The notes under the pieces: model-generated | What the model was told of the DNA's origin: nothing | Seen by the model: the letters and a program-made list of their open reading frames with translations, nothing else | Database searches by the model: none | NCBI GenBank assembly: GCA_038087875.1 | Contig: CM075977.1 | Location: 243,102,001-243,166,000 of the forward strand | DNA: 64,000 nucleotides | Direction: 5' to 3' | Source: Malacoraja senta | Lineage: Eukaryota | Made by a program: the position numbers and the translations under genes | Shown here: in pieces, positions 1-64,000 of the stretch | How positions within the stretch are numbered: position 1 is the first letter of the stretch | Layout: the number at the start of each line of letters is the position of its first letter

Positions 1-200
1 AAAGTTGAGAGCGACTATTGAATAGAGCGACTGAGTAGAGTGATTGAATAACGGTTGGGAAAGATTGAATGTACAATTTTGTGAGAAGGTGTGAATCTGC
101 TACACGTTAGTCATTGTGTGAGAGTGATTTCAGTGGGCTTGGAGTCTGAAAGGAAGGGTTCAGTATTGAGGAGGTGTGAGCGCTTTGAATCTTATCTGTA

Positions 201-697
201 TTGTGTCAGGACTTTCTGTATGGGATGTCAGGACTTTCATATGAAGAAAGACTGGATAGACTTGGCTTATACTCGCTAGAATTTAGGAGATTGAGAGGGG
301 ATCTTATAGAAACGTACAAAATTCTTATGGGGTTGGACAGGCTAGATGCAGGAAGATTGTTCCCGATGTTGGGGAAGTCCAGGACAAGGGGTCACAGCTT
401 AAGGATAAGGGGGAAATCCTTTAAGACCGAGATGAGGAAAAAGTTTTTCACACAGAGAGTGGTGAATCTCTGGAACTCTCTGCCACAGAGGGTAGTTGAC
501 GCCAGTTCATTGGCTATATTTAAGAGGGAGTTAGATGTGGCCCTTGTGGCTAAAGGGATCAGGGGGTATGGAGAGAAGGCAGGTACGGGATACTGAGTTG
601 GATGATCAGCCATGATCATATTGAATGGCGGTGCAGGCTCGAAGGGCCGAATGGCCTACTCCTGCACCTATTTTCTATGTATCTATGTATCTATGTG
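201..697 (+). mobile_element. CR1 LINE 3' fragment (ORF2 C-terminus plus 3' UTR)
   Basis: ORF 201-596 LSYEERLDRLGLYSLEFRRLRGDLIETYKI...FFTQRVVNLWNSLP is typical of CR1. Tail is (CTATGTAT)n. Confidence 0.95.
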
Positions 698-713
698 TCT
701 ATTGTGTAGTAGG

Positions 714-2012
714 ATGGGAAATGTACTGGAGAAGGACCTATCAAATAATCCTGAAAGTCCGTGAAGAATAATTTGTGAGAAAATTCCTCAGGAAGCAGAG
801 AGATTAAGAAAATTATCAGGGAAATTAAATAATTGAGGAACAAATTTTGGCCGATAGGTGGGCTAACGTCTGTAAAAGGATTAACCTACATAGAGATAAT
901 TATTAGACGTTATGGGAATAGTGAAGAAGGGAACGAGCTTATTGAAATATGGAACATTTTCTTCACTGAAAGGGAAGTAAATAAAGAAGTCTTTCTGCTT
1001 TCTACTTTAAGAATGGCAGCATTCAAGGTGGAAGAAGAGAGAAAGGGTCCGTCTCTAGGCATTTTGGTACAGGGAAAGAAAGATAGTGGAAGCCAGCAGC
1101 AGGAGCAGGGGAGAATACCAGCTTTTAAAGGAGAAATGACTGCGATGTCTCTTAAAGGGGAGGTGCCGACTAAGATCAAACTTAGTAAGAGTGCCGCGGT
1201 TAGCGTGGATCTCGAAGGGAGAGAAGCCTAATATATACAAGGTTGGGTAGACTTTTTTGGAACAGTCACAGCATTCCTCTCAGCCCTCTCATGTTCTTAG
1301 TTTGGAAACACCTTGCGCAGCTTGCAAACGGGGCGCTCGGGTGGAGTCATTGGTATCTTCGACTCCACCCACTAAATTCAAATCCAAAGTAGGAAAATCA
1401 GAAAAGGACTCTGTAGCTCAGACGATTGCTTCACCAGCAGAGGATAGTGTGGGGGATCAAGGAGCTAGAAGGAAGATTCCTCAGAAGTGGGTGCCAAAAT
1501 TAATTGGGAAATCAAGTGGGGAAGTGAAGGACTCCTTCCTAAAGTATAGAGATTCCAGTAGCAGAAAGGGCATTTTCTCCGAGGGTGAGACAGCAGGAGG
1601 CTATGAAGTGGCTGATCCTGATATTGATAAAATTATAAGATCAGAGCAAATCCCCGATGTTCTGGATATGGAGCAGATTCCCCGTAGGCAATTCCCTAGT
1701 AGGACGCTGCCTACTCTGCCTTTAGAATTAGATCCCACAGTAGGTGCAAATTATCCCCGGGCTACAGACGTCCACATTTCAATGCAACCTGACAATAGCA
1801 GCTATATCCTTCCAGAGACCTTACTAAGAATCCAGAAACGGGAAGTTAAATCGAAGGAGGAGGAGGAGGAATTTAAAGCATGGATAGACATGCCAATCCG
1901 AGAGCCGACTTTTCCTCGGTTTGGTTGGAGAGGTTATAGAGCTGTTACATCTGTGGGGATCAATGTTACATCTGTGGGGAATCAGGACATTGGTGCCGAT
2001 CTTGTCCTGTGA
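714..2012 (+). pseudogene. gag: Retroviral gag-like pseudogene (matrix-like N-terminus)
   Basis: ATG GGA AAT gives a myristoylation-type MG start. After a stop and a frameshift it continues into ORF 833-1231 (KFWPIGG...LIEIWNIF) and ORF 1257-2012. Confidence 0.5.
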
Positions 2013-2459
2013 GGGAACACAGAGCAGGAAGCGGTCAAAGGCGAGGGCCATGGCGAATAAGAAGTCAGTGGATCCCTAGAGGTTGCAGGGACACTAGGGA
2101 CCCCGAAAATAGAGGAAGAGAACACTGGCCAGAAGATCAGGGGGCAGGGACATTCCTGCAGCCAAATCCATTCCGATAGCCCTGATCTGCCAGCTGGTAC
2201 AAAGTAAAAAGATGAAATCTGAGGACATCGTCACATGGCTCAAAGTTATTAATAAATTATAAGAACAAGAAAGAACACCACCCCTTCCGAATCACAGGAA
2301 GAGAGTTACAAAGAAGCTGATTGGGATTGAGAAACCTCACTAAAAGGAAGGAATACGAAAAGGGAAACATAGTAGTTGGTGACAGAGAGAGTAAGAACTA
2401 AAGGGTTTGGGATTATAAGAACCACAGAATAAGCAAAACACACCTATGCAAACCCAAGA

Positions 2460-3968
2460 CCAAAGGAGGATTAGTTTTACCAAATTTGTTATTTTATTTT
2501 TGGGCAGTTAATGTTAAAAATATGAATTTTTGGTTGGAAGATATGGATCAACAACCAGACTGGTTAAAGATGGAAAAGGAAGATTGTTTGCCTTTTGAAA
2601 TTGGGCCGATCCTGTTAGCTCCTACAAAATTGAATTAAAAAATCTATAGTGGAAATCCTATAATATATAGTGGTATTCGAATTTGGAAACAACTAAAAAA
2701 GACATTAAAATTGGATAATTTATCACTTTCTCTCCCCATTGCAAATAATCCTTCATTTAAACCCTCAGTGTTGGATAAAGGTTTTGTACAATGGAAAAAT
2801 CATGGAATTGAAAAGATGGGACATCTTTAAAGAAATTGTATTTTTCTCTCGTTTCAGGAACTATGACAGAATTATGGATTACATTCAAATATTTTTTTTA
2901 GATACTTACAACTTAAAGATTATATTAAATCACATACACAAGAATACAGAACTAGAAAACTAGAGATTCTAGATGAATGTTTGAATAAACATTCCAATAC
3001 AGTTAAATTAATATCTTACATTTATAATACTCTTTTAGACAGTCGATGGAATTATATAGACTAGCATGGGAAAAGGAATTAGCCGAAACCATAACAAAAG
3101 ATATTTGTGATGAAAGTCTACAACATATACATCAATGCTCATTAAATACCAGACATTCTTTAATACAATTTAAAGTACTACATAGACTGCATTATTCAAA
3201 AACAAAATTAAATAGAATCTTTCCTAATATCTCCCCTATCTGTGATAAATGTCAATACTCGGTGGCTAATTTAACCCATACTTTTGTAAATTGTATAAAA
3301 ATTAAAAATTACTGGATGGATATTTTTTAAATAATCTCTGTAGTTGTTAATACGCAACTGGATGCCGATCCTAAATTAATAATATTGGGCATTTCAGAAC
3401 AATGCCTAAAACTTACAACAAACCAAAGAAATTTCCTTGATTACAGTATAATAATTGGGAAAAAATTAATATTAACATTTTGGAAAAATCCTGCAACCCC
3501 CACAATTAAGATGTGGATTATGGAGATGTTGGAGACCTTACATTTGGAAAAAAATTGATATGTCTTAATTGACAAACCAGAATTATTTACTAAAATATGG
3601 TCTCCATTTATAGATTATTTGAAGGGGTAGACTGGGCCAGCGCGGAGGCCTGACTGAACCCAGAACTAGATGAATAGTTATGTTTTCTGACCTACGGACC
3701 TATCTCCTAAGTTGTATTATTGATAGTTTATCTTATTTTTTTTCTAATTTCTTCTCTTTATTTCTTTATTTTTCTTATCTATAACCAGAAATAAATAATT
3801 AGAGGTAATGTTAATATGTAACCGATAAAGGAGGATCCCAGCTACTTTGGTAACTGGATCCCCGGAAACCTGGATACTTAATACGTAATCGTTAAACAAA
3901 GTTTGTATTGGTTTGGAGTATGATATGCAGATACCTCTAATAAAAATTTAAATAAAAATTTAAAAAAA
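2460..3968 (+). mobile_element. L1 LINE 3' fragment (ORF2 C-terminus with CCHC zinc finger, 3' UTR, A-rich tail)
   Basis: Motifs GGLVLPNL..YFWA, LIQFKVLHRLHYSK and CDKC...LTHTFVNC. Tail AATAAAAATTTAAAAAAA. Confidence 0.9.
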
Positions 3969-4100
3969 GAAAGAGGATGGGTGACGTTTCGGGTTGGGAC
4001 CCTTCTTCAGACTCTGGTTCTGAAGGGTCCCGACCCGCAACATCATCCATCCCTTTTCTCCATAGATGCTGCCTGCCCGCTGACATACTCCAGTACTTTA
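3969..4100. mobile_element. Penelope-derived short element, inverted pair, with hammerhead motif on the minus strand
   Basis: Reverse complement of about 3984-4013 is GTCTGAAGAAGGGTCCCAACCCGAAACGTC. A degenerate plus-strand copy follows. Confidence 0.8.
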
Positions 4101-5521
4101 TACGCATGTCTTTGTCACATGCTGCCATTTTAAATGAGGCAGTAACCCATTAAAAATAAATAGATTGGTGTCCTTTTGGAACAGCTGAAAAGGGAATGTC
4201 ATACAAATACAAGCTTTTGTACAATGAGATCAAACACCTTGGTTTCTAAGTTGATAACTTTCAACAAAACTAGTGATTTTTGATTTTACGGTAATGTTTA
4301 AATCACTATTAAAATACATAAGCTTTCTAAAAGGAGTCAATGAAAGGTATCGAGACAAAATATTGTAATAAAAAAGGCTAAAGCCCCCTCCCCCCCAAAA
4401 AAAGAACTAAAGGGAACTAAACTGGCACTAGGGAGAGAAGAAATGAACTTATTGCGCAGGAAGTATGGGAGTAGGGAAAATGATGTATTGTACTAACTTG
4501 TTACAAAGTTGTTATGCCTGCAGGACAGTATAATCTACAGCATACGGGGAGCGAGGTAAAGAGTATGTGGACCCTTAAGAACGGGCAGAAGACACAGCTC
4601 AGGTAGGATGTGTAGTTATTATCTCCATCCAGGTAGCTCCCCAGAGACAAAGACCAACAACAAAGAAGAAATGATACTGTCCTGTCCCTTTAAGACATCT
4701 GGGAGAGGCCAACAAATAGAGAAGGCTGCTTCTCAGCATCCCTACTCCTTTGAAACTAACATCGAGGAAGAAGAAGAAGATACCTACCCTAGTGCCCAAC
4801 TTTAACATCATCTAACTTTTGACACCAGTGAAGGAAAAAGAAAATAACACCATCTAACATTTTCTAGAAGATACAGATAACCTATGACGACTATTGCGGC
4901 AAGCTCTAATTAGAAGAATTGAATTTAAATTTGAAAATAGACACTCCTCTGTGGTTTGGGGCAAGACACCTACTTTTCTCCTAAATTATAATCATTAGAA
5001 ATAAATTGACAAAATTTTGAAATCGATCTCTAAATTGTATGGTGATGAATTGGAAGGACTTTAAAGTTTGAGATTTGGAACTGACTGATAAGATTTGGCT
5101 TAGGAGTATTTAAGGATTGATTATTAACTTGGTATTTTTATTGTCTCATCCCCAGACAGGCAGCCAAAGATGGGAAGGATTATTCAGAGAACATCAGGGA
5201 AGGATGGAACTAGGGAAGATCTGGTAACATGGAAGAGTTATTCAGGGAACATGGCATTGGAAATAATAAGAAAGAGGAACTGTGAACAGCAAGACTTCCC
5301 TTTAAGAGACCAAAGTTAGCATACTAAGAAAGTTACTTGGAGCTAAAAGGAAACTAGTTATGATGAAGAACCCCTCTTGACTGAGAGCTGAGCCAACATA
5401 CTAAGGAAGAAGTACTGGAGGAGGAGTCTATTGAATTAGGAGGAGGAATAAGGAAATAAAGATATCAGAGTTGAAGTATTTAACCGGTGGATCTAAATTT
5501 GTTTAACCCTTGATAGTAAAG

Positions 5522-6545
5522 CAGCTGGGTGATTCTTCAGTAAGTGTCTACTTTTAAGTTTCTGGAAACCCGAAAATAAAACTTAAATTTTGCAACTTTG
5601 AATGTTGTTTCGCATAGATGAACATCTCTACTATGGGAATAATATGTTTGGCGCAATCTTTTAGAGAATTTAATTTATTTTTCCCTCTTCTTTTTCCAGG
5701 TTGCCCATTGCATTCAGTCATATCCGTCATATTTTGATGATGAACAACACTGCAAAATATAACAGATTTCAGAATATAAAATCAAATTTTCGTCGCAGTT
5801 TTTCAAATTATAGAGTATCTTCCTCAAATAACCCACCAAAAAAAACTTTTCCAGTCTAACGCATTGATTTTAAACCTTCGTAACAGTTTACTGCTGAAAA
5901 AAGTGGTGATTTTCTGCAAGAATGGTAACATTCACATAAGTTTTCACTAACTTCCTCTAAAACAATATTAACTTCAGATTAATAGGCAGAAGCATACTGT
6001 TCATTTATCAATAATAATTGATAATTACGGTCATTATTGTATTATTTAGCACATTACGAGCATAAAATACTCATGTGACGGATATGACTCAAGTTTGGGA
6101 GCGCCACGTGATGGAGATGACTAAAACTATCTTTAGGGCTAGGGTTCGGGCTAGGGCTGGGGTTCGAGCTGGTTCTAGGGTTGGGGCTGGGGCTGGCATT
6201 AAGGCTGGGGTTGGGGCTGGTATTAAGGCTGGGGTTGGAGCTGGGGCCAGGGTTAGGGCTAGGGTTGGGGCTAGGGTTGGGGCTAGGGCTGGGGTTTGGG
6301 GCTGGGGTTTGGGGCTGGAGTTAGAGCAGGGGTTGGGGTTGGGGCTCAGGTTGGGGCTGGGGCTGGGGCTAGAGTTGGAGTTGGGGTTGGGGCAGGGCTG
6401 GGGCTGGGGTTAGGTGTGGGGATGGAGCTGGGGTTGGAGCTGGGATTGGAGCTAGGGCTGCGGTTAGGGCTGAATTGAAACATTCTTCATGGTTTGCTTT
6501 AAATAAGAGTCATGCCTGTAGGGAAATCTGGACTGAACCCAGCTG
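5522..6545. mobile_element. Putative non-autonomous DNA transposon carrying a G-rich tandem array
   Basis: 9-bp terminal inverted repeat CAGCTGGGT (5522-5530) / ACCCAGCTG (6537-6545). No clear TSD. Confidence 0.45.
6133..6471 (+). repeat. Telomere-like (GGGGCT/GGGGTT/AGGGCT)n hexamer array, G-quadruplex prone
   Basis: Directly visible degenerate 6-bp repeat. Confidence 0.95.
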
Positions 6546-7036
6546 AAATTTATATGAGAAACCATCATCAGATATACATTGAAGAACATCTTGTGAATAC
6601 GGAGAGGGCTGATTAGTGTTGATCCTAGGATAGTAAAGAGTATATTATCGAGCAGAATATTAATAGTGAAATAGAAAAGGGATAGTATTGACAGAACAAC
6701 ATTACAGTGAATGTATTGGAAAGCATTAGTGCATGAATGGAAACTTTTTCCCAAGTTTTTCAGGAATTACAGGTTATAGGTTCAACCTATAAGGGATGGA
6801 AGAATGGGCAACAACATGGATGGAGAGAAATTGCGTCCATAAAAACTTGGGAGGTGAAGGCTCATCAGATGGAAATTATGAAGCTTCTCCCACGAAAACT
6901 CGGGAAGCTTGAGAAGAAACATCATCGTCTTTTTGTTGTTAATAGATGATGAATGTAATAGTCACACATATGTATATCTGGTTATCTGATTATCTGATTA
7001 TTTGGTTATCATAAATTATGTGATAAAAGGAAGGAA

Positions 7037-7784
7037 TGTTAATTCTGGCCAAATTGGAGATGCCAGGACACTAAAATTGAGTAAAGGCTTCTGTGCTGCT
7101 AGGCCATTTTGGTCAATTTAAATGTGCCTTTTACAGAACTGGGACAAGCTGCTGAATGGTGCCAGTTTGTCTGGAGCCCAGATAAGAGTTGCAGTGAAAG
7201 AATGGGACATCTGCAGATTCTTATAATTAGGTGTAAATTGCATGAAACGGAATGGGTGAATGCAAACCAGACATACATATTGTAAATAATGTTGCAAAGC
7301 TTTACTTTGCTAGATGTTGATTGGGTTAAGTGTTGAGCCTTGTCTGGGTTTCTTGAATATCCAGGCACACGTTGCATAATTCATCTCATGTATCTTGTCA
7401 GATACATTGTATTAGTCACTGTATTATTGGGTTAGGGAAATGTCTATCATGTACTGTGTTAAACGATATTTGTTTTTGGACTGTATAGAGACCACCCCCA
7501 TATGGTTCGGCACCTCAAGGTTCGGGGACCTATAAAAGGTAGCTCCCACGAGGTCCGATGTCGATTTTCTGGAAGAACGCTTGGGACTGCATGACCTCTC
7601 TGCTTGCACAAGGCTAGGAGGGCTTGGCCAAGCAGATACAAGGATCAAACCCGTGGTGGTTTGGTATAGTAGAGGGGAACTGTTATTGTGTTTTCCAAAA
7701 TAAAGTTTAGTTGCGCAAGTGCTTGACTCAGTATTTTATTGACTGAAACTAGACTGGAGGGAAGCTTAGAATGAGCTATTTACA
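7037..7784 (+). repeat. LTR (3' LTR of the ERV-like element)
   Basis: Ends TGTTAA...TTTACA, TATAAAA at 7531, AATAAA at 7699, PPT upstream. Homologous along its length to 47751-48511. Confidence 0.9.
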
Positions 7785-8005
7785 CAATTTAATGACTATT
7801 GTTAAATGCTTGTACTTGGAACTGTTTGTGCTGATGCATAGTAAAATTATACTGAATTGTATGCAAAAAAAGGAATGTCACTGTACCAAGGTACATGTGA
7901 CAATAAAGTACTGTTGAACGGTTAAACCGTTGTAAGGTTGGACAGGTTAGGACTTTATTCCTTGTAGTGCAAGAGGTTGAGAGATAATCTTTTAGAGATG
8001 TATAA

Positions 8006-11000
8006 AATAGTAAGATTAAACGAGAACTTACCAGTTTGAAGTTTGATCTTTATTTTATGAGGAGTTACGATGAGCGATTACGTGAAGAACGGCGTCAGCC
8101 CGCATGAGCGTCAATCTTCAAAGCAGCGGTGTGAAATAAAAGAACACAGAAGTTGAACTGAACATAGTAAGATTGGAGAGAACTAGAAACTACCAGATGA
8201 CCTTTATAATATGAGGGTTGGGAACGGAGGGCACGTAATAGCTCATCATAACTCCTGGAGGAGTGAGATTAGAAAATATAGTATCTACTCCTGCATAAGT
8301 CAAAACCCCATTTTAAACACCTGGAGATGGTCTGAACTGATACCTTCTTATGAGGTTATTTGTAACTAACAAACATTGCTAGTAGCAGAGCCTCTAAGAC
8401 TCTAGGTGACCTTAATGTATTGTTGTAAATGTGTGCCCACACATAACCGAAGGTCCATGGGGTATGCCATGAGAACTAGTTTGAGACCTTATGCGCCTGG
8501 GCTGCTCTGCTTAACTAAATCATAAACATTTATATTATTTGCAGGTGTAACCATCCTGTCCAGTCGCAATTGATGTAATGACTGGACCCGTTGCGCTGAA
8601 AGGAGCGTCATGAGGATAACTACCTTATGAGAGCCGGGCCAAAGATAAGAATGTAGCTGGAGCCCCCTGGTGAAGTAGTGTTAACACAATGTCAATATCC
8701 CATACTTCCGTGTACGTGGGCCTGGGAGAACTTGTGTGAAAGGTATCCTTTATAAACTGGATATCAGAGGGTGAGACCTGACAGAGCGGGTCCCGCTCGC
8801 TGCAGCAAATATGATGAGAAGGCAAGCTGGGCACAGTTAATGGCACTATAACTTAATTTATTGTCAAGGACCCATTTGAAAATGAACTCCAAGACGTCAG
8901 TATCCGTGCCGTATTATATGTAACATAGCATTTAAACAAAACGCTTCCCATCTCCTGAAGAGGAAATGTACTGCTTTTTTGGTGCTTTCCGTGCACTCTG
9001 CAGTGAGCACATACATGGATTGGTCTGACAACCCGAGCCGCAGGAGCAGTCTTCTCAGAGTCTACAAGTCAATGAATTGATTTAATCATGCAGAGGCTGG
9101 TTTCCCGAGTCACAGGCTGAACCAGCAAAGTTTTATGTTTAGAATACCCATATAAAGTTCTATTATTATTCCCAACATAAGCGGGAACCATGGCTGCATA
9201 GGCCAGTCAGAGAGTACGCAAACCCCTGAAGCGGGATCTTGCTGAATTTATTGCAAGACCCGACTGATGAGGCAAAATGGAGAAAAGACATAAAAGAACA
9301 TTCCTCCCCGTGTAGCGAGAATGTATCTCTCGGCACAGTGATGCCACATGTTTTGCAACCGGTGAATGAGCCTGGATGCAAACATATCGATATTCGGTGT
9401 TCCATCGAGCCGTAATGTCATAAAATACTTTGTGATCTAACATCCATTCTGTGTTGTCATTGATTTTACGTGATGATACACCAGCGCCAATTGAGGTTAG
9501 GTAAATTATGACCGGATACTTTGACTTGATTGCACCCATGTGACTAACATATGCCACCACCACAGTGTATCAACTTGGAGTTGAGCATGCAGATTATGTA
9601 TATTCGCATAATAACCCGTTACCCCATAGAATGCACCTTGTGTCTATAGGTAGTTGATACCAATAACTGAAGAATTGGTAATTCATGCAAATCCCAACCA
9701 CCTCCGTAACTAGAGATGGCATTTGTAATTTTCCATCTTTGAGCACTAGCATCAGTTTGTAATATAACTGAAGATTTACTGACCAAAAGCTACTGGAGCA
9801 ATGCTGAATACTACTCGTCCACCATTGTGACTTTGGTATCTTCAGCTGGTAATAGCATAGGTCTGTTAACAATGACCGACATGGCACTTGAGAGGTTATT
9901 ACTTTGTACGTTGTAAGTTCTGAAAATGCAAAGGCCCAATTTGCACAGCTGAAACACAGCTACTCTATTGCCAATTACACTTGATGAATAGAAGGCTGCT
10001 TAATAACAACAAGGTTGTTACAGGCTATTAATTCCAATCTCTTGCCCCAGGGCGGAGTCACAGACAAATTAATAGTTAAAGGTAAATCCAAGTAATCAAT
10101 AACTCTAGTTGGTATCAACTTAAATTTAACTGGATGGATGAGGAACCTCAATTTCTCAAATATAGTTTGCAGCTGAAACAGTTGATTTTTAGCAAAATAC
10201 AGCATTTAGAATATCATCGAGTTAAGCCATAACAAGTGTTTTTGAGCTCTGAGCAGCCCAAGCACCGGTTTAGTAATTTGGTAGATGACCTGGGAGCTGA
10301 AGTTAGCCCATTTTGCAACGCATTAACTGTCATCATTGCCCCATCCAGATAAATTTCAAATGTCTCCGGTGATCCCTGTGAATGGGACCTGAATAGTATG
10401 CATCTTTGAGATCGATGCATGCCATAAAGATCCTATGGAAATCAGTTGTTAGACAGTAACAAAGTTCCATATTCTGAAGAGTCTATATTGCACATGCGAG
10501 TTAAATCAAGGATGAACGAACATCCTCCATCTTTCACAATGAACAGGCCACGCCTGCCATAATTCCGTGCCTGCCTCGAACGACAACTCTGGCCATATTC
10601 CCGAGCCTGTCTCTAAAGGTAATCCTGGCCATAATACTGAGCCTGCCTCGAAAGACAACTCTGGCCATAATTCTGAGCCTGCCTCGAAAGACAAATCTGG
10701 CCTTATTTCTGAGCCTGTCTTGAAAGGCAATCCTGGCCATAATACTGGGCCTGCCTTGAAAGACAACTCTGGCCATAATTCTGAGCCTGCCTCGAAAGAC
10801 AACTCTGGCCATATTTCCGAGCTTGTCTCGGAAGGCAATCCTGGCTGTAATACTGAGCCTGCCTCGAAAGACAACTCTGGCCCCAATTCCAAGCCATGCT
10901 TGGAACCCTTGTATACTGTGCAGAATAAACCAATCACATGTTATCATTTTAGTTTATAAATGGATCTGAATCTCATGTTATCATTGTCATTTGTACAAAA

Positions 11001-12369
11001 ACAAGTGTAAATATTACCAACTTGTAAATGGTCCGCATACCCCATGTTTTGGAAGAACCACACCCACCTACCTCCATGGTTACCGGTGGTCTTATGGTAA
11101 GCCCAAAGGCCCCTGATGCAGGTTCTATTTCCATCCTTGATTGGAGAGTAGGACTGGTAGGGTGTGTGGATTCCATATTTCCTGAGACCGGCTTGGACCT
11201 TAGCCTGAAAGACCTCGGCCCAGCTTTCAAGCTGCCACCAGCTTCAGTGAAATGCTTACTGCCGATGAGGCGCGGGGTGTGTCATCGCCGAAATGATGAA
11301 GCTTTGCTCATCGTTGGTACCTTGATTAGTCTGACAGCTTTTGCTTCCTCATCCAGGTATTACCTGTTGGATAAGTCTTACCTGAAGAGACAATTCGGCG
11401 GCTGGTTTCATTTCCTGGATTTCATGCCCCCTCCAATGTCACCCCTGATAGCGCTGTTCACTGCTGGCACTTGTAGCGTGAGGGGAACTCTGGCCCCTTC
11501 TGGGTTTTCTGCCAACGGCTGGAACCAACTCTTCCGGCAGTAACCCCTTCATTTGCGAGTATTTCCTTGGAGCCATATGCATGTGCTCCAGTATATTCCA
11601 TGGACATACTTTCGAATTTGAAGTCAGTTACACACTGACCACTCGCACTCCCCTCCACAGAGAGGGAGATTCGTAGGCAGCCCTGGAAACAGGTGCTGCC
11701 GCAGGCCCCTGAGGATACCTGCGCTGATATGGTCCCTCCTACGGACCTATATCAGGAGCATCACATTTGTGGGATAAAATGCCCGAGGGTGCTATCCATG
11801 CTCCATGTGAGTTAAACGTCTGAGGACGTACCCAGGTATGTCGGAGGGGAGGCCTCCTGGCCTGACTCATCCGAGTCCATAGGCCTGACTGACTTATTCC
11901 TGGTTTTACCCCCTTTCTGGGACACCATAGCGGTCTAGGAGCCACTGTCAGCGACTCGGGTGGCGAGTCCGACTTACTCCTGGTTTTACCCCCTTTCTGG
12001 GGAACCACAGCGGTCTGGGAGCCACTGACCCCATTGTCAGCGATTTAGGTAGCGAACCAGACGGCCGCCGGCTACCCGCGCTTCCGCGGTCCGGACCGGG
12101 ATCTCCCACGGTCGATAGCCGGTTTCCCCGCGGCCCGTCCGGACTTCGCCCCGAAATTGTGTCCAGCAGGAAAACTCTGTAACAGAGCTTCCTGCAGTCA
12201 AAAAAGAGAACCTGGAATTAAGTTAAAAACTTACCTGCAGGTTTAAACTTACCGCTGGAAGGAGCAACGCACCCGCCAGTCAGTCGTTGCGCAATGCGTT
12301 GACATAATGACGCGCATGCGGGCTGACGGCGTTCTTCACGTAGTCATTCATGTGACTCCGAAGTAAAAT
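8006..12369 (-). mobile_element. DIRS1-type tyrosine-recombinase retrotransposon, copy A (heavily decayed, most of the ICR deleted)
   Basis: Left terminus ATTTTACTTCGGAGTCAC.. at 12369 and right terminus ..TTTAATCTTACTATT at 8006. Remnants of gag, RT (LQNGLTSAPR), RH (VAYVSHMG), MT (NTEWML) and YR (PRPTYTEVWDI). Confidence 0.93.
10551..10885. repeat. 36-bp minisatellite (about 9 units, 108-bp higher-order period) inside the RT region of DIRS A
   Basis: Unit GAGCCTGCCTCGAAAGACAACTCTGGCCATAATTCT. Every third unit is the EPVSKGNPGHNT variant. Confidence 0.95.
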
Positions 12370-13307
12370 CAAGAGTGGAATTGATAGGGTGATTGCACAG
12401 TCTGTTACCCAAGGTAGGGGAATCAAGAAACAGAGGCAAATGTTCATGGTGGGAGGGGCAATATTTAATGGGAACCTGAAGGGTAAATATTTTATTCAAC
12501 TCATGAAATGAGCTGCCAGAGGAGAAAATTGAGGCAGGTATTATAACAGCACTTAAAAGACACCTGGACAAGTACATGGATAGGAAAGGTTCAGAGGGAT
12601 ATGAGATAAATGAAGGCAAATTGGACGAGCTAAAATGGGGCACCTTGGTCAGCAAGATCGAAATGGGCTGAAGCGCCTGTTCCATGCTGTAAGATCTATG
12701 ACTCTAGGACCAGTGGAAGCTGTGTACCAAAAATAAGTAACTAAATCAGATTCATGTGAAATTAAGCATTATCTCTGACTTTCCTTCTGTGTAGATGTTG
12801 TCCAATATGCTGGGTATTTTCAGCAATTTTACTTATATTGCATCGTGTATATGGTTTTTCTTCCTCTTCAGTGTGTAATGGTGTCTGAAACAAACCATTT
12901 CTTGCTCTGCTCTCACTTTCACTTTCACTTGCTTTGCTATGAGAAATTTCCAAAAGGAAATCCCTTTTTATGCAAACTAGCTGTTCAGCTGACCTGTTAG
13001 CTCCATCCAATGAGTGACCACCGTTCACTGGGTGCCAACCCATCATTCCTATGATAGACATCTGGTTACTTGTCTGGAGTCGTGTTGTAGAAGGGTATTC
13101 TACACCCAATATCTAACAGAGCCCAATATCTAGAAATATAGTTACGGAAACCGAAGGTGTTCATCAAATGAATTCTTTAAAATGTAAAATGTATTTCTAT
13201 TTCCACATTTAATTTTTTATTAAAAGAGAGAAGCAGTGTAGTTAGTGTATGTGGTGTTGACTATGTATCATAATCCCATAATCATAATCATAACCATAAT
13301 CATAATC

Positions 13308-13660
13308 ACACTTCAACTCCCCCTCCCATTCCGAATCCGACCTTTCTGTCCTGGGCCTCCTCCATGGCCAGAGTGAGCACCACCGGAAATTGGAGGAGCA
13401 GCACCTCACTTGGGCAGTTTGCACCCTAGCGGCATGAACATTGACTTCTCCAACTTCCAGTAACCCTTGCTGTCTCCTCCCCTTCTCAGCTCTCTCTCAG
13501 CCCCCTGGCTCCACCTCTTCCTTTCTCCTTTCTTCTCCCCCCCCCCCCCCCCAACCCTACATCAGTCTGAAGAAGGGTTTTGGCCCGAAACGTTGCCTAT
13601 TTCCTTCGCTCCATAGATGCTGCTGCACCCGCTGAGTTTCTCCAGCACTTTTGTCTACCT
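13308..13660 (+). mobile_element. Penelope-like element 3' end (GIY-YIG endonuclease C-terminus, 3' UTR, hammerhead motif)
   Basis: Translates HFNSPSHSESDLSVLGLLH...RKLEEQHL...LGSLHPSGMNIDFSNF, followed by CTGAAGAAGGGTTTTGGCCCGAAACGTT. Confidence 0.9.
13563..13598 (+). ncRNA. Minimal type I hammerhead ribozyme motif
   Basis: CUGAAGA core (13567-13573), GGGU/GCCC stem II, GAAAC (13587-13591), then GUU triplet with palindromic AACGUU stem III. Confidence 0.7.
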
Positions 13661-13789
13661 ATCATAATTACAGCTCTGAAGTTGTTGATTCTTTAATGCA
13701 TTGGATTCTGTGACTATTGCAATAATTGTTATAGGAAGTTGGTTATAGAAAGCCGCCTTTAGAATTTACAATTTATAGAAGCCAAATAA

Positions 13790-13925
13790 TCTACCAACCT
13801 GTACGTCTTTGCAGTGTCGGAGGAAACTGGAGTACCCAGAGAAAACCCACGGGATCACAGGGAGAATATACAAACTCCATGGCGCTGTAAAGCAGCAACT
13901 CTACCGCCGTGCCACTGTGCCGCCC
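13790..13925 (-). mobile_element. tRNA-derived SINE (HE1-like), partial
   Basis: Reverse complement begins GGCGGCACAGTGGCACGGCGGTAGAGTTGCTGC (A-box). Shares its body with other copies in the window. Confidence 0.8.
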
Positions 13926-14205
13926 CTCCTACAAAAATATTGATGTACAATATACAAGAATTAGGAAGAATGTAAATGTGGTTCAGTAAAATCTGCATGG
14001 TAATAAGCAGGTGGAACAAAGCAAACACAACATATGCTGAAGAGGCTCAGATTACATGAAAAGATTTGTGCGCCGTTAATACCAAGCTGTTCAGAATTTT
14101 AAAAAGCTGAATATTAGAGAGATTGTGGCAATACAGCTATATCATAAGATGGGTGAATGTTTCAGAGAGGTTCAGATCTCAGCAAGAGAGAGCCATGAAT
14201 AGTAA

Positions 14206-14506
14206 AAGCCCTGTCCCACGGTACGAGTTCATTCCAAGAGCTCTCCCGAGTTTAAAAAAAACCAAACTCGTGGTAAGCACGGAGAATGAACGTAGCGGGT
14301 ACGTCGGAGCTCGGGGACGTGTCTTAGCGGCTCTTAACGCTAACGGCAGGTACTCGGGAAGACTCGTGAAGATTTTTCAACATGTTGAAAAATGTCCATG
14401 AGAGCCCCGAGATCCGACGAGTGGCCATTACCATAAATCTCCGAGTTCGAATCAGGGCAACCTCGGGAGAGCTCTTGGAATGAACTCGTACCGTGGGACA
14501 GGGCTT
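14206..14506. mobile_element. MITE, PIF/Harbinger-like, with TAA TSD
   Basis: About 45-bp perfect TIR AAGCCCTGTCCCACGGTACGAGTTCATTCCAAGAGCTCTCCCGAG. TAA at 14203-14205 and 14507-14509. Confidence 0.92.
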
Positions 14507-14524
14507 TAAGGAAAATTGTGAGTT

Positions 14525-15575
14525 GGGCAGCACAGTGGTGCAGTGGTAATGGGCCTGTCCCACTTAGGCATTTTTTTAGGTGACTGCAGGAGACTATGGA
14601 GTCGCCACATGGTCGCCACATGTTCGCGAGTAGTTATCGGGGTGTCGTCTTCATGGTCGCGAGGAGTTCCCGCATTCTGGGAACTAGTCGTGGCCTCATT
14701 ATGGTTGGCGAAAAATTTTCAACATGTTGAAAAATTAGCGGCGACTAGAATGAAGCCGCCATGGAGAGTAGCGAGAATTCTCGTGCCGTAGGTGGGTCGA
14801 TAGGAGGTCCTAGTGGGTTGCCATGAGGTTGAAGGTTCTCGGAGGTTCTAGTCGGTTGTAGCCGGTGCTGACAGGTGAATTTCATTGGCTCATTGGGGAA
14901 AAAAAAGGTAAGCAGTCGTTTTCAGAACCAAGGATATCCGACCGGTAATGTTAAATGTCCGCCGAGCTTCACAGCCTTGTATCTCTGGCTTCTTAAAAGT
15001 TGTCTCCACTCCATCTCCCGCCTTCCCCCCCCTCTTTTAACGGACTTACCATACACTGTTCTTTAGCCGTATTAATTACAGCACCAACCTTCCTGTTCAT
15101 CGCGGAGTGTGTCTGTATCACCTTGACTTTGCACCGTGTGAATTTTTTAGACGGTGCTCCCCCCGCTTGCCCTGTCCCCCGCCTGCATTACGGGCTGGTG
15201 AAGGAAGCGATGTGTTATTGTGTGTGTGTGTGTTCCAATCTGACAGTCGGCGTTCCGGTTGCCGGTTTTTGAAGCGACTGCCGGCAACTTGACAGTCGCT
15301 GGCAGTCCGTTGAAAAATCGCCTAAGTGGACAGGCTCATTACAGAACCAGAGATCAGGGTTCAATCCTGACTATGAGTGCTGTCTGTATGGAGAGCATAC
15401 AGTATCTCTGGGTGCTCCCGTTTCTTCCCATGCTCTAAAAGACGTACAGGTTTGGAGGTTAATTGGCTTTGTAAATTGTAAATTGTCCCTGGTGTGTAGG
15501 ATAGTGCAGGGTGATCGCTGGTTGTAGTGGACTCAGTGGGCAGAAGGACCTGTTACTATGCCGTATCTCTATAGT
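14525..15575 (+). mobile_element. tRNA-derived SINE interrupted by a TIR element
   Basis: A-box GGGCAGCACAGTGGTGCAGTGGTA before 14549. B-box GGTTCAATCC and SINE body after 15340. Confidence 0.8.
14549..15339 (+). mobile_element. Non-autonomous TIR DNA transposon (about 790 bp), TA-flanked
   Basis: TIR ATGGGCCTGTCCCACTTAGGC / GCCTAAGTGGACAGGCTCAT. A second copy lies inverted at 53983-54714. Confidence 0.9.
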
Positions 15576-15699
15576 ATAGTAAATTTAACTTATTATTCCT
15601 GAAGCGAATCATACAATTGTGCACGAAGGACTGATACAGAACATGATTGCAATTAGTTAAAAGGTAGGTCCAAAGATGAATGCTACATCAACATTTGTG

Positions 15700-15797
15700 G
15701 ATAGACACAAAGTGCTGGAGTATTTCAGCGGGACATGCAGCATCTCTGGATAGAAGGATTGGGCGATGTTTCTGGTCGAAACCCTTCTTCAGACTGA
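15700..15797 (-). mobile_element. Penelope-derived short element with degenerate hammerhead motif
   Basis: GACACAAAGTGCTGGAG...GATGTTTCTGGTCGAAACCCTTCTTCAGAC. Confidence 0.8.
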
Positions 15798-16696
15798 GCA
15801 TCTGTTGTCTCCAAGATCAATACAAGCAGCATCAGTATAGTTATGAAGATCAAATGAAAATGTTTTTAAAAAAAAACAATGACTTGATTAAACTTGTAAA
15901 TGTGTTATTGTTGTTAAATTAGTTTACTCTTTCTTATTTTTTGACAGGGAAAAGTAATGCAGTGTTCATAAATGAATGTGGTGTCACAACATGACATATT
16001 TGGTCCCGTGTGTATCATATTGCACATGTGCACTTTTAACTGTTTCCAATGTATCACTGAATATTCTGCATTTAATCACTACCAACTAGTACTCACAGCT
16101 GCATGTACATGACATTTATGAGAAAATGAACTGGTGGGCTAGATTGTTCTGAGGAATATTTCAAACCAGATCTTCAATTCTTTGGGTTATCAGGTTAATT
16201 CTATCCAATGTGAAAATAATTGAGAGAACAATGTAAAAATGTTCTCAAATTTCTACGTATTTAATTTACTTCAATACATTTATTCAGTCAACTAATTATT
16301 CCATTATTTTTGTACAAATGATGAATAATTTTGAACTAAATTCTCTCATAATTATTTTTAAATGATAGATTCCTCTTTGAATCCAATCTACAGTTGCAGT
16401 GATTTTCCCTTTTGTCACTTTCCAACCAATACTTCAATCGACCTTCCTTGTTGAATGGTTATTAAACTAACAAATCAAATAGGTTATAATTTCAGAATGA
16501 CAAGGAATATATTATTCGACAGGCATTTTAATGATAAAACACTGTTATATAATTACCACATTAATAAAATGCTAGGTAATATTACAGCAATATACTAATT
16601 TCTTGAGAAAACTATTTTTACTGGAGAAGTATCTCCAAGAAATTATAATCCAGTCATAAAATGTTTAATTATCCCAAATTAATGCGCAACTTAACT

Positions 16697-16972
16697 GGGC
16701 AGCACAGTGATGTAGCTGGAAGGGCTGCAGCCTCACAGCTCCAGAAAACTGGGATGATCCTGACCTCAGGTGCTGTCTGTGGGGAGTTTGCACCTTCTCC
16801 ATGGATTTCCTCTGGATTCCTTCCACATCTCATCTGTAAAATTGCCCTTGATGAGTAGGAGTGGATGGGAGAGTACGATAATGTAAAAACTAGTGTAAAA
16901 GATGATTGATGATTTGCATGGACTCGATGGGGTAAAAGGACTGTGTCCATGCTGTATCTCTAAACTAAAACT
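16697..16972 (+). mobile_element. tRNA-derived SINE
   Basis: GGGCAGCACAGTG head, GCTGTCTGTGGGGAGTTTGCAC core, CTCTAAACTAAAA tail. Confidence 0.8.
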
Positions 16973-17504
16973 GAAAGCATATTAAATATTAAAAATTGTG
17001 GTTAAAAAAAGACACAAAGTGCTGGAGTAACTCAATGGGTTGCTGCTTGTCCACCCATTCTCAAACCCCAGTCCATCTGCTTCTGCAACAAACCCCTGAG
17101 CCAAACTTATCATTCCCTGTGATCAAAGCAATGAACTACCTTGCACCAAGCGATACATATTAAAAACAAAGTTGCTTTGGTAAATCACACACATACATGA
17201 TATAACAGCATGATTTAAATGTTTTAAAGAGGTAAAACAAATGTAAATGTAGTTTAAACTTTCCAAAAACTAGAAACTAGCATGTTTAGTGACTTTTGCA
17301 AATGACTGCTATTAATAAACATGGCAAATATTTTTCCACAATTTTAATTATCTTGTCAGCAATTAATCTGCAATATTTTGAAGTCTATTCTGCAATGTAG
17401 CTTAGGCCACAACCAAAGACAATAATAGCAGAGGACAGTCTTAAATCAATAGTACCATTAGCTACATTGCTTAGAATCGACATATGACTATACCAAGAAC
17501 CAAT

Positions 17505-17805
17505 GAGCAGCACAGTGCTGTTACGGTAGAGTTGCTGCCTTACAGCGCCAAAGACCCGGATACGATCCTGACTACAGGTGCTGTCTGTACAGAGTTTGTA
17601 CGTTCTCCTGTGACCACGTGGGTTTTCTCTGCATGCTTCTGTTTCCTCTCAAATTCCAAAGACGTCTGTTGATTAATTGGCTTCTTAAAATTGTCCCTAA
17701 AGTGTGTAAGATGGAACTAGTGTATGGGTGATCGCTGATCGGTGTGGACTCGGTGGGCCAACGGCCCTGTTTCCACGTTGTATCTCTAAACAAAACTAAA
17801 CTAAA
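17505..17805 (+). mobile_element. tRNA-derived SINE
   Basis: GGTAGAGTTGCTGCCTTACAGCGCCAAAGACCCGGATACGATCC head and (AAACT)n tail. Confidence 0.88.
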
Positions 17806-18589
17806 TGCTAATCATTCCCATCGCACAGAAGTGCATCATTAAGGAGCATTTTAATCAATCTATACAGTACAGTGATCTTGGGTAGTTTGGTAATGTGCCC
17901 ATTTTATTTAAAAACAAAATGTTTGCATTGGTTTCATGTTTTAATATCAACATATGTTACAAATATAGAGACGTAACTGGAATCAAGGCATTGTCATCAG
18001 ATTACAGGTAATTGGATTGGGACAGTTTCAATGAGCTGACATTATGCGAGATCAGATTAATCTCTACTAAATCTCTCGGGTCATTACAATAGAATTAACA
18101 TCCAGCCCATGGAACAAGCAAATTTCATTAATGCAACACACCTGGTCCATGTGGTGGCAACCAAACATAACAATCTCATAGCACTATTCGAGTGCAAGGA
18201 TTTGGTGGTGGGTTTGGAGGAATGTCGAGTTGTGGGGGCAGGGAGGAGATTGGGTATGGTTTTAACCCTTCTTACTCATGGTAACTAAGCCAGTAATTAA
18301 GCAGGTCCCTCTTCGATGTAACCCGGCATCTGCAGTTCCTTCCTAAACAGGTAATTAGTTAAAGTTGTTTAGGTTGCTTGCTTATTCCAAAGACACCAGG
18401 AGATGATGAAACACTCTTTAACATACTCAGCCAAACAAGCAAGAAAGACACTCACTCAAAGTTAAAGGAGTCCCATATTTCTTACAGCCACACAACATGT
18501 ATTGATGACACCAATAAGATTCAAACACATCTTTAACTTGAATGCCTAAATGGGATCTCAGTGAATGGTTTCCTGTCAAATTAACCTAG

Positions 18590-19900
18590 TAGAAACATGA
18601 GACAAATTGCTGGAGTAACTTGGTGTGTCAGGCAGATTGTAGTGGGGGAGTGAACACCAGATGGTTGGGGGCAGGACAAAGAAGTCAAGTGGTAGGTGGA
18701 TATGTGCCAATTTTTTTTCAAATGGTGAACAAAGACCACAGATGAAAAGGCAAAAGTTATGAGATATGGAGATAACGACAGAAGAGGTGCAGATTATGAT
18801 GCTGGAAGAAGAAATATGGGTGGAAGGAGACTGGGGGATTGAGAAGGGGAGAAATGGTTCTGAATCCAGATGAGGCACAGGGAAGAAAGGGGGAATAAAG
18901 GTGTTGGGGGGAGGGGAGGGGGAGGAGGAGGAGGGGGGGAGGAGGAGGGGGGGGAGGAGGAGGAGGGGGGGAGGGGGGGAGGAGGGGGGGAGGAGGGGGG
19001 GGAGAAGGTGGGAGGGTAATTGCTTGTTTGTTAGTTACCTAAAATTAGATAATTCAATTTGTGGTTATAGTGAGGTTGTAAGCTACCCAAGTGGAATATG
19101 TGGTGCTGTTTCTCCAGTTTCTGTGTGGCATTGAAGGAAGCCCAAGACAGAAAGTTTATTATCGGAATGGGAAGGAGTATTAGCAACTGATTTGCCAAAA
19201 TGGTTGCCTATTCTATGTTTGAGTCTCGCCGGTTTAAAGGAGGCCACATTGGGAACACCAAATGCAGTATATGAGGTTAGAGGCGGTGCACATGAACCCC
19301 TGTCTCCTATGGAAGAACTGCTGGAGTCCCTGGATGGATGTGGAGGAGGAGGTATAGGGATAGGTGTTACACTGCAGAGGGCTTGGGTGGGAAGGGATAA
19401 GTCAAGGAGTTGTGGAAGGAGCTGTCTCTGCAGAAAGCTGAAAGAAGTGGAGTTGGGAAAAAGTGACTGGTGATGGGATCAAGTTGAAGTTGGCAGAAAT
19501 GTGTGAGATGTTGGATTCGGAGGCTGGTGGGTGAAAGGTAAGGACCAAGGAAACTCTATTCTTGTTACGTCTGAGGGTTGGGGGAATGGGAGCAGACTAT
19601 GGATTACAGAGGGGATTCAGGTGAGGAACCTATCTATGACGGTGGAGGGAAACCACATTTATAAAAGAAAGAAGACATGGTTTTCCTTAATATTGTTGAT
19701 CAGAGCTATCCCTTACCCCCTTATTTCCTTCTTATCTACTGAATGCCCCACAGTCTCCAAATCTCCTCCAGGGATACACGTGATACCAACTGCCTATATC
19801 TGTCCCACGTCTCCTTCTTTTTCCTGACCAGTGCTTCAATATCACGTCATCCAAGCATTCCTTACTCCCATCTACCTTGTCTTTCACTGTAACAGGAGCA
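18590..19900 (-). mobile_element. Decayed Penelope-like element fragments, including a purine-rich GGA/G tract at 18900-19015
   Basis: Reverse complement resembles the GIY-YIG C-terminus at 13308-13460 (KLEKQHHIFHLGSLQP) and its 3' UTR. Confidence 0.65.
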
Positions 19901-20269
19901 TGCATGCCCTGAACTCTTATGGTTGTGGAACCATTTTAACTACCCTTTCTCAATTTGCCCTGTGGTTATTTATGGTGTTGCCTTGTGAGCGATCCAGAGA
20001 TCTTCAGGATGGAAATAGTCCATTAAGGATCTAGTACTTCCACAATACAATTACATTTTAAGTACTATTTTCTTGATATCTTGAAGATATGAAGAATTTT
20101 GATTCCTCCCTAATCATGCACTGTTGTAATTGCTCCTGTAGTTCTCTCTGGTTGCTAACTATATTAAATTAACAAGGTATAATATCCATAAATGATTCCA
20201 CATGGAAACTGTTTCCTTATCCCAAGTAATAGCCACATGAGGAAACCACCACAGGACAAATGTAAAAAT

Positions 20270-20462
20270 ATGTTAGAAGGAACTGCAGATGCTGGTTTAA
20301 ACCGAAGATCGACACAAAAAGCTGGAGTAACTGAGCGGGACAGGCAGCATCTCTGGAGAGAAGGAATGGGTGACGTTTCTTGACCCGAAACGTCACCCAT
20401 TCCTTCTCTCCAGAGATGCTGCCTGTCCCGCTGAGTTCCTCCAGCTTTTTGTATCTATCTTC
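20270..20462. mobile_element. Palindromic Penelope-derived short element (centre deleted)
   Basis: Two inverted arms of about 75 bp meet at GTGACGTTTCTTGACCCGAAACGTCAC. Confidence 0.88.
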
Positions 20463-20514
20463 ACGACAAATGTAAACATTGAATTCAAAACCCATTTAGC
20501 TTTTAGAAAGTATA

Positions 20515-20928
20515 CATGAGAGTAACAGATCAGGTATAGAATCTCTTGCTCAGAGTAGGGGAATCATGGACTAGAGGATATAAGTTTAAGATGAGGGGGG
20601 AAAGATTTACTAGGAACCTGAGGGGTAACTTTTTCACACAGAGAGTGGTGGGTACATGGAAGGAGCTGCCAGAGGAGGTAGTTGAGGTGAGGTAGTTCAA
20701 GTGTATCCCAGGAGGTGTTTTGGAGACACCCTTAAGAAGGAAATAAGAGGGTACTATAACAACATTTGAAAGACATTTGGACAAGTACATGGCTAAGACA
20801 GGATTAGAGGGACAGGGGCCAAACACAGGCAGTTGCACTAGTGTAGATGGGACATGTTGGTGGGTGTGGGCAAGTTGGGCCGAAAGGCCTGTTTCCACAC
20901 TGTATGATCCTATGACTCTATAACTCTA
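20515..20928 (+). mobile_element. CR1 LINE 3' fragment
   Basis: CTTTTTCACACAGAGAGTGGTGG (FFTQRVV) and CTATGACTCTA tail. Confidence 0.85.
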
Positions 20929-21164
20929 AGATCACATTCTGGTTTATACTAAAGATTGTAATGATGTACAACACAAAGAACAAGAGATATTAATGATGTT
21001 ATAGCATTGTACATCATTACATTCTCTGGTATATTTTTAGTTTATAGGTACTGTTACTGATTTGAACTCCACCTTCATTACCCGATTGTAGAAGTTAACC
21101 CAAGCCTTCAAAGTGTGGGTTAATTCATCCTAGTGATCTTTGCGTCATTCACAGGGTAACACCA

Positions 21165-21422
21165 TAAATCATCGCAGGGCATATTGTAGAAGGAGAGTTA
21201 AAATGGTTAGCAACTGAGAGATCCAGCAGGCCTTGGCTGAGTGATGGAGAAATTGGGAGTAGGGGATGACTTCTTTGTAAGATGCAGGGTGGGAGGAGGT
21301 ATGGTCCAAATATCCATGGCAGTCAATGGGTTTGCAGTAGATGTCAGTCAATAGTCTACTTCCCTGTGATGGAGACAGAGAGAACAAAAAAGTGTATAAA
21401 GAGATCAGAATAGTCCAGGTGA
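21165..21422 (-). mobile_element. Penelope-like RT fragment (host site of DIRS B)
   Basis: ORF 21169-21387 TDIYCKPIDCHGYLDHTSSHPASYKEVIPYSQF matches the PLE RT-thumb region. Confidence 0.85.
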
Positions 21423-24400
21423 ATTTTACTTCGGAGTCACGTGAGTGACTACGTGAAAACCCCGCCAGTGCGCCTGCGCGTCATTACGTCAGACGCCTTG
21501 ACGCAAACGGACGTGAGGAGCAGAGCTCCTACAGTGGTTTGTAGTTTTTCAACTACAAGGTAAGTAAAAACTTTTTTCATGTTTTCCAGGTCCGTTTACT
21601 GTGGGTCTATGGGGATTTTTACCACAGACGCCATGGAAAAAACGGACAGGGGGAAGAGGCGAGCGACACAGCCGACAGAAAGTCGGGAGTCCGCGGTTAG
21701 AGACCAACCACCTCTAAACCCCGGTACAGTCGCCAGCGGTGAGCATAGCGACTGTGGACATGGGGCTGGTGTCCATGTCTTTTGCCCGTCAGCGCCTGTC
21801 GGGCAAAAGACAAAGTTTAAATCCCAACGGCCCACGGAGGGAGTCCCAGGCAATGGAAGTAGCTCCAGGGCTAGATACTGCTTTCGAGCGTATTGCCCAA
21901 ATAGAAAGCCTTTTACATAGGCTGTTGGAGCAAAGTTCACTCAGGGAGGAGTGTACTGAAAGCCAAGCTGCTGGAAACAGCTCAAACAGCTCCTGGTACA
22001 GGGCTAGATACTGCTTTCGAGCGTATTGCCCAAATCGAAAGCCTTTTTCATAGGCTGTTGGAGCAAAGTTCACTCAGGAAGGAGTGTACTGTAATCCAAG
22101 CTGCAGGAGCAGCTTAACAGCACCTGGCTCAGGGCTGATGGAATACACCCTCAGAAATGAGGAGAGTGCTACGGGTCATGAGATTTCAGACCCCGACTCT
22201 GACGGTGAGGCTGTACAAGGCGATGAACGGCAGCTGCCAGATGTTCCACCCCTGGCAGTAGGATTCACTGCCCCGTCAGGGTCAGGAGAGCCATCAGGAG
22301 AAGAACTGGCCTCCTTAATAAATTACTTGGTTTACCATTAGCTGGAACAGCAGGAAATGGATGAGACTGCAAGAAGTAACTGTGGGTTGCTGAAAGCAGC
22401 AGCAGTGAACCAAATTATCTGGAATCAGTTGCAGAGAATATTAAAGCTGCTGGGTTCTGGAATAACTGCTTTTACCAGAATAGCAGGTAACAACCAAAAG
22501 ATGACGAAGTTGCATCAGCAAGCACTGGGGTTGCTATGCAGCACCCACTTCGAGATCAATTATCTGAGGAAGGTGCTATACGGCCTACTATGAATCCGAA
22601 ATTCGCAGCACTCTGCAAACCAAGTAATATACAATTACCCAACTTACTCTTTGGAGAGGATCTCGGGAGACGTATTAAAGAGTTGGAAGATGAAGCGAAA
22701 ACAGGATTGATAAATACATCAATGGTTGCAAAGTCTGTAAAGAGGAAGTATCCTTTCAGACGTCATACGGATCCTAGACCAGGACCAAGTCGCTCATCAA
22801 CGCAGGGACGTAGCTGGCAGCCTGCAGCGGGAGTAAGGAGCAGTGGTTGTGCTTCCGGGAGAATCCAGGGATCTCAGAATACTCAAATGACTCAAGAGGT
22901 AGGTGGACCTGGTTCTCAGGGGAACATACTAACTGGATTAAGTCCAAAAGTTGGAGGCAGATTACGTCTCTTCTATAAACATTGGATGAAGATTACTTCA
23001 GATGTGGTAATTCTGAATAATATACAAGGATTTCGAATTGAATTCAATCCAAATTATGATTTGCCTGTCCAGCATGTTCCTAGCAGAACTCTCCACTTTG
23101 CGAAGTAATGGAGGTTCAAGTTGCGCTTCAAAACCCTATTTATAAAAGGTGTTATTAAAGAATCAGTCTACCAAATTCACCAATTTGGGTCAAATATATT
23201 CCCTCGATCAAAAAAGGATGTAGGATTATTATAGACTTGACAAGTCTGAATCCTTTTGTTCAGTGTTTGTTCACTTGCAAGATATGAAGTATTTTAAATT
23301 TACACGGATGAACCAATTAGGGCAGTTCAAAGCTCAGCCTAAAGGGTTAACGTTCCCTTCCAGAATATTTATAAAAATCAATTCTGGGGTTGCTGAGAGC
23401 CAGGGGCATGTACTAATGGCATACCTGGATGATGTCCTGATTATAGGAAGGACAAAACAGTCAACAGAAGCATCGGTTGCAGTAATAAAATCAAACATTT
23501 GAAAGTTTGGGGGTTTCTAAATTCATCCAAAGAAATCAAGGTTAAAAACATGTTCCTCGATTAATTATTCGGGGTTCACAATTGATTTAGCCCAAATGCA
23601 AATTACTTTGCCCAGTGAAAAAAGGGTGGAGTTGATTAAAGATTGCAGTAATCTGTTAAACGAGCAAAAACCTCTAATCAGACAGGTGGCTCGAGTACTG
23701 GGAAAATTAGTAGATTCCCAGCAGTCCAGTATGGACCATTACATTATCAACAGCTGCAGAGAATTAAAGAACAGGCACTGAGACTAAATGCTGGTCATTT
23801 TGATAGAACCATGCAAGTAACAACAAATGCTGTTTCTAAGCTGCAGTGGTGGATTCTACATGTCTCAAGCAGTTCAGGCAAAGTGCTGATTGAACAACCT
23901 TCCATGATATTACAAACTGATGCCAGTGCACTAGGATGGGGTGCAACTGACTTAACATGGAGCTGCGGAGGCAGATGGAATCAGGAAAAGTTAGTGTTAC
24001 TGCAGACATGGGGAATTACCTATTTGGAGCATTTAGGAGGTTTCTATGGACTCCAAGCTTATGGTTCTAACACAACTAAAAGGAAGGTTCAAGTTCAATT
24101 TAATAAACACAACAGTAGTTGCCTATATTAATGATATGGGTGGAATTAAGTCGGTGTCATGTGACAAAATGGTTAAATCAACTTTGGTCTTGGTGTATTG
24201 AAAAGAACATTTGGATTTCAGCTATCTATCTACCAGGTAGAATGAACACGATAGCAGACACCTGGTCACGAAAAGTTCCATGATAATAAAGAATGGATGT
24301 TGAATCAAGAGGTATTCAATGATATAGTGATCAGATTTGGAATGACCGACATCGACTTGAATCATCAGCTATCGAGATATATCTCATGGAAACCAGATCC

Positions 24401-24648
24401 AGGAGCAGTGGCGATTGATGCTTTCTCGCTACATTGGGGTGGTATGTTTTCATATATATTTCCACCTTTCTGCCTCATAAGCCAATGTTTGCTTAAAATC
24501 AGGCAAGATGCTGCTTCAAGGGTATTGGTAGTACCACATTGGCCTATACAGCCATGGTATCTGTTGATATTAGAATTAACAACACAAATGTTGATGAAAG
24601 TCCCAAAAAGGAGTAATTTATTGCTGCACCCTGTAACAGGGTAACAAC
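21423..24648 (+). mobile_element. DIRS1-type retrotransposon, copy B (decayed; 3' part lost in the assembly gap)
   Basis: Left terminus ATTTTACTTCGGAGTCACGTGAGTGACTACGTGAA. Motifs: gag (AIRPTMNPKFA), RT (MAYLDDVLI), RH (LQTDASALGWGA), MT (YIFPPF). Confidence 0.93.
21866..22136 (+). repeat. About 133-bp tandem duplication within gag of DIRS B
   Basis: CAGGGCTAGATACTGCTTTCGAGCGTATTGCCCAAAT starts at both 21866 and 21999. Confidence 0.92.
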
Positions 24649-24848
24649 NNNNNNNNNNNNNNNNNNNNNNNNNNNNNNNNNNNNNNNNNNNNNNNNNNNN
24701 NNNNNNNNNNNNNNNNNNNNNNNNNNNNNNNNNNNNNNNNNNNNNNNNNNNNNNNNNNNNNNNNNNNNNNNNNNNNNNNNNNNNNNNNNNNNNNNNNNNN
24801 NNNNNNNNNNNNNNNNNNNNNNNNNNNNNNNNNNNNNNNNNNNNNNNN
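24649..24848. other. Assembly gap (200 N)
   Basis: Run of N. Confidence 1.
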
Positions 24849-24924
24849 TGGTAGCATTTTTTTCTAAAATCAAAGCACAGTGCAAACAGGAAGTGGTCAA
24901 GATGAGACTTTTAATTATATAGAT

Positions 24925-25185
24925 ATGGTCATAGTCATACAACGTGGAAACAGGCCCTTTGGCCCAATTTTCTCATGCCGACCAACATGCCCCATCTACA
25001 TTAGTCCCTCAAAACCTATCCTATCCATGTACTTGTCTAGCTGTTTCTTAAACGTTGTAATAGTACCTGCCTCAATACCTCCTCCGGCAGCTCGTTCCAT
25101 ACACCTACCATCCTTTGTGTGAAAAAGATACCCCTCAGTTTCCTATTAAATCTTTCCCCCTCACCTTAAACATATGTCCTTTGGT
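24925..25185 (-). mobile_element. CR1 LINE 3' fragment
   Basis: Reverse complement of the CR1 3' end (TGTGTGAAAAAG, GGAAACAGGCCCTTTGGCCC). Confidence 0.8.
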
Positions 25186-27629
25186 TAGCAGTGGACAGCC
25201 AGAATAAATTGCATGCTCAAGTTACTGGAACAGGACCTGAACAAGTCACTATACAACTCAATAGTAACAATGTTACTTGTGAGCCCTCAGTTTAGGCATC
25301 TTTGTGTTGGTTTTTTAATACTTCCTTGCTCCAAAATGTTACATCAACCTGGTTAGGAAACTGATCCAAGCTTGTAACATCCCAAATAATTTGCCAACAA
25401 TGCTCCTTTCTAGACCAGGCCATACAAACAAGAGTAATAACCCGGCAAGAGCTTCCAATCCTCTTCACATTTAATCCAGTTAATGGCTAGAGGAAAGTTT
25501 GCACAAACATGATAAAATGTAAATCACAGAATCTCAGTGAGCGGCATATAAAGAGCATACAAACATTGTTACTGAAAAACATGAGATTAACTTCATTGCA
25601 ACGCTTGAAGCTGAGGTCTGCTTTACTTTCTTAAAGTAGTGGCATGTCCCACTTGATAATTTTCTCTGACACAGACAGACCTTCTGCTTTGTTTCTCTTC
25701 ACAGTAGCAGGTTAGTAGTTAGTCTGATATATTTTATAACACAATCCAACTGTGTCTTTCTGCTGAAAATGTGAAGTACTTGACAAAGAAACAGTATTCA
25801 AAGGTTGTGACCCTAATATGATGAACATGTGGTGCTGTCATACCTTGTACCACCATTTTTTTTTCTATTTAGCCTTGTTACAGCAGCCATACATGTCTGG
25901 CAGGAAGACAGCTGGAGGAATGTCAAACACTGGCTCCATGCTGAGTAATGGGGATGGATGCAAAAGAAGAAAGATTGAATCCAGGACTGCCTGGGGCCAG
26001 TGAGAAGGGTCTATCAGTGATGGAGAATGTTGCACATACAGATTATCAGAATAGGAAAACAACGTTTTAAAATTGTATAGAACAAGATTGAACAAATAGA
26101 TATTTGCAGTACAATGAAATCCTCTGTAATCATATTCACCCTTTAGATTCAAGGACCAGTGGAGAATAAAGGACAGAGTTTTCTTATGTCCATCAGCCTT
26201 TTGTGTTTGTTTTTGTTTAATACACTGTCGAAAGGATTGGCATCCATCTTATGTGGAATTAATTCAAAGGAAATCATTTGTACAGAGTTTCAAGTGGGGT
26301 GGGCAGCCTGAGATCTGATGGCTTGAAATCAGGCAGTCTGTATTCACCCCTCACGTTCACACTCTGCACCGACAAACGGTGGCAGCTGTTTTTGTTTTAA
26401 ATATATATTTGCAATTTGAAATGTATTTTGCTTCTCTCAGAGTGTACAACGCTAACAAAGAAATCAGTGTCCTTTGCTTCTGAAGCTTCTTAACTGCAAA
26501 GTACAGGGCCAATCATCTTAACCTCAAGTACAATTGTTCATTAATAGAAAATGTTCTGTAATCAAATTTTCCAGCATGCCCACTAAACTCTAGTTAATGA
26601 TTTGACATGGTCAAGTGCTGAGTGACCTTTACGATAGTCTACACATGCATGCACTACCTCTTCAAGGCACACTTGAATTGTTCCACTTTGTATATTTGTA
26701 AAGTAATCACTGTGACTAATGTCTTGCTGTTATAAAATATATGTCAACTGGAGGAAATACTTCACTCAAGCACACTGCAAAGTACAAGGGATCCGTTTAT
26801 CTGCACAACATTTCAAAACCTTTAAAGAAAATGTTGAATCACACTATGCATTAATGATGAGTAATACATTTAAAATTAACAGCGCCATTGAGTGTTGTAA
26901 TATCTATCTGGTTCAGTAACGCTGACTAAAAAGCAGACGGCTGATGCCAGATTGCTTGTTTTTTCTGCTGTACAAGGGTGTAATATTAAACCAGCGGATG
27001 CAGTCCCTAAGTAACGGAAAAAATAGCATGGACATCTGCAAGATTATTTAGCAAAGAAGAAACGATGAGTGTTGCAGTCTGTGTTAACTGTGCATATGGA
27101 GCTGATGCCATCCCGCAGAGTTTTGTTGCTTGGAACATATTGAGCCACATAATCAGATTCAACTGCTAATGGGAAATGTTTCACAGTGCCTAAGTAGCAC
27201 AGGCAATTGCACTCAAAAGGTAAAATTTAATCTGGCTGTTGTACTTAATGCTAAATGCCAGCAAGTCAGGGAAATCTATGAACAGCATCTAAAACTAAAG
27301 AGCTGTATTCCCATATAAGACTTTAATCTGATTTTTGGACTTAAATGTTAAAGTCCAACACGCTGAGGGAATCTTCTAATGAAATAAAATCCATTGTGAA
27401 ATCTCTCCTGGCAATTCCGCAAACCGGATTTTAGCAGGGCTTACCTCAAAGTATGAAGTGGCTGGATTCTGCTGTCATTCTTAATCTGCTGCATGAACAC
27501 AGGAGTGGGCCATTTGGCCCTTTGGTGCTTGAATCACCTTCAATTAGACTGTGGTTGATCTGTCACTTAACTCTATCCATCTGCCTTCTTCTACAACCCT
27601 CAATATCCATGCCTAACAATGAGATGTTT

Positions 27630-28285
27630 TTGTGTAGGAAGGACCTGCAGATGCTGTTTTAAACCAAAGATAGACACAAAATACTGGAGTAACTCAACGG
27701 GTCAGACAGCATCTGTGGAGAAAACGAATAGGTGACGTTTCGGGTCTAGACCCTTCTTCAGACGGAGAGTCAGGGGGAAAGGAAACAAGAGATATACTGT
27801 AGATGGTGAAATAGTGAGATATAGAACAAGTGAATGAAAAAGATATGCAAAAATAGTAACAATGATAAAGGAAACAGGCCATTGTTAGCTGTGGTAGACA
27901 AAAATGCTGGAGAAACTCAGCGGGTGAGGCAGCATCTATGGAGCGAAGGAATAGGTGATGTTTCGGGTCAAGATCTTTCTTCAGACTGCTGTGGGTGGGG
28001 GGGGGGGGGCGGGAAGAAGAAAGGAAGAGGCGGAGGCAGTAGGCTGTGGGAGAGTTGGGAAGGGCAGGGAGAGGAGGGAGAAAGCAAGGACTACCTGGAA
28101 TTGGAGGTCAATGTTCATACCGCTCCTCCAATTTGCGGTGGGACTCACTCTGGCCATGGAGAAGGCCCAGGACAGAAACGAATTGTTAGCTGTGGGCTAG
28201 GGGAAAACAAGTTACAGACAATGAGAGGGGATGTAAAGGTTACTTGAAGTTAGAGAAATGAATATTCATACCACTGGGTTGTAAT
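27630..28285 (-). mobile_element. Nested Penelope 3' fragments with two hammerhead motifs
   Basis: GACGTTTCGGGTCTAGACCCTTCTTCAGAC at about 27735-27763, a degenerate copy at about 27957-27987, and GIY-YIG C-terminal remnants. Confidence 0.85.
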
Positions 28286-28589
28286 GAAAGATTTTAGTTT
28301 AGTTTCATTTATTATTATTGCCATGTGTACAGTGAAACTTTTTTATTATGTGCTATACAGTCAAAGACAAGACCATACAATGAAATATGATTTTGCTTTT
28401 TATATTTTGGGACACTTGTATCCTCATAGTTTGCAACAGTGGACCTTTGGAATTTGGCTTTGTCTGATTAAGAATTACTATTTTATTCTGTTTTTCTGTT
28501 TAGTATTTTAATAATATGAAACCACTATTATACAAGAGTGAAGACAAATTCAGCAAAACCAGCAGGGCCATGATACACTGTAGCCTAAA

Positions 28590-28772
28590 AGGCCACAAAG
28601 TGTCGGAGTAACTCAATGGGACAGGCACCAACTCTGAAGAATTAATTCATTCTCTGAAGAATCTGAAGAAGGGTCCCGATCCAAATAATCACCTACCCAT
28701 GTTCTCCAGAGATACTGCCTGACCTGTGTGTCCTATTGTAAACCATCATCTGCCAGTTCCTTGTTTCTGCCA
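28590..28772. mobile_element. Penelope-derived short element (inverted arms)
   Basis: CTGAAGAAGGGTCCCGATCCAAATAATCACC plus an inverted 5' arm. Confidence 0.75.
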
Positions 28773-29329
28773 TATGTACTCTGTAGCCGGTCAACTGTGG
28801 CACTAGTTGTGCTTACGGTTAGATTGTAACACTATCTCTGAAACTTTAAATCTCCAAAATGCTTGCTCTGTCCTTTATAACCATCTGAACAGTGAGGCAA
28901 ATATTCCGCTACATCGTTGCACCACCTAATCTTCTGTCTGCTTCAGCACCCCCTCCCTCAATCTCCCTTCCTCCACATCTTTTCTTCCTATTACAGCTCC
29001 TTCTGCAGTAGCCCCTTCCCCCTTCCCCCTTTCGATTTTCCCGCTCTCCCCAACACCTCACCTCCATCCTCTTCCCCTTTTTCCAGCTGTTAGTCACTTA
29101 CTCTATCCCAGTGTAAAGCCACAACCTCCACTTGTCACCTGACTGCAGCCTCCTTCCCTCTTCAGGACCACCCCTAGAGATATGGTCTAGACAGACCACA
29201 GCCTGGGATTCTTCCAGGAACATTGATGTTCAACCACCCGCCTAGTAAATTGAGATGCCCAACGGCCAAGTTGGTGGGTCTCAGCATGTGATTTTCAGGC
29301 TAAGGACAAGGATTTGGGCAAGATAATTT

Positions 29330-29770
29330 GTGTGTGGTTAGTGTGTGTGTGTAAGATAGACACAAAATACTAGAATAACCCAGCGGATCAGGCAGCATCT
29401 CTGGAGAAAAGGATTAGGTGACATCTCAGGTCAGAACCCTTCTTCGGACTGTGTATGTGTGTGTTTAAGTACACACGTGTCTATGTGTAACTGTGAGTGT
29501 GATCAAAGTGTGTTTTTGTGTACACGCAGGTGTGTGCAGTCATTGCACATGTGTAGATGTGATGAGTTTAACAATGTGAGCATATGTGTGTATGTGCGTG
29601 CGTGTAAACATGTGTTTGTGGAGTTAGAGAATGTTTGCGTGGAAGTATATGTGTGTGTGGTTGGAGTATATTTTTGTATGTATGTATCTGTGTGTATGTA
29701 TGTATGTATTTTGTATGTATGTATCTGGGCATATATGTATGTATGTGTATATGTACATGTGTGCTACATT
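29330..29770. repeat. TG/TATG-rich low-complexity tract containing a Penelope-derived short element (29355-29450)
   Basis: Degenerate (TG)n/(TATG)n visible in the sequence. Confidence 0.85.
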
Positions 29771-29774
29771 CATA

Positions 29775-30010
29775 TGGAAACTAAGTGAGGTAGCAGGGTC
29801 TGGTCTCCAAATGCCTTGGCCAGAAGGCTGTGAAGACCAAGTCAGTAGATAGTTTTAAGGCAGAGATAGATAGATTCTTGCTTAGTACAGGTGACAGAGG
29901 TTATGGGGAGAAGGCAGGAGAATTGGGTTAGGATGGAGAGATAGATCAGCCATGATTGAATGGCAGAGGAGACTTGATGGGCTGAATGGCCTAATTCTAT
30001 TCCTATTCCT
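29775..30010 (+). mobile_element. CR1 LINE 3' end
   Basis: TTTTAAGGCAGAGATAGATAGATTCTTG...GGGCTGAATGGCCTAATTCT. Confidence 0.8.
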
Positions 30011-30364
30011 TAAAACCTTCTGACTTATGACCTCCTTGTCATTGTGGCAGGACTTGCACCCGTCAAGTCCATGGTGGGCAATCTTAATATAATTAATGTA
30101 CAGACATCCTACACTCATCAAAGCTGGAGTAGAACAGTCATCCACCACTGAGGCAATGCCTAAGATACAGCCACAGACACCATTTATCAGTGGGAGTGCT
30201 TCTTGCTGTGAAAATACAAAGCTTAGCAATTTTTCTGGATTTCCAAAAAAATTTGGTGGAAGTAGGTGTTCAATCAAAAACTTATTCAATTTCAAAAAGG
30301 TAGCCCCATAATGGAGACATATTGGTGAGATAACAAAATGGTGGGGGCATTAAGATGGAAGTAT

Positions 30365-30570
30365 TGTTTAAGAAGGAACTGCAGATGCTGGAAAATCGAA
30401 GGTAGACAAATATGCTGGAGAAATTCAGCGGGTGGGGCAGCATCTATGAAGCGAAGGAAATAGGTGACATTTCGCACTGAAGAAGGGTCTTGACCAGAAA
30501 CATTGCCTATTTCCTTCGCTCCATAGATGCTGTCTCACCCGCTGAGTTTCTCCAGCATTTTTGTCTACCT
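30365..30570. mobile_element. Palindromic Penelope-derived short element with hammerhead-like core
   Basis: Inverted arms GGTAGACAAATATGCTGGAG... / ...CTCCAGCATTTTTGTCTACC around CTGAAGAAGGGTCTTGACCAGAAACATT. Confidence 0.88.
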
Positions 30571-32599
30571 AATCCTTGTGGGGATGTGGGAATCAAAGTG
30601 GTATTGGAACTTAGCGGATTAGTTGGAGCATGAATGGGCAGGTAGAGAACAGTAGGTGTAAGTGTCGTGACAGGTGCAATGGAGATGTAGGGTCATCATC
30701 AGTCTAATATTCAGTTTTTGTGGCTTTGGGAAGAGCAGGTGTACTGGAGGTTCTGTGCAGCTAATAGTTAACATCTAAAAATGAATGTACTAATTGGAGG
30801 CACAAGGTAGATCCAGGAACAATAAGCCAGTCTCCCTTTGGTGAAGTTGGCCTCACTTTCATTGTGTTGGCTCATTTCTGCATGAGGTGCCTGGACATGC
30901 CATGTGCATTGAAGACCCAAAAGCAATGTGGCGTCGACCATTAACTATTCGGTTAGCATGTGGAATACAAATATTGGACTATATGCTCATGGCTGAATAG
31001 ACCTGATCACACCTCCCAGAAGCATCATTGTGATTGGGGCTTCTTTCTTGTATTAAATCAAATCCCATTTTTCTTCCAAAATAAAAAATATATATACATA
31101 CAAGAAATCTGAAATAAAACAGAAAATCATAGAAACAGAAAATCATAGACTCCTAGCAGGTCAGGCAGCATCTATGATAAAATAAACAATTAAGATTTCA
31201 GCTCTGAGACTTTTCATCTGAGACCTTTTATTGTCTGCCCTGCTGAGTGTTTCCAATATTTTCTGTTTCTGCTTTACTTCTGCCCGATTTCTCACGTCTG
31301 CTAACTGAGTGCGAATTGCACACAGCTGAAGTAACACATATAAAATCATTGGCAGCTTTGTGGCATGTCCGTATAATAGATGAGTAGCCTTATGAACAGT
31401 GTGGGCCACTAATTCTGGGGTGAATATTTTCAATGTTTATTGAATATCAATTAACCTCACATAATCACGGCAAATTTGAATGAATTGGTGCATAATGCAA
31501 TTAATAATTCTCCGCATGATAAGTTGTAAGAATATTGAATCAGGAGTGCAATATGCCTTCATTTTCTCAAGGTGCATTCCTGTAAGTACATTCCAGTTAC
31601 TTTTGATAAATAAAGAACACTGAAAAGAAAACAAAATGCTCTTTAAATAAAGAAATATGCTCAATGATAAAGAATACGACGAGCGAATGTGACCGGAGGT
31701 GATGTTACTTTGGTCTTTTTATTTGTGCATTAGTTCAGGTCTCTAAAGATTTATTTGAAACATTGAAATATTGAGAAATGCTCTTTACAAAATAAACCAG
31801 GTTAGGTTTAAAAATAAGAAGCAAAGGAAAGCTGCAAGGTATTTTTGTGTGCTGCTATACATCAGTAGTCAATAAGAGTTACTAGCAGTGCAGGAGTAAA
31901 TCGTGTTCAGTTTAGAAGCACTTAATTGTAAATCTCTCCCCTTGCTATTTCACACAGAGCAGCAGCCTTGTGATTCCTCTCCCAAGTGACTATATTTTTG
32001 GTGGTGGTTTGTACCCATTACTCCACCGGAAAATACCATTGTTTTATAAGATGTTAAAATGTCTTTTTATGTACTGTAGTTGATTAACTTTGTTCTCTAG
32101 CATCCTTTCATTAGGTTGTCTCACAGTTAGAGATACCATAACTGTTTCACTGGTATTTCTCCATGTTATGAGAAGCATTTCAGTTGAATTAGCAGTGTAG
32201 GGATGTAGGGCCATCTGGCAATCCTAATGTGCGAAAGCATTCTTCATCCTGCACTGCAGAACCTTGCATTAAAACAGTAACACTGCAACATTATTTTCAT
32301 GGCACTGATTACGCAGAATAAGCAAGTGGGAATTGCACAGTTCTGGATGTGTGGTGCCTTTGTTTTCAGATTGGCAAGCCCCACATGTTATTTTTTACAT
32401 TGTTGATCTTTATAAGGATTTATGATGCTCAATTATAGTTTAGCAGCAAAAAGCAAATGTTAGGCACTGCTTTGTTTTGACCTGACATGGAAGAGGAAAC
32501 ATTGTACATGTAAACAGAGTGAGTGTTAGTCCAAAATTAGCCGGGAAAGCATACGTCTGGCCTGAAGGGCAAAAATAACAAAATCTGACTCCTGGATAC

Positions 32600-33965
32600 A
32601 CAGGATATCTTGTTCCAAACATGAAGACAGGTTAAACTAATCTCTAATCTCCTCTGGCTGCATGTGATCCATATCCCTCCAATCCCTGTGTATGCATGTA
32701 CCTATCTAAAAACCTAGTAAATGCCACCATCATCTTTGCCTCCACCAAAACATGCCCCATACAGCTCCATTAAATGTTTAAGAAGGAACTGCAGATGCTG
32801 GAAAATTGTCTACCTTCCATTAAATGTTGTGCCTCTTACTTTAAAGCTATGTCCTCAAGTCTTTGACATTTCCACCCTGAGTTTATTTACCCTATATACC
32901 CCTCTCATAATTTTATATACTTCTATCAGGTCTCTGCTAAGCCTCCAATGCTGCAAAGAAAGCAATCCAAGTTTATCCAACCTTATAGCTAGGAAAGGCA
33001 CAAAATGCTGGAATAACTCAGCAAGTCAGGCAGCATCCCTGGAGAACATGGATAGGCGATGTTTTGGGTTGGGACCCTTCTCCCTTCCCTAACATTCTCC
33101 CAGTGATGACCCCTTTCTCCTGTCTCCAACATTCTAAGGCTGAAGAAGGGTCCCGATCCAAAACATCACCTATCCATGTCCTCCAGAGATGCTACCTATG
33201 TTGAGTTACTCCAGTATGTTGTGCCTTTCCTTGGTAAACCATCACCTACAGTTCCTTATTTCTACTTCTCTCCTTATAGCTAATACGCTCTAATCCAGGT
33301 GACATTTTGGTAAACCTCTACTGCACCATCTCTAAAGTCCCAACCCTTCCGATAATGGTGCTAATCAAAATATTTCTTAAATGTTATGACAGTAACTGGC
33401 TCCACCATCATATCAGTCAGATTTCAACAAAATTCTCAGTTAAACAATTCTTCATCTGCCCCCTTGATATAGACACCTTTGCCATGGGAAAATGTTTCTT
33501 ACAGTTTCCCCTGGTTACATATATCCCTCATTTATCTATATACCTCATTCAGGCCTGCCCTCAGCCATCTCTGCTCAAAGGAAAACAAGCCCAGCCTATG
33601 TCTTTCTCCTCATAACTAAAATGTTCCATACCACGCAAAATCCTCGTGAATTTCCTCTGCACTCTCCAGGGCAATCATGTCCTTCCTTTAGTTTGATGAT
33701 CGAAACTGGACAGAGTACTCCAGCTGTGCCCTACTAATTTTTTTATGAAGTTTTACCATGACCTCTCTGCTTTTATATTCTAAGCCTCAGCTAATGAAGA
33801 CAAATATATGTTATGTTATCTTAACTACCCTAACTAGCTGTGCTGCTGCCTTCAGGGGATTTTAAATATGTACAAGGCCCTTGTGTTCCATGGTTCTTAC
33901 TTGGATCCTACCATTCATTGTGTAAATCCTAACATTACTAGTCCACCCAAAATGCACCTTTACTG
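32600..33965 (-). mobile_element. Old CR1 fragments with nested Penelope-derived inverted element (32990-33265)
   Basis: Reverse-complement CR1 ORF2 signatures (TTTTATATACTTCTATCAGGTC). CTGAAGAAGGGTCCCGATCCAAAACATC lies at about 33140. Confidence 0.7.
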
Positions 33966-34066
33966 ATCCCAACCACCAATACATAATCTGCAGCCTTCTA
34001 TATCCTGGCAATTTATCCAAATCTAAATATTTCTGAATTATTTAATTCCAGTCAAGTTGAGTTTAT

Positions 34067-34279
34067 GTGTAGGAAAGAACTGCAGATGCTGGTTTAAATC
34101 AAAGGTAGACACAAAATGCTGGAGTAACTCAGCGGGTAAGGCAGCATCTCTGCAGAGAAAGAATGGGTGACGTTTTGGGTCGGGTCTGAAGAATGGTCTC
34201 GACCTGAAACATCACCCATTCCTTCTCTCCAGAGATGCTGCCTGACCCGCTGAGTTACTCCAGCATTTTGTGTCTACCT
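34067..34279. mobile_element. Palindromic Penelope-derived short element with 15-bp TSD
   Basis: TSD TCAAGTTGAGTTTAT at 34052-34066 and 34280-34294. Core CTGAAGAATGGTCTCGACCTGAAACATC. Confidence 0.92.
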
Positions 34280-35184
34280 TCAAGTTGAGTTTATTGTCTT
34301 TTGCAAAAGTATGATGAGCTGCAGGGCAAGGGAAATCTTGTTGGCCACACATGGGCTTCTTAACTCAGCCAAACAAACAAAAACTAACTATGCATAAATT
34401 ATACATACATTGCATGTTAATTCTGCAAGACAGTAAAAAGAAGGAAAAAAAAGACTGCAAACAAAACAAGAGATTCGGTCTCCATCACCCACTTGGGCAA
34501 TGCATTTCAGATTCCAAAGACCTCTGGGTGATAAAGTTCTGCCTCAAATGCCCAATAAATCTCTTTGGCCATTACCCATGCCCTTAAGTTGATGCCATCT
34601 CAGGTAGTCCCTCAAGGTCGACAATTACTTGATTTCACTCCAGTCCGTTGGTTCCATGATGACTGATGAGGTCAATGTGGAACCATAAACTTTGCCACAG
34701 GAAAGACGGAGTCCTTGAGAGGGAACTTGGCTGAGGATAGGGGGGAGGTGGGAAGATAGATCACCTGTTTTGGTGGTGGGTTAGGGTATTTTCTCATCCA
34801 GGGACAAAAAATAGCTCTTGAGATTTCTGATGATTGATGTTTAATAGAAAATCCAGAACCAAAAGAACTAATGATGAGTGATAAAATGCACAATAGGCCC
34901 AGTATCTCACTATAAGCCAAGACATGTATGAAGACTTCAGCACTGTAAAACCTGACCATTGGACCAAACTCCCAATGCCCAACCTTGCTGAGAGTCAAAA
35001 ATAGAAGTGACAATTTAAAGGGCAGAGAGCCAGTCAGTGTCTGCTGGAAGAAACACATCAAAGAACTCCTCAACTGTAACTCTGGACTAGATGTGGTCCT
35101 AGTATAGATGTTTGGTTACTTGGAGGGAAATATAATGGTCATGACATTCCCAACATTCAGCTGAACTTTTCCTTCTAAATGATT

Positions 35185-35890
35185 TTCATTTAGAGATGCA
35201 ATGTAGATACAGGCACCCGACCCACTGAGTCCATGCTAATCAGCGATCACCCGTACACTAGTTTTATGTTATCCCAGTTTTGCATCCTGCACACTTGGGG
35301 AAATTTACAGAGGTCAATTAATGTACAAACCTACACATCTTTGAAAAGTGGGAGAAAACCAGAGCACCTGGTGAAAACCCACGAGGTCACAGTGAGAACG
35401 TACAAACAGCACCCATAGTCAGGTTCGAACCTGGGTCATTTGTAAGGCACTAACTCTACTGCCATGCATCTGTGCCACTGATGGTAATGATCATGACTTC
35501 TTTATTTTGCGCACCCTTATTTGTGCACAGGTTATTGATGTGAGTGGTGTGCCTGATCTTATTGCAGTTAAATATTGAGGATGCAATTAAGAGACAGGAA
35601 AATTGGTGTATTTGGAGTGATATGTAGGCTGGTTTAGTTTAAGTTTGTTTAGTTACAAATAGGCCCTTCAGCTCACACCGACCAGTGATCCCCGCACAAT
35701 AACACTATCATACACACACTAGGGACAATTTTACCAAACCAGTTAGCCTACCAACCTGTACGTCTTCAGAGTGTGGGAGGAAACCAAAGGTCCCGGAGCA
35801 AATCCATGCAGTTCAGGGTGTAAACTCCATACAGACAGCACGGATTGAACCCGGGTCTCTGGTTGTGTAAGGCAGCAATGGCAGCAAACG
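35185..35890 (-). mobile_element. Two tRNA-derived SINE copies (about 35185-35480 and 35632-35890)
   Basis: Reverse complement of the SINE at 17505. Confidence 0.8.
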
Positions 35891-35904
35891 CACCAACCGC
35901 AGCA

Positions 35905-35990
35905 ACCTCACCACCTCACCACCTCACCACCTCACCACCTCTCCACCTCTCCACCTCTCCACCTCTCCACCTCTCCATCTCTCCATCTCT
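35905..35990. repeat. (CCTCACCA)n to (CCTCTCCA)n 8-bp microsatellite
   Basis: Directly visible. Confidence 0.95.
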
Positions 35991-37501
35991 TTAACAAGCC
36001 AGTTGGGTTTCTACAACAACTAGTTTGCTTTCACTGAAACTACATTTTATTCCACTTTGTTTAATTATTTCAATTAAATTCCCCAGATGCCATTAGCTCA
36101 ATGGTCCAGAAGTTGGGTTGCTAATCCAATAATCTAATTGTTAAACTTTTACAGAATGATGTCTTTAAACAATTGCTTTCTCTGTTCATCCACATCCTTC
36201 AATGCTGTAAATTGAATTTATGCTTCCAGCTCTCATTTTGTTTTGTTTCCTAGCTCTTCTGGGTTAACAATTCATATTCGGTGGAAGAAAATATTAATAT
36301 CCTTTCTTACTTAATTTTGATTGGAATTGAACAAGGTAACAAAAGGGTGTTTGGATGTGACAATTGGCATCTCTCGTTGACCAGGTGTGGAAGAGGTCCG
36401 TGGGAATTGGCAAAGTAAGATTAGACATATTACCTCTTGACTAGGAATGTGTTGAAGGGTGGATGGTAAATGTAAACATGAATAGTAGACAGAGATAAGG
36501 AAGTTTGTTTCTCTCAGCAGTCTGTTACATTAGACCACCATCGCCCCCTACCGCTAGTAGATACGTTGCAGTAAACGGGGGCGATGATTGGCTCGGATAG
36601 GGGATGGTGCGCGGTCCGCCTAAAAGGTGAGATAGAATAATGTCAAGATGCCCTTGTATTGTGTTTGACTTGTATTAACCATCTGTTGATGAATAAGATT
36701 GACATAAACAAAAAGTATGTTATGACTAATGAAATAATTGGTACCCATGTAGTAGATAGTTTATTGTCATATAGTTGTATCTAACAAAAAACAAAAGTTG
36801 TTTACTGCACAGTAAAACTGTCAGCTAATTCTGCTATGAAGTCAGGGAACTTGTGAGCAGTCAACTGCCGCCATCTCTCCATGATATCATGCAATATAGT
36901 CTCTTGAAGCAAACCTGCAAGGTCTCCGCATTTCATTTTTCTTTAATTTCCCTCTAAATTAATCTCTTTCACAATTGTAAATTGAACTCTTTTAAACTGT
37001 TTACATCAGACTAGATCCAGCCCCCTCAGATCTAATTATTAAATGATCCCAAACACTTTCTCCCATTCTGCAGAGCCCTGAAGCAGATTACTGGGATCCT
37101 CTCAATGGTAGATTAGCAGAATCCCTTCAGAATACCCTGAGCTCAAAAACAAGAATTTATCTTTGAACATTATACATCAACATGGATTCCCCCCAAAAAA
37201 TAAACATCGGGACTTTGTAGTAGCATGTACCTGTGAGAATATAGATCTGCAGGGGATGCGCTATGTGTAACAAGGAATAAAAAAAAAAGTTTATGTAATT
37301 TTACTTCGGAGTCACGTGAGTGACTACGTGAAGAACCCCACCAGGACGCATGCATGTCATATATCGCTACACACATTGCGAAACAGTCACGGTGGAACGA
37401 CGTTCCCCCTCAGCGGCAAAGTTTAAAAGCCGGGAACTACAGGTAAGTGATACTCTGCGTTCTTTTTGTTTTCTACATCCTGTCTTACAGGTGTAGAGTC
37501 A

Positions 37502-38352
37502 ATGGACAAAACGAGGAAAACCAAGAAGGATGCTCCAAAGCTGAAGAGGGGTTTCCAGAACAAACATCAAGTGTGCGAGGGGTGCAGGAAGACCAAAATC
37601 TACTGGACATGGTGTCCCAATTCATACAGCCAGACCAAACTGGCCAAAACCTGGAACCAAAACTAGCTGCCAGTATTGACTATATGTCATTTAAGCAGCT
37701 ACAGGAACAGGCTGTATTGGACACCACGGCAAGACATTTGCCACCAGGGAACTGTACATCCCTGAATGTTCCCATTGTAAATAATTGCATATGGAAACAC
37801 GTCGGAGCAGGAGTTAGAGGCATGGATGTCAAACTCCAAAAAGTACTAAAGCTCCTAACAACGGGAATAACAGCTTTCGCCCGGACAGTAGATGAAAAGG
37901 AGATGTCGCAGAATCAACAGGATGCACTGGCACTCCTCTGTAATACCCAATTCGAAATTAACGTCATCAGGAAGAGTGCCATCCGACCTGCTTTAAACCC
38001 GAAATTTGCAGGTCTGTGCAAACCTGGAAACATAAAACCACCAATTTTACTATTTGGAGGTAACCTATCCAAACAAGTCAAAGAGCTTGATGAGGAGGCA
38101 AAAACCCTGGGGCTCATCAAAGCGACATCATCAAAACCCTACTATGGTCATAAACAGCACCCTTATGCACCCACCAGTAGAACAAGACAAACTGGTGAAA
38201 GCTCAAAGGCCAGGTACACTGCACATGGGTCCTTTTTAGGCCATGGCCCAGACCGGCCTTCGAGGAAGATGCGCAAACCCCCAACGCCAACCCAACCACA
38301 AACCCAGACACCGGCGCCTCAACCTCCACGAAGGATTCACAAAAGGAAGTAA
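37502..38352 (+). pseudogene. gag: DIRS gag-like ORF1 (copy C)
   Basis: Homologous to ORF 46324-47490 (NCTSLNVP.VN..IW; AIRPALNPKFA). ATG 37502 is out of frame because of an internal deletion. Confidence 0.85.
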
Positions 38353-38369
38353 ACCAGCCACTGGTATCT

Positions 38370-40293
38370 ATGGAGGTAGGTGGGTCTGGTTCCTTACGAA
38401 TTGCAGGAAGTATGGAGGTTGGTGGGAGATTACACTTCTTTCTGGATGAATGGAGTATGTTGACTACAGACACTTATATTTTAAGCAGTGTCCAGGGATA
38501 TACCATATAATTTATACACAAACATAGCCCTCCAGTTGAGCATGTACCGAACCGAATGTTCGTACTTTCAGGTAAAGAAAAATCAGAAGCACATGCTGAA
38601 CTAGAGCGGCTTTACGCAAAACGGGCAATTGAAAAAACCCAACACGAATCGCTGGAATTTGTGTCCAATATTTTTACCAAAAACAAAAAATATGGTGGTT
38701 ATCGCATCATCATAGATTTGACAAATTTGAATACTTTTGTACAATATATTCATTTCAAAATGGAAACCTTTGTTACTGCTAAACAATTGATTTCCAAAGG
38801 TTACTTCATGGCTAGCATCGATTTAAAAGATGCTTACTATTCAGTCCCTATATGAGGTGACCACAGATGTTATTTAAAATTCAACTGGATGGGACAGCTC
38901 TGGCAGTACAGAGCACTACCAAATGGGCTAACATCAGCCCCTAGGCTGTTCACTAAAATTTTGAAACCAGCCCTATCGTTTCTGCGGAAACAAAAACACA
39001 TGATGATGGCATAGCTAGATGACATAATCATTGTGGGCAAAACTTTGGAATTGGCCAAAGAAACGGTAACAGCCACAAAACAATTATTTGAAAAACTGGG
39101 GTTTATCATTCATCCAGTTAAATCTAAATTAAACCGTTCCACCACAATGGATTATTTGGGGTTCACCATTAACTCAGTTCACATGTCGGTGACTTTGCCT
39201 AAGGAAAAGGCTATAGCCTGAATAGAGGCTTGCAATAACCTCATTGACATCAGTAAACCATCCATCAGATTGGTAGCAAGAATAATTGGCAAAATAGTGG
39301 CTGCCTTTCCAGCCACACAATTTGGACCTTTACATTATCAAAATTTACAGAGGGCAAAAATACGAGCACTCAAATTTAATGCTGGTCATTTTGACAGACC
39401 AATGAAGCTAACAATCGAAGCCATAATGGAACAAAAATGGTGGAAAGGTAACATTCGGCATTGTTCCAATCCAATCATTATCAGAAACCCTTCTATGGTG
39501 CTACAAACTGATGCCAGTGCACTTGGTTGGGGTGCTACCAATTCCATCTCCAGCTGTGGAGGCAGATGGACTGCACAGGAGGCGTCATTATTACAAACAC
39601 TGGGCATACACTACCTGGAAATGTTGGGTGCATTCCATGGCCTAAAGTCATATTGTTCTTGGTTATATCACCAGCATGTTAGACTACAGATTGACAATAC
39701 CACCGTGGTAGCATATATCAACCACATGGGTGGAAACAAATCGATATCATGTGACAATCTGGCCAACACAATTTGGCAATGGTGTATCCAGAAAAATATT
39801 TTGATATCAGCCACTTACCTATCAAGTAAACTAAATTCAGTGGCAGACACCAGGTCACGCAAATTTAATGAAAACACCGAATGGATGTTGGATAAAAAAG
39901 TATTTGCTGATATTACAGCATGGTATGGAAAACCAGATATCGATCTATTCGCATCCAGGCTTAATCACCAGTTATCAAACTATGTTTCATGGGAACCAGA
40001 CCCTGGGGCAGCGGCGACAGATGCATTTTCGCTGCATTGGGGGAAATTGTTTATTTATGCATTCCCTCCTTTCTGCCTCATCAGTCGGGTATTAAGGAAA
40101 ATACAGCAAGACTGCGTCTGGTATTTTGGTAGTACCCGATTGGCCTACTCAACCATGGTTCCCTGTGATACTCGACATGGTATTAGAACCATGCATCACC
40201 ATCTGGCATAGACCAGATTTACTGGTTCATCCCGTAACAAGGGAAAGCCACCCATGTCATAACCATATGAACTTTTTAATTTGTAGAGTCTAA
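38370..40293 (+). pseudogene. pol: DIRS ORF2: reverse transcriptase, RNase H and N6-adenine methyltransferase-like domain (copy C)
   Basis: IDLKDAYYSVPI, LPNGL, A*LDDII, QTDAS..GWGA, DNTTVVAYINHMGG, DIDLFASRLN, YAFPPF. Confidence 0.95.
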
Positions 40294-41264
40294 AAGTACC
40301 TCTACTGCAACTGGGACTGACGGACCGAACAGTGAACATTATCTCAGCGGCCCACAGGTAGTCCACCAAAAAACAGTACCTGGTATACATCAGGAAATGG
40401 GAGATGTACTGTCACAGAAACAACATCACCTACAGATCAATGAACATCCTGTCTGTTCTGGAATTCCTGGCAGGCCTCCATTACGATGAGGGGCTCAGTT
40501 ATAGTGCCATCAACTGCGCCAGATGTGCCCTGTCAACATATCTATACCAAGGAACAGAGCGTCATTCTGTTGGGACTCACCCCCTAGTAACAAAACTTAT
40601 GAGGGGAATTTTTAATATCAATCCCCCAAGAACCAGGTACTCCCAAATATGGGATGTGAGTATTGTCCTGACTATGCTAAGGAATTGGTCTCCAGCAAAA
40701 ACTCTGTCCCTACAAAGACTGACACTGAAAACAGTCATGCTGATGGCATTGGTCACGGCACAAAGGGTACAGTCATTACATAAATTAAGACTGGACAACG
40801 TGACTTCTTCATCTGGAAATATAACGTGTCATATTTATGAATTAGTCAAGCAGAACAGACAGGGGTCAGCAGGCCTCAATATAGAATTTAGGGCTTAACC
40901 GACAGATGATCGTCTCTGTATAGTAAGACATTTACTGCTATATATGGAGAACACGAAAATCATCAGAGGCAAAGAGATGGCACTATTAATCAGCCACAAG
41001 CAACCTCACAAAAAAGTGACGGTCCAGACCATCTCAAGATGGCTGAAACAGGTTCTCTTAAAGGCTGGGGTGGATACTAACATTTTCAAATCTCATTCCA
41101 CCAGGGCTGCAGCTACATCGGCAGCTATGCAGTTGGATGTTCCGATGGGTCAAATCCTCAAGACAGCAGGATGGTCAAGGGAGAAAACTTTCCAACTATT
41201 TTATCATAAACCAGTAATTAAACCTGGAACGTTTGCAGAAACAATTTTAGGTTCTGTAATATAA
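40287..41264 (+). pseudogene. DIRS tyrosine recombinase (copy C)
   Basis: Catalytic motifs AQRV, SHSTR, AGW, FY and an N-terminal SAM-like region. Two in-frame stops. Confidence 0.95.
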
Positions 41265-41428
41265 TTTCACCCCATAAATAGGGGCTATAATTTGGTGTTA
41301 ATAAATTTATCATGGATTTCAATGTCGTATTCATGTCTAAACATGTTAACACAATTCCTCTCATAGTCATTAAGGCAGATGTGATGCATGGACTCGTTTC
41401 CACGGCATGCAATCACAGAGCTTTGAAA

Positions 41429-41540
41429 TCTTCACGTAGTCACTCACCTGACTCCGAAGTAAAATAGTAAGATTAAACGAGAACTTACCAATTCTAAGTT
41501 TGATCGTTATTTTATGAGGAGTACGTTGAGGGAATACGTG
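41429..41540 (+). promoter_or_regulatory. Internal complementary region (ICR) of DIRS C
   Basis: 41429-41465 is the reverse complement of the left end. 41463-41540 is the reverse complement of the right end (41657-41734). Confidence 0.95.
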
Positions 41541-43028
41541 CCCTCCGCTCCCACCCTTGATCATATACTCAACTGGTATCTTCTTTTCTAATCTTACTAT
41601 GTTCAGTCACACCGCTGCTTTGAAGAATGACACGCATGCGTCCTGGCGGGGTTCTTCACGTAGTCCCTCAACGTACTCCTCATAAAATAACAATCAAACT
41701 TCGAACTGGTAAGTTCTCGTTTAATCTTACTATTAATGTGTGTATGCCAGTGCCTCGATCCTGTTATTATTAATCTACATCAGAAAGGATTTATTAAAGT
41801 GTATTAATAATCTGAGTGAAATTAAAAGCTACTTACTTAAGGTGCTAAAACCATCACTTACTGTAAATAGCACAGGAGAATTTCAGAAAAAATCCACCAG
41901 ATTACACAGGATTACATATAAATTAAAGTGGAGAAACCGGTCTTTCAAAAGGATATTTGTCCTTGGTACAAGCAGTAATCTGAATCCCCAGTGCTTCTCC
42001 CTATTCCCATATCCTTTTATCCTCCTTCAACCATCTATCTAAACTATTGTTAACATTTGGCAGACTCATAGGCTATTAACCCAGTCAGTAAATTCAGGGC
42101 TAAAGATTCTGGAGGGCTATTGGAAGTCAGCAAATTCCCACATGAGGGACTGCTAATTGAAATAAAAATGCAAAATATTGAATGGATTAAATTGAAGCCA
42201 TATTTTAAAGACAAGCTGAAAAATACTGTTGACAGAAAATCATCAAAGCTAAAATAAATGTGAAAATGTTTATTTTGGTGATATTTTCATGAATATAGTG
42301 GAACAACCAGATGAATTTGAATGCGTTAGGGGAACAATAAATTAAAACACCTAACATATAGGTTATGCTTAGCCACACGGGGTATTGGATATTATAAGAT
42401 CTCTTAACTTTCCAAAATGCCACTTGCAGTATTTGTGGGCAAAGATCCAAATAAATATTTCTTGTCTGTTTTCACTAAGGAGGACGGTATGGATGATAGT
42501 GAGTTTATGAAGGATATGTTCATTATCTGGAGCACATCAGCATGTGGAAGGAGGAGGTGTTAGATGTCCTGCACCACTTCTTGGTGGATAAACCCCCATG
42601 AATGAATGATAGCTATTTCAAGGGAAGAAAATGCTAGGTCCTGATGGAGATTCTTACATCTCAGGTACTAGAAATTTAGATAAACCTTAGGGATGAATGA
42701 TATCCATCCCAGTATACAATGGGAAACAGGAGAAGAAAATGTTAGCCCCTGGTGGAGATTTTTGCATGTTGGTTAGCCACAGGTGAAGATCCCAAAATGA
42801 TGGATAAATAGTAAGATTAAACAAGAATTTACCAGTTTGAAGTTTGATCTTTATTTTATGAGGAGTTACGATGAGGGATTACGTGAAGAGCCCATCAGCA
42901 CGCATGCACGTCATCCTTCAAAGCAGCGGTGTGGAGTCACAGACAGCAAACATTGACCTGAGAATAGTAAGATTCGAGAAATTAGAACTACCAGCTGACT
43001 TTTATGAGGAGGGGTTGGGAGCGGAGGG

Positions 43029-43141
43029 CACCTAATCCCTCATCGTAACTCCTCATAAAATAAAGATCAAACTTCAAACTGGTAAGTTCTTGTTTAATCT
43101 TACTATTTTACTTCGGAGTCACGTGAGTGACTACGTGAAGA
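43029..43141 (-). promoter_or_regulatory. ICR of DIRS D (contains circle junction CTTACT-ATT-TTACTTC)
   Basis: Near-perfect complement of 42807-42885 and 47634-47670. Confidence 0.95.
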
Positions 43142-43313
43142 TTTTAAAGCTCTGTGACTTCATGCCGTGGAACGAGTCCATGCGTCACACACTGTATGGT
43201 TGACCAATGGAGAGTGGACAAAAAAGACTGTTCAGTCATGACATAAATGAAACAAGTTGACAATTTAATGTACAAAAGAAAACAACAATAGTAACTTCTC
43301 TACCCGAGAGGGT

Positions 43314-44291
43314 CTATAAACCCAAACTTAAAACTGAGTTCACAAACACGCTCGGTCTGGCTAAGGGTTTGTTATAGAACGTCTGAAACGTGCGTTCTGA
43401 GGACTATCCTGCGGCCGATAAAATCTGGTCTAGCGGGACGTCCATGACCCTCGCTGCAGACGTAGCTGCAGCCCTGGTGGAATGAGATTTAAACATTTCA
43501 GTATCAACCCCAGCATCTGCCAGAACCTGTTTCAGCCACCTGGAAATGGTCTGAGCTGAAACCCTCTTATGCAGTTTCTTGAGGCTGACCAATAATGCTA
43601 ACTGAGACCCCCTAAGCCCCTTGGTGATCTTGATGTATTGCTGGAGGTGAGCAACTATACATAATTTGGGATCCAAAGTGTATGCCATGAACTGTAACTT
43701 AAGACCCGAAGTACCTGGTCTACTCTGTTTAATAGTGTCGTACACAAAAAAGGTGATACCACTGACAGAGGTGAGCATCCTGTCCAGACGTAGCTTCTGC
43801 AATGACTAGACCCTTTGAGCTGACACTAAAGCCATGAGCATGGCCACCTTGTGCGTGAGCCAGAGTAGAGACAGGGATGTAGCTGGAGACCATGAGCGAA
43901 GTAGAGTTAGGACCACCCCTACATCCCAAATTTCGGTGTATCTGGGCCTAGGAGGGTTCGAATTGAAGACTCCCCTCATGAACCTCGATACTAAAGGGTG
44001 AGACCCCACAGACTGGTGTTCTGAACTCGGCAGCAAGTATGACAACAGCGCACTTCTGGCACAATTTAGAGAACTATAGCTTAATTTCTCATCGAAATGC
44101 AATTTCGAGAGGAACTCCAAAACATCCGTAATGTGCGCTGCGTCATATGAGATATCGGACTGCGCACTGAACACTTCCCATTTCCTTATGTATGAGGCAT
44201 ACTGTTTTGGGGTACTGTTTCTCCAGGCCGCAGTTAGCACATCCACCGTACGATCAGCTAGTCCCAGTCCGAGGAAAGGTCTTCTCAAAAC
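43314..44291 (-). pseudogene. DIRS tyrosine recombinase (copy D)
   Basis: ORFs 43806-44297 and 43404-43802 are in one frame: SAQRV, KSHSTRAAATS, AAG*, FYNKP. Confidence 0.95.
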
Positions 44292-46241
44292 CTGCAAATC
44301 AATAAGTTCAGCCGATCATGCAGAGGATGTACTTCACCAGAAATGGGATGAGATAGCAGAGACCTGCTTTTGGGAAATATCATGACAGGTTCTACAACCA
44401 TGCCCAGGATAAGAGGATACCATGACTGAGTGTGCCAGTCAGGGACTACCACAATGCCGGAGGCAGAGTCATGCTGAATTTTATGCAGACATCGACTGAC
44501 AAGGCAGAATGGGGGAATGCATAGAAAAACATTCCACCCCAATGTAGCGAGAACGCATCTACCGCTACTGCCCCTGGGTCTGGTTCCCATGCAACATACT
44601 TCGGTAACTGATGATTTAATCTTGAAGCGAACAAATCCATATCCGGTGTTCCATACTTAGAAACAATATCCTTAAACACTCTATGATTCAACATCCATTC
44701 TGTGTTGCCATTGAATTTACGTGACCTGGTGTCCGCCACCGTGTTGAACCTACCTAGGAGGTAGGTAGCTGAAACCCAAATATTTCGAATGATGCACCAG
44801 TGCTAAATGAGGTTAGCCAATTTATCACAGGATACTGATTTGATTCCACCCATGTGATTTATGTATGCCACCACTGTGGTGTTATCTATCTGTAATTGAA
44901 CATGCAGATGGTGCATGTGCCCACAATAAGCCTTCAGACCATAGCGGACTGCGAGCAACTCCAAATAGTTAATACCATGCACCTGTAGAAAAGATAGCTC
45001 ATGCACATTCCACCTGCCACCGCAGCTAGAAACGGTGTCAGTGGCACCCCATCCCAGAGCACTGGCATCAGTCTGTAAACCAACAGAAGGACTTTCGATC
45101 GAAATATTGCCAGAACAATGCAAAATATTGGCTTTCCACCACTGCAGCTCGGCAATAGCTTCAGCCGGTAATTGCATAGCCCTGTCAAAGTGGCCCGAAT
45201 TATGTTTGAGTGCCTGCACCTTTGCTCTTTGTAATTGCTGATAGTGCAAAGGTCCATATTTAGCTGCTGGAAAAGCAGCCACCAATTTCCCAATCAAACT
45301 GGCCACTTCCCCAATTGAAGGCAGCTGCTGCGAAATAAGATGATTGCAGGCTTCTATTAACTTCAATCTCTTGCCCTCAGGCAAAGTCACAGACAGGTGA
45401 TTGGAGTTAATAGTAAATCCCAAATAATCCATAACTCTGGATGGTGTCAACCTGGATTTTACTGGGTGAATTAGGAACCCCAACTGCTTAAACACGAGCT
45501 TGGTGGCTGAGACTGCCGAAATAGCCAATACCAGAGTTTTTCCTACTATGAGGATATCATCCAAATAAGCCATTACTATGTGTTTTTGAGCTCGTAATAG
45601 CGCAAGGCAGGTTTCAATATTTTAGTGAATAACCTGGGAGCTGAGGTTAACCCATTAGGCAACGCTTTAAACTGCCATAGCTGCCCCATCCAGTTAAATT
45701 TCAGGTATTTTCTGTGGTCCTTGTGAACAGGCACCGAGTAGTAAGCATCTTTGAGATCAATGCATGCCATGTAACATCCCTTGGAAATCAATTGTTTGGC
45801 AGTAACAAAGCTTTCCATTTTGATATGTTTGTACTGCACATAGGCGTTAAGTTGGGTCAAGTCCAAGATGATGCGGCACCCCCCATCCTTCTTTTGCCTG
45901 GTAAATATGTTGGATACAAATTGGTGAGGTTCATGATTTGTTTTTTCAATTAACCTTTTTGCACATAATGTCTCAATTTCAGCCTGAACTTCCAAACCAT
46001 CCTGTTTTGAACGAACAAAGGTATGGTTTGGGGCATGCTGCGTGGGTGGCAGTGAGCCAGAGAACTCAATTTGGAACCCATCTATATTGCGCAGTATGAA
46101 CAAGTCAGATGTTATCCACCACCATTCATGCAACAAGAAACGTAACCTACCACCAACATGCGATAGACCCACACCCTGTATGTTCCATAGCGAACCAGAC
46201 CCACCTACCTCCGTAGTTATTGGTGGATTCTGGATGTTCAT
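44285..46241 (-). pseudogene. pol: DIRS ORF2 RT-RNaseH-MT (copy D)
   Basis: IDLKDAYYSVPV, LPNGLTSAP, YLDD, TDAS, DMDLFASRLN. Ends LLICRF*. Confidence 0.95.
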
Positions 46242-47463
46242 TTTCTCCCCCGTTGCTTGGGGAATTGAGGTGCTGGAGTGCGCCAGCTGTGCATCTTCGT
46301 TGTCGGCCGGCTTGGGCCATGTCCTAAAAAAGACTTCCGGCCGGTTCTTTCGGTCCTCGAGCTGGAGGTGGTTTCCGCAGATCTCTGGTGCAGGTAGAGG
46401 CATAGGGGTGCTGGCGTCGAAACGACGACTGTTTGCTCACTGGTGGAGCCCGAAGTAGCCCCACAGCCTTCGTCTCGTCGTCCAGGTCCTTCACCTGCTT
46501 GGACAGGTCTTCCCCAAACAGAAAATTGGGCGGCTGCACATTAGTGGACTTGCACAACTCCGCAAACTTGGAGTTGAGAACAGGACGAATGGCATTCTTG
46601 CAAAAGCAATTTATTTCAAAGTGTGCATTGCACAACAATGCCATTGTGTCCCATTGCGTCTCAGATAAGGTGCTGCCGTCCACATACCTGGCGAATGCTG
46701 TCACCCCCGACGCCAGCAGATTCAGGATTCTCTGTAATTTGACCTCTTGGGTCTTAGTGCCACCACCAATGTAGCTCCAAATGGAACTATTCACCGACGG
46801 TACCTTGAGGGAGGCGCAGTTGCTGGGCGTGTGGTACCTCATGGCTGTCTCCATCATCACCTGCTCTTGAAGCTGGTGGGAAGCGAGGTAATTAATGCTG
46901 GCCGCCAGCTCTTCATCCAGCGGCTCCCCAACTAGCAACGGCATTGTGAACTTGGAGACCATGGTTGGCACCTCTGCTTCTCGTGGGTCCCGTGTCGAGG
47001 GACGTTCCCCCAGCATCTCAGTGCAATGTGAGTTCGCCCAGGACTGGTGGTTTACACTCCCATCCTCAGATGGGGAGACATAATGCAGCCCTGCACCAGG
47101 CGCTGCTGCGAGCCCCCGAGACCCGCTCTGATATGACTCCCGACCGTGGAGCATATCATGTTGGAGCATCTTCTCCATAAGATGCTCCACTCGGGAAAGG
47201 CGTCCGACAACGCTCACCGCTGGAGGAGGCGAACCCTCCCGGCCGGACTCATCCGAGTCAACCAGCCTGTTGGACTTGCACTTGGCTTTCCCGCCCCGCG
47301 GGGTAGCCACAGTGCTCTCCATGGGCACCGAGCCCAAAGTCGCTGGCTGTGGTGTCAGCGACCGCGTTGGTGAAACGGACTGCCACCCGCTGACCGCACT
47401 CCCGCGGTCTTCCGAAGCGGTTCTCCCAGCGGCCCGTCGAGACTTCACCCTCGCCTTATCCAT
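46238..47463 (-). pseudogene. gag: DIRS gag-like ORF1 (copy D)
   Basis: ORF 46324-47490 read from MDKAR. A frameshift near 46385 is inferred, since the alternative frame gives SFLGHGP...RK* as in copy C. Confidence 0.88.
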
Positions 47464-47750
47464 GCTTGTCCGTTCTTGAAGCTGCAACAAGAACGGAAGA
47501 CAAACGACCGCAGACTAAGTTCAAGAACTTACCTGGAGCTCTTTTAAAACTTACCGCTGCTGGAGCGACGCGCCTACCAGCCAGCCGCAGCGCCATGCGT
47601 TAGACGTAATGACGCGCATGCGTGCTGACGGGCTCTTCACGTAGTCACTCACGTGACTCCGAAGTAAAATCCCAGGCTAAGGGCCTCACTGGAAATTTTG
47701 TCATCTTCATGGGTCAAGGTGGTGCATTTTAGGAAGTCAAATAGTGATAG

Positions 47751-48511
47751 TGTTAATCCTTGCCAAATTGGAGAGGCTAGGACTTTAAAATAGGGTAAAA
47801 GCTTCAGGGCTGCTGGGAGATTTGGTCAATTGGGAATTGCTCTTTGCAGAACTGGGACAAGCTGCGGAGTGGTGCCAGTGTGTCTAGAGCCTAGATACAA
47901 GTTGCAAGAAAAGAATAAGATTATCTGCAGACCCTGTCAATTAGGTGCAAAATGCATAGAATGGATTGGATGGCTGCTAACCAGACATACACCTTGTAAA
48001 TAATAGTAAATAATGTTGCAGAGTTCTACTTTGCCGAGTGTTGATTGGATGAGGTATTGAGCCTTGACTGGGTTTCTTGTAGATCAGGGTAAATGTTTCT
48101 AAGTTGGCTTCCTTGAGAAGTCCTGTTTGAATACAATGTATTAAGATGCTGTATTATTGCGTATGGGAAATATCTGTTATGTACGGTATCTGTAATTGGA
48201 TTATTCAGAGACCACCCCCATGTGGTTCGGCCCCTCGAGAACCCAGGACCTGTAAAAATCCACTGCCACGAGGTCCAGAATCGATCTTCTGGGAGAGCAC
48301 TTGGGACTGCATGACTTCCTGGAGTGTCTCTGTTTGAGCGAGGCCTAGAGGGCTTGATCTGGCAGATACGAGGATCAAACCTGCGGTGGGATAAGTACAG
48401 TAGTTGAACTGTAATTGTGTTTTGTCAAAATAAAGATTAGTTGTTCAAGTGCTCGATTCAGTGATTTTTGACTGAAACTAGATTGGGTGAAGCTTAGAAT
48501 GAGAATTTACA
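47751..48511 (+). mobile_element. Solo LTR with 4-bp TSD (ATAG)
   Basis: Ends TG...CA. ATAG at 47747-47750 and 48512-48515. Homologous to 7037-7784. Confidence 0.93.
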
Positions 48512-48838
48512 ATAGTACATATAGAGTAAATGGCTGGGAACTAAGAAATGTTGTTTAACAGAGAGACCTAGAAGGTCAATCCATAATTCTCTGAAAGTGT
48601 CAACATTGGTTGACAAGGTCAACAAGGTGGTGAAGGTGGTGTTAATGCATTCCTGCTTTCATAGGTCGAGGAATAGAGTATAAATTATTTTGCAACTTGA
48701 CAAGAGACTAGTTCAGCCACACTTGGAATATTGTGTGAAAATCCTGATGCTTTTATGAATGATGACATTATACATCATTCATAAAAGCATATTCTATTCC
48801 TTGAGGAGATAGTGCAGAGTAGATTCACCAGGATGTTG

Positions 48839-48916
48839 AAGAATCTGAAGAAGGGTCTCCTTCTCTCCAGAGATGCTGCTTGTCCCGCTGAGTTACTCCA
48901 GTTTTTTGTGCCTATC
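48839..48916 (+). mobile_element. Penelope-derived short element fragment
   Basis: CTGAAGAAGGGTCTC...CTCCAGAGATGCTGC...GAGTTACTCCAG. Confidence 0.8.
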
Positions 48917-49685
48917 TGGAGCTCAATGCTCTTAAGACAGTGGAATTGATTGCAGACTTTAGGAGAGCTCCCCCTCCCCTCATCCCACTCACTATCCACA
49001 ACATCACAACACCACAGTCACGTCTTTTATGTTCCTGGGAACCATCATCTCCAAGGACCTTAAATGGGGGGCCACCACCGACTCTACAGTCAAAAAGGCA
49101 CAACAGAGGACGTACTTCCTGCGGCAGCTGAGGAAGCACAATCCGCCACAGGCAATGATGGTCCAATTCTATATGGCCATTGTAGAGTCTTTCCTCACCT
49201 TCTCCATCATGGTTTGGTTTGGCCCAGCCACCAAGCATGACATCCGGAGGCTGCAGCAAATCGTCCGATCAGCTGAGAACGTTATTGGCTGCAACCTTCC
49301 CTCCATTGACGAACTGTACACTGCAAGGGCCAGGACGCGAGCGGGTAAGATCATCTCTGACCCCTCTCACTCTTTGAATCACTTCCTTATGGAAGGCGAC
49401 TCCGGACTGTCAAAGCTGCCACAGACAGACTTAAAAACAGCTTTTTTCCACGAGTAGTAGCTCTACTCAATAACCAAAAATCTGTAGCCTCCTTTGCTCT
49501 GGTATATTATTTAATTCACATGTTTAATCAATAATGTTTTATTATTAATGTTTAATCTTTTATGTGTCATTCCGAACCATCACTGTATGTATCGTTGTCA
49601 CTAATGGGTGGAGCACCAAGGCAAATTCCTTGTATGTGAATTCTTGGCCACTAAACTTAATCATTCATTCATTCATTCATTCACT
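48917..49685 (+). mobile_element. Rex1/Babar-type LINE 3' fragment
   Basis: LELNALKTVELIADFRR and FLGTIISKDLKW...VKKAQQRTYFLRQLRK. Tail (ATTC)n. Confidence 0.9.
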
Positions 49686-50504
49686 CTCCAGGATGTTGCC
49701 TGGATTGGAAAACTTCAGTTATCAGGAGAGATTGTATAGGCTGGACTTGCTTTCCCTGGAATGAAGAAGGCTGAGATGTGATTTTTTAGAAGTATATTAG
49801 ATAATAAGGTGTATCAACGAGATACGTAGTCAACATTTTTAGCCCATGGTAGGGGGGGAAAAAACAAGAGAGCACAGAGAGGGAAGAAATTTAAAGGGGA
49901 TCTGAGGTGGGGTATTTTTTACACAGAGAGTGGTGATACCTGGAACATGCTACCAAAGGAGATAGTGGAATCAAGCTGAATTACTGCGTGCAAATCCTAT
50001 GTCATTTAAGTAGGAAATCAGAGAGGGATATGGTTCTAATGTGGACATATGTGCTTAGTGCATACTGACAAAACATGTAGACATGCTAGTCTATGAGCAT
50101 GTGATCAATAGCATTTGGCACTCCCACCTCCGTACCCCACATGATCGCTACTTCCTAAAGTAAGCTGAATTATTTATTTTGGATGTTTTTGCTGTTCTGT
50201 TTGGACTGAATGTTTTCCATTGGTTGAAAGTTTTGATATTCTGCAGTATCTGATATCTCTTTACGTGTTAGGTTTGACTGACTACAACGTGTTAGGATTG
50301 ACTACAATCCCAGCGTCAGTCCTTAGTATTGCCAGTAGATACCTTGACATGATTGTTTCTGTCTGACATAATCAATGTGCACCCATTAGGAAGTCACATT
50401 TTCTAAGTTTTTGATCTTCCTAAAATACCTGTTGAAAATATCTTCAAAACGGAAAGACTGTGGGTTAGTGAGTTGTTAATTGTGGTTGGTGTAATGTCTA
50501 TGTT

Positions 50505-50957
50505 TACTAGAATGATTTCTGGATTAGGGTGTATTAGCTGCAGGAGAGGTTAGACAGACTTGGATTGTTTTTCCTGGAACACCAAAGGTTGAGGGGAGAA
50601 TTGATAGAAGTATATAAAATGATGTGAGGCCTGGATAGTGCAGACAGTCATAACTTTTCTCCCAGGATGGAATTGTCAAATACTAGAGGGCATAGGTTTA
50701 AGCTGAACGGGGCAAGTTTTAAGGAGGTGCGCAGGGCAAGTTTTCTTACATATAGGATGGTGAGTGCCTAAGGGTGGTGGTGGTAGTGGCCAAAACGATA
50801 GTGACATTTAAGCCTTTTTGAGATAGGCACATAGATATGTATGATGGAGTAATATGGATCATGTGCAGGCAAATAACAGTTGGGTTTGACATATTCAACA
50901 CAGACATTTGGGGCAAATGGGCGTGTTCCTCTGCTGTACTGTTCTATGGTCTATGTT
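50505..50957 (+). mobile_element. CR1 LINE 3' fragment
   Basis: GGTTAGACAGACTTGGATTGTTT...GATAGAAGTATATAAAAT with TTCTATG tail. Confidence 0.85.
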
Positions 50958-51021
50958 TGATCCTCCATGTACAACGGATTTGAATAAAAATAATTACTGA
51001 GTAATTGTATGTGATGGCACA

Positions 51022-51097
51022 TTGAATGTATGCTCTTTGTTCCATTAAATTAAGATGTTTGAATGTATGCTCTTTGTTCCATTAAATTAAGATGTTT
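51022..51097. repeat. 37-bp tandem duplication
   Basis: TTGAATGTATGCTCTTTGTTCCATTAAATTAAGATGT occurs twice. Confidence 0.95.
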
Positions 51098-51499
51098 CAC
51101 CTTGAACATCACAGAAGCATCCTTTCTCTTTGTAAATACGAGAATTATAGAAATGTCTTGCATGTTGTGGATTTTCTGATAAATTACAGATACTGTACAT
51201 TTGACATGTCCCTGTATAGGTACCACCATTCAGCATTACCATGTATGCACTCCATCTTACTGACTGCATTGTGGCAGCATGTTGCCGACTACATGTTGTC
51301 ACTGAATTCCTCATGCTGGGAAATCTGCCTGTTGAACCTGCACTTGGTTGGACCAGACACAAGAAGGGCACATCCATGCATGTGAGTGAAGTGGTTGCCA
51401 AAGCAGCATTAAATGTTTTTTGCATTTTATGTAGTAATTGAGTTTTCTGATATGTTTTAAACTGCATCAAAATATCAAAAAGGGTTTGTGCTCTGGGTT

Positions 51500-52570
51500 T
51501 AATTTAGAGATACAGTGTGTCCTTCGGCCCAACGAGTCTGCTTACCATTGATCATCCATGCACACTAGCTCTATGCTATCTAACTTTCCATCAACTCAAT
51601 ACACACGAGAAGCATTTACAGTGGCCAATTAACCTGTGAACCTGCGTGACTTTGGGATACGGGAGAAAACCGGAGCATTTGGAGGAAACCCACGCGGTCA
51701 CAGGGAGAACGTGCAAACTCCGTACGGCCAATATCCGAATCCAAGCGTTACATTGTTACAATTGAAACTGGGTTATAACATGCAACTATTCATGCCATCT
51801 AAATCAGATGACTCAACTACTTCATGCACTTCAGTTCAGTTTAGTTTATTGTCACGTTTACCAAGGTACAGTGAAAAGCTTTTGTTGCATGATAACCAGC
51901 CAGCGGAAATACAACACATGATTGCAATCGAGCCATTCACAGTGTACAGATACAGTACATAATAGGCAATAGCTTTTAGTGCAAGGTAAAGCCAGTAAAG
52001 TCTGATCAAAGATAGTCCGAGGGTCACCAAAGAGGTAGATAGTAGTTCAGCACTGCTCTTTGGTTGTGGTAGGATAGTTCAGTTGCCTGATAACAGCTGG
52101 GAAGAAGCTGTCCCTAAATTTGGAGGTGTGTGTTTTCACATTTCTATACCTTTTGCCCATTGTGAGAGGGAAGAAGAGGGGGTGGCCAGGGTACAACTCA
52201 TCCTTGATTATGCTGCTGCCCTTGCCGAGGCAGCGTGAGGTATAATTGGAGGCAATAGAAGGGAGCTGCAAATTTGTGTGGTCTTGGATGGAACTGTTCC
52301 CAAACCAAGCTGTGATGCATCCCAATAAAATGCTTACTACGGCACATCTATAGAATCTGGTGAGAATTGTTGGGAGCATGCCAAACTTCCTAAGCCTTCA
52401 TAGGAAGTAGAGGCTATGGTGTGCTTTCTTGGTCCATGCTTCGATATGGGTGGTCCAGAAGAAGTAGTTGGTAATATTGCATGCTATAACCCAATTTCAA
52501 TTGTAACAATATAACACCATGTCTCTGGCGCTGTGAGTCAGCATGTCTACCAGTTTTGCCACTGTGCTGC
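51500..52570 (-). mobile_element. tRNA-SINE split by an inverted-repeat-bounded insert (51747-52515)
   Basis: SINE body at 51500-51745 and tRNA head at 52520-52570. Confidence 0.75.
51830..52476 (-). mobile_element. Rex1/Babar-type LINE 3' fragment
   Basis: ORF 52047-52379 ILTRFYRCAVVSILLGCITAWFG...FRDSFFPAVIRQLN. Tail (AAACT/GAACT). Confidence 0.88.
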
Positions 52571-52709
52571 TTTTTTTGAGAAGATTTAATAATTGCATGC
52601 TTTCAAACAAATTTTCAACCTCTTTGTCTGTGCACTTATTCTGCCATTCCCACCATGTGTCTGTAGTCAGGCCAGGCCTAGCTAATAATAATCAGGGTGG
52701 ATTCAGTTA

Positions 52710-53427
52710 CATAGCTTCAGTTTTTTTTTAAAGCATTTTTTTTAAAGAATAAAGATAAAGAAAGAAAAAGATGAGTGAAACTAATAGAGAAAAAAAGGAG
52801 ATGCAAAAGGAAACTACCAATAACAAGATTGTGGAGATAGATCCAGGAAATGTTGAGTATAACTATTCATCCAATCCCAAACTCAGGTTTCAACCCTGAT
52901 TTTGTGTTAAACCAATTCACTTTTTCAAAATTCAATAAATGGAGACCAAATTCTAACAAATAATTCTGTTTTGTCAATTAAGACAAATCTTATTTTTTCC
53001 AAATGCAAGGTCTCAGTCATATATGTAATCCACATTTTAAATGTGGGGGCTGCTGGTTTTTTCCAAAATGTTAGTATTAATTTTTTCGCAGTTATTAGAC
53101 TGTAATCAAGAAATTGTCTCTGACTTATCATAAAGTTTGTACTATGTTCTGATAATCCTAATATTATTAATTTTGGCTCTGGGTCCAGTTGGATATTGAT
53201 AACTTCAGAAATAATTTTTAAAATGTCCACCCAAAGATTTTGAATTTTTATACAAGTTACAAAAGTATGCGTTAAGTTGGCTTCTTGAAATTGACATCTA
53301 TCACAGAGAGGGGAAATATTTGGAAAAATCCTATGTGAAAAAAGCTATGTAAGAAATCTGTAATTTAATTGTCGCTTACTATTATTTGTATACATGCTTC
53401 TAATAAAAAAAAAAAATTAAAAAAAAA
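52710..53427 (+). mobile_element. L1 insertion with 5' inversion (twin priming) and 16-bp TSD
   Basis: The ORF2 C-terminus is on the minus strand (52925-53335), followed by a plus-strand 3' end with poly(A). TSD AGG(G/A)TGGATTCAGTTA at 52694-52709 and 53428-53443. Confidence 0.85.
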
Positions 53428-53479
53428 AGGATGGATTCAGTTAGTTTAATTAACTCCAGAGAAACCAAGAAGTTAAGAC

Positions 53480-54940
53480 TTTATACTAAAATAGGTGGTA
53501 TTGTAGATAATAACAAAGGTTTTCAAAAATTACAGCGGGATCTTGATCAGCTAGGCAAGTGGGAAATTTGATAGCAAATGGCATTCAATTAAGGTAAATG
53601 TTAGTTGTCACATTTTGGGAAGTCAAAGCAGGGTAAGACTTTTCCAGAGAATGGTAGGGCCCTGGGGAGTGTTGCAGAATACAGGGACTGAGGAGTACAG
53701 GTACATAGGTCCCTGAAAATTGTGACAAAAAGGTAATCAGGGTTGTGAAGAAGGTGCTTGGCACTTTGGCCTTCATCAGTGAGGCAATGAGTATAGAGTT
53801 GGGATGTTATGTTGCAATTGAATAAGACGTTGGTGAGGCTGCAACTGGGACATTGAGTACAAATGTGCTTACCCCATAAAGGAAAAATAATTAATCTGGA
53901 AAGAATGCATAAAAAATTGACAACAATGCTATCATGATTTGAGAACCTGAATTGTAGCGAGAGGTTGGGCTGGCTTGAGCCTAATGGGCCTGTCCCACTT
54001 AGGCGATATTTCAGCGGACTGCCGGGAACTGGAACGGCGACTGTCAGAGTGGAACACACACACACACACACACACATCCTAAAGGCGGGGGCCAGGGCAA
54101 GTGGGGGAGCACTGTCTAAAAGATTCCCACAGTGCAAGGCCAAGGAGATACAGGCACACACCGCGATGAACAGGAAGGTTGGCGCTGCAATTAAGACGGC
54201 TAAAGCACAGTACGGTAAGTCCTTTAAAAGAGGGGGGGAGAAGGGGGGAGAAGGAGGGAGAAGGAGTAGAGACAACTTTTAAGAAGCTAGAGGTACACAG
54301 CTGTGAAGTTCGGCGGACATTTAACATTACCGGTCGGTTCCTTGGTTCTGAAAACTACTGCTTACCTTTTTTTCCCCCCAATGAGCTGATGAAATTCACC
54401 GGTCAGCACCGGCACCAACCTACGAGAACCTTAGAGAACCTTCGACCTCCTGCAACCCATTAGGACCTCCTTGCGACCCACCTACTGCTCGAGAATTCTC
54501 GCTAAAATCCATGGCGGCTTCATTCTAGTCGCCGCTAATTTTTCAACATGTTGAAAAATTCTCGGCGACCATAATGAGGCCGCGACCAGTTCCCAAAATG
54601 TGGGAACTCCTCACGACCATGAAGGCGACTCCCCAACAACTACCCGCGAGCATGTGGCGACCATGTGGCGACTGCAAAGTCACCTAAAATGTCGCCTAAG
54701 TGGGACATGCCCATTATTCCATAGAGCTGGGAACACTGAGCTCATGAGGAGGTAGGTAAGTGAGTGCACAATCTTTTCCCCAGGCTAGTGGAATTGTGAA
54801 CTACAGGACATGCGTTTAAGGCAAAAGGGGAAAGATTTAAAAAGGAGCTCAAAAGGGCAGCTTTTTCCACACAGTGTGGTGCATATACGGAACAAGCTGC
54901 CAGATAAAACTGTTGATGCAGATACAACAGCAACAAGTAT
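53480..54940 (+). mobile_element. CR1 fragment split by a TIR element
   Basis: CR1 ORF2 remnants on both sides of 53983-54714. Confidence 0.75.
53983..54714 (-). mobile_element. Non-autonomous TIR DNA transposon, TA-flanked (same family as 14549-15339)
   Basis: TIR ATGGGCCTGTCCCACTTAGGCGA / TCGCCTAAGTGGGACATGCCCAT. Confidence 0.9.
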
Positions 54941-55173
54941 AAGTTCATAAGTCATAGGAGCAGAATTAGGCCATTCAGGCCATCTAGTCAACTCCACCAT
55001 TCAATCCCTCTCAACCTCATTCTCCTGCTTTCTCCCCATAACCTTTGACACTCTTACTAATCACCTCTCAATGTCTGCTGTGAAAATGCCCAATGACTTG
55101 GCCTCCAGAGCCATCTATGGCAATGAATTCCACAGATTCACTACCCTCTGACTAAAGACGAAATTCCTCCTTA

Positions 55174-56137
55174 TCTATCTACTTATAAAACTCTCATTTT
55201 GTCCTCTTCTGGTTTGCGTTGTTTTTTAATTTACGCAAAAACGGTACCCGATAGCGCTACAATTTTCGCCACCTTACTCGCCATTCCCCTGTGCTGCAAG
55301 TGCATCAAGTTGTATTCTGATCGGTGAAATATTACAAATGTTATTGGTCTGTCATTCGCCGGGGTGGCGACGCCCCTTCCAGCACCCGTTGTCAGTCACC
55401 GGTGGCGAGAATAAAGTTGAAGGAGCGGAGTGTGGACAGGGGCTGCGTTTGCGGGCGGCGTTCGGTGTCTGCGTTCGCCGATGACCTCAGCCGGGGCTGG
55501 GAGCCGCTGAGTGCGACAGGCATCGGGACGGGAGCCATTGAGTGAGTCCGGAGCCGGGTCCTGGAGCCGGTGAGTGCAGTTAGAGCTGGGGCCGGGAGTC
55601 GCTGAGCCCACACCCCCCTTCCCCCACCCCTCCCCCCCCTACCACACACACCCCTCCCCCACACACTCCCCCCTCCCCCACACACACTCCCCCTCACTGC
55701 CCCACCCCCACAACCCCCTCCACAACACCCCCCCTTCCCCACACACCCCTCCCCCACACCCCACCCCCCCTCACACACACCCTCCCCCATACCCCCTCCC
55801 CCCACACACACCCTCCCCCCCCACACCCCCTCCCCACACACCCCCCACACCCCTGCCCCACACCTCTCCCCTCCACCCTCCCCTCTCCTCCACCACCCCC
55901 ACCCTCACCTACCCCCCTCCCCCCCACCAGCCCCCACAGACCTCCGCCTGAAGCCGTCCCCTCCCCTGCCTGCAGGTTGCTCCCCACCTAAAGCCGTCCC
56001 CGTCACCCAGCTACAGAACGCTCCCGCCGTTGTGTTGGGGGAACAGATGAGTGGTGGAATATTGCATTGGGGAATGGGTTGCATTGGGGGACCAGGCTAC
56101 CGTGTGACTGGGACCCAACGGGTGCCACTTAGTCTAG
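55174..56137 (+). mobile_element. Non-autonomous Helitron
   Basis: 5' TC after host A, 3' CTAG before host T, no TSD, subterminal hairpin TGGGACCC-AAC-GGGTGCCA (56109-56127). Confidence 0.9.
55605..55940. repeat. C-rich (CCCCACACA-like) low-complexity tract inside the Helitron
   Basis: Directly visible. Confidence 0.95.
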
Positions 56138-58357
56138 TCTTTCTAAATGGACATCCTTTTATTCTGAGGCTGTGCCCTGTTGTCCCTGATTTACCAACTT
56201 GTGGGAACATGCTCTCCACATCCTCTCTATGCAGAGAGACATTTATGATACATTTGGAAACGTACAGGGATCGGAAAGGTTCAAAAGAATATGTACCAAA
56301 AGCGGACAAATGGGATTAAAGTACATGGGCATCTTGATCAGCATGGACAAGTTGGGCTAAAGGCCTGTTTCTGTGCTGTGTTACTTTATAATTCCATGAA
56401 GGTACTTTCCATAGACTCCAGTGAGAAATTCAATGCGCATAAAATTGTAGAGTATTACCTTATTGTCTTGATCTGTACTTAATATATTAATTTCACTGAT
56501 TGCTGAGTCCAGATACAGTTAAGAGTTGCTGGCTTTGGCATCAACAAGCTGGCATGCCTAACCTAACCACACAACACATTTTGGCATATGTGTAGACTAC
56601 ATTGTATTGCAACTTGTGCAAATGAAAATGTGGAGGGGAAATAACACACTGAATACTGCTGCTATATTTACATTACAGGAGGTATCAGATGTGAAGGTTG
56701 ACACCATTTCTATTTCTGAAAATGAATGAACAATATTAGATTTGTACTGGAAGTAATACCTTACTTCTAATATTAGCTGCAGTCGCTTCTGTGAAACAAA
56801 CAGTTTGTGAAAAAACCCCATTAATTGTGTGATTGCTTCTAAACATCATTTAGCTAAAAGTTAAATATTTCAAAAAATAAACTTCAGATTAACCTTATGG
56901 AATTAGTTGAACATGATTAGCCAAATAAAAGTTGCTGCAAGGGATGATGATGTTTTCATAAATTGCTTTCAGATATTACGTCTAAATGGCTAGAAATGGA
57001 AATCTAAAGACATACATTAATAGCAGAAGGTGAGAACATTCAAATTTAATTCTAATTCAGCAGACATCTTTGTCAATGCTGCTGAGACTGGTTAATATAA
57101 AATATTCATTTACAGAGGACAGATCAGTGATTGAGTGCATTTAAATTGGTATTGATGCTTTCAATGATTTAATTTCCATTGAATCATCCCAATTAACAGG
57201 CTTGAATTGTACTTGTAACAACATTGTGACCTACTTTTTTTTACCAGACATAGTTAAAGGGGCAAAACTCCATTTAATCCAAATAACTTTGCCAACCAGT
57301 TTGATTCATGTTCTAGACAAATGTTGTGCATTCACCTCCTTTCCACCATAGTTGTAAGCCACATCCCTCCAGCAATTATACATTCTTGTCTAATGATTTG
57401 ATCAGTGCATGACATTCCATTTTTTAAATAATGAACTCATATGGGTTTATTCTGGCAATGTACATGATTTCAACAATCATTAACAAGATGGTTTCTTTTC
57501 TTTCAGGTCGATCACCTTTTGTTAGAGCTGGAAGCCACGTATGTACATCTCAATAGTCCAGGGAAATGGAATGGTTTGGAATGGTATGAGGGGGAATGAG
57601 AAGGGTTTGTGAGGAAGTAGATGAGAGGAGATAATGAGTTTACAGAAATAATCCTGGTGTAACAGAAGGAGGTAATAATGAGAGAAAGTGATGAAATAAA
57701 GATGCATCTGTGACCCAATTGTTCATCTGCAACATCTCCCAGATCCAATGAAAGATCTGAATTGTAAATTCTACTTCTTTGCTCTACTGATGCTTTCTGA
57801 CCTGATCTGTATTTCCAAGCATTTTCTATCTGAAGTTCACGAAACAATCTTTTCACTTGTGTTATGTTGTTCTTTTGTTTTTCCCCCAAATTTAGAGATG
57901 ACTTTTTGTAAATTAGCCTCAAAGAACAATCATGTTGATATGTTATTATCCTTTCACCAAATGGGATAATCATCTTTACATTACTTTCAAACATTCATAA
58001 GCAGTTACAAACAGCTTCTACAACTTTTAAAGTTGACATTTGCAGAATATTTCTTCCAATTTCCACCGTTATCAAGTTATTGTTAGTGGGGACTATGAAT
58101 CTCAGCCTCTGGAAGTTGGTGGGGAAGTTGGATTTTGGTTGTCAAAGAACAAAAATGGTGGAGGTTACAATGTGTAAATTGGAGGAAATGAGTGGAAATA
58201 AGGTAGATGCATTTATGAATAAGCTGCCAGAGAAAGTATTTGGCACAGGTACAATAACAATGTTTAAAAGACATTAGACAGTTACAAGGATAGGAAATAT
58301 TTAGAGGGATATGGGCCAAATATGGGCAAATAGGACTTGCTTACATGGAGATCTTGA

Positions 58358-58495
58358 TGTTTAAGAAAGAACTACAGAAGGTAGGCAAAAATGCTGGAGA
58401 AACTCAGCGGGTGAGGCAGCATCTATGGAGCGAATGAATAGGCGACGTTTCGCGTCAAGACCCTTCTTCAGACTGAGCGAAGGAATAGGCGACAT
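58358..58495 (-). mobile_element. Penelope-derived short element with hammerhead motif
   Basis: GACGTTTCGCGTCAAGACCCTTCTTCAGAC at about 58444-58473. Confidence 0.85.
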
Positions 58496-60334
58496 ACAGG
58501 GGCCCCACAGGGGATGGTCCTCTCTCCCTTCCTGTTCACAATCTACTCCTCTCCAATCTTTGCACATCCCCAATCCTTTCCACTCGTCAGTCTAATTTCA
58601 TGTTTCATGTAATTATGCAGATCAATAAAGATGTATCCTATCGTATCATATCATATTGTAGGAAAGACAGAGCATACTGAGATCTTAACACTGAAAAATA
58701 AAAGGCTTAATTTTGATATAATGAATGACTTTAATAGGGTGAACATTGAGAAGGTATTTATTCTTCTATGAGCAGCCACATCTAAATGTCATGAACATTG
58801 AAAGTTAAGAATAAATCAAATCGGAAATGCACCCTGAACTTCGGTAATTAGATTATTGTGCTTGCTATCACAACAGACAGTTGCAGTGAAATATTTTCAA
58901 AGTTGTATAAGGGAAAGCTTGATAAATATGAAGAAGAAATGTATAGAAGGTGAAGGTGATAGGGGTAGATGTGGGGATAGTAAACTGTTTGTTTATAGTG
59001 CAAATGACGACTGGGACCAGATGGGCCAAATGGTCTGTTTCTGCTCTGTATATGCTCAACATCTGTATTTGAAAATAGTCATTGAAGGGGATTGTGAAAG
59101 TGGAAAAATATTTTTCACATCTGGCATGAGTTTTGATGGTATTAGATGTGAATTTTGTGTCCAGCACTTGGTAAAAGAATGGTGTTGGGGAATATTAAAT
59201 TTATGATGTTCATTAAAAAAGGTATTGGATAACAGACTGAAAAAAACTTTCTCGGTTGAGGTAAAGCGAATGTGAAAGTAGGTGGTCGATAACATCAAGG
59301 ATCTGGCAAAGAAGGAAGTGTCAGAACTTTCAATCTTTAGAACTTGTTTGAAGAAAGTCTTTAAAGACTGGCATTCCATCTGCTTGAGATGAGATAAAGT
59401 TCTCCAACACAGAGAAATGTATGTGTTATCAGCAGTCATTGACAGCAGAATATTATCATGGCAAAGACAAGCAATACATTGAAGCATGCAGTTTGGATGA
59501 AGGGAGGGTGAAGGGAAGATGAAGTTCCCTTTAGAAAGATCCTCTGCTGCTTCTGAAAGCTCATGACATAGAGGGGGGAGTAATAGTTTGGGCATGTGCG
59601 CCAAGCATGACGATGTGAAAGTAAGGTGGAGGAATTTGATCTGAAGTCAGTGATGGTGTATAAAATCCTCACCTAAAAATACTAGTTCAAAGTTCATGTG
59701 TACTGTGTGGTGGAACTTTGATGAAAAATCTTTTGTTCAATAAAACTGTAACATCACAAGGATATTGAGAATGTAACTTTCCTTCCAGATCCTCCGTAAT
59801 TTGACATGACAACACATAGCAGTAGCAGGTCTTGTACTGTGATATTGGATGGCATGCAATCAATATCAGGATCACAGTTCAACGAAAATTCTATGGCGGG
59901 TGCCTGGCCCTTAGTAAAATTGACCAGAAGCAAGCTTTTGCAACACTACAAGACACTAAAGGGGATCTACCTGGAAGATTACGAGCTATTCTAACCCAAT
60001 GGTGGCCAGTGTTGAGAAACAGATTCGAGTAAGTACACTTTAAGCTAAAAAGACTACCAAAACAGATTTCTGCAAGCTGCCCAAACCCTCTCCCTCATAT
60101 CATAATCCCTCATCTTTCAATCACAAAACTGACCACCACTCAACTGCGAATCTGCTGGATGGATGGTGACTGACTCTGAGGTCCTGATTCCAGTCTGACT
60201 AATGCCCTGCCCTTCTGCAACCACACTCAGCAACTTCCCTCTTTCCCCACCGCACCACCCTGAACTCTCCACACCACTTCACCACCATGCTTTATGTGCC
60301 ACTGAGTTTTGCATTGACAGAAGCAAAAAAAATA

Positions 60335-61160
60335 ATTGGCCCACCACAGAAACTGAACTGGAGTAGCTATATACACAAAGTGGCTACAAGAACAGGGCAG
60401 AGGGCGAGGAATCCTGAGCCGATTACCTCAATTCCTAACTCCCTTCTCCACCATTTACAAGCCTTAAGTCAGAAGTGTGTTGGAATACACTCCACTTACC
60501 TGGATGAGTGCACTCCACCAATAGAATATAGGGAAGTACAGCATAGGAATGAGCCCTTCGGCCCACAATGTTTGTGCCAAATATGAAGCCCAGTTAAACT
60601 GATCTTATCTGCCTGTGTATAATTAATATCACCCTATTCCCTGCACATCCAAGTACCTGTCTAAAAGCCTCTTACACGACTCCACCACCAGTCCTGACAG
60701 TGCGTTCCAGGCCCAACACTGAAGACGCTTGACACCACACAGGACATACCAGGCCACTAGATAGGCATCCCATCCACAACCACTCCACTATCGACATATT
60801 AGCTCCAGTTTCTGCCATCAACAGGATGCACTGCCGCAACTCACCAAGATTCCTCAGAAACAGTCTTACAAACCCATGACCTCTACCAGCTAGAAGGACA
60901 GGAGCAGCAAAAGCATGGGACCACTACCTCCTGGAAATTGCTCTCCAAGCTGCTCATCATTCTGATTTGGAAACATATTGCTGTTCTTTCACTGTTGCTG
61001 GGTTAAAATCCTGGAACTTCTTCTCCAGCTGCATTGTGGATTGAGCCACACTTCAAGGATTTCAGCAGTTCAAGAAGGCAGTTCAGCACCTTCTTCCCAA
61101 GAGTAATTAGGTCTGGGCAATTCAATGCTGACACAGCCACCAAAGCCACATCCCTTGACT
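60335..61160 (+). mobile_element. Old CR1-clade LINE 3' fragment with a nested minus-strand CR1 tail
   Basis: CAGAAACTGAACTGGA...GGAATACACTCCACTTACCTGGATGAG...CAGTTCAAGAAGGCAG. Confidence 0.65.
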
Positions 61161-62639
61161 GAATTAAAAAAAAACATCTCCCATTTAATATACCGTTGGT
61201 CTTGATTGGAACTAAATAATGAAGCCTGCAAAAATGACTTCAGTAAATAACAGAAGAAAACAAATGGTATAAATGCATGTGAGAGCGCTAGCCTCTTATC
61301 TTGAATGTTCATAATAGGGTTCTTTAAACTCAGAAAGCCAACCAAACCCAGCAATGTATACAACCATTCCCCTCCAAGAGAAAACATCACTTTTTGAAGG
61401 CAGAGTACATTTAGTTTTCCTGTTATCCATGTTTTTCCATTTAACTTTGCCATCTGAAAAAAGGTGAATGATATTATATTTCACTGTCATAAACGGTTTT
61501 CATATATAAGGTGTATTAGCTGCATTAAACTTAATAATCATAGCATTTCCAGAAGACTTCATGGTTATGAGCATTCCATCTATAATACAGCATATTCCCT
61601 CTCAAGTAATATAAGGAAGAAGGTATTCATCATGCACAATGCAGTTAAAGACTTCCTTGAGGCTTTCAATTACATTCACAATAAGTCTATTTCACTTTTT
61701 CATCTTTTAATTTTAGACTCTATGTCAGCCAGAACAATTGACCTGCTTAGAATAATCAGTCTGTTTGGCGGAGAAGCAAGCTCCAAGAGTTGCAGCTAAC
61801 AAGCACTGCCATCCTTTGCATTTCTGATTTATTATGTTTTTATCAAATGAGGTAGAAACAATTTAATTTGCATAGAACACAGCTGTTAACAGAGCAATAA
61901 TGAGTATGCTATACTTGTTTGGCATTTCCCATAATTCTTTTTAATAGCTTAAATGCTTAAAAAATCCCAATAGTCAGGAATTACAATATACATAAATAGA
62001 GTAATAAACATTTTAATTTTTTTTTAAAAATAGCCTGTTTAGCTTTTCACTTTGATTCTGAAAGGTGATGGATGATGAGAGGTTTATCTATTAGAACACT
62101 GATAATACCCCACATCAGTTTTTGCAGGTATAAATTACCTTTAAAGTAATGATTCATTATCAAAACAATCTGTCGTTTCTAATGTAGTTTGTCTGAGGTA
62201 AGCACACTTTTCTGAATTAGATTTAAGAAGAACTCTTTTAATCCATCAAGTATATTGTTTGTGCGATCATTTTAAGTAAGGTGGCAAGCATTGCGGCAAA
62301 CATTGGCTTCACAGCCACTAGCTCAGAAATGGTAACACCCAGGTAACCAGCTATTGTCTGGTTGCAATGGAAAACTACAAATCTCTGCAATGCCAGAGGT
62401 TGTAAAATACTGTAAGAACCAAGTACTGTAATGAGTAATTAAAAAATGAACTTATGCAAGGAAACTTGCCTTAAAGGAAGGACAATCCATTTTTTTTACA
62501 TAATATAAATTGGATAGAATTTATCTTTGAAGAACACATTCATTAAGAGACAAATAATATTCTCATGATAGAAGGCTATAAGTATATATGTTGGATATAG
62601 CTCAACAAATGGGGCCATAGAACATAGAACAGAGAAGTA

Positions 62640-62902
62640 GAGAAACATGGAACTGCAGATGCTGGTTTATATCAAACATAGACACAAAGTGCTGGAGCAA
62701 CTCAGCGGGTCAAGCAGCATCTCTGGAGAAAAAGGATGGGTGACGATTCGGGTTGGGACCCTTCTTCAGACTCAAGTCTGAGGAGTCTGAAAAGTTCTTC
62801 AGAGTCTGAAGAAGGGTCCCATCCTGAAACGTTACCCATCCTTTTTCTCCAGAGATGCTGCCTGATTCGTTGAGTAACTGCCGGCACTTTATGTCAATCT
62901 AT
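62640..62902. mobile_element. Palindromic Penelope-derived element with hammerhead motifs on both strands
   Basis: Minus-strand motif at about 62742-62771. Plus-strand GTCTGAAGAAGGGTCCCATCCTGAAACGTT at about 62803-62833. Inverted arms of about 95 bp. Confidence 0.9.
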
Positions 62903-64000
62903 AGAAGATTACAGCACAGGAAAGGGCCCTTTGGAATACAATGATTGTGCCAAACATGATGCCAAACTAAACTAATCTCATCTGCCTGCACATGATCCAT
63001 AACTCTCCATTCCCTGCATTATCATGTGCCTATTTGAAGTCAGTTTGAAAATAACTAAACATTGGCAAAGATTCAAGCAAGACCTTCTTGTATTCAACAT
63101 TTCCGTTATGTGGATGTTGAAATCTCAGTTACACTTTCTAGTACCTATTGCCCTCAGCCCACAATAATGCTATTAACCTCTGCTGATATCTGTGAATCTA
63201 TATAACTGTGTGTCTTGCATAACAATCAGATGAGTTCCTGGTATTTTAAAAGCTGTGATGTTGATTTGGCAAATCATCCATAAACAACTATTGATCCCAG
63301 TACACCAGTTAAATTAGTTGCTTACAGACGAGTTTGATGCCTATGTTGAAACCCACCACCTGGATAATGCGCCATGGTGAATTTTTCATCTTATTTGACT
63401 GGAAATCTTAATCATGTTTTAAAAACAGACTTTTATCTGCTGTAGAGATGTCAAATGAGACCCTAACAGAACATCTGTAGAAAGACAATTATTATTTCAG
63501 CTTGAAGATCTTTCATCAGATCTGATGCATGGCCGATGATCTGAAACATTAACTCCAGTTCTCCCTCCACAGTGGCTGCCTGACCCTTTGACCATCTCCA
63601 CCATCTTCTGTCTTATTTTTATATCAGATTGCCATCATCTACAGTACTTTCCTTCCATACCTGACAATGTTTCAATGCCTTGTTAAAATGTCAGCTGTAA
63701 ATTACTTTAAGTTGACTCCTTGGGAATGTTCAGTATTTTCCATGCTATTAATATTTAATGATTCTAAACTAGGCAAATATAAATACCCTTTACTGCCTAT
63801 CTTTCTTCCAAAACTTTCTCAGCAACATGTCAAAGTCATATAAGCTTTGTCTTTCACATGAGAGTATGCTTTTATTTCTTTCATTCATAATGACATTTTC
63901 AGCAGGAAAATGATATATGACCTTAGTTTAGTTTAGTTTATTATTGTCACATGTAACAAGACACAATGTAAAGCTTTTTTTTGTGTGCTGTGTAATCAGT

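Follow-up and report, generated by a model that had tools for sequence, protein, structure and literature searches.

Results

DIRS1-like elements in the window

Four DIRS1-like elements from four families lie within 40 kb (8000-47670) of the window, i.e. the whole stretch of 64,000 nucleotides analysed, which itself forms part of a 1.94-Gb genome; these related elements, termed A to D, were compared. Element A runs on the reverse strand from 12370 to about 8000 and element B on the forward strand from 21423. Element C occupies 37298-41734 of the forward strand, with its gag stop codon at 38350-38352, the pol ATG at 38370, a candidate donor at 38376 and a candidate acceptor near 40286. Element D (42804-47670, reverse strand) comprises inverted terminal repeats (ITRs; termini 47670-47609 match 42853-42914), an internal complementary region (ICR; 43029-43141, complementary to both element ends), a gag-like ORF (46238-47463, with its ATG at 47463 and the family frame ending at TGA 46240-46238), a pol-frame region (44285-46331) and a tyrosine recombinase (YR) ORF (43326-44291). 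Stops and indels disrupt both C and D; in D the pol-frame region is broken and the YR ORF contains stops.

Domain searches gave a match to RVT_1 above the cut-off in the D pol and weak matches, below the cut-off, to Dam and RVT_3 in C; RVT_1, RT_RNaseH and a weak Dam match were found in the pol of relatives. Matches to Phage_integrase and a SAM-like domain fell below the cut-off in the window copies and above it in the relatives L126 and L146. DIRS1-like elements, including DIRS-1 of Dictyostelium, are described as having ITRs, an ICR, gag, an RT/RNase H/methyltransferase and a tyrosine recombinase (PMC3266345; here and below, PMC and bioRxiv accessions are cited for the excerpts available). 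With an RT/RNase H/Dam-like pol, a YR ORF downstream of pol, and ITRs with an ICR, elements A-D match that definition and show the same ITR/ICR/gag/pol/YR set, although, unlike in known DIRS1-like elements, the YR overlaps pol only at the start of YR and not over a long stretch. Among named sequences, the nearest gag relatives belong to the skate Leucoraja erinacea (up to 78% identity), which suggests a skate or ray as the host.

Each window element has a 99-100% match on a single other contig, C2279 (locus pairs L001/L002, L031/L032, L073/L074 and L098/L099), which is probably a haplotype duplicate of the window region in the assembly. Copy C is without some 385 nt of the gag 5' region at 37541 (forward strand), which its near-duplicate L032 retains. 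At several other retrieved loci (L063, L065) a second DIRS element was also found close by.

A slippery heptamer at the gag/pol junction

In the gag frame of the D family, a T TTT TTA heptamer (U UUU UUA in RNA) lies at 46325-46331 on the reverse strand. The preliminary description had read this site as TCT TTT TTA GGA in D and as TCC TTT TTA GGC in C, and both readings are borne out: D has six T at 46331-46326 followed by A at 46325, and C has C TTT TTA at 38232-38238 (forward strand). The latter is a private variant of the T TTT TTA of its family, the five-T state being present, among the C loci, only in the window copy and its duplicate (2/30). As deposited, the gag frame of D ends at a TAG within the heptamer. 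The upstream indel that had been assumed in order to restore this frame is real, since D lacks a base near 46384 that is present in 28 of the 29 other family copies, the sole exception being its 99% duplicate, L002; with the missing base restored, the frame reads S-F-L-G and continues to the gag stop TGA at 46240-46238. Copy D itself is dead, and the signal is a property of the source elements from which the D family arose.

The proposed identity of the −1 frame with the pol frame was likewise upheld by the RVT_1 match and by the segment FRxWPxPAxxEDAQ common to C and D, and in both copies the first ATG 3' of the site is indeed out of the pol frame. A Kozak-like ATG directly after the site in C and D was considered and set aside, being absent as a conserved feature from other families. 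By itself TTTTTTA is frequent, occurring 18 times per strand in the window; only 2 extra copies were found in the 34,276 nt flanking gag/pol in 18 lineages. The heptamer at the junction is a real feature, far beyond chance.

Within the skate families, six or more T followed by A were found at the site in 27/30 D, 28/30 C and 27/30 E loci, confirming the heptamer at the family level. These counts are of the best-scoring copies among thousands of candidates and, the copies being 91-100% identical, show only what the source elements carried; within-family retention (27-28/30) is therefore not used here as evidence of selection. T-run length variants of 5, 7 and 8 T occur in 3 of the 30 D loci, and a long pol frame is present in 4-6 of 30 loci in families C, D and E. 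The pol frame of family E is −1 relative to gag in 30 of 35 loci, in frame with gag in 4 and +1 in 1. In-frame gag-pol copies that carry the heptamer were considered as counter-examples and rejected, as they are over-represented through the use of a fused query; the two inspected change frame at differing places.

Conservation in distant relatives

Two gag-core patterns that do not cover the site were used to scan metagenomes and yielded 38 loci forming about 17 clusters, since several repeat one family. Their gag cores have a median identity of 37% with the fish families, and the four loci tested have the same domain set as the fish elements. TTTTTTA is present at the junction in the gag frame in 24/38 loci and in any frame in 29/38. 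It is absent from 9/38, of which three belong to one lineage with U UUA UUA, two differ by point or length changes, three have the sequence past gag cut or replaced, and the last is L146. The U UUA UUA lineage (L125, L132 and L133) has an AUG 2 nt past the gag stop and a pol-frame stop just upstream, and its pol stops early in both contigs of sufficient length; the lineage is dead or has switched to reinitiation. Among viral contigs, the 53 pattern matches included no relative.

Constraint on nucleotides rather than peptide

Codon choice was compared across 21 chosen representatives of lineages in which the site could be located, 10 from fish and 11 from metagenomes; L146, truncated loci and families A and B were excluded. 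The codons NNT TTT TTA are present in 19 of the 21, against an expectation of 0.021 per lineage from gag codon usage for Pro-Phe-Leu; as the lineages are related, nominal p-values overstate the case. In the same representatives the codons of an invariant control motif, LFGxDL, vary widely, and identical residues use the same codon only 0.24-0.38 of the time.

A wider protein set (156 proteins, 130 with the core motif and 114 with a tail of 45-160 residues) has Phe-Leu in 100 of the 114 gag tails; as the motif formed part of the search profile and the lineages are related, counts from this set tend to be too high. Lys, Gln, Glu, Met or Trp precedes Phe-Leu in 1 of these 100 proteins, compared with a background of 24.8%, as expected if the preceding codon must end in U, which the codons for these residues cannot. 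Pro precedes Phe-Leu in 77/100 and Gly follows it in 86/100, and in 94/100 the residue that follows has a codon starting with G. Codon usage across these lineages shows a constraint at the site that acts on nucleotides rather than on the peptide.

Reading frames and the start of pol

Fifteen clusters combine a gag-frame heptamer with a pol in the −1 frame. In 14 of them no stop interrupts the −1 frame between the site and the first AUG or the conserved pol start, whereas over equal lengths the −1 frame upstream of the site is open in 3/15 and the +1 frame in 0/15. Nine of the clusters have a pol-frame AUG ahead of the conserved pol start and six do not. The AUG-less lineages L123, L126 and L135 have unbroken pol frames of 633-677 codons. 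In the five AUG-less lineages checked, the first AUGs are scattered from 25 to 112 codons in, and translation from these would remove a conserved N-terminal pol segment; in most AUG-less lineages the first AUG is still ahead of the Pfam RT core.

L146 also lacks an AUG before the conserved start and has an unbroken pol of 671 codons in the −1 frame. Its gag frame carries, 138 nt past the gag core, the heptamer G GGU UUU, which ranks among the shiftiest (PMC5009743); in other lineages U UUU UUA lies 105-156 nt after the core. There is no AG at the homologous place. Although a single example, L146 is consistent with frameshifting and not with a splice acceptor.

A second possible route to Pol, overlooked in the preliminary description, is provided in D by an ATGA at 46241-46238 (reverse strand), where the first pol-frame ATG overlaps the gag stop, as in stop-start reinitiation. 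This overlap is present in 26/30 D and 21/30 E loci and in L138; in the C family an AUG lies 20 nt past the gag stop in 21/30 loci. Given the ATGA in families D and E, reinitiation may add to or replace frameshifting there.

Sequence downstream of the heptamer

The GC-rich, partly palindromic sequence reported after the site is present, in D as GGCC-N6-GGCC (46305-46318, reverse strand; 6 nt after the heptamer). It amounts to a 4-bp hairpin, a weak candidate for a stimulator, with folding z scores against shuffles of −0.45 in D and +0.48 in C. Prediction of a downstream stem-loop or pseudoknot, as the preliminary description had proposed, gave no stimulator consistent across loci. MFE values for the 70 nt downstream at 22 loci, compared with shuffles, gave z scores of +1.1 to −2.9, mostly near 0, the few loci near −2 to −3 having no structure in common, and a crude H-type pseudoknot search (20 shuffles) found nothing in 10 of 18 cases and no shared pattern.

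The flanks of the U-run are often complementary (GGUCU/AGGCC, AGCCU/AGGCU; window 46321-46335, reverse strand), such that a small hairpin could form with the slippery U's in its loop. In these flanks 62 of 76 cells pair, versus 12-34 when the register is slid, with at least 3 further pairs in 14/19 lineages. The complementarity follows in part from the Pro/Ser and Gly codons. The hairpin might mask the AG from the spliceosome.

Splice-like signals and the recombinase

A candidate donor, GAG|GTAGGT, in phase 0 of the pol frame (46203-46211, reverse strand) and a candidate acceptor, TTTGCAG|GT, in phase 0 of the YR frame (44290-44298, reverse strand) were identified in D. Donor-like GAG|GTRAG or CAG|GTRAG motifs past the gag stop, in phase 0 of pol, are present in the fish families as well as L123, L126 and L135, and C, D and L123 also have a phase-0 acceptor ahead of YR. 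In the fish elements the first 37-102 codons of YR contain no AUG; an AUG is present at the start of YR in L123, L126 and L159, and an in-phase AG is missing there from L126 and L146. In most copies of the skate families C, D and E a pol-frame AUG precedes the donor.

A Gag-YR fusion, made by the frameshift together with a splice, is possible on the basis of these motifs; as the pol-frame AUG precedes the donor in C, D and E, and several metagenome YRs start with AUG, it is not required. Raw RNA reads from related species (four runs on a C-family locus and four on D) contained no splice-type joints, with coverage of the D site being near zero and the reads on the C-family locus coming from both strands.

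A further donor, CAG|GTAAGT, lies in the 5' leader in 6 of 9 skate lineages. In the window this strong donor is followed about 50 nt on, immediately ahead of the gag ATG, by an acceptor-like tract (37443-37491, forward strand, and 47532-47482, reverse strand). An intron of about 50 nt is very short for a vertebrate.

Discussion

The comparative evidence leads us to assign a probability of about three in four to the proposal that U UUU UUA is a programmed −1 ribosomal frameshift site giving Gag-Pol in DIRS1-like elements. In such a mechanism, most ribosomes would finish Gag 22-48 codons past the heptamer and the minority that slipped by −1 would make a Gag-Pol fusion (RT, RNase H and methyltransferase), so setting a high ratio of Gag to Pol. 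With respect to the features of canonical sites, the heptamer has the form X XXY YYZ in the zero frame and the −1 ORF is open from it in 14/15 clusters; a stable stem-loop or pseudoknot 5-9 nt downstream was not found, the fish families having only the 4-bp hairpin. Thus, the core of the original proposal, that Gag-Pol is made by a −1 shift, gains strong comparative support from conservation, codon choice, the open −1 frame and L146, whereas the stimulator that it implied does not. With no stable structure found downstream, such a shift would depend on the heptamer and its immediate context, and may be of low efficiency.

Several of the same observations bear on other explanations of the site. 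If TTTTTTAG|G were a 3' splice site, joined to an upstream donor, a pol message lacking most of gag would result. Consistent with this possibility, the AG matches the U-run in conservation, a G following the heptamer in 18/18 lineages to make AG|G or AG|A, in keeping with the G-starting codon after Phe-Leu in 94/100 proteins, and other splice-like signals, i.e. the leader donor of 6/9 skate lineages and the donor past the gag stop, are present. The context of the AG is nonetheless poor for an acceptor, with a median upstream pyrimidine content of 0.45, another AG within 16 nt in 17/18 lineages and a branch-like motif in 1/18, and no donor within gag has both a shared position and the phase needed. 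Splice acceptors tolerate CAG and C-substituted tracts, yet these occur in 0/21 representatives, the only CAG form being in the defective A family. After splicing from the leader, the first AUG of C and D would not be in the pol frame, and L146 is without an AG at the homologous place. We regard a splice acceptor as improbable. The U-run could alternatively act in transcription, with RNA polymerase II slipping on the T-run and adding a U to bring pol into frame in the RNA; one extra U would have the same effect on the frame, and genomic variants of 5, 7 and 8 T do occur (3/30 D loci). That the run is only six long and locked to the gag codons as X XXY YYZ, and that the heptamer of L146 differs and has four U, makes slippage of the polymerase very hard to credit.

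The ATGA overlaps in 26/30 D and 21/30 E loci and in L138, together with the AUG 20 nt past the stop in 21/30 C loci, raise the possibility that Pol is translated chiefly from its own AUG, reached by termination-reinitiation or leaky initiation, the heptamer being minor or a relic in these fish families. Such an AUG is missing from 6/15 clusters, however, including lineages with an unbroken pol, and reinitiation leaves unexplained both the retention of the heptamer nucleotides and the open −1 frame up to the AUG; we consider it unlikely as the chief route, although reinitiation and frameshifting could operate side by side. A role for the site merely as a conserved Gag peptide motif, P/S-F-L-G, without an RNA function, might account for the frequent Pro before (77/100) and Gly after (86/100) Phe-Leu. 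A peptide motif would permit synonymous codons, and the identity of NNT TTT TTA in 19/21 representatives (0.021 expected), set against the variable codons of the control motif, largely refutes the peptide-only reading, to which we give very little weight.

Frameshifting at U UUU UUA is itself well known, the HIV-1 gag-pol shift site having this sequence (PMC3561942, PMC5009743). The DIRS sites resemble that of HIV-1 in that the identical heptamer is read in the gag frame and pol lies at −1, but differ in that the HIV heptamer is followed, beyond a spacer, by a stable stem-loop, of which no counterpart was found in the DIRS sites, and in that the DIRS pol encodes RT, RNase H and methyltransferase with no protease or DDE integrase (PMC3783388). 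The HIV site depends on the heptamer and tolerates varied downstream signals (bioRxiv 10.1101/469692), and alphaviruses of the Semliki Forest complex shift efficiently at U UUU UUA with no compact 3' structure found (PMC2569925); by analogy with the latter, a DIRS site lacking a stimulator could still work like a canonical signal. As with the DIRS site, the alphavirus 6K/TF heptamer, which is the same, was first recognised by conservation beyond amino acid need (PMC2569925). In that case the shift is proven by mass spectrometry and reporters and yields a short product, in contrast with the long Pol fusion predicted for DIRS by comparative analysis. Among animal LTR retrotransposons, pol is in the −1 frame in 28 of 51 surveyed, many with classical heptamers (PMC5009743); unlike DIRS, those elements carry a DDE integrase, and DIRS is unmentioned in the first 300,000 of the 449,034 characters of that review.

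Programmed frameshifting has already been proposed in the DIRS order, for the Ngaro recombinase (Poulter and Butler 2015, cited from PMC13003380). In the quoted text, that proposal concerns the RT/RH-to-YR (pol/YR) overlap, with no site named, and not the gag/pol junction of DIRS1-like elements. No gag/pol shift site is mentioned in the available excerpts of PMC3266345, PMC6681497, PMC3783388, PMC7192593, PMC5633606, PMC9210276, PMC4495291, PMC8547959, PMC9341512 and PMC5890265, and the excerpts of the DIRS literature examined do not state the mode of translation of the overlapping genes. A DIRS1 gag-pol frameshift is unreported in the open-access literature searched; Goodwin and Poulter 2001, Poulter and Goodwin 2005, Poulter and Butler 2015 or Repbase may mention one. 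The place of this well known mechanism in DIRS1-like elements thus appears to be new within the searched literature.

A frameshift at this site, if confirmed, would extend retrovirus-style Gag-Pol frameshifting to a protease-less order that integrates by a recombinase, would support DIRS ORF1 being a true structural Gag, and would provide a natural set of U UUU UUA sites seemingly without a stimulatory structure. The site, being defined and deeply conserved, makes the question of a DIRS Gag-Pol testable with a 100-nt reporter. When these elements are annotated, the heptamer and not the first AUG should be taken as the beginning of the pol model. We propose more tentatively, and with considerable doubt, that in a broad DIRS1-like clade a structure-free U UUU UUA combined with a downstream splice gives Gag, Gag-Pol and Gag-recombinase from one start codon. 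Both enzymes would then be tethered to Gag, with Gag-Pol coming from unspliced and Gag-recombinase from spliced RNA; this arrangement implies a Gag particle, which DIRS elements are not known to form.

The heptamer has been lost in families with a broken pol, i.e. A, B and the L125 type. At the homologous site in A (11204-11212, reverse strand) the T-run is cut to three in 25/25 loci, and the gag/pol junction of B (22790-22904, forward strand) is shorter, with no T-run and with gag and pol in one frame, also in 25/25 loci. A long pol frame is present in 0/25 loci of each family, the pol of B stopping within 51 codons of the conserved start in all 25; as neither has a long pol frame, A and B are not counted against frameshifting. 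Both families look non-autonomous. Family B (21423-24600, forward strand; L073-L097) is young, its copies being 98-100% identical, and many of its disabling lesions are shared; these lesions and the in-frame junction suggest a non-autonomous DIRS amplified in trans. In element A, a tandem array of a 36-nt unit, with about 12 copies by span (10509-10940), replaces part of the pol start, and its copy number varies among the family A loci.
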